Positions 1 through 64,000 of a DNA stretch of 64,000 bases are shown piece by piece; position 1 is the first letter of the stretch; the number at the start of each line of letters is the position of its first letter. The notes beneath the pieces were generated by a model. It did no database searches. It was not told where the DNA came from and worked only from the letters and a program-made list of their open reading frames with translations. Location: NCBI GenBank assembly GCA_964199315.1, contig OZ116699.1:28458001-28522000 (forward strand). Direction: 5' to 3'. The translations under genes were made by a program, and so were the position numbers. The stretch comes from Orbicella franksi. Taxonomy: Eukaryota.

Positions 1-993
1 TCATACGTTAAGAAGGAAGTTATGAACATTACAAATATGTTTTAACGTTACAGGTTTATTTCTTTATCTGGTGAATGCCAGATTTGGAGAGATGTCAGAC
101 AAGCTTATTCAGACAGTGCAGTATGAGACCTGTACGGTGTGAAATTACATTACTGGGACGTTACGCAAACCCAGTCGCAACCTCGTCAAACATAAACGGC
201 ACGAAACAATCTCTATATATTTTTACGCACGCAATTAAACAGGTCGTCGACCCAGGGAAAAAAAACACCTGTATGATTGACGTTTTACGGTTCCTTGTAC
301 GATTGTGATTTTGTATAAGCAAAGCACGCGTCATTTCGCTTTTCGATCAAACCGTTATAAGATATCATTTTCTCGCCACCTAATAATCAGACGCGAAATG
401 TTTAGCAGGGCTTCTTACTCCAGTCTAAAGGGCATTTCCTCCGGAAACTTAACTAAAGGGTCAACTATTAGATGGACTTGATATTAAATTATGGCGATGA
501 GCCTGATATATTTAAATTAAAACACGATTTTTTTTGGCGTGTTGTGTCACTTTTTACTCCATGTCTGTTTTGACAAACTATGGGCAAAACTTGAGAGATG
601 TCAAACACTCCTTTTCCGTGACAGCTTTATACTTCGCTTTTGGCGTTGACACAATCCTGAGGCATTTGCACTGAGAAGTGTGAGACTGACAAACTGAGCA
701 GAAAATTCGCTGACAACTTCTTGAGTGTTTGTACAGGAATACGAATACAGAAATACGAATAAGAGATCATCGTGGGCGGAAATATAATAACGCATCTGCC
801 GATAGAAAATGGAGGAAGGATAGTCGGCATATCTGAGCTAAACTCAAACAAAATGGCAGCCGATCTCCAAATTATGTTTATAAAGTGCATGTTAGTGTGT
901 AAAGCGCACTTTTGGTGAAGTTTAAATATACCCCTTTAAGGGATGAAAATGAATACAGATTTTCAATGCAGACAAAAGAGAACCATGGCATAC

Positions 994-1228
994 CTCCACC
1001 GTTACTGAAACATAGGTAAGGAAAACGCCACACATTGCCAAGCCCGACAGCATAACCAACGCACGACAGAATGAAATCCAATTTGCTTCCCCAAACCTCT
1101 CGGACAACTTCGTTCTCCTTCTCTGCCACTGCAGGGTTTTCATGTTGAGCTACCTCGCCTCTGGTGAGCGTGATATCACTTGGGGTGCCGACAGGATATA
1201 GCTCTAAGTTGGTTTTTTTGTCTTCCAT
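994..1228 (-). CDS. SLC6: SLC6/NSS transporter paralog A, first coding exon only; the gene continues beyond the left edge
   Basis: Encodes MEDKK...[36 protein letters not shown], the NSS TM1 signature. Exon is 235 nt with a phase-1 GTATG donor at 993, matching exon 1 of paralogs B-D. No exon 2 found in 1-990. Symbol is family-level only. Confidence 0.9.
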
Positions 1229-1285
1229 GGCAATTTGTGGGTAGTTTCCTTCCGAAGCGAGAGGCTTTTTTTTTGTTTTGACCCA

Positions 1286-1485
1286 GTGCGTCGTTGTTTT
1301 GGATGTCTGATATGTTACCCACAGAGGACTCAGAGGTCAACAACAGGACCAATGGTAAATCTGAGAAATGCCGGGCAAAAATTAAGTGCGTCGTTGTTTT
1401 GGATGTCTGATATGTTACCCACAGAGGACTCAGAGGTCAACAACAGGACCAATGGTAAATCTGAGAAATGCCGGGCAAAAATTAA
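1286..1485. repeat. Exact 2 x 100-bp tandem duplication upstream of paralog A
   Basis: gtgcgtcgttg...gcaaaaattaa occurs at 1286-1385 and 1386-1485; no mismatch seen. Confidence 0.9.
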
Positions 1486-4056
1486 AAAGATCTTTGTGTT
1501 TTCATAACCCCCACAAGTATGCAGAGAATTTTATTTGTTAAGCCCAGTTTAGACTAGCCACATAACGACATAAACAGAACAACAGAAGAAGGACGTTTTG
1601 TCGTTATGTATGCAGTGTGAACATCCATAATGGCATTAATAGCAACATACACAACATAACAGCATAAACATAACGACACAAGGAGAAAAGGGATCTTTTC
1701 CTTATGTCGATGTTCACATTACCGACATAAGCGATTGCGTCGTTATGTTGTTGTGTCGCTAGTGTGAACCAGGCCTCAGTGATAACACGCGTGTGACATG
1801 TGCTATCTCGCGAGACCACCCGGAACGAGAAGGAAACATTTACGATGTGATTTACGCCATTTATAGCTTAAAATCTTTAAGTTACCACCAGCCCTCTCAT
1901 TCGTGACTTGCACATTTCTGTTACATCCGTCACGCGGCTGTTGATTTGCAGAGGAGATAGTAGGACTGAAAATTGAGAGACATATCCTGGACCAACAAGC
2001 AATTTTGCCTCCGACTGCAAAAATTCCGCGGTATTGATCAATACCGTGGCAGTTACCCTCTATGCTACGTGGGTTAGTTGTCTCTTGTAGTGCGCGACCC
2101 GACGATGAGAAAGGCAGAGAGAAAGCTACTTTTTTCATTTATTCAAATTTCTCTAATCCAACAAGAACAGAATAGTTTACTCCAACCATGTACAAAACGA
2201 AAGAACAAACAGAAATTAAACACATTAAAAGAATTTATTCCACACTAGTCCTCTTATCAAGCTTTATTACAGCAAAATATTTTCGGCATTTTAAGACCTC
2301 CGTCTCTTTAAATCCTGATATAAAAAGCTCAGGTTCATCCTACCGTCGGGGCTAAGATATCCGGTTTTTGACAAGTTATAGTACAGACCCCTCCAACATG
2401 GACCTAAAATACTAAAGTGGACTGCTGTTTCCTAGTAATATCACTACAACTGCTTCCTTAACTCTATAACCTCTCTCCTTCTCTGCACATCGAACAACTA
2501 TTGATTTTTTTTTCTCACTGTTTACCGAGGTAGATTCATGTAGGTTCATCCTTGTTTAGTGTGCCTAATTAGTCCGCTTGGGTTAAATTCCTTGACACTT
2601 AAATAAACGTTATTATCTTATCTTATAGGATACTTCTGTGAACGCTGCTATACGCAAAACACTTTCAATCTATCTAAATGATAAACTTAGTTCTTTTTAG
2701 TTAAACGTGTTTAAAGCTTTGATGTAAGAGATGAGAACAAATCCTACAAAGGAGTTACAATTCTTAATCACAATAAACCTAAACAACGCAAAGTAATCCG
2801 GAATGGCTTTGGTTTAAACTTAGCTACTTTCTATGATTGGCTCAAACAATCAGATGCAGAACTAAAGCCAATCAAGGCTTGGCCGAGTGTTTTTATTTGG
2901 AGGTCCCCGCTATTAGTCCGTTTCCTTGTTTGCGTCTGTTTTCATTTACGGTAATTGGCCATTGTAATTGCTTTAGTATTGGTTTTACGACGTTCTAAAA
3001 ACCGCTCTAACCAACACGAGCAACAGAGCAGTTATTGGTTGAGCAGATTTGCATCTGATTGGTTGAATAGACGGCGCGAGTCTTTTTTAAACTAATCACG
3101 GAGCGTAGTTAAACAAAACCAACGCAATTCGAATTACGTTCAACTCTCAATATAAAGATCGTTTAAACTGACACCCGCAGTCTTTCATTCAGGTCTTGAA
3201 ATCTTGCCCACTGATGTAATATTCTCGGACATTTCTTTATCTGTTAGCTCATATACGTACTTAGACTAATTAATACTACGTACAAGTTGTTGTTACTCGC
3301 ATTATGATCATGACATGAACTCGTATGAAGTATGGCGCTCAAAGAAATAAATTAAACTAATAAGTACATCAAAGTTTCATGCCAGTGTTTTGATAATTTG
3401 GCTCCAGCAGCTGAGGGCTTTACCTTTAAAGACTTTAAATCTGAAATAAATTGACATAAAAATATTTGTGAAAACAGTTGCTTTATGATTAGGGGATTAA
3501 TATTCTGCTACTATTCTAAAATACAAAACGACACTTCAGTTTGTAATACATGTTTTTGAGACATGTCACTCAATATACTGAAGATATTACACTTCCTTAG
3601 GGTCTTATTTCAAATTTCGCGGTTTTCTTTTTCCAAATTCCGCGATTTAACTAACGTTAATTCTCTATTATTTAATTTCGTGCTAATACCATTAGAAATG
3701 CGCCCTTCTCTTATTTCGCGCCACTATTTTCACACCTTTCAGGCGGAGGGAATGAGTCCAGTTAATTTTTTTTATTTCATTATTTTAAGGAGAAGTGGAT
3801 CGTAATAGAGGGGGCGCTTATTTGAAATTACGATGCATAATACATCAAATCTTTTCATGGGACAGCCTTGAAAACATGGCGAGAAAACTCTGTGATGGAG
3901 AAGGGTCCTAATCCAGTGGTCAGCTTGTTTAAAATATTATAAATCATAAATGCTAGGTACTCGTATAAGCTTCTTTTCAAGGAAAATTAAGTTAGCAGCC
4001 GCTCGGGTAATTATGCCAGTAATGCTAAATGTCATTACATTTTCGGTGTTGGTTTC

Positions 4057-7000
4057 TTAGCTTTCTACGGCTGTTGCTTCATTACCCGTGTAGGTCGTAC
4101 CAGTCAAATATGCATAAGAAAATGTTCCAATTGTAAAACTCACCAGGGCGAATTCCGTTTGGGTAGGTAGTCCGTTTTCTTGTTCTATCCTTCGCATGGT
4201 TTGTTCATCTGGTTTCAGCAGGTTCAAAAATCGCTAAACCAAAACAGAGTGGTGTTACAAGAAAAGAAACACAGCGAAATCGATCTTTTCATCTTTGTAG
4301 ATACATCACTGACGAACAACTAAAACTGGTTTAAAACTACAATGTTTTAGTTGCGTTAAAACTCAGCATCAGGGCTAATCGCTTTGTAGTGTTACAGATT
4401 AAATGGTAAGACCATACAGAACGTGTATTCAATGCTAGTAACATTATATTTAGCTACTACTAGCTGGCATCTTTACCAACATAACGAAATCCTAGAACTG
4501 CAGGTTTGAGTGGCTCACCTCTTTGATTGGACGGGACCTGTCTCTGAAAAGCCTGTATATGGCATATCCAGGAACAAAAAGAATGGATGCAAGGCAAAGG
4601 CCCCACCCCACCAGCTCAGCCCAGACTGGATATTTGTAATCGCCAAGCGAAAGTCCTGACCAGTCCACACACTGCCAGACAAAGATAACCTGGGATGGGA
4701 GGAGAAGGTAAATAATATTGTCTTAAGTTACAATGAAGTAATAATGAATATGCATTTTTTAGCGTGAACTAAAAATGAGCCCACGAGATGAGCCCACGAG
4801 TCATTTGTATTTTCTGGGTATACGCACGAGCCTTTAGTAGCTATCTTATACCCCCTCGGGGGGGGGGTACTCCCTTATATGGGCTATATAGGTATGTGCG
4901 GCCCCAAAGGGTAGGGTTTTTCAGCCGTTGTAGTCATAAATAGGGTATCGATTTTGGCCATTTTGGTTATAAATAGGGTATGGTTTTAGCGCTCTAGTCT
5001 TTAATTGGGTATATTTCTTAGAAGAAGCTACTTTTTCTTCGTTTTCAGTAAGAACGTCAACAAAAGCCCTTCATAACTTAAGTTTAAGGCAACTGCGTCA
5101 GCCGCAACGGTCATAAATAGGGTATTGAATTTTTGGCCAGGTCATAAATAGGGTAGCAAAAATCGCAGATTTTGGTCATAAATAAAGTAAGAGTTTTGGG
5201 AAGTGGGCCGCACTCCCCCACCCAACTTTTCTGGGAGTACCCCCCCGGGCTTATACCATGCAATAGAAAATACAGTGACCAACACAATCAAGGCGACATA
5301 TAAGTCCAACGCAACAACACAAGTACACAACGGCTTTCCTGTATTCAGATTGGTTGTACTTTTGACATGGACTAAATATTGAGAGGCTTTATGAAGCCAG
5401 ATACAGTTGTAATGTGTTCCTTACCAGAATGATCACTGGAGACAAGAACTTCCAGCACACCCGGAAATACAGATTTGGTCGGTGTCCTATCATGGTCTCT
5501 ATGTTCTTGGAAAAGTTTTCAGTTCCTATTGAAAATGAGATCATGAGATTTCATCTGTTATTATTCATTGAACACAAACTTGATATATTAGAGGTAATAA
5601 TCCTTACTGATTGTCATACACATCTTTTAACTTTAGTGGCAAAGCAAGACAACATTCTTTATAAGTTAAGATTTTTCGGCATGACTTTTCATTGTCACGG
5701 AGTTTCACGGTGTACTGTGATTTTGGTTGGTGATACTCGACTATAATCACTGAAGGGAATCAGCTGGCTGTAGGCCTTCCATCTCGGAGTTAAAGGAACT
5801 CAGTCATGCTATTTTGAGTTATTTTTGCCATGTACAAAATTACCTTTAAATTGAAGGGAATCTGAAAACGATAGTCTACTAAAAGATAGAAAAACACCAA
5901 GAAATAATGCTAAACCACAAAGAAACAAGGATGGTTAAGGATGGAGAAGATTTACAAGGATTACAAACGACGAACTTGAAAAATTTAGGCTAAACTTTTC
6001 AAGATGCACAAACCGTAGCTCCTTTAAGTGCAAGGTATTATGTGACAAGGATACAACAAAAGAGAGACAAAATAAAGAGATTAATAAATTAGCTTCCTTG
6101 AGCGGAGTTCATTTTAATCCCACGGTAAGTAAGACATTCTGGCATGGATTTTATTAATTAACGTAGTAAGAGCTATTTTTCTTACCATAGACCCATCCAA
6201 TGGCAATTGATTCCAGGAGCGCGATAAGAACCAATGAAATTCCACCGCTCTGAATGTCAAACATTTCGAACACGTACAGTCCACCCTATAAGAAAGCGAA
6301 TTAAGGTGGCATTGTAAGTGAAAAATTAACAGACAATTGGCAGACAAGATTCAGTTCAACTTGACAAGGTTAGACAATTATTCTTTGACAGGGCAATCCA
6401 ATTTGCTTTGATCGTTTCCTGTTTGAAACATAAGCTGTCTTATCATAGAAAATATCAGGCGACGTTGATCAAAGTATTTGTAAAATGACAGCGGATACAG
6501 AAAAAAAAGGTAAAGCCGTAAATGTTTCCTGCTTATTTAATTTCGTTTCGGCTGTTGTCGTTTCGCGATAACAGCTAAACGTAATTTTCATTATCATTAT
6601 ACATTTCATTATTATCATATCAACAATCTAATAGAAACAAAAGTATGACGTCAGAGCAGTTTGGTTCGAAAGCTAACAACGGTGTCACTGTTCAGAAATA
6701 CACAGACAAGACATTTCTAATTTCCTGTTTTCGTTTCAACTTAAGCTAACAAAGCTCGTGTATAATTACCTGAGTCACGTGTGCCAGGCCAATGAGGTAG
6801 CAGATAACACAAAAACCGAGTGAGACGGCAGACTTGTATTTACGCATGCGTGGTGACCAGTCAATGATAACGGTAGTACAGGTCTCAACGCCAACAAACT
6901 GAGAATAAAATGAAACAAAGTGCATGATATTAAAAAAATGTATATATTTCTCAAAGCATTAGCCATTGTATGTCACTGCTTTCTTCTTACTATAGAGTAA

Positions 7001-10000
7001 TTCTCTTATGCTAAATTTTCAACCTCTCCTACTTATAATTATGGAACTGATTTAAAGGCTTTGAACTAGTTATTTATCAGTAACACCGAAAAAAGAGTTT
7101 AATGGAGTGTTTGAAAAAAGGGTCAGGAAGATTTACATTTGGTGAAATTAATTTTTGTCTTTAAAAGGCTGTTTGATTTTAATTCATATTTTTAGTGAAT
7201 AACAATTAAATGAACTAAGGCTACTAATATGTATGTCATCTATTCGCTTCCGTTTCAAAACTATAATGAGAATCGACAGTGTAAAAGTACCTGGCTGTCC
7301 AGACCAAGGTTAAACAACATGAAGAAAAAAAGAAATGCCCAGATTTGTGGAACAGGCAGCTGTTTGATTCCTTCAGGAAACGCCATGAACACCAGGCCTG
7401 GTCCTAAATATTGAAATGATATTGTTACTTGAGTACAGGTCAGAGAGGAGGTAGGGTGGTGTGATAATAAGAACAACCCTTTGAGAGAAATCGGATTTTA
7501 CTAGCAGCCACGACCCCCCTGGCGGCTACTCAGAAGACAACGGCGATTTAAAAACGGGGTATATTCACCTACGAATCTCGCGAAAATCCAAATTTACTCA
7601 ATTGTCTTTCACTAGAACTATCCTAAAACTGAATATGTTAGACAACGTTCAACTCGAAAAAAAAGCTTTAACAATTTTGCCGTCGTGGTTGGCGTTGTGA
7701 CAATTTTAGTCTAATTTATACTTTGATGTGAAATGACCAATTGAAAAGGTACTTTCTTTTCTTTCTTTCTTTCTTTCAAATTCCCTTCTGCGGAATAACC
7801 TGATACACATTTGCATACCACGGGGGAAAATAAGGGTCATCACAGAAAGGCAATCAGTGTCTAGAAAAATAGTGGTTCCATTCATGTCTACAAGCAGGAT
7901 TTACTGTTTGTTAATTAAATAATTAAGTTCATTAACAAGCAGGAATTGTCTGCCACATGGAATTTGTGCAGTTTAATTTTTTTATTTGATATTAGATACT
8001 CAACTACAAGAAACAAAAGAAAACAAACTTTCGTGTCATATGTTCAAAACAATACGCGAGACACAGCAGAGATTTTACCTCCTTTGACGGCATTACCAAC
8101 TTCAGTTTTGAGTAAGCGTGCCATAAAACCCATCATGCTGAATACGGTAAAGCCCGCGAAAAAACTGGTCATACAATTGATCAATGAAACCACTATGCTG
8201 TCCCTAAAATAAGAGAACAGGGAATTCTTTAGTGAAGACGATCGGAGTTAGCCAAAATCGCACATTATGTTGTCTACCATGGACTAAAGAACTCCAGCAA
8301 TTTTAAAGTGACTAAGGCCGCGTCCACACTACGCTATTTTAAAACTTAGCGTTATTTTTACGTTTAGGCCAACCGTCTACCATAATCCGTCACGAAAACG
8401 GAGCTTTTGGGAAACGCTCTTCAAACCAGAGGAATTTGAAAACGCTGGCATTTCGTTTTCATGTGGAAAGAAAATATTTTGAAAACGGAGCTTTTCGAAA
8501 ACGAACGATGGCGTCAAAATAACCATGTAATTTCCCTGACGGAGTTTTCCCCAAACACAAATCGAAAATGACCGGTGATTGTTTCGTTTTTAAATTCCTC
8601 CCGCGTAGTGTGGACGGAAAACATTTGATGCGTTTTCAGAGTGGAACCTCCGTTTTCAAATTCCTCCAGCGCAGTGTGGACGGGGATTGAGCGGTTGCAA
8701 ATTAATCGTCTAAAAAAGGCATTGACCTTTTATCTATCGTCCCACTCACGCTCATATCAATTACAGAGGGAATTATCATATTTAAACCGTTTTCCTGTCA
8801 CTGATTTCACAGTTTTTCTTTGTATTGAAATAAAATGTTGCTCAGTGATGTAAACCATATGTTATATTTAGTTGTTCGTTTTAAAAGTGGCGAAAGTTGT
8901 CATGCGAATTTTCAACGTTTAAAACCCGAAACTGTTCAAACAAAAAATAAATTTTGCTTGGTTACTGAGTTTTTTGACAAGTATCTTTACGTGGAAAAAT
9001 CTCTAAAACCTGTGAAATGGACGTTAGTAATGTTTCCCTTACTTTTCACAGTTGTTGTTAAACTTGTTGAAGCTACTGTAGGTAAGGAGTCCTCCCATTC
9101 CGATACTGAGTGAGTAAAATATCTGACCAGCGGCTTGCACCCACACCTGTAGAGATCATTAATGCCGAGAACAAGAAGCAAGACCCATGTTTGCTTTTTC
9201 ACGGAGAAATACAGGAAATCAAATGAAGCACCAGAGATAGACCAGCTTCAATTACTATTGCAAAGCTAATAAGGGACGATAAATGAAAAAATAAAAATAA
9301 TATTTTCCAAAACTGCCATTCTTCTAAATAGAGTGTATTTGGTCTTGTCACGCGTATTAGATATCAAATGACATTGGATATATATTGTATCTTTTGCTTA
9401 GTTTTACGAAAAAAAGTAAGTGAAGTTTATGGCCCTCTCAATGTCTTTCAAGAAAGCATTACACTAGTAAAAAAAAACTGTAAAGTAGTAAAGTTACTGA
9501 GATCTTTCAGATTCTTCTCCTAGCTAAGCCGACGGCTTTAACAGTCTAGGGGTTTGTACACGTTTCTACTGTACCAGTGAGCAGAATGGCACTCTTACCT
9601 GCGGATCTTTAAGTCTGGAGAAATCAGGCTTCAAGTAGAAGAGGATCCCGTCACCGGCTCCCTCTAAAGTAGCACCACGAATGAGAAAAATGAACAAGAC
9701 CAGGTATGGAAACAAAGCAGTGAAGTAGACAACCTGGAAAGCAAGACACTGGCGTTTCAGTTTTATATCTCACTGGTCAATGTACGCCGTATCAATCGCA
9801 TCGTTTCTCATTCTGTTGAAAGAAAGTGACTTTTACTACATGCGACCAAAAGTATACTAGCAACTGAGAGTCCTCAGCTCAGAAATGGTTGGTTTTTTAA
9901 TGTCAAGACAACGTTTCTATCTGACGGCAAGTGTTTCTCTGGAATCTCTTCTTCTTTGCTTTTCTTATTGAATTAATTTTTTTTGAGAAAAGAACAAAGC

Positions 10001-10663
10001 GCACACTTGTGTATGGAAAACTTCCGTTTGCCAAGCTTCTTGCAAAACCCCTGAAGTTAATCCAGTATAACTCTCTATGGACTACAAATACTACAGTTAG
10101 TTAGGAAAATTGAAACCGTGAAGCAAACATTGATGCAACTTATTTTTTTGATGGCCTTCAGAGTTGATTTTTTTTTAATGGCACGGAATCGATAATGATT
10201 GGCTTCACATATCTGGAAGATATTTAAAATTACCTTTCCAACTGATTTGACTCCCTTCCACACGCAGAAGTAAACACAGATCCAAGCCACGAGAAGGCAA
10301 ACAGCCAGCTCCCAACGGATTTCTCCTGGTTGATCAATTCCATCCGACACCTTGAGCATACGGCCACTAAGATAAATAAAAGCAAGAGAGCCCAATCAGG
10401 CACATTAGATAAGACAATAAGAACTGATCAATTGATTGATTGATTTCTTGTGTGTGGATTTAGGATAAATCTGTAATAAACAGCCAGGTCATAACAGTGT
10501 GTCACTGAAAACTGAAAAAGAACGCCAAATATTTTGCCATTCTTATTTTGTTGTGAAAAGTACTTATATAGGTATCAAATCAGGTCTAATTAACAATTAG
10601 ACACGTAGCCCGCAAGGGCTACGGGTCAATAGCCCATGAGGCGAAGCCGAATGGGCTATTGAA

Positions 10664-10697
<34 letters not shown>

Positions 10698-12908
10698 TAG
10701 TATCACCCAACTAGTCGGACAGAAAAGACAATAATAAAGTTAGCAAATGCAGGTTGAAGAAATATTTATCTGGGAATAAAACAAGAGAAAGCGTCACCTT
10801 CGATTGCGCCAATTTCGCTACTGAAGGACTATTACTAATAGACCTCTAGTAGCGTGGCAAATTAAAATGCAAGATTTGCATTAGTCCACTAGTTGGGTGA
10901 TACTAACAACCATTATTTCTTACTTGAAATATTCCTCCTCAGGAGATATATATTGCCCACTGCAATTTAATGGAAGGCCAATAGCTGTGCAGTTCAATGA
11001 GACATCCATTACGCGGTCCTTTCTACATGAAAAAAGAGAGAAAATTACCACTTACATGATTGTACGAGGATAACAACACAAAGAAGTTTGCCTTGCCGCA
11101 TCTCAGTTTATCTCCTGCTGACAACAAGATTCGTGAAGCTATCTAGGCCCGGTGGTAAACGTGTATTTGTAGTAAGAGCAAATTTCTTATGCCATCATTC
11201 CAGGTTTGGTAGTGGGTCAGATTTTGAGACAAGACTTTGAGCAATGATCCTTCAAATACTTACGCCTGAAAAGGCATGTATTCTCGAGAGAATAGAATCC
11301 CAACAAGTTTCCTAGGGAAGTGCGTTGTACACTCCTTAAAGGAGAGAAAATGAGTTTGCTCGCGGTCCAGAGGCAAACAGATATGACCCTAGAGACATTT
11401 TAAACAGCTTTTGGTGGAGGATGTTTCTTAATTAATCCTAATCAAATCCCTTACTTGCAGTAGTTGGAATTCCACTCATTTCCACATTCACCCCATGGCA
11501 TAGTTTTTCTAAACGTTACAAATATGTAATAGAGAGTCCAAGCGATGATGACGTTGTAATAGACACTGATCAGGAAGGTGATCACCAGCATGGCGTAACC
11601 GAGGCCTGATGAAATAAAGCAGATCACGTGTTAAGGCCTGGTCATTACAGTTAACTACTACCGTATGTGTATTGATTGGTTGAACTGCGACTTTCTTATG
11701 TGCTAATAATGTTGTAGGAAGCGTTTAGTATCCGCCATTAAACATGTCAGTTGCGGTGTTTGTGTGAATAGTATGAAAGTAATGGCATGAATTGTTTTGA
11801 TATCGTCTTAACCTCAAACAGGTTCTTGTTACTGCGTGTTGCTAGTAGAACGCGTTCAAACACTAGTTGAACAATCTCTGGAACTTTTTTAATTTTTTTT
11901 TTTAAATTCCGATTAAGATGGCATGGAATGTGACACTTACCTCCAAACAGAGGACAAATAGCTGACCAAGACTTAACAACGCCTTTTCCGACATACTGAC
12001 CAAGAGCGACTTCAAGGTAGAAGATGGGGATTCCACAGAACACCAGGCAGATCACATAAGGGATCAGAAACGAGGCTGTGAAATAGATAAAACACCGTGC
12101 CAGACCAAGTCATGTGAACATCTAACTGTCACAGAAGGTAGTTTTAATTTTTTGTCCTATAATCTATTTCATTGGTACTTGACTTACATTTGAAGTTGTC
12201 TTATTAAACTTCGAGCGAGTCCTAGTAGGTGCTTCTCTTAACGAAGGTATAGAAACAGTAACCGTGAAAAGTGTGGTCCAGTGCTTTCAAACGGTTAACT
12301 GACATAATTTATTTTCTGTGTACCAATTGCGGTTTCATGCCTTATGAGTTCCATAGTAGTGGGTTGATGATATAAAAAATCTATGAAACTTAGTAGAAAA
12401 CAGTGTCGGAGCACTGAAAACAGAAACATCTTTCACCATTCTCGTATCATCTCTCTCATTTTCAGGCTATTTTCTCGCGGTACATTCTCTTTTTAACCGC
12501 CGTTATCATTACCGAAGATAAAGAAGATCAAGCTCATGCGATAGCACTAAACTGAGACAGGTAACAAATTTGCCCCGACGTACGTAGCACGAAAATTGAA
12601 ACTCAATGGAAATCAGTAGGAAGAATTAATAGCCTGGCGGGCGTGCTAGAAACCATGTCATTCTACATTAGAACTGCACAAACAGCTGATATCTCACCTC
12701 CTCCATTAATGTAGCACAAGTAAGGAAAGCGCCACAGATTCCCCAGTCCTACAGCGTAACCAACGCATGATAAAATAAAATCGAGTTTTCTTGTCCACTG
12801 CTCGCGCTTTCCTTGCTCTTCTGTACCTGCCTCTTTCTTAGGGAGTGAAGTTGCTCTTCTTGACGAGGTAAGGGGATTTAGAGGTTCCGAATCGTTGTTT
12901 TTGTCCAT
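4057..12908 (-). CDS. SLC6: SLC6/NSS Na+/Cl--dependent amino-acid-type transporter paralog B (14 coding exons, ~599-627 aa)
   Basis: Hand-spliced GT-AG exons: 12908-12698, 12075-11941, 11605-11455, 11022-10924, 10366-10234, 9733-9599, 9146-9043, 8203-8079, 7403-7291, 6898-6770, 6285-6186, 5525-5425, 4689-4519, 4233-4144. The last exon either splices at GTGAGT or reads on to TAA at 4059-4057. Frame is continuous. Motifs: [44 protein letters not shown]. Confidence 0.93.
4853..5249. mobile_element. MITE with CCCGGGGGGGTACTCCC-type TIRs and an 8-bp TSD, in an intron of paralog B
   Basis: Inverted termini ccc(t)cggggggggggtactccc / gggagtacccccccggg. CTTATACC is duplicated at 4845-4852 and 5250-5257. 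Internal GTCATAAATAGGGTA repeats. Confidence 0.8.
8316..8688. mobile_element. PIF/Harbinger-like MITE, copy 1 (intron of paralog B)
   Basis: TAA|GGCCGCGTCCACACT ... GTGTGGACGGGG, with internal GAAAACGGAGCTTTTCGAAAAC motifs. Homologous to 45404-45774 (opposite orientation) and 50108-50368. Confidence 0.75.
10590..10906 (-). mobile_element. HINE/Helentron-like non-autonomous element, family 2 (intron of paralog B)
   Basis: Subterminal inverted repeat TAGTATCACCCAACTAGT (10698-10715) / ACTAGTTGGGTGATACTA (10888-10905), plus a branched terminal hairpin closed by AACAATTAGAC...TCTAATTGTT. Confidence 0.6.
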
Positions 12909-15710
12909 CGCTACAAGGTGTTACTGACACGTGTGCAAGAAGCGAAAACTTGGGAAAATGTTAAGTGAACACGGACTTATAAACAGTTAACTTGTAGTAC
13001 GTGTAATTCAATTGACCTCAGTGACTGTCTCATCACGTTGCCAAATTAATGCTAATTTGAAGTTCCTGTCGGGCTGTTTTCGAGCTATTTTTCAGCTGTG
13101 GCTACATATTTTAACACGGAATGTTGCCAACAGAACCATTTTCTTATTTCCTAAGATTGAGAGACCAAAAATGGACTCTATAACGGGAGAATTAACAGAA
13201 TGAACAGTAATTCCCATTATTGTTAGATTTACTCATTTAAAAAAGCTCCAGGCCTCTTAGCTGAAAATTCGTGTACGGAAGTGCGATATCTAAACCCATC
13301 TAAACCGTGGTATAGAGCAAAACGTGGACGAAAATCCAGTAACAAGGAAGTTAGCATCAAAGGAAGTGAGAAGTGAGAGTGAACGTGATAGGGTTTGGGA
13401 TAATTCGTAATTTTAAGGTTGAGACAAAACAATATAATAAAACAATAATTAATTCATTATTTCAAAAAAATTGGGAGTCAGGGCACGTCGTTACCGGCGA
13501 GAAAGTTTTAAACGCAAAAACTGCTTGCGTCGAAATTAAATAACTTGTTGCCTTCAATAAAAGAACAATTTGGAACCCAGTGAGATGTACACTTCTTGCA
13601 GGATTCATTCAGAAATTCATTGTTTCAAACCTGCGCGCTATGTTTATTTTACTCTCAAACTCTCCATTTTATCGATATTGAGTCGACGTAACTTATTCGG
13701 CAGACTGGCTATTTTGCAAAATTTAATCAATTTTCAAGACATATTGAGTCCTGATCGTGCACCAGTACTATACGAAGCATAACAGCCTCAGCTTAATAGC
13801 TCTCGTCTCCTGCCCAATCGGTTAACTGCATGTATTCATGTTTCCCAGTAAACATCTCTTGTTGTGTAGTTTTCGCAGCGTGACATACAGGCTACCTGTC
13901 CAACTGGTTTGCATAAATTCCGAGTGATTAACAATTAGATGGAAATTTAATTTTGTCTCATTTATTTCTTCCCTTGAACTCATCAACTGTGGTCAACTGT
14001 AGTCTCCATACATCTTCCGTTCCTTTTTCCCTTTCTAGAAAACACCTTCTTAGTTACGTCGATAACTTCCTTTCTAGCTGATCATTGAGTAGTTGAATTC
14101 ACGACTTGCCTGAGACGTAATATTTGAGTAATTAATGAGCTTCCTTCCTAATTATATTTGATTTCATTGCTGATTAGGAACTCTCGATCCTTACGTGCGA
14201 GGGAGCGCTGAACTGGTCTTCCTTCAGCAACTCGCTTTTACTTCCTTAGCATATTTTTGAGATAAAGGCAAAGATATGAGGAAGTTATGGCAAGGGAAGA
14301 AAGACAGAACTAGATCGTTTTCGATTCCACCGTACAAAGCGAGGCACGAAGCTTTCATCGATGTCAGCCTGATTCTCAACGACACTGAAGTGAGTTCGAA
14401 ATTTCCGCATTCCGTTGATGATATAAACAACTGAATGCCAAGGCAGCGACAAGATAAAAGTCAGAGAAAATCAATTAGGCTGCTTAAAGTAAGATCGAAA
14501 TAGCTTTTGAATGGGGAAGACATTGTCCAACTTTTTGAATTGCTTTCGTTGAAAACCTGGAAACCCAGTAGAACTTATATAGAACCGACAACGTGCACAA
14601 AATATAATAGTAGTCCTGGAATGCGGCAGAACTTTGTAAACATAACCCTTAAACACTGTAGGGGTTATCACAATCTGTGTTGAATGATACTGTAAAACCA
14701 AGGCAGATGACAAATATATTAATTATCATGTTTTTAATACCAGCCTTAATAAAATATACATTAAAAGTTTTACTTACAAGTTTTTATATACTCTGAACAA
14801 TACAGAAACTTTTAAGTAATAACATTAGGCTAGTCGACGTTGAAATGTAGCTGGCAACTGTTTCCAGAGTTTTTCAGCCCTTCTGCTTCAACGGATCAAA
14901 TGTTTTACTATCACAAAGTTCAAAAAAGGTTCAGGAAGTGGCCCTGAAATTTAGCTCACATTGTGTTCAACCTGGTAAAGAGTTGTAATTTAGCACGCTA
15001 ACTGCAATGCAATGGCGCGTGGGAGGGGTGGGGGGTGGGGCTTTGGGGCTAAGGGGGTGGTGTCAGTGGACTTGCTTTTCAGTCATGAGGACTTAAAACT
15101 TGAAAAAATAACCATAACTTGTATACAAATGCAAGAAGACACAATTCTTTGATATTATCATTGTGCCTTCAACTGACAAAGAGTGGTGCGATTGATTAAC
15201 AAGGAAAACTGTTTAACACTCACTGAAAATGAACATTTACTGAGTCCGCAGTAGTTGATAATTCACTGAAGAGAAAGTTACCATTACAAAAAGGACAAAT
15301 TCTGCAATAATTCATTGCAGTGCTTGTATTCAACACTGAACTCGATAAATAAAATGCGCAAAGAACTGAAATCCCCAAAAGCTCTACCAACAATTGTTGG
15401 TTAACTATATTTCACCCATTTACGGAGAAGATAAAACCTCTCATTCAAAAAGAAACTAATGCTAAGTCGTTACGTTTTAAGCATCATATCACAGCACCTT
15501 TATCAGATATCAAAATGCTTGTCATTAGATTTTTACTTCATTAGACTACACAGGAATATTTCTTTCTATCCAGGTTTATTTTGGCTTGACGTTTCCTTCA
15601 ATTGCACCGCCAGAAATCCTCTTGGACAAGTAACGGCATCGTCTCACAACTTTCAAATAAACAAATATATAAATTATATTTAAAAATAAAGTAAAGGTCG
15701 TAAAGAGGTA

Positions 15711-16237
15711 GGGAGCTTAAACAAACCACGACGACGACGGCAACGAGAACGTCACCAAACAAAAGATTTAATTTACTATTTTCCAATTAATTGCCCATAA
15801 TTCACTCTGTTTGCTCCCTAAACTTTGCATAAACTATTGTTGTGAAATACTCTTGGGAGGTCTGCATATTCCCAAGAGCATTTCATAACAATAGTTTATG
15901 CAAAATTTGGGGGGCAAATGGAAAACAGAGAATGAGCAAAACAACAGCTGCGCACGTGCGTTTTTAATCTTTGTACATTTCTTAGCCGTCCTCTGCAAAA
16001 CAAGAACGTGAAATGACCAAGTTCTGCGTCGTCTGAGGAACGCGAACGACGACGGCTAATTTTTCGTATTTCCATTTGAAATTGGACGCTGTCATTGCAT
16101 ATTTAGCCTGAGCAGGTTTTTAGAGCCATTGGCGAACTGAACAGATCTAGGCAATTGCGAATTTCGCTGGTAACTATAAATTCAGTTTTCACTTTTGCGT
16201 CGTCCTCGGCGTCGCCGTCGTCGTTGCTGAAGCTCCC
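15711..16237. mobile_element. MITE with GGGAGCTT..ACGACGACGG TIRs, containing a nested palindromic MITE (~15775-15930)
   Basis: Ends gggagcttaaacaaaccacgacgacgacggc / gccgtcgtcgttgctgaagctccc, flanked by TA/TTA. The nested insert is a ~50-bp-arm hairpin (tttgc..aaactattgttgtgaaatactcttggga / tcccaagagcatttcataacaatagttt..gcaaa). Confidence 0.75.
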
Positions 16238-16702
16238 TTATGTAAGGGCCGGTACGGTAACTCTAAGCAAACATACATTTCTGCCAGATCGAGGACTCAA
16301 TTCCGACCTGCTTCAATCTGAGTTGTGTCTCCGATTGGATTAAGACTTTTTTCGGGTAGATTCTCACTCGTCTCTCAAAAGGGAGAAAAAACAGCCCACT
16401 GAGACTTTTGTTTCAGACAAGAAAATGGAATTTTTTTTTTTTAGGTGAACATATCTTTAGTTCTAAAGCCTATTAGGAACCTTAGTAACCGGGTGTGTAT
16501 TTTGGTTAGCCATAAGAAACCGGGGTTGCCATAACCCAAATATCTGCTAAATCTTACTTCTACTGAGTCATCTTGGTCAATCAATACAAGAAGCGATACT
16601 TAGACGGTTTCTTGTGCCCTACAGCAATAAAAAATTGTGTTGTTCTCCTGACAGCCGTTAATCCTTGTACCTAGACTAGTAAAAGACGTGCCACCTCCGT
16701 CC

Positions 16703-16783
16703 CCCGGGGGAGACTCCCATACGAAAAGGTCGGAAATGCTCGTCGTTAAATCAAGGATGTGAAGGATGGGAGTCCACCCCGGG
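16703..16783. mobile_element. 81-bp mini-MITE of a CCCGGGGG family; related ends at ~43975-44030 and ~52003-52040
   Basis: cccgggggagactccc ... gggagtccaccccggg inverted ends. The GG(A/G)CTCCCATACGAAAA.GTCGG segment recurs at 43990. Confidence 0.6.
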
Positions 16784-16954
16784 CTTGCCACCAGTGCGTC
16801 GCACTTGAAAAAAGGTTAGGGTGCAAATTGTGTCTTATTGAGTTCACGGTTCTGCTCAGCGTAGTTAAACAGAGTTTGATAGATCAAAGAAACAATTGAG
16901 AATATCCAAGATTTCAGTGGTCTTATTCGAGACTAGAATGAATGTCATCAGCAG

Positions 16955-19900
16955 TCAACTCACCAAAACGACTTCAGGTGCCCTTTTGTCTTGAATGCCA
17001 TTGTCTCGTAAAATTTGATCCATCATTTTCTGGTCTGGCTTCAGCAGTGTGTAAAAACGCTGGGAACAACAAAAGTTTTAAAACGAACTCACTCAGGATA
17101 TATTTTGTGAAACAAATATGGTCCACACCGAGTTAAAAAAGAGATTGTAAAACTTACATCTAAAGGACTGAATAAATGCAGAGGTAAATCATTCAACATT
17201 CACTTCATGAAAACAAATTACAGACGAAAATATAAATAAGACGAAGACGATACAAGATGAAGTAGAAGTCAGAAACAGAAGCACTTACTTTACTGAGAGT
17301 TCCAGGTGTTTTCCACATTTGGTGAATTGCAAATCCTGGAATAAGCAATATGGAAGCTAGGGCCATCATCCAGCCCAGCAGCTCGGCCCATCCGGGGTAC
17401 GGTTGTTTGTTATACGACACACCGTTCCACTGAATTATATTTGCCATGACAATTGCCTGAAGAGAAGTATAGAGAGAAATTAAAGGGAACTGAAACATGT
17501 GAGTTAACAAATCGGTTGTAATTACTGAAGTTTGACTTTGCATCTTTGGCGACGTTCTCTTTTTTTTACGTCCTTCCAACTGAGCAATAAAGACTCTGAA
17601 AGACTCTGGAGACATGTCTGAAGTAAGTAAGTTAAGTCTGCATACGAGGCAGGTAGCTCAATGTGGAGACGAACGTACTAATCATGAGGCCACCACGCGT
17701 TACGAGGGTGCAGTGATAACGTATATATTGGGTAATTTTTACATTTTTCTGTTTTTTGCGTTCTCCCTCATTTTTTTCAATAAAGCTGCAAAAGTCCCAA
17801 CTATTAATTTCCGCCTCTCTTACTCTTTAGAATCTTCTAAACAACTTACGATCGTGCAAACGGGCGAGATGTATTTCCAACAAATTCTGAACCACAGGTA
17901 CGGCCTCTGGCCAGTCATGGCTTCCACGTCATCGCTAAATCTGTCAACACCTTATTAGAGATTAAAGGCTATTATAGTCCCGGTTTCACGTTACATACAA
18001 CAAACTCTACATATCCTGTTTTATGTTTTCTACAGACCCAGTTCCTAAAGACATCCTGCGCTGTAAACACTCATTTTACGTACGACGATTAACTCTTCTT
18101 CCTGGATAGCGCATCTTGGTTTTTATTTACCCTAGTTACAATCCTCTTTATAAAGCGCATAAAAAAATATTTCGATATTCAAGTTTTGAGTAATGACTCA
18201 CCATAAATCCAACCGATTGTAATAATCTCCATCAGAGATACAATCAGCAGAGATAATCCCGCAGTCTGGTAATCCATCAAGTTAAAGAAATACATTCCAC
18301 CCTAGATAAACGTAATTAAAATAATCGTTAACAGTTCCTCTACGCTGAGTCCCTGAAACTGCTGACAATAAATTTTGCTTAGACAGTTATCACTGTTCTG
18401 TTACGAGGAAACCGTTAATTGTTGGAAATTTTGTCGGAGCTAATATTTTCGATCAGACAATTTGTTTTCTTTATTAGAGCAGAAATTAGGTCATTTGACT
18501 GAGCTTGTTGGATTTTGGACAGGAATTACCAACTTACTCCGATGCAAACTAAGTGCCTCAAAGAAACCTTAACTGGTTGAATAACTTGGTTCCACTACTC
18601 GGACTGTTGGCACTTAACTTCCGTTTCTGTTAATAGTAGCCAAAAGGCCACTTCTCCTGGTTGAAATGCTAGTCTAACTTTGTCAGGTTGCCCCAACAAT
18701 TTGACGGTACCAATTGATACATTTGGGCCGAGCCTGAGACGCACTGTGAGAGAAATGTCCACGTACGGTTCAAGGCTATATCTAACTACAACAGAAACGC
18801 CGGAACGTGTGTTGCAGGTCTTTACAAAATTTCGCTGCAAAAGCCAAAAGTGTACAGAACAATTAATGGATTCGGTTTTATCTTCGTAGCGAAGTTATCA
18901 AGATCTCCGGCCGTGTCTATCGAAGCCTTAGCCATGATAATCTCGGCTCCTATAACACAGTATATGTTTAAATAGGAATGAATCCAGAATAGATATATAT
19001 ATTTTAAAAATGGCAATTCTTACTTGCGTAACACAAGGAAGCCCAAGAAGCAGCATGCTGGCGCACAGGATTAGGACGAAGATTGGTTTCCGGTAACCTT
19101 TCTTTAGCCATGGATACTCATCTGTGAGGCCAGTGATAACTGCTTCAATAGTAGCAAACTGAAATGCAAAGACAAAGTGTCCATGAAGTGAATACAACCA
19201 AATGCTGTCAGCTCGGTTATGAACGCATGATTGTCGCCAAAAAAGCTCTTCTCTAGCTTTAGTCTAAAGAAAATCCGTTAAGAAAATGTTAAAAAAAAAA
19301 ATGCTTAAATACACATTTAGTTACAGATGGAGTTATAAATCCAAAAGGCATTGAACCTGAACAAACTCAGTCAAGTAGAAACTTAAGGATTGAGTTCAAT
19401 TCTGGGTTCTACAGGAAAAATATGACAATGGAAAAAGAAAAGAAAAAAATATGACATTTCGTGCGATATTTAAATCAAGTCACTTTATCTGAGCAAACAT
19501 TACGCGAGTTTCATATACCTTCAAGGACAGACGAGTAGTTACGACTACGTTTCAGAGCCAGAGTGAACTGCTACATGGTACTGATAAGCTCGAATTCCCC
19601 TAAATCATTAGTCTGGTGGTTAAGCCTATGAAGATTAAAGACCAAAATGCAGTGTAGTGGAGCACTAGCCCCTGAGAAAATTGTACTGTTACGGTACCTG
19701 GCTGTCCAATCCTAAGGTGACCAGCATGAAGAAAAACAAGATGGCCCACAGAACAGACAAAGGCATTTGCGATATCGCTTCTGGATAAACAACAAAAGCC
19801 AATCCGGGACCTATGAAAGCGTACACAGAAATATGAATCTTAGCACTCTAAGTCCAGGGTCAGAAATGATCAGTCAAGTTACAGTGGAATATTTATCCAG

Positions 19901-22900
19901 ATAAGGAAGGACAAAGTCTTATCTGAATCCCTGATCTCACAGATTGATATCTTATGCAAGATATGATCTCTTGGGGCTCATTAACCTCAGGGTGCCATGG
20001 CAAAGAGTGAGTGAACTAATTATCCCGACCCTTTTATTCAATCATGGGGTGTTTCCTTTGGGAACAAGTCGGATCACGGTGCATCGAAGAAAGCAATGAA
20101 TTCTCTCTAGTAAGTATTCATTGGTTCCCTTTATGCACTAAGCCGAGTGATCCATGCCTTGCAACGCAGGAACGCGATAAAAAGGATAAACTTGATGTGC
20201 ACAAATTTGTAAGGGTTACAGTAAAGGAAAATAATAAAACTTAGTAAGGATCTAAATATTTCAGAAAAAATTCCTTTCACCCGAGGTAGCAACGTTGGCC
20301 ACAGTCGTTCGAAGGACATAAGCCATGAAACCAAGAACACTGAAAATTACGAATCCGGAGAAGAAGCTGGTTCCACAGTTTGCGAACGAGATTATGACCG
20401 CATCTCTGCGAGGAGAAGAAAAAAAAGATACAACATAACTTAATCATACAAAAGAGCAACGAGTTTGAAGGGAGGCAAACTCTGAAACTCTGCCAAGAAA
20501 TAAAGCAGTCATCCTTTCTGTTGGTGTAATTTGGAATGATAGAAACAATATACCGGTATGGACTGAAGTTGAAGCATTTTTTTCTACATGCGAAGAAATA
20601 TTCATTTCACGTTTTAAATACAGTTTATATTTATATATCTTTCATATACTCTTAAATTACCCCCTCTGAATTCTAGATATTGGTATTTACAACCACCCTG
20701 TTCTCAACGTAGCAAGGCTTCATAGCTCGTTTAGTTGAGCAATGTTCCTGCTTTTGCTGTCGGACTGGAGGTAACGGGTTAGTATTCCATTGCAACTCTC
20801 AATTCGTCTTTATTTATTACGCCTTGATATTTACATATCTATGTATTAGCTAGGAATTGGAGGAATAAATAAATAAAAAAATAAATAAAATTTATTACGC
20901 CATCCACTCTATCGTCGGGATATCAAACTGACATAACGGTATGAGGGCCTTATAGCCCAAAAGGTAGACCTCTCGATATACCGGTATCGGGAAGGTCGTG
21001 TGTTCGAATGCCAGATGATTGTTTAGACCAACGATTTGCTATGACCAACCGATGAATTCTCCCGTAGCTTAGCTGGAAGAACAACACACCGGTGTCGAGG
21101 AGGCCACTGGTTGCAATCCCACTGTAGCCTTCAACTCTCAAATGTAGTTGCTTGAGAAGCAGCAGTTTCTTGGATCGCTTACACTTTGTCTACTATGCGA
21201 AGATAATTTCATTCATGTGACGTTTCAATTGCAGTCCATATAACTCAGAATTGACCTATTGTCACTCACCACTCAACGTCTCAAGGCTCAGACTGCAGAG
21301 GTCATGGGTTTGAATCCCGTCCAAGGCTTGTAGCTTTTTCAGCTAAAACAAGCTATTGCATGTATATCATTTGGCTTGTGATCTTATACTGATAGGGTGG
21401 ACAATAATGAAGACTTGAGAACTAAACGTCCTTGCATTGCTATGAAAATGTTTACTGCCAAAAGAAAAATGATCAATCTGGTTCTTTAACCTGTGGCAGT
21501 TATTTTCGAATTTGTTGTAGCTTCCAAATGTGATGAGAGTTCCAAAACCAATTCCAAGTGACCAGTAAATTTGAGTGGCAGCATAAATCCACACCTACGA
21601 TACGAAATCAGAAAATAGCGTGAAACACTGTTTGCTAATAAAGGAACTTTGATTATACACGGTTTGTGCTTATTAACGATAGAAAGACGTTGGAACGTGG
21701 ATTGATCAAAACAAAAACTAAATGAACACAAAATATCTGGGATTTACCAGTTAGGAGGTTAGCCATGTCACCATTTAAGTCGCCATTTTACATTTTCGGC
21801 GCCTCTATAGAGAGTTTTCCTAGAGTATTTGTCCAATCTGCTTCCAGATGAAAGAACAGAGGCAGATGAATAGAAGAAACCCCACTTGAATGAGATTGAA
21901 GATCGACCTCGTTTAAAAAGGCATACAATGGTTTTTCTGGTTTACATACCTGTGGATCTGCAAGTCGTGAGAAATCCGGCTTTAAATAAAACAGTATTCC
22001 ATCACCAGCTCCAGTTAGAGTGAGCCCCCGGATGAGAAGTATGAAGAGAACAATAAATGGAAAAGTAGCTGTGAAGTACACCACCTGAGGAAAAAACGGC
22101 ACCAAAATAACTCAGCTAGACATGTACATGATTCTAGTTTCAGTTAAATAAAAGTGTGACAATAGAAATACAATATTATGCATCTATCGACACTGTGTTT
22201 GAGGAATAACTAAATTTTTGAAATAACTTAAATGAGACTTTTTCCAAATGGGTAAACTTCCTGGCCTTTATTTTGGAAACAATTGTGATTTAAATTCGTA
22301 GTCAATACGTATATGTCATTGAAAGATGCACGAAACCTAAACTAGACTGAACGGTATAAATAAGACATTTGAGACATTTGGTAGATCAATTGCTGGATTT
22401 TACACCTTCTAACTTGTAAACCATGAATGGTGCAAATACTTCGATGGAAAACTAAACATACTTTCCATTCTGATTTTACTTGTTTGACTGCAGTGCAGAG
22501 GTTCGGCAAAAACTACTGTAATTATTGAAAGGTATTTATTGACCGGATGACAGTTGCGAAAAGAAAGCTACGTGCAATACCCTCTCCTGTATTTAAATCT
22601 TTAGCCACAGTTCAAATATATAATCTTTCACACATTCACTTGCTTATCTTCATCATCTACGGGTATATTACGAACTCACAACGTAACGAGCTCCCAGTTG
22701 GCTCGATAGCTCGGTTGGTAGAGCGCTGCACCGATATCGCAGAAGTCATGGGTTCAAGTCTTGTTTAAGCCTGAATTTTTTCCAGACTTTGGGTTCGTAC
22801 GGTTTAAGTTAAGTTGCGTACAGAACTGCGATAACTCTCATGACTTTACATGTAAGAGTATCATTCTTTTACCTTTCCGGAAGACTTGATTCCTTTGAAC

Positions 22901-25900
22901 AGGCAGAAATACACCACAACCCAGGATAAAACTGTTGTTCCAACCAGTTCCCATCTCATATCTCCAAACTCTCCAATAGCTCCCGTAATTTGCAATACGT
23001 TGTCACTTAAAATGATTAATTGAAGGACAAGTTTTAGCTTCCAACGGTATGATTATGCATAGGGCCTGCCTTCATATTTCGGTTGTTACTCAATTTACAA
23101 GATGAATTCAGGCTTGTGGAACATAGTGGGTGTGGATATCTTAGTCGCTATTACAAAAGGGTACTGCTGTTAGTAAAGATCGCTCGAAAAGAAGAAAAAC
23201 GACCAAACAAACAAACAAACAAACAAACAAACAAACGACAAATAAATAAATTAAAAGAAAAAAACAACAAAAAACAAATAGTGACAAAAAAGAAGTAATG
23301 TGTCATTGTCAATCAGCCGTTAGGTAGAAAGTAGTCTCCTTTCTCGCTAGCAGCACGATTTACGATATCTTAAGTAGTGCAGACATCCAATCAGTTTTTC
23401 ATTTGGCCGTTAGTCTCACAGCTGTACTTTTACGTTCCCTGCTATACTTGAGTAAATTACATTAAGATAACAAAGCGTCAAGCTTAATTTTCATTGATGC
23501 AACAATAAGTGAATACAGAGAGAAGCTAATTTTGTTGTTTACTCACTTCCAAAACTCAGCACTTGGAGAGGTGTACTTAGCTGTGCAATTTATGGGCAAA
23601 TTATACGCAGTGCAGTTAAAGACATCGTCCTCTGTTCTTTCTGCCCTAAATGAAATAAAATAGCAATCCGTTAAGAACCTGTTGTTACAGTTGAGCTTGC
23701 TGTAATGTATCTTTTGTTAAGAAGGCATGCAAATGAGACGAAAAGGTCAACACATTTCAGAATGACTTTGTTCGTTCGCATGTCAGACTCTTGAGAACTG
23801 TAATAACATCTATGCATGTCCGTCAAATAATACACTCGTGATATTGACTTTCAACAATGGCATGGAAATGTCGAACCGTTTTAAAAGTTTTATTTCTTGT
23901 CAAACATCCATGTTGCCACCTAATTCAGACCATGTCATGATTCATTTGGGAGGTTACAAGTGTACAATTTGTTACACGCAACTGATTGCATGGGAGTATT
24001 TACAAACATAACAATTGTAACGTCACAAATAAATTATCACATGATCTGAATTAGGTGGCAACGAGGATGTAAACACGTTAGCTGAATCTGTCTATTGATG
24101 ATTGCAAAAACTCCCTTGAACTGTTGAAAGAACGGATACAAAGGAGGCAACTAGAGATTTTTGATAAACTTTTCACGCCGACGGTCAAATATCGTGCTAG
24201 TTAATGGGCTATAAGTAGAAGGTTCTGCAGTAAACTTGAGATGGGCACCCTGTTAACCAAAAGTTCCCTCTTCTTTTACAGCCAAACAAGGGAGTGTCAC
24301 CTCTCCACAGCTTCCGGGGACACTTACAGGCAGAACATCGAGTTCCAGGGATGGTCACAGGTTTTCCACGGCACTTCAGATCGAAATGATTCAAACAAGA
24401 AGTAAAATGTCCAGGACAAGATTATGATGTAGTAGATACAGCAGAGATATGACATGAGACACGTGGCGTATCCAACACCTAGAAATTAAACAACAGCAAC
24501 GCTAAAATGCTTATATCCTAGCTTATTAATCATATTTAAAGAGCGGCCTTCAACTGAGTGTGGTAGAACCAAAGTAATCACTCTGACCAATCACAAGAAA
24601 CGCAGACAATCCGGTGAACCAATCAGTATTCCAAGTAATTACAGACAGCTGACGCAAAGCGCGGGAAAACTTGTGCGAACGAGTCTCGACTGGTTTTGGT
24701 ATGACTTCAGATTTGATGAGAAAGTAGCGAGAGTTATTTAAGGCAATACCAATTATACCAAATGAAAACTGCTCTAATCACATTATAGGGGTATCGATAT
24801 CGACCAGGTAGTGTGTCTCGCATGGGGTTAAGACTCCTTTATAGACCATCCTCATGGCTAAATGTCCCTTAATTTGTTTTGGCTTTTTCCTTTTTCTTAA
24901 CTCATCATTTGTGAATATTTTTTTGTATCATCATCTGAAAATGATGCCATTTAACTATAATAATAATAACAACAACAGCAACAACAACAACAAAATAAAT
25001 AGTTACTTCCTTTCAGAAATGTTTGGCATAACTCTTTTCATACTTCTTGGAGAAACTCAAGGCAAGCCTAAGAAGTAAAATCGTGGTATATTGCAGCGTT
25101 TTTAGTGATCCCTTTCACTTAATTGCATGATTTCTGGCCCACTCTGGCGTTTAAGGTGGTATCACAGTTACCTTTCATCAGCGGACAAATTGATTTCCAC
25201 ACTCCAATGACTCCGGAACTAAACCATTGACCAATAGCAAGTTCCAGGAAGAATAATGGGACACCATTCAAGAACAACATCAGGAAATACGGGATAAGAA
25301 ACGATGCTGTCAGGGAAAACACCAAAAAATATGTAACCATTCACAGGCCTTTTATTTTCTCTAAGAGTGTTTTACTGTATTTCAATTTGAAGTCATAAGA
25401 CGTACAATTTGCAAGACTAACGTGGTTACTACAAAATGATAAACAATCGGTGATCACGTACCAAACACGCTTCATTCTATACAAGTTTTTGAGCTTTATA
25501 ACACAATTATCGTCTGTCAAAGAAAATATGTCGTCGGTGAGATTTACACTTGCAGCTAAATGCAGAGAATTGCACCCTATTAAAAGACTTTAGTCAGCCT
25601 CAGCCATTTTCGATGCCATCGAAATTACTGATATCGCATGGTGAAGCAAAATCTTATTGCTCTACCGTAAGTTGTGTTTCTGAAAATATATTTAATTATC
25701 CTTACTAGTTTCAAACAAATAAATAAAATAAATAAAGGTTTGTAAGCTTTACATTGGGCGTGGCTCTTCTATGCTAAGACCTATATACAGTCGTTTCTCC
25801 AATCAGCATCTATGCCCGCTGCACTGAAAGAAGCAATGATCAAACCGAAGCTGAAGAAGGACAACCTGGACTCTGAGGATTATTCAAACTTTAGACCTAT

Positions 25901-27472
25901 CTCAAATCTGAAGGTTGTATCTAAGATAATTGCAAAGGCAGTATCTTGTCAATTGAGCGACTATCTACGCGATAATGATCTAGAGGAATCTTTTCAGTCA
26001 GCATATAAACGCTTTCACAGCACGGAGACTGCTCTCCTGAGGGTGCAAAATGACATTCTCTGTGAGATAGATAATCAGAAATGCGTTATCCTGCTACTGT
26101 TGGACATGTCTGCGGCGTTTGATACCGTCGACCATAAACTGCTACTAGAAAGAATGGAAAAACGCTACGGCGTGAAAGGAAATGCGCTAAAATGGTTTCG
26201 ATCCTATCTTCAAGACCGAAAGCAGTTTGTGATGATTGACGGAACCAGGTCAGAGATGAAAGAACTTCGCTACGGTGTTCCCCAGGGATCCGTTTTAGGG
26301 CCAATCCTGTATTTGTTATACACATCGCCCATCGGGGACATCATCAAACGGCACGGACTTAACTACCATCTATACGCTGATGACACCCAGCTCTACCTCT
26401 CATTTAAGCCCAACTACGCCGAACAACCTGGTTCTATAGCTAAAATAGAAGCATGTGTTTCTGAGATCGACTCGTGGATGGTGTGCAATAAGCTGAAACT
26501 AAACAGAGGAAAGACGGAGCTTTTGATCTTGAGCGCACGACATCGTCCACCCCCATTAATAGACCACGTCGATGTGTCTGGTGAACAGATCGAGCCATCT
26601 ACTTCTGCAAAGAACATTGGAGTCATCTTTGATGAGTACATGTCACTGGAAAAGCATGTTACCAGTACCTGCAAGGCCTGTTTCTTCCATCTTAGAAACA
26701 TTAGGAGGATAAGAGTCTGTCTATCTCTAGCAGACACTGAAAAGTTAGTACATGCATTCATCACTTCCAAACTAGATAACGTCAACTCGCTTCTATATGG
26801 ACTACCAAAATTTTTGATAGATCGTCTACAAAATGTCCAGAATGCTGCGACTCGCGTTGTTACCAGAACAAGGAAATACGATCATATCAAGCCGGTTTTA
26901 AAGCAGCTACACTGGCTTCCAATAAGCCAGCGCATCAATTATAAGATTTTACTTTTAACCTATAAAGCGCTCAACGGCCAGGCCCCTAATTACATTACTG
27001 AACTGCTAGAGCCTTATGTACCAAGCAGAAATCTTCGATCCTCCTCCAAAAACCTCTTGAAAGTACCACCTGTCAAGTTAATAGGCTATGGTCATAGGTG
27101 TTTCTCTTTTGTAGCACCTAGCCTATGGAACTCTCTTCCGAACAATATAAGAGGGAGCGGCTCGCTATCAGATTTTAAGACTTGTATAAAGACATATCTT
27201 TTTAACAAATTTTATAACTAGACTTTTGGTTAGTTAGTTAATTAGTAGATTAGATAGTTTAGCTAGTTAGTTAGTCAGTCACTTAGTTAAGTTAGTCAGT
27301 TTTTATTTAAAGGTTTTAATGATTCCTATTTTTACTTTCATTTTTACAGCTTAGCTATTTTATTTGTTAGTAATTTTTTATCACTGATGTAAATTTTTAA
27401 TGTAAATTTTATTTTTAATAACATTTTTTACTGTAAAGCGCCATGAGCCCTGGATATGGCGCTATACAAATC

Positions 27473-27525
<53 letters not shown>

Positions 27526-28337
27526 TTCGACATGCTCCGAATAAAATATGATTGTCAAACTCTCGCACGTAAACAAAAACAAAAGTGTGCTGACAAGGCC
27601 CCTTTAAAGAGCTACCCATTCTTAAGTCAGCGCTAACTTAGGCTAATTGAACCACTACACATGTCCGGCTAACTGGAGTGCTGTTCGGGCTAACACCAAA
27701 GTGGTTTTTACGCCAACCGGAGCGCTGTTTAGGCTAACCAAAGTATAAGTGGTATTATTCAGGCTAACTGGAGTACATTTTAGTGTAGTGCAATTCTTGT
27801 ATTTAACTGCAAATAGATTTACAGTGTGTAAACTCTTGCACTGCCGTACAGTGTGTAAACGTTTTACACAGCCGTTGGCAATGAAATGAAGTTCGGGATT
27901 CATCGTACTCAGAAGTTTAAAAATCTTGTGACAGAAAGATCTCGTTAGATAGGATTTTTTTTTTTCTGAAACACCTCTCTTCCTACCGGATACAATTTCT
28001 CTGGTATTCTTTTGCCGCGACCTCTATTCCAAGTGTATCTTTGGTTGCACATGTTTGATACCGGATTTGGCGAGCTTGAAACATACAAGGTACTTCTGCG
28101 CATTGCTGGTATGTAATCTAGTTCAAGACAACTCTTACCTCCACCATTTTTGTAAGCCAGGTAGGGAAACCTCCAGATGTTTCCAAATCCGATGCAGTAA
28201 CCCAGCGAAGAGAGAATAAAGTCTGCTTTGCGACCCCATTTTTCCCGCTCTTCGACTGTAACAGACTCTGTTTTCTCCTCCGACTCCTCAGATAGCAGTT
28301 TTCCAGAGGGAGCGGTACCGTTTCTTTCGGTAGACAT
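16955..28337 (-). CDS. SLC6: SLC6/NSS transporter paralog C (14 coding exons, ~600 aa)
   Basis: Exons: 28337-28139, 25306-25172, 24478-24328, 23645-23547, 23005-22873, 22084-21950, 21594-21491, 20405-20281, 19810-19698, 19158-19024, 18301-18202, 17950-17850, 17456-17289, 17059-16955 (TGA). Frame is continuous. Motifs: [38 protein letters not shown]. Two acceptors are AAG. Confidence 0.94.
20716..21345 (+). repeat. Cluster of four degenerate tRNA-like/SINE modules (intron 7 of paralog C)
   Basis: Modules at ~20716-20800, 20946-21015, 21062-21135 and 21281-21345, each resembling TAGCTCAGTTGGTAGAG...ACCGGTATCGCAGAGGTCATGGGTTCGAATCCC. Confidence 0.6.
22660..22850 (+). mobile_element. tRNA-derived SINE-like repeat (intron 5 of paralog C)
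   Basis: A-box-like TAGCTCGGTTGGTAGAG and B-box-like GGTTCAAGTC at tRNA spacing, followed by a T-run. The acceptor stem does not form, so this is not a functional tRNA. Confidence 0.7.
23205..23275. repeat. (AAAC)n microsatellite, intron 4 of paralog C
   Basis: Direct reading of the sequence. Confidence 0.85.
23904..24096. mobile_element. MITE, AATAGACAGATTC-TIR family (5' end clipped), intron 3 of paralog C
   Basis: Long inverted repeat catccatgttgccacctaattcaga / tctgaattaggtggcaacgaggatg. Homologous copy at 44345-44545. Confidence 0.7.
24540..24776. mobile_element. CCAATCA-rich MITE (AGAGCGG/T...TTTTCA TIR); degraded relatives at ~2800-3165
   Basis: agagcggccttcaa ... tgaaaactgctcta, with repeated CCAATCA/TGATTGG motifs. 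Confidence 0.6.
25794..27523 (+). mobile_element. 5'-truncated L2/CR1-group LINE, antisense in intron 1 of SLC6 paralog C
   Basis: Uninterrupted 469-aa ORF (25812-27221) with RT motifs [44 protein letters not shown] and the L2-type C-terminus [18 protein letters not shown]. No endonuclease domain. Followed by a TTAG-rich 3'UTR, a terminal stem-loop and a (TAT)n tail. Confidence 0.93.
25812..27221 (+). CDS. Reverse transcriptase (partial ORF2) of the L2-type LINE
   Basis: RT domain motifs including YADD. The ATG is probably internal to a truncated ORF2. Confidence 0.9.
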   Translation: MPAALKEAMIKPKLKKDNLDSEDYSNFRPISNLKVVSKIIAKAVSCQLSDYLRDNDLEESFQSAYKRFHSTETALLRVQNDILCEIDNQKCVILLLLDMSAAFDTVDHKLLLERMEKRYGVKGNALKWFRSYLQDRKQFVMIDGTRSEMKELRYGVPQGSVLGPILYLLYTSPIGDIIKRHGLNYHLYADDTQLYLSFKPNYAEQPGSIAKIEACVSEIDSWMVCNKLKLNRGKTELLILSARHRPPPLIDHVDVSGEQIEPSTSAKNIGVIFDEYMSLEKHVTSTCKACFFHLRNIRRIRVCLSLADTEKLVHAFITSKLDNVNSLLYGLPKFLIDRLQNVQNAATRVVTRTRKYDHIKPVLKQLHWLPISQRINYKILLLTYKALNGQAPNYITELLEPYVPSRNLRSSSKNLLKVPPVKLIGYGHRCFSFVAPSLWNSLPNNIRGSGSLSDFKTCIKTYLFNKFYN

Positions 28338-28810
28338 TTTCGTTACAGAGTATCCTTTCCGTTTTTCCCTTGTCAACTGTAGATTACAGCTGTTTGTTTT
28401 ACTGCCTGTTTGGAAAGTTATCAAATACATGATAGCATATAATTATATGTTACTAAGAAAACAATTAATAAAGTGAAAGCTGCAAGACAAGCTAATACAC
28501 ATTCCAACAAAATACTAAAGGCTTGTCCTGGGCTCCAAGCAGAGATCGCAAACAGCGCGGGAAAACAATTTTCATCGGCCTGGAAATTTGCCTAGGAGAT
28601 TGTGCAAATCGTGACACTTTCACGTGATCAAACTCAAGTATGTCATGCACCCTTCCCTGCTCACCGTGTTCTGTCTCTGTGCCAAAAGGCTCGTGGAAAT
28701 AACATCAAGATGAAAGCACTCGAGAGTGACGACTGTTGGGCTTTAGATGCCTCTTTGGCTACCGAAGGCATTTGATCGAAATCAAGAATCATGCAATGAC
28801 TTAATCAGGT

Positions 28811-29475
28811 TAGTATATACCACACAAGTGAATAGTGCTTTTTGCGCATTCCGATTGGCTAGCTCGGAGGTGCATAGAACAGCAAATGCACATCTTATAA
28901 CTATGAAAATCTCGCCGCCTGAATAGCGGTAAGCGATTTCTTATTGTAAAAGTTCCCGTCACGCTTTTTTTTGCGGATAAGTAAAACTTCTAAAGGCACT
29001 TGTTCAATTGTCCGGGTGACATTTCTTCAATTGGTGTTTCAAATTCGTCTCGCTGTTGCCGCCATGCTGCAAAACAGTAAATGTTTCATTTCTTATACTT
29101 TTTTGTAGTGCTCGACAGTTAAACGAGGCATTGTACCTTTTTATGCCTTATTTGAGTTTGGAAGATTAAACAACTTACCATTAAATACGGTCAAACCAAC
29201 CTTTGTTGCCATTTTTGTATTTTTCGAACACTCGCCTCGTCTATCAATAAAGTTTGCTCCTCGGTAACCGAAGCGAAACGGGAAGCCATTTCGTTTTTCT
29301 TTGTTTGCTCAGGGGTGAATAGTACTTGCTATTGTAAGAAATAAAGCAAATTTTCAATCGGCTGATTACTGAACTTGTGTGGTATATACTAAAACAATTA
29401 TTCACCTTACTGTCGGTGAAGGTTGTGAATATTTCCCCGGCCGCTTCGCAGCTCGGTAAATATTTACCACTATTC
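28811..29475 (+). mobile_element. HINE/Helentron-like element, family 1, long copy
   Basis: TAGTATATACCACACAAGT (28811) / ACTTGTGTGGTATATACTA (29373-29391), followed by AAACAATTATTCACC and a partial 3' hairpin. Confidence 0.6.
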
Positions 29476-30139
29476 GCATCCTTTTTTTAATTGTTATTAT
29501 TTTACAATGACACATGATAGATACATGTAGTTTTTTTTTCCCTATATGTACAAGCTTACAGTTAAATAATAGATATGAAAATTAAATATAAATCAACCAT
29601 AAGCATCAGCAGCATATAAAATTAAAGTAAAAAGCCCACGTGCGATAAAATTTTGGAAGTGCTTTTTTTGCAGTCGCGATCTCTTTAAGAATTTCAAGTT
29701 TTCCGGGAATGAACGATAGAAAGTTTTGAAAACCTAAAACATCTCCACGAAGGCTTGTGCAGAAAATGCAATATTTGGCTATCAGTAAACAATAATTGAG
29801 GACTTGCCAATGCTTTGTCCTATCATGTCAGCCGTAGAGTATATGGCTTACGGATAACGTTATTGTTTCATTTGTGTTTTGGTACCACCAGTCCTGTTGC
29901 TGGTATTTATTGTTTTTATTATTCTTTTAAAAATAACTGTTGTGGTAATTCTAAGTATTTTTGTAAGTCTAAAATGGTTTGAAAGCTAGATACTTGATAC
30001 TATAGTGACTTATGTGAATACAAAAGTGAACAAAATTATTAGTACAATGTTGGTTTATTGGAAGAGATTTTGTAGATAGTTTTCAAGTATGTGGAGAGAC
30101 TTGCAAAGTTTAGGTTTTTATCACTGAAGTGGAATAAAT

Positions 30140-30272
30140 TCGCCTTAAGTCGCCTTAAGCCGCCTTAAATCGCCTAAAGTCGCAATGTTTTTTTCTGCCA
30201 CTTTCGCTTAAGACGCCTAAACACGCCCTAAATCGCCCAAAGTCGCCTTAATGAAGTTACGGCGACTTAAGG
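30140..30272. repeat. Degenerate ~10-bp minisatellite (CGCCTTAAGT)
   Basis: Repeated cgccttaagt/cgcctaaagt units and an inverted ggcgacttaagg. Confidence 0.7.
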
Positions 30273-31610
30273 TACCAGAGTAGGCCTGCTTAAGCTGTAA
30301 CGTAAGGTCCGGGTTGCTGTTAAAATCCCTTAGGTCAAACAAGCTTTTGTCTACGTCAGACAGGTAAAAAGAGGTGGGTTCTTTGTGTCTAAAATATGTT
30401 GATTAAAAAAAAAAAAAAAACGAAATTAATATTGCAGTAAAAATGACAGGGATTCACACTAGGGTGCCTTTTTCTGAAAGGAAAGTCTTTTTGAATATCT
30501 ATTCGCTGAATACAACGTTTATGTCCGCCAACTAATTCGTACAATGGCTATGATTTTTCAAGTAGCTCGTCCATAATCATGAGTAATTTGCCCTTGGCAT
30601 GAGACAGAAAAGATGATACACGCAGATACACGATTGTTGTTTATCATCTACCGCACGCTCTCTTGAATTGATTGCGGTAGTGATTGATAGAAAGAATAGG
30701 GCATCCTGAATCGTCGAGATTGGGCTCCAGTTTGAGTTTGCATTAGACCTTGACTTCGACTAACACAAGCTGGTAGATGACAAGATGAGAAATGAATTCT
30801 TACTTAACAATTATTCACCGCCATTTTGTTTCTCCCAGTAACCCTTGTGCCGCTAACTGGTTTCCATGCTTCAAAGAGAGGAGACATCTCGAGGGTTTCG
30901 ATTCCTTCCGCCCCGTGCCATGAAAATTCGAGCTCTCCCGCCATGTTTTCCCACGAACTGCTAAACTGAAAAATGTCCTTTGTTTTTCCTCGAAATGTGT
31001 CGTCGGGATAAGTTTTCATTCCGCATTACAAGCAGGTACCAAGGTTTTTTCAAGGAGAGAATTGCTCTTTCATCGTGTGCTATTGTGAATTGTGCTAACA
31101 CCTACACTAAATTATAATACTTATCGTAAGTTGTAAGAAAGGTTAACGCCTTTTAAATGTTTCTAAAGGCGACTGCGGGATGAGACTCGCCCCGGGGTAT
31201 TTCGCTTTTCTAAATGGCTACGGGCATCCTTCAAAATGTTGTACATGTAATAACTCTGCTACGTAAAACCACCCGTTGCCGGATTGGGTATCCTAGAGAC
31301 TCGCTGATGTTTATGTTATTCAAGAAATAACGCAAGCACGTATGAATAAAGCAGCTCTTCAGTTGCCCTCTTCGCGGTTAACTTTGTCATTTGCATTACA
31401 ATGTAATCCAACGTGGATGCGAGACAATTACGGGCAGATACTACGTACAGAATTGCCCGAAATTGTCTCACTTACATGTTGGAGTATATTGTAATGTAAA
31501 TGAGAAAAGATGAACACGAAACGGGCTGTTGTTCCAGAGTCGTAACCAGACGAATAATCGTACCGGAGTAATCTGCGCACTCTTCAATTATTTCGACGAT
31601 AATCGTTTTC

Positions 31611-31804
31611 AGGATACCTATGGGCAAAAGGCAAGTCGGCCGCCCCAAAACAACCTGGTGCCGTACTGTGGAAAAAGATAGGGCAATGGTGGGCTGGAAG
31701 TCCTGGGAGGAAGCGAGAGCTCTGGCTAAGGACAGGGCAAGTGGAAGAGGAGTAGTGTGGCCTTATGCGCAACAGAGCGCGAAGATGATAGGTGAGGTGA
31801 GGTG
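31611..31804 (+). mobile_element. 3'-terminal fragment of an RTE-clade LINE
   Basis: Translation GKRQVGRPKTTWCRTVEKDR..GWKSWEEARALAKDR matches the typical RTE ORF2 C-terminus (GKR.xGRP..TW.R....DR..W). Ends in a short (TGAGG)n tail. Confidence 0.8.
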
Positions 31805-34726
31805 ATCGTTAACAGAGGTTGCGTTGGAAAAGAAGAAATAGATGATCAGCAAGGCGCGCAATGCCGCGTTTGGTATTCTACAGTTATAGTAAAATGCAAA
31901 ACGCAAAAATATTTCAAAAAACTACAGACTGCCCAAACTGCAATTTTCAACGGGTGAAATGATGAGAGACGCCAATGATTTTAAAAGATGTTATGATAAA
32001 AAGAATACAATGGAATAAATTATGGAACTATATCATTAAACGATTTTTTTGCAAAAAATAAATTTAACAAATTTTCGCCGAAGGCGAAATTAACATTGAA
32101 GAATATTTATCGAGACGAAGCCTTGGTAAGTATTTACCAATTTACACTGAGCATGGAGCAAGTCAAATATACAAAAGGCAGTAAAATATGCAAAAGAAAC
32201 TCTACAGAAAAGAAACAGGCCACATTCGATATATCATTATTCTAACATGTATACGAAGCTTTCAGGACAAACATCTAGACAAGGTGTTGTGGTGTCGTCT
32301 TTGTATTCAAGTCTCTTTTGGGAATTGAAGGACAAAAGAAACTTAAAAAAATTTTCAATTTTGTCGTGAAAGCTTCAGAGCCATGTTAGAATATTAATAT
32401 GTCGAACATGGCCTATTGATGTGGTACCTCGGTTTCATGGTTGAAGAAAGTAAGTTTACTTTACTAGATCTGACACAGTTTCTCATGGCTGGCGATCTAC
32501 GATACCTCTCCTTTGACATTTCTTAAATATCTTGAATACCAGTTCTTAAAAGAAAGAAGGTCCAAACACCACTGTAATCATTTGTTAAATTCTCCACGCC
32601 TTCAATAGCCCGGACTTGGAGTAATGTCTTTCGAGTAAGTGGAAATTTTATTCCGCAACTGTCTGCCATGTTCATTTGCCAAGATGACAAAACTGGCTTA
32701 GCTTAATAGTCTTAGTTCAGTATGAGGTGGACTACGTTTCAGTTTTTATGCCTAACCGTACCTTTTTGGTACGCCTCGGCGCCATATCAAGCGAGTTTGG
32801 TCGAACCATGGGGCTCATGTTGGCTAGGCGTAGTCGAGCCAAAATACCCATGGCGAGACCAAACCAGCCTGATACGCCGCCAAAGCGTACTGTAAAGGAC
32901 GATTTATAGGTAATTACCGCACCAACATTCGACCAGGTGACCATGATATCGTAACCTTAACAAGTCAGTGACATGATATCGCAGAATATCAGGAATATCA
33001 GGCTAATTGCGAATTTGGATTACGGTAAGATACAAAAGAAGAAATTAGTGAAAAGACGGCAATACTTGGGGCGGCAGATTAAATTCTGATCATTTTTACA
33101 ATCATCAGTGGTTGCGAGGTTGGCAATGCTTAGTTTCTAATTGATCCGCGTCTATGCATTTCACGTTTTTTTTTCAGCAGCATTACATTTTCTTGGGTGA
33201 AAGAAAAGATAGGCATAGATGTTGTTAAAATCGTGATTATTAATTTGCCTGGCCGGCAATCGCACGCTTCAGCTCAGTCATCGATAGTAAGGCCTTACAT
33301 GCAAACCCGACATCCCTCCAATAATTGGAATGTTAAGACAAGACTGACTTTATGGAAAAACATTGAAAAGCAATGATATTAAGATTAAGCTAACCTCATG
33401 AATTCACAAGCAATCCCTGCAGTAAATAAAAAAAACGATCACAGAAATGATTGTAGTTTCAAAATTCTGGGATCATAGGCATGGAAATACGCATCCGCGA
33501 TCGCTAGAGAACGTTTTCGACAACTATCGCAGGATCGCACAAAATCAGTAGTTCCCCGCTCTGTGTTTCGATTTGTTCGCGATCATCTTCGAACGTGTTT
33601 GATCATATGAAAACAAAACTGCGTTCTCTTGCGAACAGTACTCGTCCATGAATATTTTCCAATCGCCAGCACAATTCCATGCTCCCTCCCATCACTTAGT
33701 TGTCTTCCTCTTACCTTAATTTTACGCAAAGGTGTCCAAAATAGGGAAAGACAGATCTTTGGTCTTTGCGTGACGCAAGCCAGTGCTGAGAGTTACTCAA
33801 AGTGAGCTGATAGGATTACTAACAATTCCTGTTGCAATTCAGGCTACGCTTGAGTGTGCCTATAAGAGAATGGATTGGGAGCACATGACTGTGACAGGCT
33901 TACTTTAATGCACTTTGGTAATTAATAAATGCTTCGGCGCCGGCTTCGGACGAGAATAACGATCAAGGCCTTTAAACTTAAATCCTAATTTAGCATTAGA
34001 GATCTTGAACATGATTTTCAGATTGCGTGCGTAACACTGTTCCACAGACTTCACGCTTCACAGGTCTTCAAAGAGAGCAGTCGATCGGGAAAGGTCCCAA
34101 AATAATCATTATTCTAAAGCCTTATACATATTGTCCAGTAATATTTTTCTTTCAAGTGAATAGCGCCAATGAGACAAGCTGAAATAACGGAACGGTAAAT
34201 AATACTGCAAGGGTTTACTCGGTAGATTGGCTTCCGTGAATTTGTCGAGTTATCATCATTTTACTACTTTTGGCAGCGAGCTTTGTCAGTGTATTAATAT
34301 CATTGTGAATCATAAAGATTTACATTGTGAAAAGTGAGGGTTCCACCTATTGAAATTTTGCGTTTTCTTAGGGGGCTTTCATTGAAAATGTCAGCTAACT
34401 AAATTCGCTTCAGTGATTAAATTACCTTTGAAGTTGATAGTTAGCCAAGTAACTCGTGTAAAAGAAGTTCTAGGTATCTCTATATTTTAGGGGAGCTCCT
34501 GCCCTCCGAAGGCGCGCCAGCGAAACCCCAAAATTTGGTAGCAAATTGATCTAAAACATTTTGGTTGTTACGTGACTGTCCGTTTTGAGAACGTAGAACA
34601 CATAGAGTCTAACCTCAACTTCTAAATTCTCTGCGATCGATCTTTACCGAAAACTACCCAAGTTAACTAGTGTAATCCCTTGTTTCGGATAAAACTAGAT
34701 TTAATAGAGGAATCAACGAAACGCTA

Positions 34727-34912
34727 AGGTTTCACTCTTTTCACTAGCGCATAAGCATAAGCATAAGTCGACATACGCAGCCAGTAAGATGTTGATAATT
34801 AGCGCCTTTTGTGGTAATTATCATAAAATGTTTTAAGCAGGCAATGCGTCTGCGTATATGGGCTTATGCTTATGCGTATGCTTATGCTTATGCTCTAGTG
34901 AAAACCAGCCCT
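34727..34912. mobile_element. MITE with (GCATAA)n subterminal repeats
   Basis: tttcactagcgcataagcataagcataag / cttatgcttatgctctagtgaaaaccagccct inverted arms. Confidence 0.7.
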
Positions 34913-34957
34913 TTTGTCCAAAAATGCACGTAGTAACAAAGCTGGTAGATTTGACGA

Positions 34958-34961
<4 letters not shown>

Positions 34962-35014
<53 letters not shown>

Positions 35015-35040
35015 GTCAGTCAGTCAGTCAGTCAGTCAAT
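34962..35040. repeat. (CAAT)n/(CAGT)n microsatellite
   Basis: Direct reading of the sequence. Confidence 0.9.
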
Positions 35041-38000
35041 TAACTTTATGAACGAGGGTGAGACCCTCTACCAATTTAGGACACCTAAAAGTTAAGATTA
35101 AGAACTATTTACAGCTTTAAAAATTAGAATTAAGGATCTATTTACAAGGGTAAATGTTAATCTTTATGTATGGCAAGTTTTCGTCAAATTTGTCAAAGCG
35201 AAATCAGCTAGGCGAAATTGACGATTTTGACGACTTTTCGTCGGCCACAATTGCGCAAATTGTCTCATAAGACACGGTATTAACATGTTGGCGGATTTGA
35301 CGATTTTGGCGCCTTTTTGCTAACCTGATTATAAAGAATGTAATGTGTGTGTTCCAGTAAAAAAGTCCTTTCGGGAAAAAAGTAAAGCAAAGTAAGTTTC
35401 GTAGGCCATGATATCTCGAACCGTTGAGAAGAACAGAGAAATTTCTGTCCCGAACAAAGAAATAAATAAAACAGTTATCTCGAAATTTCTGTCATTAAAA
35501 GTTGAGGTATTCCTTGAAATGTGTATCACTTTGGCCATAAATTCTGGATGGATGCAGGGAGCCCAGGCCCAGTCCCACGCCCAGGCTCAGGCCCGTGGTC
35601 CAGACCTGGATTGGGGAGATGAGAAGAGTTCAATACTCTCACCTTAAAAATTTCCAAAATGATACAACATCTGCTAAAGATTTTGTGCGCTATGGTTGGT
35701 CCATCCTGGCCTTTTGATTCACAGTTTTATGTGACTAAATAGAAAATTTCAAAAGAACGGTTATTCTGTGGTTTTTATGTTTCTTTAAAAAACTGCTCTT
35801 GATTGTACTTATGAGACCTTTCTTATCCGATGTACAGACCACAAGACGACGTTATTTTTTCGGCATTTTTTATTTCATTTAGTATAAACACAGTGCCCAC
35901 CTAACATTGCTCTTTATCGTTTCGCTTCACTAACACATACTTAAAGTGGTTTGAACAAAATTCAGCGTAAGTTTTGGACGGCTCCTACGTCGCCTAATGT
36001 TTGGTAAGTACTGTACATCTCAGGGCATACCGTACCACAAGACATCAGTCAATCTACTGAAAAAAGCAAAATATCTCGACTCTACGTTTAAACAGTTTTC
36101 GGGCATAATTCAGCCATTGCTGTGAGCTACAAGACTCCTTGACATTTAGTATTGAGAAATACATTTTAACATCGCTCGAAACCACTATAAATGAAGCATA
36201 AATGAAAGTTTTGCAATTATTCATTTCCGCAATCATTATCGACTGTCATAATGTGTCCGTCGGGTTTAAGAGTGTTAAATTAACGTTCCTTTGCATGGGA
36301 GTTTCGTGAAAGTAACAGTTCGTATTACTCCCTAGCTTTTCAAAATCGAGAAAAGTCCAAAATGGATAAAACTTGCGTTCGGTAACAACAGGTGTTTTTG
36401 GAAAAGGCAAAGAAAAGGCATTTCAGATACATCGATAAAAACTGAGAAAAACTAAACCTCTAAAGGAAAAGCTAGATCCTAAACTGTGGGCTAGAAGACC
36501 ATGTAGCTTTATCTTGCGATTAATTAAAACCACATTAAACAACAAATTTCATACCCGTTTCGCTTTAAAAATGGACATTTGAACCCCTCTCAGGTGCGAC
36601 CTTTTACAGGGACTTAATTAAGCTTTCTGTACAATAATAAAAAAACCCGAAAAAATGTCTTACAATCAAAATTTCACACTAGAAAAACGATAAAAATGAC
36701 TTCGTGTCCAAGTGCAGCTCCAAGACGTAAACGTGTAAACACTTGGTAGAAAAATCACAAAATCTTGCGTTTTGAAAACCTAATATATTACTTCCTGAAA
36801 TGGACTCGGCTCCAGGTAGATCTGACTACTCGATGCGAAGTTCCTACCTGTTAATCATAATTATAACAAGATTTGAGGACCTCATTTAGTTATCAATCAA
36901 TTGTTAACTAGAAAACGAGGAGAGAACAAATCAGACCCGCGGATTTCCAATACAGCTGAGGGGCCACTAATATGGGATAAAAGTAAGTTCAAAAGCATTA
37001 CAGATGGGTTTTTCGTTGAGATGCTTGAGGAAGAGAACTTAAAGAACGCGATTAAGGGCACCTGCCCCATTGCATGGTGGGTAAATGACTCTATTCTATT
37101 ACTAAGAAATAATGCGTACATTGCCTTTGCAGTGCTAATGAATCGAACCTGCTAAAAACCATTTCGCATTTGAAAAATTTGTTATAGCTTTGATGAACAA
37201 AAAATAACTATTGTACTACATGAACGTTTATAATAATAATGTGAAATATGATGTCTATAATCATGATGTCTGTGATAATTATGATGACGAAGCTATCAAT
37301 TTTCATCTCAGTTCTTTATCAACTCTTCAGTTTGGTTCAACCTTGGTTGGCTAAACACGAACTTTATCATCAAATAATGGAAACATAATTATTCTCACTT
37401 ATACTCTTAACCTCATTCAAAGCTGATCGATTACTCTTGAAATCGTCAACTTTTCGTAATTATGTTTCAAAACTCCTTACATTTGAAATAATCTGATATC
37501 TGGAGAACAGATCAGGTCACAAGAAACTTATCGTTTCAGGTCAGAATCGTCATAAAAATATTAAACGCTTAAAACATAGTGTTGACAGAATATCGGGAGA
37601 TAACTGTCTCACTGGAGACAAACAGAAAACAATAACGCCAAAGTAATAGCAGTTTAACAGTTTAAGCTAGTTTAGTTTACAGTTCCGTGTTCCGCAGCTC
37701 AGCTCAGCTCCGGAGCTAAAATTGGCCATTTACTGAGAGTCAGCCCTCTCGCTTTATATTACACTGAAGGGCATAAAATCCAAGAAATGCACACTGAAAA
37801 ATAAATGGAAAACAGTATTAGTACGGCAAGCCATTAAATCAACAAACAACGAAAAAAATAAAAGCACACTCAAAACAGAACAAATATAGAACGAAGGTGG
37901 TGGAAATGGAAATGACAGATGTTATTACCGAATTTGTTTAAGATGACCATGATTCTAAGAGAAATTTATTACTCTGCTCGGATGAAACAAAAGTCCTTTC

Positions 38001-38233
38001 CAACAAGTAAAGCCCTTTAAAACCTTTATTCCATCGGCAAATTTTCATTCAAAATATAATTTATACTACGAGGATGGATAGGCCAACATATGTAACACTC
38101 AATCTTGCTGTTAAAAAGAAGAGATCCTCGACTGCGGAATGTGTTAAAAAACCTCCCAACGCTTGCGATAGGGCAGATGTTACATGCGACTAGCAAGAAG
38201 AGTCGTTGATATCGGAACTTAAAGTAAAATGAG

Positions 38234-38405
38234 NNNNNNNNNNNNNNNNNNNNNNNNNNNNNNNNNNNNNNNNNNNNNNNNNNNNNNNNNNNNNNNNNNN
38301 NNNNNNNNNNNNNNNNNNNNNNNNNNNNNNNNNNNNNNNNNNNNNNNNNNNNNNNNNNNNNNNNNNNNNNNNNNNNNNNNNNNNNNNNNNNNNNNNNNNN
38401 NNNNN
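38234..38405. other. Assembly gap (172 N) in the 3' flank of paralog D
   Basis: Run of N. Confidence 0.99.
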
Positions 38406-38454
38406 CAAGCGCAAACCTGATATAAAGCGACAAAAATTATACCTGATAGTTGGT

Positions 38455-39800
38455 TTATTTTATGACCAACTTCTTGCGAGAAATTCCTTCCCTCTCCTCG
38501 ACCGCGTTGAAAGCATTTGCATCAGGAGTCAGTAGAGACCTCAGCCTCTGCAAAGGAACAATAAGAAACAATTAGAGAATCTGCCCTATTTTTTGCCCCA
38601 AGATACAGTAAATGTATGAAAATCTCTACCCCGAGCTCGTTCGTACGCACTGAACTGGAATGCAGGAAAGGTATATTGTGCTTTTAGTCTGGAGTAAGTT
38701 GTATTTTAATTTATATGGTACTTTAATTTATGAGGAACAGGTAGTTTTTCTAAACAACATTTTAGAAGAACAGTTTTTACTTCAGTTGTACAGATATTTT
38801 GTAGAGTGCTTTTGCTCTCAATATTATTAAATATTATTACTATTCATTGGTAGATTGCAGTCTAAAACCTGCAGTTGTATACTTATGTAATTTTAAAGCT
38901 CTCACAAGCCAAAAATCCAAAGGAATTTTGTCAGCAAATAGACAACAACGGGGGGAAACAATCGGGTTCTCGAATTTTCAATGGAACACGATGAATTTCT
39001 TCCAAAAGTACCAAAAGTGTTTGAATTGAACATGCCAAAGCGACTTATTGGGTCCTCCTCCCCGGTTTTACATTCCCGGAGACTACCTATAGAAGGACAA
39101 GCATGTAACTACATGTACAACCTGGTTGTGGAAGATTGAAACAATTCTGGTCCATATACGTTTTGTTAACGAGCTTGAATTTCACCACTCATAGATTTTA
39201 CATTATCTTTACCTGGAGCAACTCAAGACCAGAAATGAATACATTTATATCGTATTCTATCCTTCCTCCTTAAAGATATTTACAACTATGAGTTGTATGT
39301 ATTAGAAACAAACCAAGCGTTCGTATCGTTTACTGACAAAAAGCGTACTGTAGCAAATACTTACTTCAATCAAAGTGGTTCCTTTGGAGTGGTAGAACTG
39401 GATTAATGCAAATGTCGGAACCATTATCATAGATGCAATTGCAAGCACCCATCCAAAGAATTCGGCCCAACCAGGATATGGCACGTCGTTGTAGGATATA
39501 CCGGACCACTGCACCAAGCTCGCCAGGATGATGATCTAAAAGGAGGAACAGATGATTGGAAATGTTTCCGCTCCTACGACCACGAGAATTATGTGAGAAA
39601 TAAAAGAACTTTAGTGACATGTCAGGTTTAGGTCATCAGAAAGTCAGTCAGTCCGTCAGTCCGTCAGTCAGTCAGTCAGTCAGTCAGTCAGTCAGTCAGT
39701 GAGACAGTCAGTCAGTCAGTCGGTCAGTCATTTAGCTCATCAGTCAGTCAGTCCGTCAGTCCGTCAGTCCGTCCGTCAGTCAGTCAGTCAGTCCGTCAGT

Positions 39801-39832
<32 letters not shown>

Positions 39833-41177
39833 CAGTCAGTCATTCATTCAGTCAGTCAGTCAGTCAACCGATTGATCCTGCCAACAAATCTTCCTTACTA
39901 GAGTAGCGATTGGGGAAATGTATTTCCAACAAATAAGGAAAAAGATATTTGGGCGCTTGCCGATCATCTTTTCGATCATGTCACCAAGTGTCTGTGTGCC
40001 TGAAACGACAAATGTACAAAAAGATTACAGTGTACGAATATTTACCAGGTGCGAGTGGCTGTAAATGCAGATACAAATAAACACAACATGAATGCAAAAG
40101 CGATTCATTCATTTAAGTGAACGTTGCGTTACGATGCTGTTGTGTTACGTGTTTTATCCTCAAGTTAGCTGTTTGAATACACTGACAAACAGACAGCTGA
40201 CGAAAATGAAAAAATAACAACATAAAAGCAATCACCACAAGGGACGTTGTCTTTATATACCAACCTAAAAATAAAAAAATGTCGAAACTCGAAAGGAACT
40301 GTGTTGTACTGATCAGTTATCCGGCGTAATCAGATACATGAACTCACCAACTCCCCAGCCAATGACCGCTGCTTCACAAAATCCAATGAAAAGAAGCGAG
40401 ATACCTCCTGACTGAATGTCGAATAGGTTGAAGACGTACATGCCACCCTAGTACAAAGAAACAAACATAAAACATAGAACGCCAAGCAGTAGAAGTCCGC
40501 AATGTTGAGAACGACATCATGTGTATTTATACAATAGACATTCACTAGTCACCAGCTTAATGTGCAGCAATTTTACGAGATGGTTTCCTTCCAGTCTGTT
40601 TTGTTTATTTCTCTCGAAAATCAGAAAGAGAGAGATGGTGTTGGAGTTTTACAGGGAAAGACAGGGAAATTGTGTGACGAGATCTCGTCCACACGGCTGC
40701 CCTTTCTGCGTTAATTCGCATTCACTGGAATAAACACTCTCTGGGTCCTAATAGAAATCCCAGGTGTAAGCAGCTTATACTTAAACCTTTAAGCTACGAT
40801 TGGTTAGCGTAAATGCTGATCTATTCCTACCTGAGAACACATGGGGATAGCGAGGAGAAACAATAAAATGCAGATAAGGATAAGAAAAAACGGCTTGTAT
40901 TTTCGTAGGTATTTGGGGTATTCATCTGAAAGACCTGTAACGACACACTCCACCATAGCGAACTATAAATAGACAAAAAAATTATGTGCATAATTAATTA
41001 AAACAACTATTAATTGATTAATCAATCAATCAATCAATTAGACAGTCAGTTAGTCAGTCAGTCGGTCAGACAGTCGATCAATCAATCAATCAATCAATCA
41101 ATCAAACAATTAACCAATCAGTCGAGCAAGCAAGCAAGCAAGCAGTCAGTCAGTCAGTCAGTCACTCACTCACTTAC

Positions 41178-41215
<38 letters not shown>

Positions 41216-44200
41216 TTTGTCAACAAATCTTCATCTTCATTATGATCATAATATACATTTATAGTGATCGCTTTTACCTGGCTGTCCAAACCAAGAGTCA
41301 GGAGCATAAAAAAGAACAAGATAGCCCACAAGGTGCTGATAGGCATTTGTGCAATGGCTTCTGGGTAACCCACGAAGGCAAGGCCAGGACCTAATACAAA
41401 TTAGAAAAGAATGGTTCAGCCAGTTATTAAATTAAGGGAAGACGATAAAATACTTTGTAAAAGTAAAAATAGTAGAGATTATTCTTCTTTTTTTGGTTTA
41501 ATATCTATGGGAGTATTCTGCCTTGAAAATTACTAACACTGCAGTTGTCAAATTAGGGAGCTCACCTGATGTAACCACCTCTCCGACGTTAACGTTAAGT
41601 GTCTTGGCCATAAATCCTAAAACACTGAATACAACAAATCCCGCGAAGAAACTTGTACCACAGTTTATGCAGCTCACTATGATGGCGTCTCTGTTGATGA
41701 AAGAAAGTAAATTGCAGATCTGTCTTCTCTAAAGTATAGTGGGGTTGCACGTGTAATAAGGCTACAAGATGCCTGGTAATCAAACAATTAAGCCATGAAC
41801 GGTGTTTGCGTTTCTGGGCCTACCTTACAGTCAATACTCTATCATTGTACAGCAAGATGAAGGTCTTGGAAATGACGATGCTCTATCGAGAACAGGTGCC
41901 TAACCCGTCCTGTCCTACCTTTGGCAATTGTTGTTGAACTTGTTATAACTTCCGAAGGTGATCAATGATCCAAAACCAACTCCAAGGGAGTAAAAGATCT
42001 GCGACGCAGCGCGAACCCAGACCTAAAATCAAACGCACGTTAGAATTGAATAGAAAATTAAAAGCCAGGCCAACAAAATTTAAGACTGAGACATGAATGA
42101 ATTTAACCAGTTTCCAATATTGAATAGGGAAACATTTATGCACCCGACACCGAAAAAGACGGTCATTATTAAACATTTTACAACCAAGTATATCTTATAA
42201 CGTCAAAACGGCAACACGCGTAGAAGCCAAACCTCTTAAAGAAAAACTCTCAAAAATCTTGATAGCTTTGTGCACTAAATTCGGTTGTTTTTCCGTGAGT
42301 TCCTTAGTAAGATTTAATCTTCTTTGATGAGATGTATCGTCTGATGAGACGTGTCGTCTGATCGAGTTTTTTGGTGGATTTCACGCCCTAGGAAGTTGTA
42401 ACTGAATCCCTGGCGGAGATCAAGGTTTCAGTTGCTCTGCGACAGAGGAACGTTCATGTAAAGAGCTTTGAAAAAGAGTCCTATAAACGTTGATTGTACC
42501 TGGGGATCCTTTAGTTTTTGGACATCTGGTTTAAGGTAAAATATCACTCCTTCTAATGAACCGTCCAGAGTGGCGCCACGGATCATTAGAATAAACAGAA
42601 CGACGTACGGAAAGGTAGCAGTGAAGTACACAACCTGAAAAACAAAGTAGCGCATCTGTAAATTCATGCGGTTATGATAATTTGGTAATAGCGGGCCATT
42701 TCCCAGTTACCTTGTGCCTCTGTTTCAGAACGAGTTCTCGTGCAAAATCTTTCATGCGAAAATAAACTTCTAGGCGGAAACATTTTCACGTGAATGAATG
42801 GTTTCGCATGAAGACTTGTTTTGACACAGGCAAAAGCCAATTCGGAAATGGCCTATTCTGTTACATAGAAAAGCGAATAAGACATCTAAAAGTAGTCAGC
42901 TAAGACAACAGACTCGATGGTAAGAGCCGAAAGAGACTGAAACGGGATGTACTGGCGAAAACACAGAGACAAACAAATGCTTGGAAAAAGTGTCTGAGCT
43001 GTAATAGCCTGCAAACGGGCTCCTGGCGAGCGTGAACGAAGCGAGGGAGGCTCCTCCGAGCGCCCCGCCCTGATCGCTTAGCTCTTCGAATTCTTCAGTT
43101 TCGCGCTCAACGGCTAGGTTCGCTCGCCAATTTTTTTTTTCCATCCTCACCGCGAGCCTGTTCGCAGGCTAGAGCTGTAGGTGTTACACTTACTTTTCCC
43201 GAAGAAGCCACTCCTTTTATGAGGCACAGGTACACTATAATCCAAGCGAGAATCAAACTAAGGACAATTTGCCAGCTGACATCGCCCATGTCAGATATAC
43301 TTTCAGATATTTGAAGTATGTGACGACTGGAAGAGAGGCAGATAGAATACAATCATTGAGTTGTAAAAAGCAGTCACTGTCGAAGTCATTAACTCGCCAG
43401 AAATATATCAAAGCTACCAATAAAGCTGGATTATTGATTAATACAGTAAGGAAAAGCAAGGAAAAGCAGAAAGAGTTGCTGAGAATGACATGACTAGAAA
43501 AAAAGGAGCACATACATGTATAACAACCAAAAACCACTTGGGAATTTTAAAGAAATAGAATCGTATGAAGTCTTGCATATTCTAGAGTACAGAGGCTATG
43601 CGAAGACAGCAAAGTGAAAGAAGAAAACAAAACAGATAACCCACACTGTAACAAGAAAGTGAACGGAGCGCGAAACAGAAACACAGAAAGACAGTGAGCA
43701 GATTAGTAATATTACTTACTTAAAAAACTCTTCCGAAGGGCTGGTACTCTTGCAATCGGCGGCATAGCCCAATGCGGCACAATCAAGTGACGATGCATTG
43801 ACTCGTATTTGTCTACAAAAGAAAGTAAAAGCACGATGAAAAATATACAGACGTGGTGTTTAGACACACAGTCAGACAGACTAACAGAGAGGCAGGCGGA
43901 CAGGGAGGCAAGCAGGTAGGCAGAGAGACAGACAAACAGACTAACGGACAAACAGACAGACAGTGATCATATCTGGGGGGGGGGGGGGGGGGCTCCCATA
44001 CGAAAAAGTCGGGGATGCTCGCATCCCGCCATTAAAAGTCCTGTCATCCCGCATCCTGCCTTCATTAATTTTTTACTCTCATCCCGCATCTCGCCAAACC
44101 TATGTTCTCGGGGCCCTCGAATGATTGAATGATAGGACAGTACTTACGCGCAAAGTTTAGTGTTCCAGTCATTGTCACATGTTTTCCATGGCACATCTTT

Positions 44201-47200
44201 TCTGAAGGACTCAAACATGTACAGAAGACACCAGGCGATAATCATATTGTAATAAATGGACACCAGTAGAGAAACTATGATCATACCAAATCCAATTCCT
44301 GAGATGACACAAAGAATAAAGAATTACCCTCCTCTCATGCAGCAAATAGACTGATTCGGCTGACGTGTTTACACACCCATGTTGCCACCAAATTTTGATT
44401 ACTTGATGATTCATTCGGGAGATTGCAATTTTGCAACTTGTTACACACAACTGATTGTATGGGAGTATCAGTATACAAAGAGAACAATTATAACCTCCCA
44501 AACGAATTGGAATTGTGAATTGGGTGTTAGCCGAATCTGTCTATTGCCATAACGTGACAGAAATGGAAATTCTAAACAGAATGTTGTTTGAAAACAAATT
44601 TAAAAAAGTCTTTGTTTCAACGAAAACCTGGCTACGAATCCTCCCACCGTCAGTTTGGAATCTTTGAGTCACATGGTTACCCCTCTCATTACATACATGT
44701 AACAAAGGAGCTGTACATAATTACTTTGTGGAGAACTTCAGCCGCTGGTGAATATCTTCTCAAAACGACCTTTGCATCTTTGAAAAATGATTAGCATGTT
44801 GCCAGCTACAACTTTTGCAAAGTTCTGTCATAAGATGATCATAACTAATTCACCAATAACTGAACGTTCGTTTGTTAACGTCTCTAGGATTGTATAGAGA
44901 ACACAGCCTGATTGGGGCAAGACCTAAATCAAATAAGAGCAGATTTTTTTAAACTTTATCAAAGTACAGTGCAATGTACAATGCATTTAAGGAAACTGGC
45001 AAGGTGATCAAAAATGTTTGCGGCGTTTGGGGCTGGAAGAATAGGTCTTAGAAGTAGGTACACATTAGTGCCGCAGCTTACCTCTTGCCAAGGGACAGAT
45101 GGCCGTCCAGGCTCCCACGGTTCCAAGACTAAGATATTGACCAATGGCAAGTTCCATGTAGAACAGAGGGATCCCGTTGATTGCAAGCATCACAAAATAG
45201 GGTATCAAGAACGTTGCTGTAAAAGTAAACCGATCTGATTAGTAACCTCAAACTCGTAACCAAACAAAATATAATTAGCAAATTGCTATTAACGACGGAT
45301 TGATTCAACATTTCCACAGTCCTTTCGAAAAACTATTTGTTTAGACATTTGTTACGCTAAATACGTTACGTATTATGCTTTATCACCTCAAACTGTGTCG
45401 TAAGGCCCCGTCCCCGTTCTCCCCGTCCGGAGAAAAACGGCGTTTTCACTCTGAAAGCGTATGACATTTTTCCGTCCACACTACGGCACAGAAATCTGAA
45501 AACGCAGCAATCACCGGTCATTTTGGATTTATATTTGAGGAAAACTCGGGAAGAGAAATCACATGATTATCGTGGCGTCATCATTTTCGAAAAGCTCCGT
45601 TTTCAAAATGCTTTCCGTCCCCGATGAAACGGAAGGCCATCATTTTCAAACTCCCTCGGTTTGAATAGCGTTTTCGAAAAGTTTTCGTGACCGATTAGTG
45701 TGGACGGTAGGTAGGCCTAACCGTAGGAATAAAGGTGCGTTTTCAAATTTCTCCGGGGTATTGTGGACGGGGTCTAAGACAGTTTCAATTATTATTTTGT
45801 CGCTTGAAAATGATGTCCTGGCGACATCGAAACATTGTGTTAAACTTTCTCGCTAATTTCTTATCTTTTAATGTTTTGCTAAATTTAATTCATTCATATA
45901 TCCAATGTGCGCGCAGCTACACATTGACGTTTGACATTTGAAACCCAAGAGTCACATTCCGAAAGAGGAAATAAAATTTCATGGTTTGCAAGCCCCGCCG
46001 AAAAAGCCTCCGAAGGTAGAGACCTGAGACGCCGAAAAGATTTTTAATAAAAACAAAAAAAGGAAAAAAACAATGGAAACAACAAATACAGGCACGACAT
46101 ACATTAGAAACTGTTATTCTGCGATATAGTTTCTTGAGTGATGCAACAGAAGTTACACAAAATCCGATTCCTTCCGGAAAGTTTATCATCTTGATATAGT
46201 CCATAGTATACGAATTTGTATTAATTTACTTGATTTGTTTAACGTAGCAATAAAACGCTACTGAAATTTAGTTTATGCTTACAACTCTTCACAATCGCAT
46301 TTTTGGTTTGTTATGTTGTTGTAAGGTAATTCATTATCGTATATCCGTGTCGTTATCACGATACGTGCCAAAATCGCTCTCAATCATTTGCGTCAAGTTT
46401 CAAATGCTTCTCATAACTTCGCTTTCGTCAGTCACAACAGTTTGATTTGTCGGACAATTAGCGAGCGGCGACCTCAGATGGTTACTCCCTGGAGTTACTG
46501 TCAGACGTTACGTCCATTCTTTCCAGGCTTCGGTCTCTGAAATAGAGCTTGTTCAAAACAACTACATGTACATGTAATTAAAATCGTATTCATTAGGGTC
46601 GTTTTCAAAACAACTAATCAAAATCGTACTCATTGGGATCTTTTTTACCCAACTGAGAAGGACCAGCCGGAAGAATTCCTGAAAACAAAACAGAAAAAAA
46701 GAAAAACTGTTTCCTCTGCAACGATCAATTCAACTATGTTTTTCTCAAGGCCCGCCAGTCAGGCCTGATACTGGCTGCCCTATGCCACCAAAATCATTTG
46801 TCGAAGCAAAATCAATTATTGGTCTCTTGGTTCTATTGGGGAGGAGGCAGGAGGGGTGTAAAGGAGCCGAGTGATAAAAACAATGGTGCCTAAACAGTCG
46901 GTCTTTGTCCCGCCTAGTCCTCCAGCCGAGCTTGCTGGTGCCGCACCGACTACACGCTCAAGGCTTGCCTCTCACTCCACCGACAAGACGTCTGCAAGTC
47001 ATCCGAATCAATTGGAACCTGCTCTATACCAGGTCTACAGCCAGCATTTCAGTTTAGTTCATACAGCTGTGAGCAAGGATCTAAATTACTACATCCGCTC
47101 TCACGGTTTTGACCGTATTTATATTAAAGCCGTGTTAATCCGAAAATCTTTTGTCCGAAAATCCGAAAATCTTATCTCTTGAGTGGACATTTCAATCTTA

Positions 47201-48419
47201 CATGTAACGAGGTGGATCTGTTATTTGCTGCCAATGAGTGATAAGAACGTGTACCGTATACACCTTTACCCTGAGAAATGTATCTGATCGCGTGACACTT
47301 TCTTTTTATGGCAGGAACGTTGAGGGATACGGCAAAATGAGAAAATAATTTCCAGAATTGATTCCGTCGAAATAAACAGAAAAGAAACATTACGTTGTAA
47401 CTGCTGGAGTCGCAAAGTTATCACGAATTCAGTCTCGGAGATTGAGGGATGCTATTGTCTTTTTAATCTGTTTTACAGGCTCCGCAATGTTTTGTCCTGG
47501 GCGTATTTTTTATCGCCGAAGCGTGTCGTGATTCGCCGCTGTTCGTTATATTTACAGCCACATTCAATCGCTTTTTTTCTTGGATCACACTTCTATTCTA
47601 ATTTGTGCTGATAACCCTGTGAACATCTTTCTGCTGACCACAACAGTTGCTAAGCGAAGCGATGGAACCAAAATGGGCGATAGCGCTTTTCCCTGTCGTG
47701 AACGTTTGCTTGAACGATAGAATCACAACAACGGGACCGTTTGTTTAAAGTTACGCATTTTCAACGACGCCCTACTGAATCTGTCGGGGCCATGAAGCGT
47801 GGCAGGATGCCGTTGTGTTTTCAATGACTGATCGCTAAAAATTGTCAATTACTTGACGATTTTCTTCCTGTTACTCAAACTACTTCCCGAGTGCATTTTG
47901 CATTCTGTCACGTACAAAACCATAAGGGTAACAAGTAAGTGCAGCTCAAAAGTATATTACGCATTGAGCCAGAAGGTTTAAGAACAAAGAACTTTCAGAT
48001 GAAAATACTCGTATTGTGACCGCATTTTGATGGATTTCGCCGCCACATTTAAGAATTATGTAATCTACCGGCGCATTTATTAATAAGTGAAATGACCGAC
48101 CCGAGTCACCCACAAGTCCAATTGCTCGGATTGCAGCTAACAACGCAGTTAGCCACTCGTTTTACGTACCTCCGCCGTTTTCATAACACAAGTATGGAAA
48201 CCTCCAAACATTGCCAAGACCAACTGCGTACCCGATGCACGAAAGCATGAAGTCCAGTTTCTTTCCCCACTTCTCCCGATCATCCTCAATAGCGACACCA
48301 TTCTCTTCTATCGTCATCGGCTCAACAAGGGCAGCGCGGCTGTCTTCTGGTCTTCCGTAGTCTCCGTTTGCTTTCTCGCCGTCTATAACGACGCCATTAT
48401 TGATGTCTTTCTCATTCAT
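38455..48419 (-). CDS. SLC6: SLC6/NSS transporter paralog D (14 coding exons, 611 aa)
   Basis: Exons: 48419-48170, 45216-45082, 44298-44148, 43812-43720, 43326-43194, 42634-42500, 42022-41919, 41690-41566, 41390-41278, 40962-40831, 40447-40348, 39999-39899, 39535-39365, 38547-38455 (ends ...RKKLVIK-TAA). Frame is continuous. Motifs: [41 protein letters not shown]. Confidence 0.95.
39640..39866. repeat. (CAGT)n/(CCGT)n compound microsatellite, intron 12 of paralog D
   Basis: Direct reading of the sequence. Confidence 0.9.
41015..41212. repeat. (CAAT)/(CAGT)/(CAAG)/(CACT) compound microsatellite, intron 9 of paralog D
   Basis: Direct reading of the sequence. Confidence 0.9.
42687..42857. mobile_element. 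MITE with AATAGGCCATTTCC-type TIRs (intron 5 of paralog D)
   Basis: aatagcgggccatttcccagtt ... aattcggaaatggcctatt. Confidence 0.65.
43005..43171. mobile_element. MITE with TAGCCTGC TIRs, 22 nt from the exon 5 donor of paralog D
   Basis: tagcctgcaaacgggctc ... gagcctgttcgcaggcta. Confidence 0.75.
44345..44545. mobile_element. MITE, AATAGACAGATTC-TIR family, intron 2 of paralog D
   Basis: aatagactgattcggctgac ... gttagccgaatctgtctatt. Shares the core gttacac.caactgattg.atgggagtat with the 23904 copy. Confidence 0.7.
45404..45774. mobile_element. PIF/Harbinger-like MITE, copy 2 (intron 1 of paralog D)
   Basis: TAA on both sides (45401-03, 45775-77). TIR GGCCCCGTCC / GGACGGGGTC. Confidence 0.8.
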
Positions 48420-50107
48420 TCTAGAAGCGATTGAAGATCGATCCTTTCGTGACCTCGATGGCTGTTTTTCCAGATGTGAAAAGCACCTCGCAAATCTGAG
48501 AAGTTAGATTCGTTACTAACCCCCTACTACCTCTTGAATAAGTGTGTATTTTGATCACGAGTTGAATCTCGCATTACGGAAAGTCACACAAATGAGGCAG
48601 TACGTATGCAAATTGTGGACATCTACCCGAGTGAACTGTCAATCAAACCTCTTCATTACTCAAAACAACGAATAATAAGTGTTTACTCGGGACAAAACAC
48701 TTGAGACACTCGAAACGGGCGCGAAAAATTCGCTTCAAAGCTGTGCAAAATAGAGAATTTGACGTTTCAAGTTGGAAGAAATTCGGTCCAGCTGAAACGC
48801 ATTCTATGCATTGTTTTTACAAGGCTTGGGATATGTACAAACATTGTCGGTTAATCACATGCTAAATGCAAATACCAAAGACTAAGAAGGAATCAATTTA
48901 TGTATTGAAGCGTATAATACTCGAAATAAAGCCTTCATGGTCTGGGCATGCGTTCGGCAAGGTGATTCAATAGGCTCCGCAGAAATGAATTTACTATTTT
49001 AGAATTGACCTTGGTATGCAAAGCGCCGGCAAGGCGCCAACATCAGCCTGTCATGGACCGTGAGTGCCCAGCAAAGACTGCCCACGCATTGTTTTTTTTG
49101 CTTTTGTAAACGTGAAGATCCAGGCTGAAGACATGAGTTTGGCAAAACTCTTTTGGGAACAATATAAGCAAATCTTATGCGACAAGGGTGCTTGCATAAC
49201 CTTGCACCATTAATACAGTTTGATATGCAGTTAAATCGAAACTTTGACTTCTTCACCGCTTGGCCGGGCTTTCACGGACGTTGCTCTGAACTCCAGTCGA
49301 TGCCTACGCGAAACCTCAAACGAGAAAACCTACTCGTGAGCTATAAAATTGCTCAAATCTCTAAAAAACACATGGAACATTTATTGAACCAAAATGAGGA
49401 ACTATTCTGTGAGGGTGCTTGACAACCAATCCGGAGAGTACTCAGTGCAGAGGTTTCCCTTCCCGTCACTTTCCTCCGGAAGCGAACCCAGCTTTCACAG
49501 TAAGGTCGAACGTGCGAGATTGTCCTGAGAGTCTAAGAACCCGTCAACACCAAAGCGTTTTCTAAATGATTCTTTTCCAATGATGCAGTTTCCTCCTGAA
49601 AACGCTTCAAAACCTTCCGGTCCACACTGTACTGTCTTCGCAGTGTTTTCCTTATCCTCAAAGAAAACAAACGTGTTATGCCGGTATGCCCGGTAAATAA
49701 CGTTAGCGTTACGAAAGCCTCTATTTTCGTTTTCCATACTTAGGGGTGGATCACTAGATTATTGATGGGGGTGGAGGTGGGGGTGGGTGAGCGTTGTTGC
49801 TTGTTGTTCGGCTTTCCTCCGTAACCATTCCGCTCTAAATATATAGTTTTTGTAATCTGAAGCGTCTGCTCCATGTATTTTTGGTATTTGTACAATCCCC
49901 CATCAATATAGTGGTCCACCTCCTCATACGATGATCTTCACCCCTCTCCAGTGTCCGTAATCTGGAGCGGAGTTTCAAATGCACACGTTCTCAAACCGAT
50001 GAGCGTTTTGGATAGTATAATCTACTTAAAAAGAACTTCTTATATTAAGTCGAACTAGCTATTCGGCCGTTGGTACCTTATGTGCCTTTCAGAACCCTCC
50101 TATTTAA

Positions 50108-50368
50108 ACAGCGTCCACACTACGCAGGAAAAATTTTAAAACGCAGCTTTATTTCTACGGTTTGGCTTTCCCGGCGTCCATACTTAGCCGTCACGAAAAC
50201 GGAGCTTTTCGAAAACGATGTTGTCACGATAGCTACGTGATTTCCCTGACCGAGTTTTCCTCAAACACAAATCCAAAATGACCAGTCATTTGTTGCGGAA
50301 AACGTTTGATGCGTTTTCAGAGCGAAACCTCCGTTTTCAAATTCCACCGGCTTTGTGTGGATGGGGCC
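50108..50368. mobile_element. PIF/Harbinger-like MITE, copy 3 (internally deleted)
   Basis: GCGTCCACACTACGC ... GTGTGGATGGGGCC|TTA. Lacks the segment between the two GAAAACGGAGCTTTT repeats present in copy 1. Confidence 0.7.
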
Positions 50369-50918
50369 TTACTAGCAGTTTTTGCTCATCAAGAAATACC
50401 CTGTAAATTCACTCTATTACAGTATACTAAAATTAGTGGCCTCGGCCTGTAAATCACCTGTCACATACAGGAATGATAGCCCGGCGTCGGGCTAGGATGG
50501 ACAATATATTTACAAGCTAGAAATTGTCAAGTTTTGCCAGTACCTTGAAAATGTGTTGACCTATAAGCCCATTCGCCAGGTCTCTGGAATATTATCTACT
50601 ATAACTACAAGTTTATTTACAGTCAAATATCACAATAATTTTCATACTCCGTAAAAAAGGGTTTAAGCTTGGTGTCTCGTGATCTCATTCATAAATCGGT
50701 TCCTCTCATAAATGAGTCCTCTCATTTTCTCTTGCTCCTTTCAACACTTTGTGAAATGAATAAATTAAATTAATTTTCGGCTTCAACAGCAAAGAAAAGT
50801 TTTAAGAGAACCTTGGTATTCATTGCTTTGTCGCATTTCTTTTTTCTTTTTAATTAAAATATTTCTTTTTGGCTGCCATCATGTCACGTTGGTTCTCGAA
50901 GTATGACGACGACAATCT

Positions 50919-51902
50919 TCACTGCGACAAAACTCTTTCACGAGAGTTTGAAATGCCGCGCATGTCAGTACCTGATACGATTTCGGTGACAGACCGACTG
51001 CTCTGACTGGTGCAACAGCATAGGCATAACGAGACAAGCTGCTTGAAAGCTCGACGAAATTCTGGGATTTTAACAGCGTAGACGATGGGATTGACCGCTG
51101 AGTTGCTGTAATGCATGAACTTGAGAAACAACAGAAGCTCCATGCTGAAAATTCCAGGCTGGCATTTATTGCAGAACACCAAGAGTAACTGAACAATGAA
51201 GAAAGGTAGCCAGGCAATCACGAAGAACCCAATCACAAGCGCGATTGTTACAGCAATGCGCATGTCACGCTTCATCGTTCGTGAGGTATCTTGACTTGGC
51301 TGTATTCGATGGCTGGCCGCATGCCATATCCTCGCGTAGGTAAACAGAATAACCAGCAGGGGGATAACGAAAAACACTACGAAAAGTAACAGCATGTTTG
51401 CTTGCCGGTTTTCTACCCTAAGCTTCAGCGCAGATCCACAAGCTGCCGCTGGAATAACCCACACAAATACAAGAGATGCATAGTAAACTTTAGCGGATGT
51501 GTTTCGATGCCGAATTGGGTAGACCACAGCAAAGAAGCGTTCTAGGCTGATCGTGACCAGATGCAGAATTGAACAGGTGCCTGCAAAGAGGTCGAGAACG
51601 TAATAAACTTGCTGTAACGTGTCGCCTCCAGATGAGTAGAGTAACATTGAGATCCAAATCGGGATGGAGATGACGCCCACCAAGATATCTGCCACAGCAA
51701 GGCTGACCACAAAATAATTTGTTATCGTGCGCAATCTCGAGTGTCGGCTAAACGATGCCACAACTAGTCCGTTCCCGAATACTGCCAAGAATGCAATGAC
51801 GACGTAAAATGTGCACGATACGATAACTGCCTCCCTCTTGAAAAATGGGCTATCGATCATAGGAGGAAGGCGAGCAGCACTCGGGTTAGAATGATTGGCC
51901 AT
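50919..51902 (-). CDS. Class A (rhodopsin-like) GPCR, aminergic-like orphan, 327 aa, intronless CDS
   Basis: Seven hydrophobic helices with GN (TM1), LAVAD (TM2), SLERF (TM3), W4.50, P5.50, AWLPFF (TM6), NSAVNPIVY (TM7), a helix 8 and a CLCCC palmitoylation-type cluster. Confidence 0.95.
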   Translation of the reverse strand: MANHSNPSAARLPPMIDSPFFKREAVIVSCTFYVVIAFLAVFGNGLVVASFSRHSRLRTITNYFVVSLAVADILVGVISIPIWISMLLYSSGGDTLQQVYYVLDLFAGTCSILHLVTISLERFFAVVYPIRHRNTSAKVYYASLVFVWVIPAAACGSALKLRVENRQANMLLLFVVFFVIPLLVILFTYARIWHAASHRIQPSQDTSRTMKRDMRIAVTIALVIGFFVIAWLPFFIVQLLLVFCNKCQPGIFSMELLLFLKFMHYSNSAVNPIVYAVKIPEFRRAFKQLVSLCLCCCTSQSSRSVTEIVSGTDMRGISNSRERVLSQ

Positions 51903-51913
51903 TTCACAAGTTC

Positions 51914-51935
51914 CTAAAAAGAGAATGAAATAATA
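51914..51935 (-). promoter_or_regulatory. Splice acceptor 11 nt upstream of the GPCR ATG, implying upstream non-coding exon(s)
   Basis: Minus strand reads ttttattatttcattctctttttAG|gaacttgtgaaATG: a long pyrimidine tract followed by AG. Confidence 0.6.
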
Positions 51936-54900
51936 AAATTATTGACGGGCGCACCTTTGACGCAAAAAAAATACGGTACTACTGTATGTTTCTACGTACA
52001 CTCCCGGGGGGACTACCATATGAAAAGGTTAGAGGTGGTCATCGTTTCACTTATGGGTGTGTAAATCACGGATTTTGGTCTCATTTATGGTGTTTAGGAC
52101 GAAACGCCACTATTTTAAGGGATCTTTTAGGGTTGCACTAGAAGAAATAACTGGAGTTTTGTGAACATGCCTTTAGAATCTATTTGTAGGAGAGAGTATT
52201 CCATGGAAATTGTCTTTAACATTATTCAAACCACTGTAGCCCATACTTTTCTGTCTGTTTTAAAGTGCATCCTTTAGGGGTCAAAGTAAGCTGGTGCGGC
52301 GCCCAAATCAGTGTCGCTTAGGGGTTTAGTTCGAATGTACAAGCTGTTGTTGTCTTCATGGGTTATTCAGTGGGAGTTTCGTCAGCGAAAGGATCTTACC
52401 AGAATATGCATGGGAGCAAGAGACTAAAGATCTTTGAATTAACGAAAGTTGAACATGCCTCTGCCACTTCTGTTATTTTAACTTTTATCGAAATGAGATA
52501 TTTGGTATATACCTTTCAGGTTTTTACCTACGTTTAAGTAAGGCGAAAAGTTCACCAGTTTTACTAGTTTTAAAAGGTTTTGTTACTTCAGAAAGGTCAT
52601 AAGAATAAAAGAGGCTCAAGTCTACGTGTTCATGAGTAAAAATAACAAAAAAAAAAAAAAAAAAAAAAAAAATAGGGAAAAAATAACAGAAGATCCCCAT
52701 GGCAAGGAAAGGAGATTGAGACAGAAACTAGACTAAAATGGACAATTGACCTCATTTGCCCGATATCGCGAAATAACACCAGCCGACGTTGAAGACTCCA
52801 TCAGTGGGAGACGCGGAAGCAGTGATGCAGTACTAAAATCTTTTTAGGTTAAAAAGTCGTGGACCGTGGCTAAGTGTAAAAAATGGAACCGCGCAGTTTG
52901 TGATTTTCAAACACAACATCGAAGTTTATTTCCCCAACTAGGAAATCTTCCTCTTGTAATTTGATTGAAAACAGTACACTTCTTGAGTTAAAGAGGTTCA
53001 AATATTATAATGTGTGAATAAAATCCTCAATTATTACAATGTAAACGAAAATTGATGACGAGAGCTTAACTCTCAGTTGGAGTTAGGTTTCCTCTCAAAT
53101 GCTTTAAAATGCTGTTTTAGGCAACCTGGAGTGCCTTTAAACGGCTCAGTAGGTTAATTTTAGGCTGCGCTATAAGATTTGTATCTGTTCTTTTATTGTA
53201 GAAGGAACTTGAATTTTCTTGAATTTATTAGCGTTTTTTCAGTTAACCATTTCTTGAAAAACTTAGGTCTTACTGCGTTTTCCACTTTAAACGACTCTTT
53301 TACCAATCCGAAAACTCTGCAGGCATTAAATTTCTCATATCACGAAAGTTCGAGGTGGCAATTCTCTTTAAGAAAATCGTAAGGGAGTGAAAGCCTCCCC
53401 TTCTGCTTGAATTTTTCTTTGTAGAAATTAAAAGTAAAATTATCAGATTTGTCCATGTAGAATTAAAAAAAAAAATTCCGGTTTGTGCTTAACTTAAGAA
53501 AATAAAAATACACACAGTGGCACTTTAACTTAATCATTTGACCCAGAAATTTTTTTGACGATGAACTGCGAAACAAACATGAAAACATTTAACCTTCTTC
53601 CGTGAAAATGTTGTGATCTGGAACTGAAAGATTTCTACTTCCGACATAGATTTTGAGAAGTGTCATCGAATGGTAAAATATAAGAATCTCTGATAAATTC
53701 CTCAAGACATAACATGCTCTGATATATGCACTGAAAAGCCCGGCGCGATTTCTTTGGATGAAAACAAATGCAGAAACGATCTTTTAATAGAAAGTTTGAC
53801 TTACGAAAATTTTCGACGACTTTCATTGTCCACAGATCGCTGTCTGAACCTAAGCTTTGTCTTCGGTGTCAAAAGACCGAAGGGATTTAAGCATAAATTC
53901 CTCTGTAACTTCGAGATTGGATCGGAGAGCTAGCACAGAGGCTAAGATGTACTAATTGAATTCTTTAAAATCTTCAAGGGAAAAGTGTCCTTACATATTA
54001 AGGATGAGAAATAAGCTTTTACGAACCAATTACTTGAAAGGGTACCTCGCTAGTCAGATTAAAGATTTCTAACCTGATGTGTTTACCTTAAATATTTGGA
54101 ATAAACCGAACAAAGGCGAAAGGAATGAAACTAATCAGAACCTCTATGGTCGAACTATCGGTTATCAACTATAGTGGTCTAGGCTGGGCAGACCGAATGC
54201 TGTGATTTGGGATTTGTCTCAAACGAATTCGGTGCACAATTTTAAAAATCACATCAGAACATTTTAGTTTTTTTGTTTACCTTAGACGGCTGAAATGTGT
54301 TCTCGGTACTTGGGTGCTTTTTGTTTTCGTCTTCTTGACGATTTACTTACGCCTTAAGCGACGCTTCACTCTTTACTTTGGCGCTAAAACGGACTTTGTA
54401 CAGTTTGACTGTTAAGGGCAAACCTCTGGGTCGTGTAAACGTGGTTGCCAAGTGTTTCAAATACGTCGTCGTCGCGTTGTTGATTTGCGCCACGCTCTCT
54501 CTTTGAGATTCATCGACTGGTCTTCCTTCTGACACAACTAATTGAGTTTTATAAAGAGAAGAGTAACCTCATGAATATTAAGTGCATTTTGTTGACGAAT
54601 GCCTGTGGAGCTTCCATCAAATTATTGACACAATTTGAATTGACATTTGTACCTGATACATAATTAATCTCGTCGTAAGTGATCGAACAGAGAGGAAATA
54701 AATTTCAAGCAGAGACTTGGAAATTATACAGTCTATTTTACCATTACTACTTGTCCATTCTAGTGGTGTGATGTAACTAGTAAACTCCGCGTGTCGCTTT
54801 CGTGAGAAACCATATTAAGGCAACCCTAATTAGATGGTACCAAAGCTGGACATGAAAGCGTCGTTATGAATTGCAAGACTCTCGAAACAAAATTAAAATA

Positions 54901-57900
54901 AAAATGGATCGCTATAGATCGTTAACAATCTGTCTTAAGTAAGTAGCACTATATATAGAAGCGTTTTCTTATATAGACTATTGTTAAAGAACTTCAAAGA
55001 ATCGTTTCCTTCTGTTTTACTTCACTTCACCCTCGTAAATGGAAACCCGCGTTTTTTTCTAAGATGATGATGCTTTTTTAGTAGAAATACGCAACGTGTG
55101 TCAAGTTTGGGGGTCCTATGCTAATTGAGTAATAAAATCAAGATTACCGAGTTTGAATGATACCTTCTTGTGCGTGCAAATAAGATATTCTTTCAGTTGT
55201 AGCACGCATACTGTTCAGCCTATACACTCGTTCCAAATTAAGACACTTTTCAAGCATCAAGCTGAGTGATGGAAAAAGATTTTCTTGATAACAACAGTTT
55301 TTCTTTTAGAAGAAGATAAAAAGATACCTTTATTCACGCAGAGTTGGAGCGATAGCAAATTTAATTTTGCACCTTTAGAAAAAAGGGGTGCAAACTTCTG
55401 AATTAGACGTACACGCAGCTGCAAAATGACCAGGTGCTTTGACGCAGCTTCTCGTTTCATATGCCTTTTATATATGGACCACCACAATCGACCCACGAGT
55501 GCACCATGCGTATGAAAGACATGAAAGTCTACATGCTGTCAAATGTCTTTAGGAAACGAGTCTGAAGTTAATTTTCTTGCTAAAGCTTTTGTAATGACAT
55601 CTCATTCACAAGACTGCCTTGTTAATTAGAGAACTAGCCATAGGATTGCTCTATCTTTGAGGAGCTATAGGTGAGAAAGTAGTATCTACACACGGTTTGT
55701 GTGTTTTGCTCGTCTTTTGCAACGAAATGCCGCATATGCTCCCCGCATGCTAATTTTTTGACTGTTTTGAGGCACATGTTATTGCAACGCCACATGGCTT
55801 TGTTGAAATATTGAAATAGCAACATTGTCATTCCGGTTGTCATTTAATCTAGATATTTCATAATTAAATTGATCTAAGACAGATACTATACAAACTAAGT
55901 ACCTGATTTTTTGAGAAAATGATTTATAACCCAGCTTTTTAGAGATGAAACCCCTTATGAATTCGAAAAATGGAATTTCTTAGTTCCAAGCGCCCATGCT
56001 AAGTCTTCAGAGATGTTGTTAAACTTTCAGAGTGAAAGTGGAAGAAAGTATATATTTTGCAATTACCACTCAGTTATTAGTATCAGCTGATGATGAAATT
56101 TAAAGAGAATGCAGACATCAACATAGGGACTTTTTTCGATTGCTTCATAAACATAAAAAATAGAGTCAAAAAACAAAATAAAAGATACACATGCATCTTT
56201 GCGTTTCGTCAGAATATATTCTATCACATCGGACTTGCAATTTTAAAAAACAAAGTAGAGAAAGTTTCCGGGGTAAAACAGTGTTCTTGAAACACCTACT
56301 GTTCTTGACCATCTGACTCAAATGGTGGAAAAAGAGAAAAATGAACCACATTCGGACTATTTCGGCTGTTTCGATCACAGCATGTGTGTAAGTAGTAATC
56401 GGCGAGATGTAAGCGTCACATAAACGCAATTTGCCTTTCCAACTCAGACTTCGTTAATTCTAAATTTTAAAAATCTTCAGCGAGAAGCTGTTTTTCCAAG
56501 TGCGCTTTCCTTCAAAGTTTACTCCATCATGTACTTATTCCTGCATGGCAGAAATTTTTATCCAAAATCAGTTTCGCTTTGAATGTGTTTCAATGCAAGA
56601 CCATCACGTTTATCGCAATATCTCATTTGGAGTACATAATCTTGTGATGTGGATTATTTGAAGTTTTCCAGTCAAAATATTGTGCTGATTGTTCGTTGTG
56701 TGTTAACTGAACCGTTCTGGACTATCATGATCATCAACCACACCACGCAACATTTTGTGATTTACGTCAAAAATAGAATTTGTTTCATTTAACGCGGATA
56801 TCTCATGCCATCAGGGAAGGGATACGATATCATTTCCTGGGGAATGATACGATATAACTTCCCTGATTATATCGTTCAATCAAATATATCTTTTTGCATT
56901 TTTATTTTCTACTGACGCCGACTCGCTTAAGAAGGTAATTCAGTGCCCTAGCTTCTAGAAACTTCTATGATTACCAACATGTCAAACATTAAATACTGTT
57001 AATTGATTATACCTTAAGTACGAATTACAACGAAAAACTGAAATATTTCTGTACGTAGCTATTCGACTGACGCACAGTCAGCGCGCATTTGTGCACAAAA
57101 GTGTATATTTTTGCCTTCAGCTACTTCGAATGATATTTGGGTTTAGGGAAAATGCCAGTTTATGAAGTTCCGTGATTATCTACCTGATCTAATAACGGAA
57201 CCGATACATTTTGTTCCGTCCATAATGGGACATCGTGGCTCCGTCTTGAAATTTAAAGTTATGAATGTGCTTTTAGTTGATCCTTCAATTACTAGAAATG
57301 CATTATCTGAAGAACGCACGGAAATAAAATTCTGATGTATCCGCTAGATATCTTGATCCACTTTTAGTTCTGGAATTTTATTTAACTGGGCGCTGACGTG
57401 TTGTTGTTCGGTACACAATATATGCGCCTGTGATTAAATCTCCGAAAACATATATCCGCAATAATGAGAATCTCAGAAGAAGGCTTATGAGGTTAGCCAA
57501 ATCTAGAAGTAATACTGAATGAAGAAAAGTATTGAAGAGAAAGAAACTCAGAAAGAAGGCAAGGAACACTGAGAGATTAGTAAAGACCAGTAAGCTAACA
57601 TTAAAATAACTTTACCCGGTTGAACTTTGTTGTTGGCTAGATATACCAGCACGGGGTACCTCCGCCCGTTGGGCTAGTTTCCCTCAAAACAACACTTTTA
57701 ACAGAGGTAGTACTCTTTCAATATAATGAACAAATTGTACTCTTTATTAAAACGAAATCAAACCCGCTCGAAAACTTGCTCATTCGCACTACAGTATTAT
57801 TAACTCGCGAATAATAACGGCATCAGGCTCCCAGTAAATAATCTCTATATATTTGCATAGCCTGATGAAAATACAAACTTATTAAGTTTTGAGTCTGACA

Positions 57901-60900
57901 ATGAAAAGCAACCAACCAACCAATTAAACGAACGAGGAAAAACAAAAACATGTTTTGTGTCCATGCATCTTTTTGAAGTCAATCGATACCAAAAACAAGT
58001 GATCGATATCGTCTTGCGTCTGTTGTACTCGTTTTGAAAATTTACATCCAACACAGCCTATTGAACTATTGAACTAATTGATGTGAGAACAAAAATCATT
58101 TAAAAGAGATTCGCTTTGTGTGTGTCGAAACATTAAGACGAAATCCGATAGAAAATCGAGCAATTTCATGTTTTAGTGGACAAAAATCTGGTACCAGAAT
58201 AATTTTAAGTATTTTACAGTCATTTTTACATTTTCTTAAAGGTAAATACATAAATAATCGCCTGAAATAACACCGAAAACAATTTCCCATGGGAACGAGA
58301 GAAAATGAATTTCAAAGTTCAGAGAACTTGCGCAAACATAGGCAAAATTTCATCATCAGTTTCATTTCACCAGTTCTTTCAAGTTTTTCATACGAAGTTC
58401 AACATTCGCTTTAGACGTTTGGTGTTGCTAGAAATGATTTTTTTTTGAGAGGATATTCTGAAAACAGTCGTAAAGAAGTTTACAATACGATGTAAATAAT
58501 CTTGGTACTAGGTTTTTGTCCACTCGTTAATCGAACTTCTGATGGATTCCGTATTAAGTCTTAAGTTTTATTTTCTGATTAAAAAAGGGTCAATTTTTGC
58601 GGATCTTTAAAACTACCCTTGTACCTAACCATTTTATTGATGATGAGCGAACTGGTATTACATATTATGTATGCTGTTTTCTATTTCAATATCAGGGCGA
58701 GTTGCCTCAGATCGCAAAAATGGCCTTATAAATACAACGACATAGCTCTTCATCAATACATCATCCTCTCTCTTTCTCTTAACGCATTATGATAGGGCAC
58801 AGAACACATTCACTTCGGTGCCACTTACCTGGTGCTGGTCAAGTCTTGGCTATCGAGAAACAAGGTGCTGTAATCTGTTAAGTATGTCTGTCTCAGTAAA
58901 AGTGAATAACCTTCTCTAGACAGGCTCTTACTACTTACAAGCGGTAATTCGGGTGTTTGGCGATAGTCAGCCCGGAAAGGTTTTTGTACCGTTGCGACAG
59001 AAATATGGAACGGCATGCAGCCATGGAAGTTTCTCAGTTGGAATTCTCTTTGCTCCTTTCGTGTTGTTCCGTTGAGAAGACTTCTATATTTGGAGATAAA
59101 TGACTTCAATTATCAGTCACCATTGAAAAGTAACCATGCAATCTTTCGCAACTAACTTCAGCGTGAAAAGCTGTTTCCAAACGGCATGATGATTTCCAGC
59201 ATTAGCAAAACCGATTTCATTGACGATCCTGTTGCGATTAGATTGCAAAACTGAATAACTGAATTAAAAACTGGAATTAACCCTTGTTCAAGAAAGCTCT
59301 TCGGCCAGTGCTGTTTTAATTAGAAATCGCGGCAAGCATGCCGGATTTCTTAAAGATTTTTTAATTCATGAGTGAATTCATGTGAGAGTGGGAAAATATC
59401 TCTCTTGTTTGTAATTGTTCCCTTTCACGAAAGAGCGTTTGATGTGTTTTACATGGCGGTTCCTAACCGATAGAACATGAGTATATTGGAACAATTTTCT
59501 CACATCTCAAGAGGTAGTTTGTGCTCGTGCGAATCAAATCAAATTGAATCCAAGTATATTTGTTGTATTGTAAGTTGGCTTTTAGGCTTATTTTTCCCGA
59601 AATGCCGCAAGAATGCCAACCTATAGATCAGCTGTCAAAAATTCTGGCATTGTTGATTTTGCAACCGATTAGTAAGGAATTAATAAACAGAAATGAAAAG
59701 TACCTTTAAGAACAACTACCGCACTTTCGACTTTTGCCTAAATTTGACTGTTTTCTGCTGCCATCTGTAATCATTTATCAGCACTAATTGCTGAAAACTT
59801 AGGAGTTGCTCTCTCGAAAGAAACATGTGGTCTTTCAATATTCTATGGCATTTTTGGAGTCTGCTTTTATCGAAACCTTGTTGTAAAGAAATAATACATT
59901 GCCTTGATAATCATCGATGAATTGTACGACTTCAAACATTGGGATATATCTATTAAAAGGTAGTTTCGTGCATTTTTTCCCCCGATTATTTGACACATGA
60001 CAGTAATGCCGTTTTATAACGAATTTCATCTGTTTACTAAGGAGATTATTCAGGGATGTACTCAGAGTGTATTTTTCCCATCAGCACTCTCAAGATGAAA
60101 CGTCGGCAAGCGGGCGCAATAAACCTAGCTTCGGCTTTAGGAGCTAAAAAAAAAAGTCATTTGAAAATTAATATTCGGCTCGTTTGATAGCTTTCCTTTC
60201 TCAACAGATGATTTTGTAATCTCTTTGTCAGAAATTGATGGCGGAATGTTGCTTTGAACCGGAGCAAAAGAAGCCAAAGAAAAGAAAACCGGAATGGCGG
60301 GAAAACGAGAAGAAGAAGACGTCTACTTTCACGTTTTCATCATGTTTGGGATCAGAAGAATGGATGCTGAAAAAACTGCGTCTCTCAGGTTGTTTTGCCA
60401 TACACATGTAGTTAGTTCTCACGAACCTAAACGATTGAAGGGGAAAACGACTGACGAATGGCTACAGAAAGGGATGCAATATTAAGATACGTTCAAAAAT
60501 TTAGAAATTGTTAATTAACTTTGATTTCATTCGTTTAATGGATTGTACATTCATATATGTGCAGGTGGCTCTTGTTACTTCATTTGACCAGATGCTGCAG
60601 ATCAGTGCGACAGAAGGATGTGGATTTGGACCGGAACACACATGTGAGCTATTGCAGTGCTAAAACTACAACGTGCTTTAACGACGAGAAGAATATTGAA
60701 TTTTGAAAGACTGAAATAAAGGAAGATAAGTACCAAGAAGGTAAGTTATCTTGAAATGCGCCATGGCCAGCACAATTAGGATTCGTGGTGGGATCCATTT
60801 ATTCAGTTGCCAATCTAGAAGTATCACGTATTAAAGTAAGTGTAGCCACTTGGTATGGGGCGATTCCTGGTGTTCTTGTATCCGTTGTTGTAGGACTGAT

Positions 60901-61529
60901 GAATGTAGACAAGTGAAATAATTTATGGCTGGCCTTTGGTAGATCGGTATGAGAATGAGACAAACTAAATCCAGTTACAATAGCGGTGAAAATGTCATGG
61001 CTCGTGTTACACTAAGCATTTAGATCAACTGCTTACCCTTAACCGTTTTTCTTTTTGCAAAATGTAGAAATTGAGTTGCTGGAACACTCTCTTCTGTCAA
61101 TATATTGCGTGAATAGTTTTTGCAAACGTTCACTTGATCTAAGCCGCTCTTGGTACGTTGCATGCAAGAATGACTAATCTAGGTCATTTTAAAAACTAAT
61201 AAAACAGTGAGCGATGACATATGAAGAACTTTCTAGCGCTGAATCCTGGGCCAGATCTTGGGCCTTGTAGTAGAATAAAAACTAAGGGGATGTCTTGCTC
61301 AGCAAAATTGAATCGACTTGTGATTTAGCAAACCGGACAGCTACATTGGACAAGCAAATCCCGAACGTACCGTACGCCCGGGATCGTACGTAGAACAAAC
61401 GGCATTCTCTGTCGATGGGTGTTTGGAAATCGCTAAGATGATCATGATCTTTCAGTCATGGATTTTCCATTCGGCCACCAACGAAGTAACACGTGCTCTG
61501 ATATTAATTAACTAATATTGGTGACTGAT

Positions 61530-63284
61530 GGCATACTGTAAAATATAGACTGGAGTGGACTGGAGTGGACTGGAGTGGACTGGAGTGGAGTGGACTGGAT
61601 TTGTAAAACATGGAGTGGATTTGTAAAAGGTGGATTTGTAAAAGGTGGATTTGTAAAGGGTGGATTTGTAAAAGGTGGATTTGTAAAAGGTGGATTTGTA
61701 AAACGTGGATTTGTAAAGGGTGGATTTGTAAAACGTGGATTTGTAAAAGGTGGATTTGTAAAACGTGGATTTGTAAAAGGTGGATTTGTCAAACATGGAT
61801 TTGTAAAAGGTGGATTTGTAAAACATGGATTTGTAAAAAATGATAATTTAAAATTAAAGCGCGCGACGAGAACAGTACGGAATTTTTTTTTCGCGCTGAT
61901 CAAATCGGAAATCGTGCAATAAAAGCTAAAGATTGTGGCACCCAGGAAACAATAAACGCGACAAGAATGTAACAGTATTGAGAGAAAACCGGATGTTATC
62001 CTACAATATAATTAGCCAGAAGTTTGTGCAAGCGGCTAACAAAATCAACTGTTATTTAATTCCATAAATCTTTGCTTTTAGCTATTGCTACCCTGGCTAC
62101 CAAAGGTCTTTGTCGGGCGTCGGGATACTTCTTTTCGTTTGAGTATTGGCACTGTTGACAGCTTGGCGCTGCTGTCAGTTACATGTATCCATAAACAGAA
62201 AGCTGGAGTGAATGTCTTGACCTTTGAACAATAAAGTCTTGCATGATTTAAATTCTGGCGCGAAAGTTTACACGGCGCGCTCGAGATCGAGATGGCAGCT
62301 TTCAAGCTTCCATCTCTTTCTCTTAAAAAGCGAAAACGGCAGTTATCTTTGCCCGAGTTTGGGTGAAATTCTATAAACCTAAAGGAAGAAATAGGAAGCG
62401 GTACTTTTGGAACAGTTTATTTGGCTAAATGCACCGACGAGGAACAATGTGTTGTTATTAACTAGTGTTTGAGAAATTTACAGTCATTCCTTCAACAAAT
62501 AAAATGTTGAACAAACGTGTAGCACCGGCTCAAGCAATTCATTTTCTTGATCGGAATTAATCCGTTTCTCACCAAGAAGTGTTACAATATTGCATTTATA
62601 TACTTTGTGATAAAATATAGAGGAATTATAATTCTTTGTATGCTTTCGTTACAGTTAATGTTGAAGTGAATTAATCGTAAAAGTAAAGAATGAATTGTTT
62701 GAAATGTATGTAAAAGTAAATGCATGTAAAAGTAAAGAATGAATTATTTGGAATATATACCATTGATATCCTGTTTGCTCGAAGGATCTGCAAACAAAAT
62801 AAAGTTTATTGTTTTACATTTGTTTTACAATTTTTTTTACAAATCCACCTTTTGCACAAACTAAAAAAGCAAAGATTTACGGAATTAAATAACAGTTGAT
62901 TTTGTTAGCCGCTTGCACAAACTTCTGCCTAATTATATTGTAGGATAGCATCCGGTTTTCTGCTACGTTCTTGCCGCTTATTGTCACCTGGGTGCCACAA
63001 TCTCTAGTTTTTATCGCACGGTTTCCGATTTGATCAGCGCAAAAAAAAAAAAAATCCGTACTGTACTCGTCGCGCGCTTATCATTTTTTACAAATCCATT
63101 TTTTAAAAACCCACCTTTTACAAATCCATGTTTTACAAATCCGCGCTTTACAAATCCATGTTTTACAAATCCACGTTTTACAAATCCATGTTTTACAAAT
63201 CCGCGTTTTCCAAATCCATTCCATATTTTACAAATCGAGTCCACTCCACTCCAGTCCACTCCAGTCCATGTTTTACAATATGCC
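61530..63284. mobile_element. Non-autonomous foldback DNA transposon, Mutator/MULE (Rehavkus-like), 1755 bp
   Basis: Perfect 9-bp TSD GTGACTGAT at 61521-61529 and 63285-63293. Termini GGCATA(C/T)TGTAAAA. Inverted arms ~61530-62081 and ~62861-63284 contain 10-bp (GGAGTGGACT) and 15-bp (TGGATTTGTAAAAGG-type) tandem units plus ~220 bp of unique inverted sequence. Confidence 0.88.
62292..62465 (+). pseudogene. Protein kinase N-terminal fragment (subdomains I-II) carried inside the foldback element
   Basis: In frame from ATG 62292: MAAFKLPSLSLKKRKRQLSLPEFG*NSINLKEEIGSGTFGTVYLAKCTDEEQCVVIN*. Contains the GxGxFG loop and VYLAK. The VAIK-like strand reads VVIN. Internal TGA at 62364. Confidence 0.75.
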
Positions 63285-63432
63285 GTGACTGATCATTCTG
63301 TTTGTTTATCAATAGTGGCGCCTTTTTGCAAGGATATTAACTAGGCAAACGCAAATAAATTCCCATTGCTGCTACAATAATCGTTTTCCCAGGCGTTCGA
63401 TAAGAGGCTATGATTTGTGTAGTTATTATGAG

Positions 63433-63686
63433 TTAGTATATACCACACAAGTGAATAGTGCTTTTCACGCGCTCTGATTGGTTAACTCGGGGGTGATGAG
63501 CAGGTACTATTTACCTCCGAGCGGCTGGAGCGAGAGATTTTAAAATTTCTGACCGCTTGTCGCACATAAAATAACGTTTTGGTCCGCTCATTATACAGCT
63601 TGTGTGGTATATACTAAAACAATTATTCACCTCAGTGTCGGTGAAAGTAATGGATATTTTCCTCCACTTCGGTGAATAATTATTAA
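63433..63686 (+). mobile_element. HINE/Helentron-like element, family 1, short copy
   Basis: Same subterminal inverted repeat (63434-63451 / 63599-63616) and a complete 3' hairpin AACAATTATTCACC...GGTGAATAATTATT. Confidence 0.65.
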
Positions 63687-64000
63687 TTATCAGACTCACT
63701 GGCCACATAGGCTTTTTTTAGTTTTTAGTTATTTCCTAGGCGAGAAAATTCTAATTATTAATCATATATTGCAAATATTGTCTGGTACTGATAGGCACAG
63801 CAGGGAGTTGATAATTAAAAAGATATATTCTTGATTTACGAGCAATTTCTTAGAGCTTAATTACAAGAAAAATGTTGGGCAACAAGTAATGATGTCTGAT
63901 AACGATCAATAAAGGAGAGGGAGAAAAGATGGCGACAGGTGCATTTACCCATAATTCGTAGCGCACGAAAACCTTAACAACGCTCATAAACCCGTCCAGA

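Follow-up and report, generated by a model that had tools for sequence, protein, structure and literature searches.

Results

Structure of the element

The window, by which we mean the whole stretch of DNA that was analysed (64,000 nucleotides of the Orbicella franksi assembly GCA_964199315.1, contig OZ116699.1, forward strand positions 28,458,001 to 28,522,000), contains at 61530-63284 an element of 1755 bp that ends in GGCATA and is flanked on both sides by an exact 9-bp duplication, GTGACTGAT (Table 1). Its arms measure about 551 bp on the left and about 420 bp on the right, and each is built of 10-bp repeats, a 15-bp array and approximately 220-240 bp of unique inverted sequence. The initial annotation had proposed this layout, from the length, the inverted GGCATA termini and the exact duplication to the three components of the arms and an extra 15-bp unit just inside the right arm (62833-62856). 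All of these features were confirmed in place, with 16 core units counted in the left array and 10-11 in the right one. The chance of finding an exact 9-mer at both junctions is about 4e-6, and the data show that the element was inserted as one unit via a 9-bp staggered cut of the target.

The right terminal motif, TTTTACAATATGCC, is a near-complement of the left one, GGCATACTGTAAAA, and a 25-bp terminal pattern has 47 matches in the genome, compared with none in a reversed control. Tandem-repeat detection places the left 15-bp array at 61615-61838 (14.9 copies, 91% matches). The 15-bp unit has a conserved core of 12-13 bp and two variable positions, and the unit-to-unit variation of the left array is concentrated at two spacer positions. 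The unique parts of the two arms pair at 89-97% in ungapped blocks, or at 81.6% when gaps are counted.

Table 1. Features of the element and its immediate flanks, in window coordinates.
Feature	Position	Strand	Remark
Left target-site duplication GTGACTGAT	61521..61529	.	Identical 9-mer also flanks the orthologous copy L081
Left terminal motif GGCATACTGTAAAA	61530..61543	+	
10-bp subterminal repeat GACTGGAGTG, left arm, 5.2 copies	61548..61599	+	
Left 15-bp-period array, 16 units, core GGATTTGTAAAA plus 3-bp spacer	61597..61843	+	Putative transposase-binding sites
Left arm, unique inner part	61840..62080	+	Inverted copy of 62865-63080; 15 genomic matches
Non-inverted interior	62081..62864	+	91-94% identity with three or four other family copies
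Kinase ORF start remnant	62292..62462	+	ATG, glycine loop GSGTFGTVY, VVI(K); Pkinase profile match
Solo 15-bp unit just inside right arm	62833..62856	-	Repeat family D3
Right arm, unique inner part	62865..63080	-	87% identity to left arm
Right 15-bp array, 9.2 copies (10-11 core units)	63082..63219	-	30-bp higher-order period
10-bp subterminal repeat, right arm, 2.9 copies	63240..63268	-	
Right terminal motif	63271..63284	-	Plus strand TTTTACAATATGCC; inward reading GGCATATTGTAAAA
Right target-site duplication GTGACTGAT	63285..63293	.	

The strand is predicted to fold at -797 kcal/mol, against -411 +/- 8 kcal/mol for shuffled sequences, into a hairpin with 390 inter-arm pairs; no fold was obtained for the terminal 91 nt alone. 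No Rfam family matched, and the number of polyA RNA reads on the element was zero in the part of one run examined (about 12 in 100). Of the earlier suggestion that the element could produce a long hairpin RNA, the folding potential is borne out, but the RNA itself is not.

Family copies, target-site duplications and age

The element is one of a small family, with about 12-15 loci in total and dispersed copies on at least 10 chromosomes. The copies at C11:4973872-4974415 and C3:20429106-20432621 are flanked by perfect 9-bp duplications of their own (ATGCCAAGT and CTGGTGTTT, respectively), so that three complete copies in the assembly, the window element included, have perfect and mutually different 9-bp duplications; in a metagenome copy (L078) the duplication is 7/9. 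For the truncated copies C12, C10, C15, C4, C7 and C11, a second copy of the flanking 9-mer was not found. A lack of 9-bp duplications at other copies had been named as grounds against a complete, non-autonomous, foldback-type transposon. Other copies do have such duplications, which supports that description, and the existence of independent copies with their own 9-bp duplications refutes the reading as a local inverted duplication.

Among paralogous copies the arm arrays comprise 14-29 units per arm, and the C3 copy, 3.5 kb long, differs considerably in its interior. A genome search found the arm and interior sequences solely in non-coding family copies, and the ORFs of the metagenome contigs L078 and L080 yielded just one TPR protein, outside the element. 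Duplications of 10 bp give the best fit in sister families with the same 25-bp terminal motif (L032, 9/10; L038, 8/10).

An orthologous insertion (L081) in a related coral has the same duplication, and its flanks are 97.9% identical. The comparison shows an old insertion, which predates the divergence of the two related corals. The left array has 16 units in the window element and 9 in the ortholog, and its length has therefore changed after insertion, in agreement with the annotated variability of the 15-mer copy number. The left junction is spanned by contigs from three corals with different labels, one of which spans the right junction too; a contig that skips the element was found in none of these three sets, in which contigs drop rare variants. 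The element is a fixed, decaying, non-autonomous DNA transposon.

Search for an autonomous partner

The initial annotation had also postulated an autonomous partner elsewhere in the genome. None was found in the assembly, whether by the family termini (GGCATAYTGTAAAA/GACTGGA), the arm sequence, the 15-mers or the interior. Neither Pfam MULE matches nor matches to transposases like that of protein P0092 (see below) lie within 10 kb of any family copy, terminus or 15-mer array, and a translated search of all family loci against MULE ORFs gave no match. Since no autonomous element shares the sequences of the family, the superfamily assignment rests on structure and on a kinase link at 31-45% identity.

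Several candidates were tried and rejected. Four long MULE ORFs (L070-L073) and a multi-copy MULE (L074) are not flanked, over 10 kb, by inverted repeats that have the ends of the family. L037 and L039 offered a link, as they have the terminal motif of the family and a match to DNA beside a MULE-domain remnant (L067/L069), but L037 is armless, and what they have in common with that DNA may be a repeat of unrelated origin. The sequence GGCATTCC, considered as a terminus of the L069 element, is a variant of the internal 20-bp repeat unit of L069. At both L069 and L052, MULE-domain remnants lie between inverted tandem-repeat arms.

The kinase remnant in the interior

The first ~57 codons of a kinase gene, start codon included, are retained in the middle of the element, and the piece begins exactly at the ATG of the kinase ORF. 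This remnant, which aligns to positions 2-29 of the Pkinase profile, is interrupted by a TGA (62364-62366) and runs as far as a TAG (62463-62465). A kinase piece is present in only 4-5 of about 12 family loci; in the C12 copy, the kinase-start ORF is intact for 62 codons and the C-lobe is also kept. In a diverged relative (C7:19510797, 55% identical) the kinase start adjoins the same arms, at a similar distance from the arm, and a kinase remnant is also present in the sister MITE family L041. Together, these two observations suggest that the kinase start is an ancestral component and not a recent capture.

The best matches outside the family, in a search of the assembly, have identities of 64% and 55% in the N-terminal part but of 43% in the C-lobe, and no host parent gene of high identity was found there. 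The nearest relatives of the kinase piece are intronless ORFs beside MULE transposase ORFs: at L083, in the same genome, a MULE transposase ORF is preceded on its own strand by the ORF of a related kinase, and a second kinase ORF/MULE ORF pair is found at C10:5267273-5274743. The identity of the kinase remnant to these kinase-MULE relatives is only 31-45%.

A search with the C-lobe of the C12 copy retrieved only 142 proteins among 1.84 billion. Among the long proteins of this clade, P0092 and P0095 lead from the kinase via a shared middle region to a transposase region with the MULE motifs DPTF, TDGE, C.H..N and N.E..N, and have Pfam matches to MULE, Transposase_mut and SWIM; P0095 has a SWIM finger and no PHD match. 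The Pfam MULE score of P0092 is 20 bits, under the curated cut-off of 27.6, and its MULE assignment is backed solely by homology to genome ORFs, of which L063 is above the cut-off and L072 just under it. A MULE part is not evident in every long protein of the clade, P0141 being an example without one. Judged by protein sequence, a narrow kinase clade that is fused or adjacent to MULE transposases argues for Mutator and against simple capture of a host gene.

Discussion

Target-site duplications of Mutator elements (MULEs) are 8-11 bp long, typically 9 bp, and many MULE families have long terminal inverted repeats of more than 100 bp. The coral family combines three different perfect 9-bp duplications and one of 7/9 with arms of 551 and 420 bp in the window element, and the arms, in which a 14-bp terminal motif gives way to a 10-bp repeat and then to a phased 15-bp array, are of the foldback type (type 2 foldback). 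The Mutator superfamily is the best assignment, and the element is probably a non-autonomous MULE of the foldback type that has undergone internal deletion and belongs to a small family, now extinct, in the coral genome.

The closest match is to the foldback-type MULEs Muta1 and Muta5 of Aedes aegypti. These have duplications of 8-9 bp; the repeat is 12 bp long with 3-4 bp spacers in Muta1 and 15 bp long, in nine copies, in Muta5, and their non-autonomous derivatives are variable in repeat number and heterogeneous in their interiors (Liu and Wessler 2017, PMC5225508). Common to Muta1, Muta5 and the coral element are long inverted arms that join a short terminal motif to phased subterminal tandem repeats. 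However, the coral arms are 3-4 times longer (420-551 bp versus ~150 bp) and contain, in addition, a 10-bp repeat on the outer side and ~220-240 bp of inverted sequence that is unique. The element also resides in a coral, has the start of a kinase gene in its interior, and comes from a family with no known autonomous copy. Drosophila Foldback (FB) has a 9-bp duplication, and its arms, which can be unequal, consist of short tandem repeats with a unit that grows inward. By description alone, the coral element is similar to FB in its 9-bp duplication, its unequal arms and the arrangement of 10-bp units outside and longer units inside; by description it is also set apart, with repeat units of unrelated sequence in FB and FB arms that usually consist of repeats over almost their entire length.

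Elements of the Rehavkus group (Repbase; Dupeyron et al. 2019, PMC6446971; Tribolium satellite study, bioRxiv 10.1101/2024.12.02.626372) have a 9-bp duplication and arms of up to 400 bp, with tandem repeats in or near the inverted termini, the number of which differs between species. The group has been reported from arthropods and annelids and is defined by a PHD-finger transposase. The coral element has the Rehavkus-type 9-bp duplication and minisatellite at the inverted termini, but these features do not discriminate Rehavkus, because they are common to other MULEs. The label "Rehavkus-like" in the initial annotation found no support: the family is without a transposase, and the related kinase-MULE proteins have a SWIM finger in place of the PHD finger of Rehavkus transposases.

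As a Mutator element, the coral transposon would have been mobilised in trans: a MULE DDE transposase would have bound to the phased 15-bp units and cut the DNA at the GGCATA ends. Aedes Muta1 is the model for this, and by analogy with it the 15-mers are putative transposase-binding sites. The kinase-like piece in the middle would be the retained 5' end of the parent's kinase-first gene, the peptidase-like part and the transposase having presumably been lost by an internal deletion just past the VVIK lysine codon. The element would now be immobile, because no matching transposase source is left in this assembly. The apparent "kinase cargo" is probably what is left of the beginning of a gene that belonged to the parent element itself. 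We lean slightly towards the view that the whole family is a gutted remnant of a coral foldback-type Mutator lineage, whose own gene encoded the kinase first, then a peptidase-like part and the transposase. Searches of the literature on coral foldback elements and kinase-MULE fusions returned nothing relevant, and the kinase-peptidase-transposase combination was not found described.

Alternatively, the kinase piece could be a host gene fragment that was picked up by a MULE derivative and amplified, as in Pack-MULEs. MULEs typically capture gene fragments, and host fragments are indeed present in derivatives of Muta1 (PMC5225508). The limitation of the kinase piece to 4-5 of about 12 loci and the quite different interior of the 3.5-kb C3 copy speak for this model as well. 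We nevertheless regard it as unlikely, given that the assembly contains no parent gene of high identity (64% and 55% at best for the N-terminus, 43% for the C-lobe), that the fragment begins exactly at the ORF ATG, with a similar spacing to the arm in the diverged C7 relative, and that the kinase comes from a narrow clade which is found fused with MULE transposases or next to them.

Outside Mutator, Merlin elements have duplications of 8-9 bp, a length compatible with a non-autonomous Merlin-superfamily element that depends for its mobility on one of the genome's many IS1595-like transposases. Merlin-type (PF12762) matches, at least 68 in number, are more numerous than MULE-type matches; some Merlin families are 99-100% identical and hence recently active, and one Merlin match lies 10 kb from the C15 family copy. 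However, none of the at least 68 matches falls inside a family copy, the only young Merlin family inspected has ends unlike GGCATA and no repeat arms, the 10-bp best-fitting duplications of the sister families (L032 and L038) suit a MULE better, and the kinase remnant is linked to MULE proteins and not to Merlin, all of which makes a Merlin origin very improbable. The very stable fold, with its many inter-arm pairs, would suit a local inverted duplication or a hairpin-RNA locus that is flanked by a short repeat by chance and is no transposon at all. We give this model practically no credence in view of the dispersed copies with different 9-bp duplications, the absence of an Rfam match, and the absence of polyA reads on the element in about 12 in 100 of one run.

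As it stands, the element is an ordinary gutted copy and a matter of routine repeat annotation. It also provides a clear case, from a cnidarian, of ends built like those of Muta1 and Foldback, with phased 15-bp units, and the orthologous pair offers a direct view of the change in array length after insertion. A kinase piece that resembles captured cargo is here more likely what remains of a gene of the transposon itself, which matters for counts of gene capture and of kinase genes in coral genomes. The element further ties a set of small GGCATA-ended coral elements to Mutator elements of this genome that carry kinases. If the model is correct, the kinase start beside the left arm would be an ancestral transposon feature, and small MITE-like derivatives would mark the past spread of kinase-encoding transposons.

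The kinases of L083, P0092 and P0095 belong to the same narrow clade as that of the coral family and are positioned N-terminal to or upstream of MULE transposases. L083 differs from the family in that it starts with GGGGTGTCTACAAAACGAAGACC, followed by 7-bp and 94-bp repeats. As termini and repeats differ and the identity is 31-45%, elements of the L083 type would be relatives of the lost parent, not the partner.

Results

The sequence of the window element bears out the initial annotation in its ends, arms, arrays, flanking duplication and solo unit, and confirms a complete and old non-autonomous foldback-type transposon, probably a now immobile MULE derivative. Tandem Repeats Finder places the left-arm 15-bp array at 61615-61838 (14.9 copies, 91% matches). 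In ungapped blocks, 89-97% of positions in the unique parts of the two arms pair; including gaps, the figure is 81.6%. By itself the element is ordinary; it is of mild interest for direct evidence of array change after insertion and for where its "kinase cargo" probably came from.

Features of the window element and duplications of further family copies
Feature	Position	Length	Details
Complete element	61530-63284	1755 bp	
Flanking duplication	61521-61529 and 63285-63293	9 bp	GTGACTGAT, both sides of the window element
Element ends			left GGCATACTGTAAAA; right, read inward, GGCATATTGTAAAA
Left arm	61530-62080	551 bp	GACTGGAGTG x5.2, 16 units of 15-bp repeat, 241-bp unique part
Right arm	62865-63284	420 bp	matching unique part, 10-11 15-bp units, 2.9 units of 10-bp repeat
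Solo 15-bp unit	62833-62856		
Family copy on C11	C11:4973872-4974415	544 bp	duplication ATGCCAAGT at both ends
Family copy on C3	C3:20429106-20432621 (L046 501-4016)	3516 bp	duplication CTGGTGTTT at both ends
Metagenome copy	L078 2239-4170	1932 bp	duplication TTGTAGTGT / ATGTAGTTT (7/9)

Within the 497-Mb coral assembly, where the window occupies C2:28458001-28522000, the unique arm part matches at 15 places, spread over 10 chromosomes and 74-97% identical. The 25-bp terminal pattern with at most two mismatches matches 47 times (reversed control, 0) and the paired 15-mer 190 times (control, 0). All these matches reduce to about 12-15 family loci and to sister families that carry the terminal motif. 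A duplication of its own is present in every family copy with intact ends on both sides, and therefore the search for what would contradict the annotation, namely other copies without 9-bp duplications or separately inserted arms, came out in its favor. At truncated family copies, no further duplications were found.

Some copies and relatives differ in their interiors or ends. The C3 copy contains a repetitive ORF with FQRVSKGF-type repeats and a short stretch (...FKPTETFQYTHFTSCHPPGV...) taken as a retroelement fragment; a Pfam search of its interior gave no match. Sister MITE families of 1.3-1.5 kb (L032, C2:17123590; L038, C4:17328219; L034, C3:26768010; L041, C5:22909932) have the 25-bp terminal motif GGCATA..TAAAA....GACTGGA in common. 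In the GCCATATTG subfamily this motif is subterminal because the inverted repeat reaches at least 30 bp further out.

The 15-bp unit consists of T-GGATTTGTAAAA and two variable positions (mostly GG, CA or CG; commonest base only 50-54%), with a core whose conservation across the 267 units sliced from 11 copies is partly forced by unit selection. The in-register units of the window element give the same pattern of a conserved core and two variable positions. Depending on the copy, an arm contains about 14 to 29 units.

An autonomous partner elsewhere in the genome had also been proposed. The genome has at least 17 loci with Pfam MULE matches and at least 41 that match the transposase part of P0092, a public predicted protein; no family terminus or 15-mer array has any of the matches listed within 10 kb. 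Just one pair of ends is separated by more than 2 kb, that of the 3.5-kb C3 copy, in whose interior we found other repeats and no transposase, and the right half of the window element's interior (62462-62864) was found only in five family copies. The proposed partner is therefore unsupported for this assembly, whether by termini, 15-mer arrays or interior.

The interior does hold the start of a kinase. Translated from its ATG, 62292-62462 reads MAAFKLPSLSLKKRKRQLSLPEFG(stop)NSINLKEEIGSGTFGTVYLAKCTDEEQCVVIN(stop) and aligns with the Pfam kinase profile over the latter's first 29 positions. In the C12 family copy (L047) the ORF is open for 62 codons, up to ...QCVVIKK with the kinase lysine in place, and homology with the C2 and C10 copies stops immediately there. 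A kinase C-lobe follows in the C12 copy (L047 3712-4044), beyond a nested 1.8-kb insertion at another place in that copy. That insertion (L047 1395-3220; C12:6591265-6593090), with inverted ends CAATAGG(G)TTT... and an apparent 3-bp GAC duplication, is a different DNA transposon. A diverged relative, one-ended and with the same arms, has the N-terminal kinase peptide about 700 bp inside it (C7:19510797, 55% identical), and a remnant of the peptide is found near the end of the sister MITE L041.

Judged by database search, the kinase clade is narrow, since the C-lobe fragment had only 142 matches at E <= 0.001 among 1.84 billion representative proteins. Two long matches, the public predicted proteins P0092 (1131 aa) and P0095 (1591 aa; both from ENA assemblies), align with each other over three regions: the kinase C-lobe, then a stretch in which a Cys and a His are conserved (NACSFLS ... 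DTH), and a transposase region bearing the MULE signature motifs DPTF/DTTF, TDGE/TDAE, C.H..N and N.E..N. The Cys/His region is peptidase-like. The transposase region of P0092 has weak Pfam MULE and Transposase_mut matches, and P0095 has a SWIM finger (Pfam). P0141, another long member of the clade, shows no MULE part. A literature search found no paper on the combination of kinase, Cys/His region, MULE core and, in P0095, SWIM finger.

The transposase part of P0092 also matches genome ORFs, among them those in L063 and L072, whose Pfam MULE scores (35.5 and 27.2 bits) lie above and just under the cut-off of 27.6 bits, respectively. In L083 (C3:15752000-15761999), an intronless 593-aa kinase ORF (1900-3678) shares 31-40% identity with the C12 remnant. 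The same strand has, 4 kb downstream of it, a 516-aa ORF (7693-9240) that aligns with the L072 MULE ORF (E 1e-41) and has the same MULE motifs. A candidate left end of L083, at about 511 (GGGGTGTCTACAAAACGAAGACC), precedes 7-bp repeats and a 94-bp x4 array; the right end lies beyond the stretch analysed. A second pair of kinase and MULE ORFs is at C10:5267273-5274743.

Inverted arrays of a 20-bp repeat, with 32 and 70 units, enclose a degenerate MULE-domain remnant in L069 (1768-2414 and 6174-7567; C10:6138767-6144566); this repeat forms arrays also on C1 and C15. A second MULE-domain element (L052, C13) has arms of about 125 bp built of a 21-bp repeat. A 950-bp MITE (L071 7098-8047; C15:3010597-3011546) has 30-nt perfect inverted ends starting GGCATGTACTAAAA, subterminal short repeats and a 9-bp duplication matching at 8/9 positions (AATTTTTCG / AATTTTTCC); it lies 1.5 kb from a 717-aa MULE/SWIM ORF.

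The insertion of the window element is shared with a related coral. JGI metagenome contigs contain it with GTGACTGAT on both sides (L081 5104-6729); identity is 97.9% across 4.7 kb of flanks and about 97% in the element, which measures 1626 bp there. Its left arm has 9 15-bp units against 16 in the window element, its right arm 10 against 11. The difference in the left arm directly shows that array length changed after insertion, as the inferred variation in 15-mer copy number had implied, and that much of the arm asymmetry arose post-insertion. As other family copies diverge by 6-13% from the window copy, and the kinase remnant of the latter contains a stop codon, the family looks to have been inactive for a long time.

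One public contig in each of three differently labelled corals crosses the left junction, covering left flank, duplication and the first 14 element bases and ending at the start of the 10-bp repeat. A contig of one of the three crosses the right junction too, without differences. No empty site (61529 joined to 63294) was seen in the public contigs of these corals; contigs drop rare variants, so this is not proof of absence.

A long hairpin RNA had been proposed as a possible product of the element. The computed fold of the element strand is at -797 kcal/mol (shuffles, -411 +/- 8) with 390 inter-arm pairs, and according to this model a long hairpin would form if the strand were ever transcribed. 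In one polyA RNA run (raw reads, about 12 in 100 read) no reads fell on the element, and nearby reads were confined to an adjoining high-copy interspersed repeat, the only part of the stretch with such reads. About 258 bp long and 140 bp to the right of the element (63433-63690), this repeat has a very high summed contig depth, with at least 520 candidate genome copies that are 87-94% identical; a search with ARAGORN gave no tRNA-like head.

Discussion

The coral family's terminal motif and phased repeat arms with variable unit number have the same architecture as two active mosquito MULEs. Muta1, assigned to the type 2 Foldback elements, combines a 10-bp terminal motif with nine 12-bp repeats spaced by 3-4 bp, and Muta5 has nine 15-bp repeats; both make duplications of 8-9 bp, and their non-autonomous derivatives retain arms with variable repeat number (PMC5225508). 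By analogy, we suggest that the coral 15-mers are putative transposase-binding sites. The published Rehavkus group, to which the element had been likened, is known from arthropods or annelids and carries a PHD finger (PMC6446971), whereas the kinase-MULE proteins related to the coral family have SWIM.

On the simplest account, a foldback-type MULE with a kinase at the start of its gene gave rise to the family through internal deletion. Besides the two arms, the deletion would have spared the 5' leader, the first ~57 codons and part of the 3' sequence, and the "kinase cargo" is likely the stump of a kinase-first Mutator gene. This account gives the Mutator superfamily indirect support at the protein level, adding to that from arm structure and 9-bp duplication, and makes it less likely that the kinase piece was captured from the host; the assembly contains no high-identity parent gene, the best outside matches being 64% and 55% (N-terminus) and 43% (C-lobe).

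The family might instead belong to Merlin, whose elements make 8-9 bp duplications and whose transposase matches are the more abundant here (at least 68; some families are 99-100% identical). However, no family copy contains any of the matches listed, the duplications that fit best in sister families sharing the terminal motif are of 10 bp (L032 9/10, L038 8/10), and the kinase stump points to a MULE. The ends of one young Merlin family are unrelated to those of the coral family; as it is the only one inspected, the case for Merlin is reduced, but no further than that, and descent from a kinase-first MULE is the reading that we prefer. At the copy boundaries of a very young 2347-bp family (L075 1069-3417; C15:9243468-9245816), no terminal inverted repeat was seen; this family has an intact 346-aa IS1595/Merlin-type ORF and at least six copies at 99-100% identity.

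Follow-up and report, generated by a model that had tools for sequence, protein, structure and literature searches.

An internally deleted foldback transposon of MULE type in the coral Orbicella franksi and the protein kinase gene of its family

Here we describe a foldback transposon of the coral Orbicella franksi that contains the broken start of a protein kinase gene, and we find the intact gene in longer relatives of the element, where it lies just inside the left terminal repeat and upstream of a transposase gene. We consider it quite probable that the element is a non-autonomous, internally deleted MULE whose complete members carry both the kinase and a MULE transposase, with the kinase helping the element. 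The anatomy of the element can be read directly from the window, i.e. the whole stretch of 64,000 nucleotides that was analysed (contig OZ116699.1, positions 28,458,001 to 28,522,000); in related loci, kinase, termini and transposase are linked, the elements have transposed repeatedly, and the kinase is under purifying selection at the level of the protein. In the literature searched, we found the combination of a MULE transposase with a kinase described nowhere.

Inverted-repeat and tandem-array analysis of the window delimits the transposon to positions 61530-63284 and bears out the foldback structure that the first-pass annotation had recognised. Namely, the left arm (61530-62079, forward strand) and the right arm (62865-63284, reverse strand) are long terminal inverted repeats of approximately 550 and 420 bp, with a complementarity of 82-97%, and they are flanked by a perfect 9-bp target site duplication, GTGACTGAT, whose identical copies lie at 61521-61529 and 63285-63293 and whose length is that of MULE/MuDR-like elements (about 9 bp, 8-11). 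The left arm, delineated by the inverted-repeat pairs I1-I25 and by tandem arrays, starts at 61530 with GGCATACTGTAAAAT, continues into 10-bp repeats of the unit GACTGGAGTG (61548-61599) and 15-bp repeats of the unit GTGGATTTGTAAAAG (61615-61838), and closes with a unique inner part (61857-62079), while the right arm ends in GTTTTACAATATGCC. Termini homologous to these are present at the loci L001, L015, L023 and L024-L033, and the GGCATA.TGTA... termini recur among the family loci. Within the 64-kb window there is neither a second copy of the element nor a further occurrence of the 11-base core of the arm unit; no ORF in 61530-63284 matches a transposase, and none of the larger window ORFs that were tested is a kinase. 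The window also contains transporter exons, a reverse-transcriptase ORF and a receptor gene, and the sequencing runs in which this DNA occurs come from corals. As a candidate for an empty-site allele, we considered an RNA-library contig that joins 61512 to 63323, but it skips 1810 bases, where a precise site would skip 1764, and being a single contig with 39 bases on one side it was not counted.

The middle of the element measures 785 bp (62080-62864) and encloses the kinase frame. It opens with a forward-strand spacer piece (62080-62201) that matches L006 only, plus L016 in part, and this is followed by the upstream block and leader of the kinase gene (62202-62291, forward strand), which aligns with L006, L004, L001, L003, L012 and L015. 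The block includes TTGACCTTTGA, a degenerate TATA-like ATAAAAT, TTGCAT.ATTTAA and, at 62257-62280, the GC-rich leader GGCGCGAAAGTTTACACGGCGCGC that had already been noticed ahead of the ATG; as a whole, it may well be the promoter. Next come the kinase gene remnant (62292-62461, forward strand; codons 1-56 and two bases of codon 57), an AT-rich segment B (62462-62790, forward strand), which meets the kinase at a deletion junction (62461/62462), and an innermost arm-like piece on the reverse strand (62791-62864). Of the latter, 62791-62853 is the reverse complement of L034 7944-8003 (81.5%), and 62812-62854 matches L001 11770-11813. The first-pass annotation had placed an AATAAA near 62787 and had read its surroundings as similar to a 3'UTR. 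The motif does exist, at 62798-62803 in the arm-like piece, but it does not speak for a 3'UTR, because it lies inside the reverse complement of the arm-proximal leader of L034. With 156 occurrences across the window, it is equally uninformative as a polyadenylation signal.

The frame that starts with the ATG at 62292 runs for 24 residues up to a TGA (62364-62366) and then for another 32 residues that include the Gly-rich loop. It ends in ...CVVIN, with an Asn (AAC, 62460-62462) at the position of the catalytic Lys and a TAG (62463-62465) directly after it, a translation that agrees exactly with the one given earlier. What remains of the kinase is the N-terminal motif together with the Gly-rich loop and strand beta-3; a complete catalytic domain, with the beta-3 Lys, the HRD...N loop and DFG, is absent from the window copy. 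Taken by itself, the 32-residue piece (62367-62462) aligns to Pfam Pkinase over model positions 2-29 with E=0.0024, which stays under the gathering score because the piece is so short, and the intact kinase of L004 reaches E=4e-38. In a PDB search with the same piece, all 169 of the 169 matches listed at E<=10 are kinases. What we regard as decisive for calling the frame a kinase, including the Gly-rich loop and beta-3 strand recognised in the first-pass annotation, is its homology to L004. Namely, window positions 62202-62461 are 91.9% identical in DNA to L004 336-594, where an intact kinase starts, and the two have the same residue in 49 of 57 codons. In the DNA alignment, L006, L004, L005 and L002 all have TGG at 62364-62366, and TGG is also the reading in the bulk of the DNA contig depth and in the sole RNA-library contig that covers the site; the TGA is private to the window copy. 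Judged from its sequence, this copy is a dead derivative that arose by internal deletion, and no functional kinase is encoded in it.

An exhaustive phmmer search with the 32-residue piece returned five short ORFs from ENA assemblies, which have a 25-residue N-terminus in common and each diverge into different sequence at a different point. Used as stepping stones, these ORFs led to a large kinase family, and the same leader and kinase start were found just inside a left end of the same type at approximately 25 other loci from coral assemblies and metagenomes. The closest complete relative of the window fragment is L004, whose positions 425-1540 form an uninterrupted ORF of 371 codons. Intact, complete kinase ORFs are present in the longer relatives L004, L034 and L024-L033, and the kinase of L034 is 84% identical to that of L004. 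Across 22 family members, K57, HRDLKxxN and DFG are invariant, with E73 (the alpha-C Glu) and APE nearly so. The family is far from any solved kinase; its best PDB match has E=2e-14 and is equally good for OSR1, MNK2, HPK1 and ULK1. All named members come from anthozoans, and annotation pipelines assign them unrelated kinase names. In particular, octocoral proteomes annotate them as cell-cycle or tyrosine kinases, and so coral kinomes are inflated and mislabelled. In the non-autonomous copies, i.e. the window copy, L001, L003, L006, L007 and L015, the kinase gene is truncated, frameshifted or interrupted, as is expected once a copy stops being a source of protein.

The first-pass annotation had proposed that the element derives by internal deletion from a larger one with a whole kinase gene. 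This is supported both by the longer relatives, which have the same termini, leader and kinase N-terminus, and by the break at 62461/62462, which is common to the independent locus L006 with its different flanks. At this junction, the window copy and L006 both read ...GTTGTTATTAA directly followed by CTA.TG..., and L004 and L005 read on into the kinase. L006 and the window element are 91% identical over 1.5 kb and sit between unrelated flanks; therefore, the deleted form itself has transposed. RNA-library contigs break on both sides of 62460/62461: those matching 62223-62461 continue the frame through the Lys codon (...VVIKKLKGEAADA), and another matches from 62460 on and has, before that, differing sequence with a (GTT)n run. 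As for segment B (62462-62790), no origin was found among the compared loci, of which only L006 carries the segment. In the ORFs P0013 and P0015, it stands after the kinase and a (GTT)n run, which suggests that a P0015-like copy could have given rise to the window form through a short deletion, the two sides of the joint having only two bases (AA) in common.

Is the kinase a regular part of these transposons? Arm repeats or termini adjoin it in nearly all coral metagenome loci with usable flanks, and the expectation that kinase matches would lie between such arms with 9-bp duplications held at L001, L023, L026, L027, L030 and L032. L001 is a 3070-bp element with the duplication CGTTCACAA, in which the kinase is split by a nested insertion encoding a GIY-YIG protein, and L023 is a complete 2752-bp element with the duplication ATCAGGGTG and a kinase ORF of 304 residues. 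The remaining four loci are foldbacks of 4.4-4.5 kb with four different, perfect 9-bp duplications; each of their 1.7-2.4-kb arms contains a whole intact kinase gene, such that the two genes converge. An identical kinase of 395 residues (P0094) occurs at 24 or more places in the assembly to which these foldbacks belong, and the 17 copies that were read differ by 0-1 nucleotides in 1185, indicating very recent activity. At L022, a diverged left end, GGCATGTGGTAAAACGCGGACTGGACT, is followed by 25-bp repeats, approximately 300 bp upstream of the ATG. Arm linkage was observed for seven of the seven kinases with usable DNA context. In the tree, six of these seven form one clade with 100/99 support, and L022 belongs to the sister clade. 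Some of the 170 proteins of the family may be ordinary host genes. In every lineage, the sister clade included, the kinase reads inward from the left end. Far from being single-copy, intron-rich host genes free of such arms, the kinases recovered here are the opposite.

The second gene of the longer relatives was found further in. L024, L025 and L031 are 99.7% identical over at least 6.6 kb and occupy three sites with different left flanks; the unit that they share leads from the left terminus through the kinase to a same-strand ORF of at least 1017 residues. This ORF is 73% identical to L034 12584-13912, which lies 3.4 kb downstream of the L034 kinase. The L034 ORF matches positions 2-99 of the 99 of Pfam MULE with E=5e-5, and L004 4686-6668 matches the same positions with E=8e-5, both under the gathering score (24.0 and 23.5 bits, respectively, against 27.6), and among the named ESM Atlas clusters the ten that score best for the L034 ORF carry MULE without exception. 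We read these downstream ORFs as MULE-type transposases. What is more, tblastn with pieces of the L034 protein recovered it in L004 and L021 as well, again downstream of the kinase. Together with the ORFs of L034 and L024/L025/L031, these matches establish one order, kinase and then MULE transposase on the same strand at a distance of 3.0-6.7 kb, in four lineages, in line with the earlier expectation that kinase matches would be found next to a transposase. In L004, the closest to the window fragment, the kinase ORF is intact and the transposase frame is open over all readable sequence, namely for 719 codons up to the end of the locus. The loci of the transposase-bearing copies end before the right end or the target duplication, and at L034 no inverted copy of the left end was found downstream of the transposase. 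Between kinase and transposase, L024, L025 and L031 have a further ORF of 174 residues, without a Pfam match and absent from L034, which resembles Herpes_teg_N/OTU by language-model features only, a weak lead that it might be protease-like.

In the scheme that we propose, complete anthozoan members of the family would have two genes on one strand: first, just inside the left terminal repeat and behind its own upstream block, a single-ORF kinase of active type with approximately 370-395 residues, and then, 3.0-6.7 kb further in, a MULE transposase of about 1000 residues. Shorter derivatives would arise in two ways, through internal deletions or through an inverted duplication that takes in the left end together with the kinase, the latter giving foldbacks with one kinase gene per arm. 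In the window copy, the left end would have been preserved along with the upstream block and 57 codons from the start of the gene; this copy would have lost the rest by the deletion ending at 62461/62462, and would have acquired its private TGA after that; it could move only with transposase supplied in trans. The kinase, finally, would be retained as a helper of the element, selected among element copies, and its substrates might be the transposase or host proteins of repair or silencing, much as accessory genes act in other MULEs.

Would the kinase have persisted if it were of no use to the transposon? The question bears on an alternative that we judge unlikely, namely that an ancestral MULE captured a complete, intronless kinase of the anthozoan family that plays no part in transposition and is kept by a host-level benefit (amplification of signalling or immune kinases) or by the short lifetimes of the copies. 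Such an origin would fit the position of the arm-linked kinases, which nest inside a larger anthozoan kinase family of mostly unknown context, and it would fit the continued spread of non-autonomous copies with broken kinases. Moreover, in Rhizophagus irregularis high-copy Ser/Thr/Tyr kinase genes are statistically enriched beside MULEs, which has been read as MULE-driven amplification (PMC8647823). However, wherever dS can be estimated, dN/dS of the kinase between lineages is 0.075-0.146; in other lineage pairs, dS is saturated and pN is 0.13-0.32, and for the transposase the comparison of L025 with L034 gives pN 0.16 and pS 0.81. Purifying selection acts on the kinase protein and not merely on DNA near the end of the element. 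The kinase has stayed intact, at a dN/dS of 0.08-0.15, in the face of saturated synonymous sites and a parallel divergence of the transposase, whereas a gene without function would be expected to degenerate in the master lineages too, and not just in the derivatives. The position and orientation of the kinase beside the left end are, in addition, constant in every lineage including the sister clade.

The first-pass annotation had also offered a capture of the Pack-MULE kind. In that case, a non-autonomous foldback would have taken up a fragment, 5'UTR plus first exon, from a kinase gene at another place in the host genome. Rice Pack-MULEs pick up host gene fragments, and like the plant elements the window copy is without a transposase and encloses part of a cellular-type gene within its long inverted arms, with MULE-type ends and a 9-bp duplication. 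Yet the full-length gene, with the same leader, occupies the same place within the same termini in other copies, transposase-bearing ones included; the fragment ends at a deletion junction and at no exon boundary, and other copies read through it; and no arm-free parental gene turned up among the loci with usable context. Since the piece descends from the family's own gene, as a decayed remnant with a junction shared by sister copies, we did not retain the capture of a host fragment, which we consider very improbable. It is even harder to believe that foldbacks simply tend to insert upstream of host kinases, as the short contigs L008-L012 and L017, which show only the left arm upstream of a kinase, might suggest, given that in the complete elements of the window, L001, L023 and L026-L032 the kinase is enclosed by both arms and by the 9-bp duplications, that in the large foldbacks the kinase is within the inverted repeat itself, and that identical units sit at sites with unrelated flanks.

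Returning to the two-gene element, what could the kinase do for it? The window form and L006 are transposed copies at different sites, neither of them with an intact kinase, so the kinase is not needed in cis. The most economical interpretation, by analogy, would be that it is an accessory gene kept by selection, like mudrB, mutB and vanC (PMC6446971). The stronger proposition that it is a true trans-acting factor, required for efficient transposition or for escape from host silencing, we put forward only tentatively, at somewhat less than even chances. DNA transposons have few accessory genes, mostly of unknown function, and a conserved kinase of active type beside a MULE transposase would show a transposon that brings its own signalling enzyme. 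If the accessory-factor reading is true, this would be the first kinase shown to belong to the working genes of a cut-and-paste transposon in eukaryotes, and it would drive the amplification of kinases in coral genomes. The transposon's need for the kinase is directly testable, as there are natural copies that are intact and recently active. Dead copies like that of the window, in turn, scatter kinase-like pseudo-exons through coral genomes.

How does this arrangement compare with known transposons? In its architecture, it recalls the Drosophila Foldback (FB) elements, whose middle is variable, whose long arms consist of short tandem repeats and whose target duplication measures 9 bp. To our knowledge, a kinase gene is part of neither FB nor Rehavkus elements. 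Rehavkus, with its 9-bp duplication and minisatellite (PMC6446971), is comparable in the same respects, i.e. tandem-repeat arms, the duplication and the variable middle, but its hallmark PHD finger was not found in the available parts of the L034 and L004 transposases (Pfam gave no PHD match for the L034 pieces or for the 661 residues of L004, which lack the C-terminal part). Closer in organisation are the two-gene MULEs, namely maize with mudrA and mudrB, yeast Mutyl with mutB, and Arabidopsis VANDAL/Hiun with vanB/vanC (PMC6446971). Like the coral family, these MuDR-type elements move by cut-and-paste, have long terminal repeats, a 9-bp duplication, a MULE transposase and, in autonomous copies, a second, family-specific gene, and they coexist with many deletion derivatives without functional genes; unlike in those elements, the second gene of the coral family encodes an entire protein kinase of eukaryotic type in which every catalytic motif is present, and the hosts are anthozoans.

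Host-type enzymes are not foreign to MULEs as such. The accessory ORFs and domains covered in a review of MULE diversity are mudrB, mutB, vanB/C, OTU, SET and FAR1, with OTU in Hydra MuDR-6_HM and SET in Phytophthora MULEs, and the word kinase is absent from that review (PMC6446971). The OTU and SET elements resemble the coral family in that a regulatory enzyme of host type forms an accessory module that modifies proteins; they differ in that the coral enzyme, which is neither a protease nor a methyltransferase but a kinase, has a gene to itself, with an upstream block of its own by the left end. In the fungus Rhizophagus, too, MULEs are associated with amplified kinase genes, but in the corals the kinase is inside the element, between the terminal repeats and with the duplications outside, and is co-inherited with the transposase. 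In the full-text literature, with Repbase outside the scope of the search, we found neither a kinase-encoding transposon or MULE nor a link between MULEs and kinases in cnidarians.

Two observations on the gene product may be added. RNA-library contigs cover the leader and the kinase start, with the intact form continuing through the Lys codon; over 62090-62355, one polyA library shows no difference from the window, and RNA runs of several corals contain 18-39% of the sampled words of the L004 kinase coding sequence. All of this is compatible with transcription of the kinase without proving it, bearing in mind that RNA libraries may contain DNA and that in the single polyA run examined as raw reads no read matched. 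Finally, the N-terminus of the kinase has a cluster of basic residues that could be a nuclear signal.

Immediately 5' of the kinase ATG of the foldback MULE-family element in the window, the stretch at 62202-62291 forms a block that is conserved in the alignment with the kinase-bearing relatives at coral loci L001, L003, L004, L006, L012 and L015. This block, which is a candidate promoter, contains TTGACCTTTGACC, with its two TGACC half-sites, as well as a TATA-like box, ATAAAAT, that is degenerate in the window copy, together with TTGCATAATTTAA and a GC-rich leader.

The left arm at L021:5294-7300, a lineage with the transposase downstream of the kinase, spans approximately 2 kb and comprises some 90 tandem units, whereas the arms of other copies are far shorter. 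As for the proteins, many members of the kinase family (P0098, P0101-P0103, P0108-P0112 and P0127) are approximately 600 residues long and carry a C-terminal extension of approximately 230 residues, for which no Pfam match was found. At three sites of one lineage, the kinase and the transposase are separated by a stretch that includes an ORF of 174 residues (L024:7253-7777, L025:7255-7779 and L031:7253-7777). This ORF, likewise with no Pfam match, resembles Herpes_teg_N / OTU-like cysteine protease clusters in language-model features, with a very high score and low recognition, and has no counterpart in L034.

The kinase-MULE copy of L034 itself appears to be located within a helicase-like gene (L034:7622-7850 and about 16480-16700), and a weak match to DEAD/DEAH motif I is found immediately upstream of its left terminus. 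In the 3070-bp element of L001, the kinase remnant is interrupted by a nested insertion of approximately 1.4 kb (10167-11578), whose ends are inverted and in which CAATGTGTTGTT is duplicated. This insertion contains a 281-residue ORF, in which a GIY-YIG domain (E=1e-4) is accompanied by a precomputed HTH_animal match, and looks like a fragment of a Penelope-like element.

Concerning the window element, one RNA-library contig joins position 61512 to 63323, skipping 1810 bases, a length that is near but not equal to the 1764 of the element plus one duplication. This contig may represent an empty-site allele or an artefact. Elsewhere, the window carries a reverse-transcriptase ORF on the plus strand (25812-27221; RVT_1, E=9e-29) and, on the minus strand, an intronless rhodopsin-type receptor gene (50919-51902; 7tm_1, E=5e-45) and a sodium:neurotransmitter symporter gene, of which the first and the last exon are present (17205-17615 and 27945-28430).
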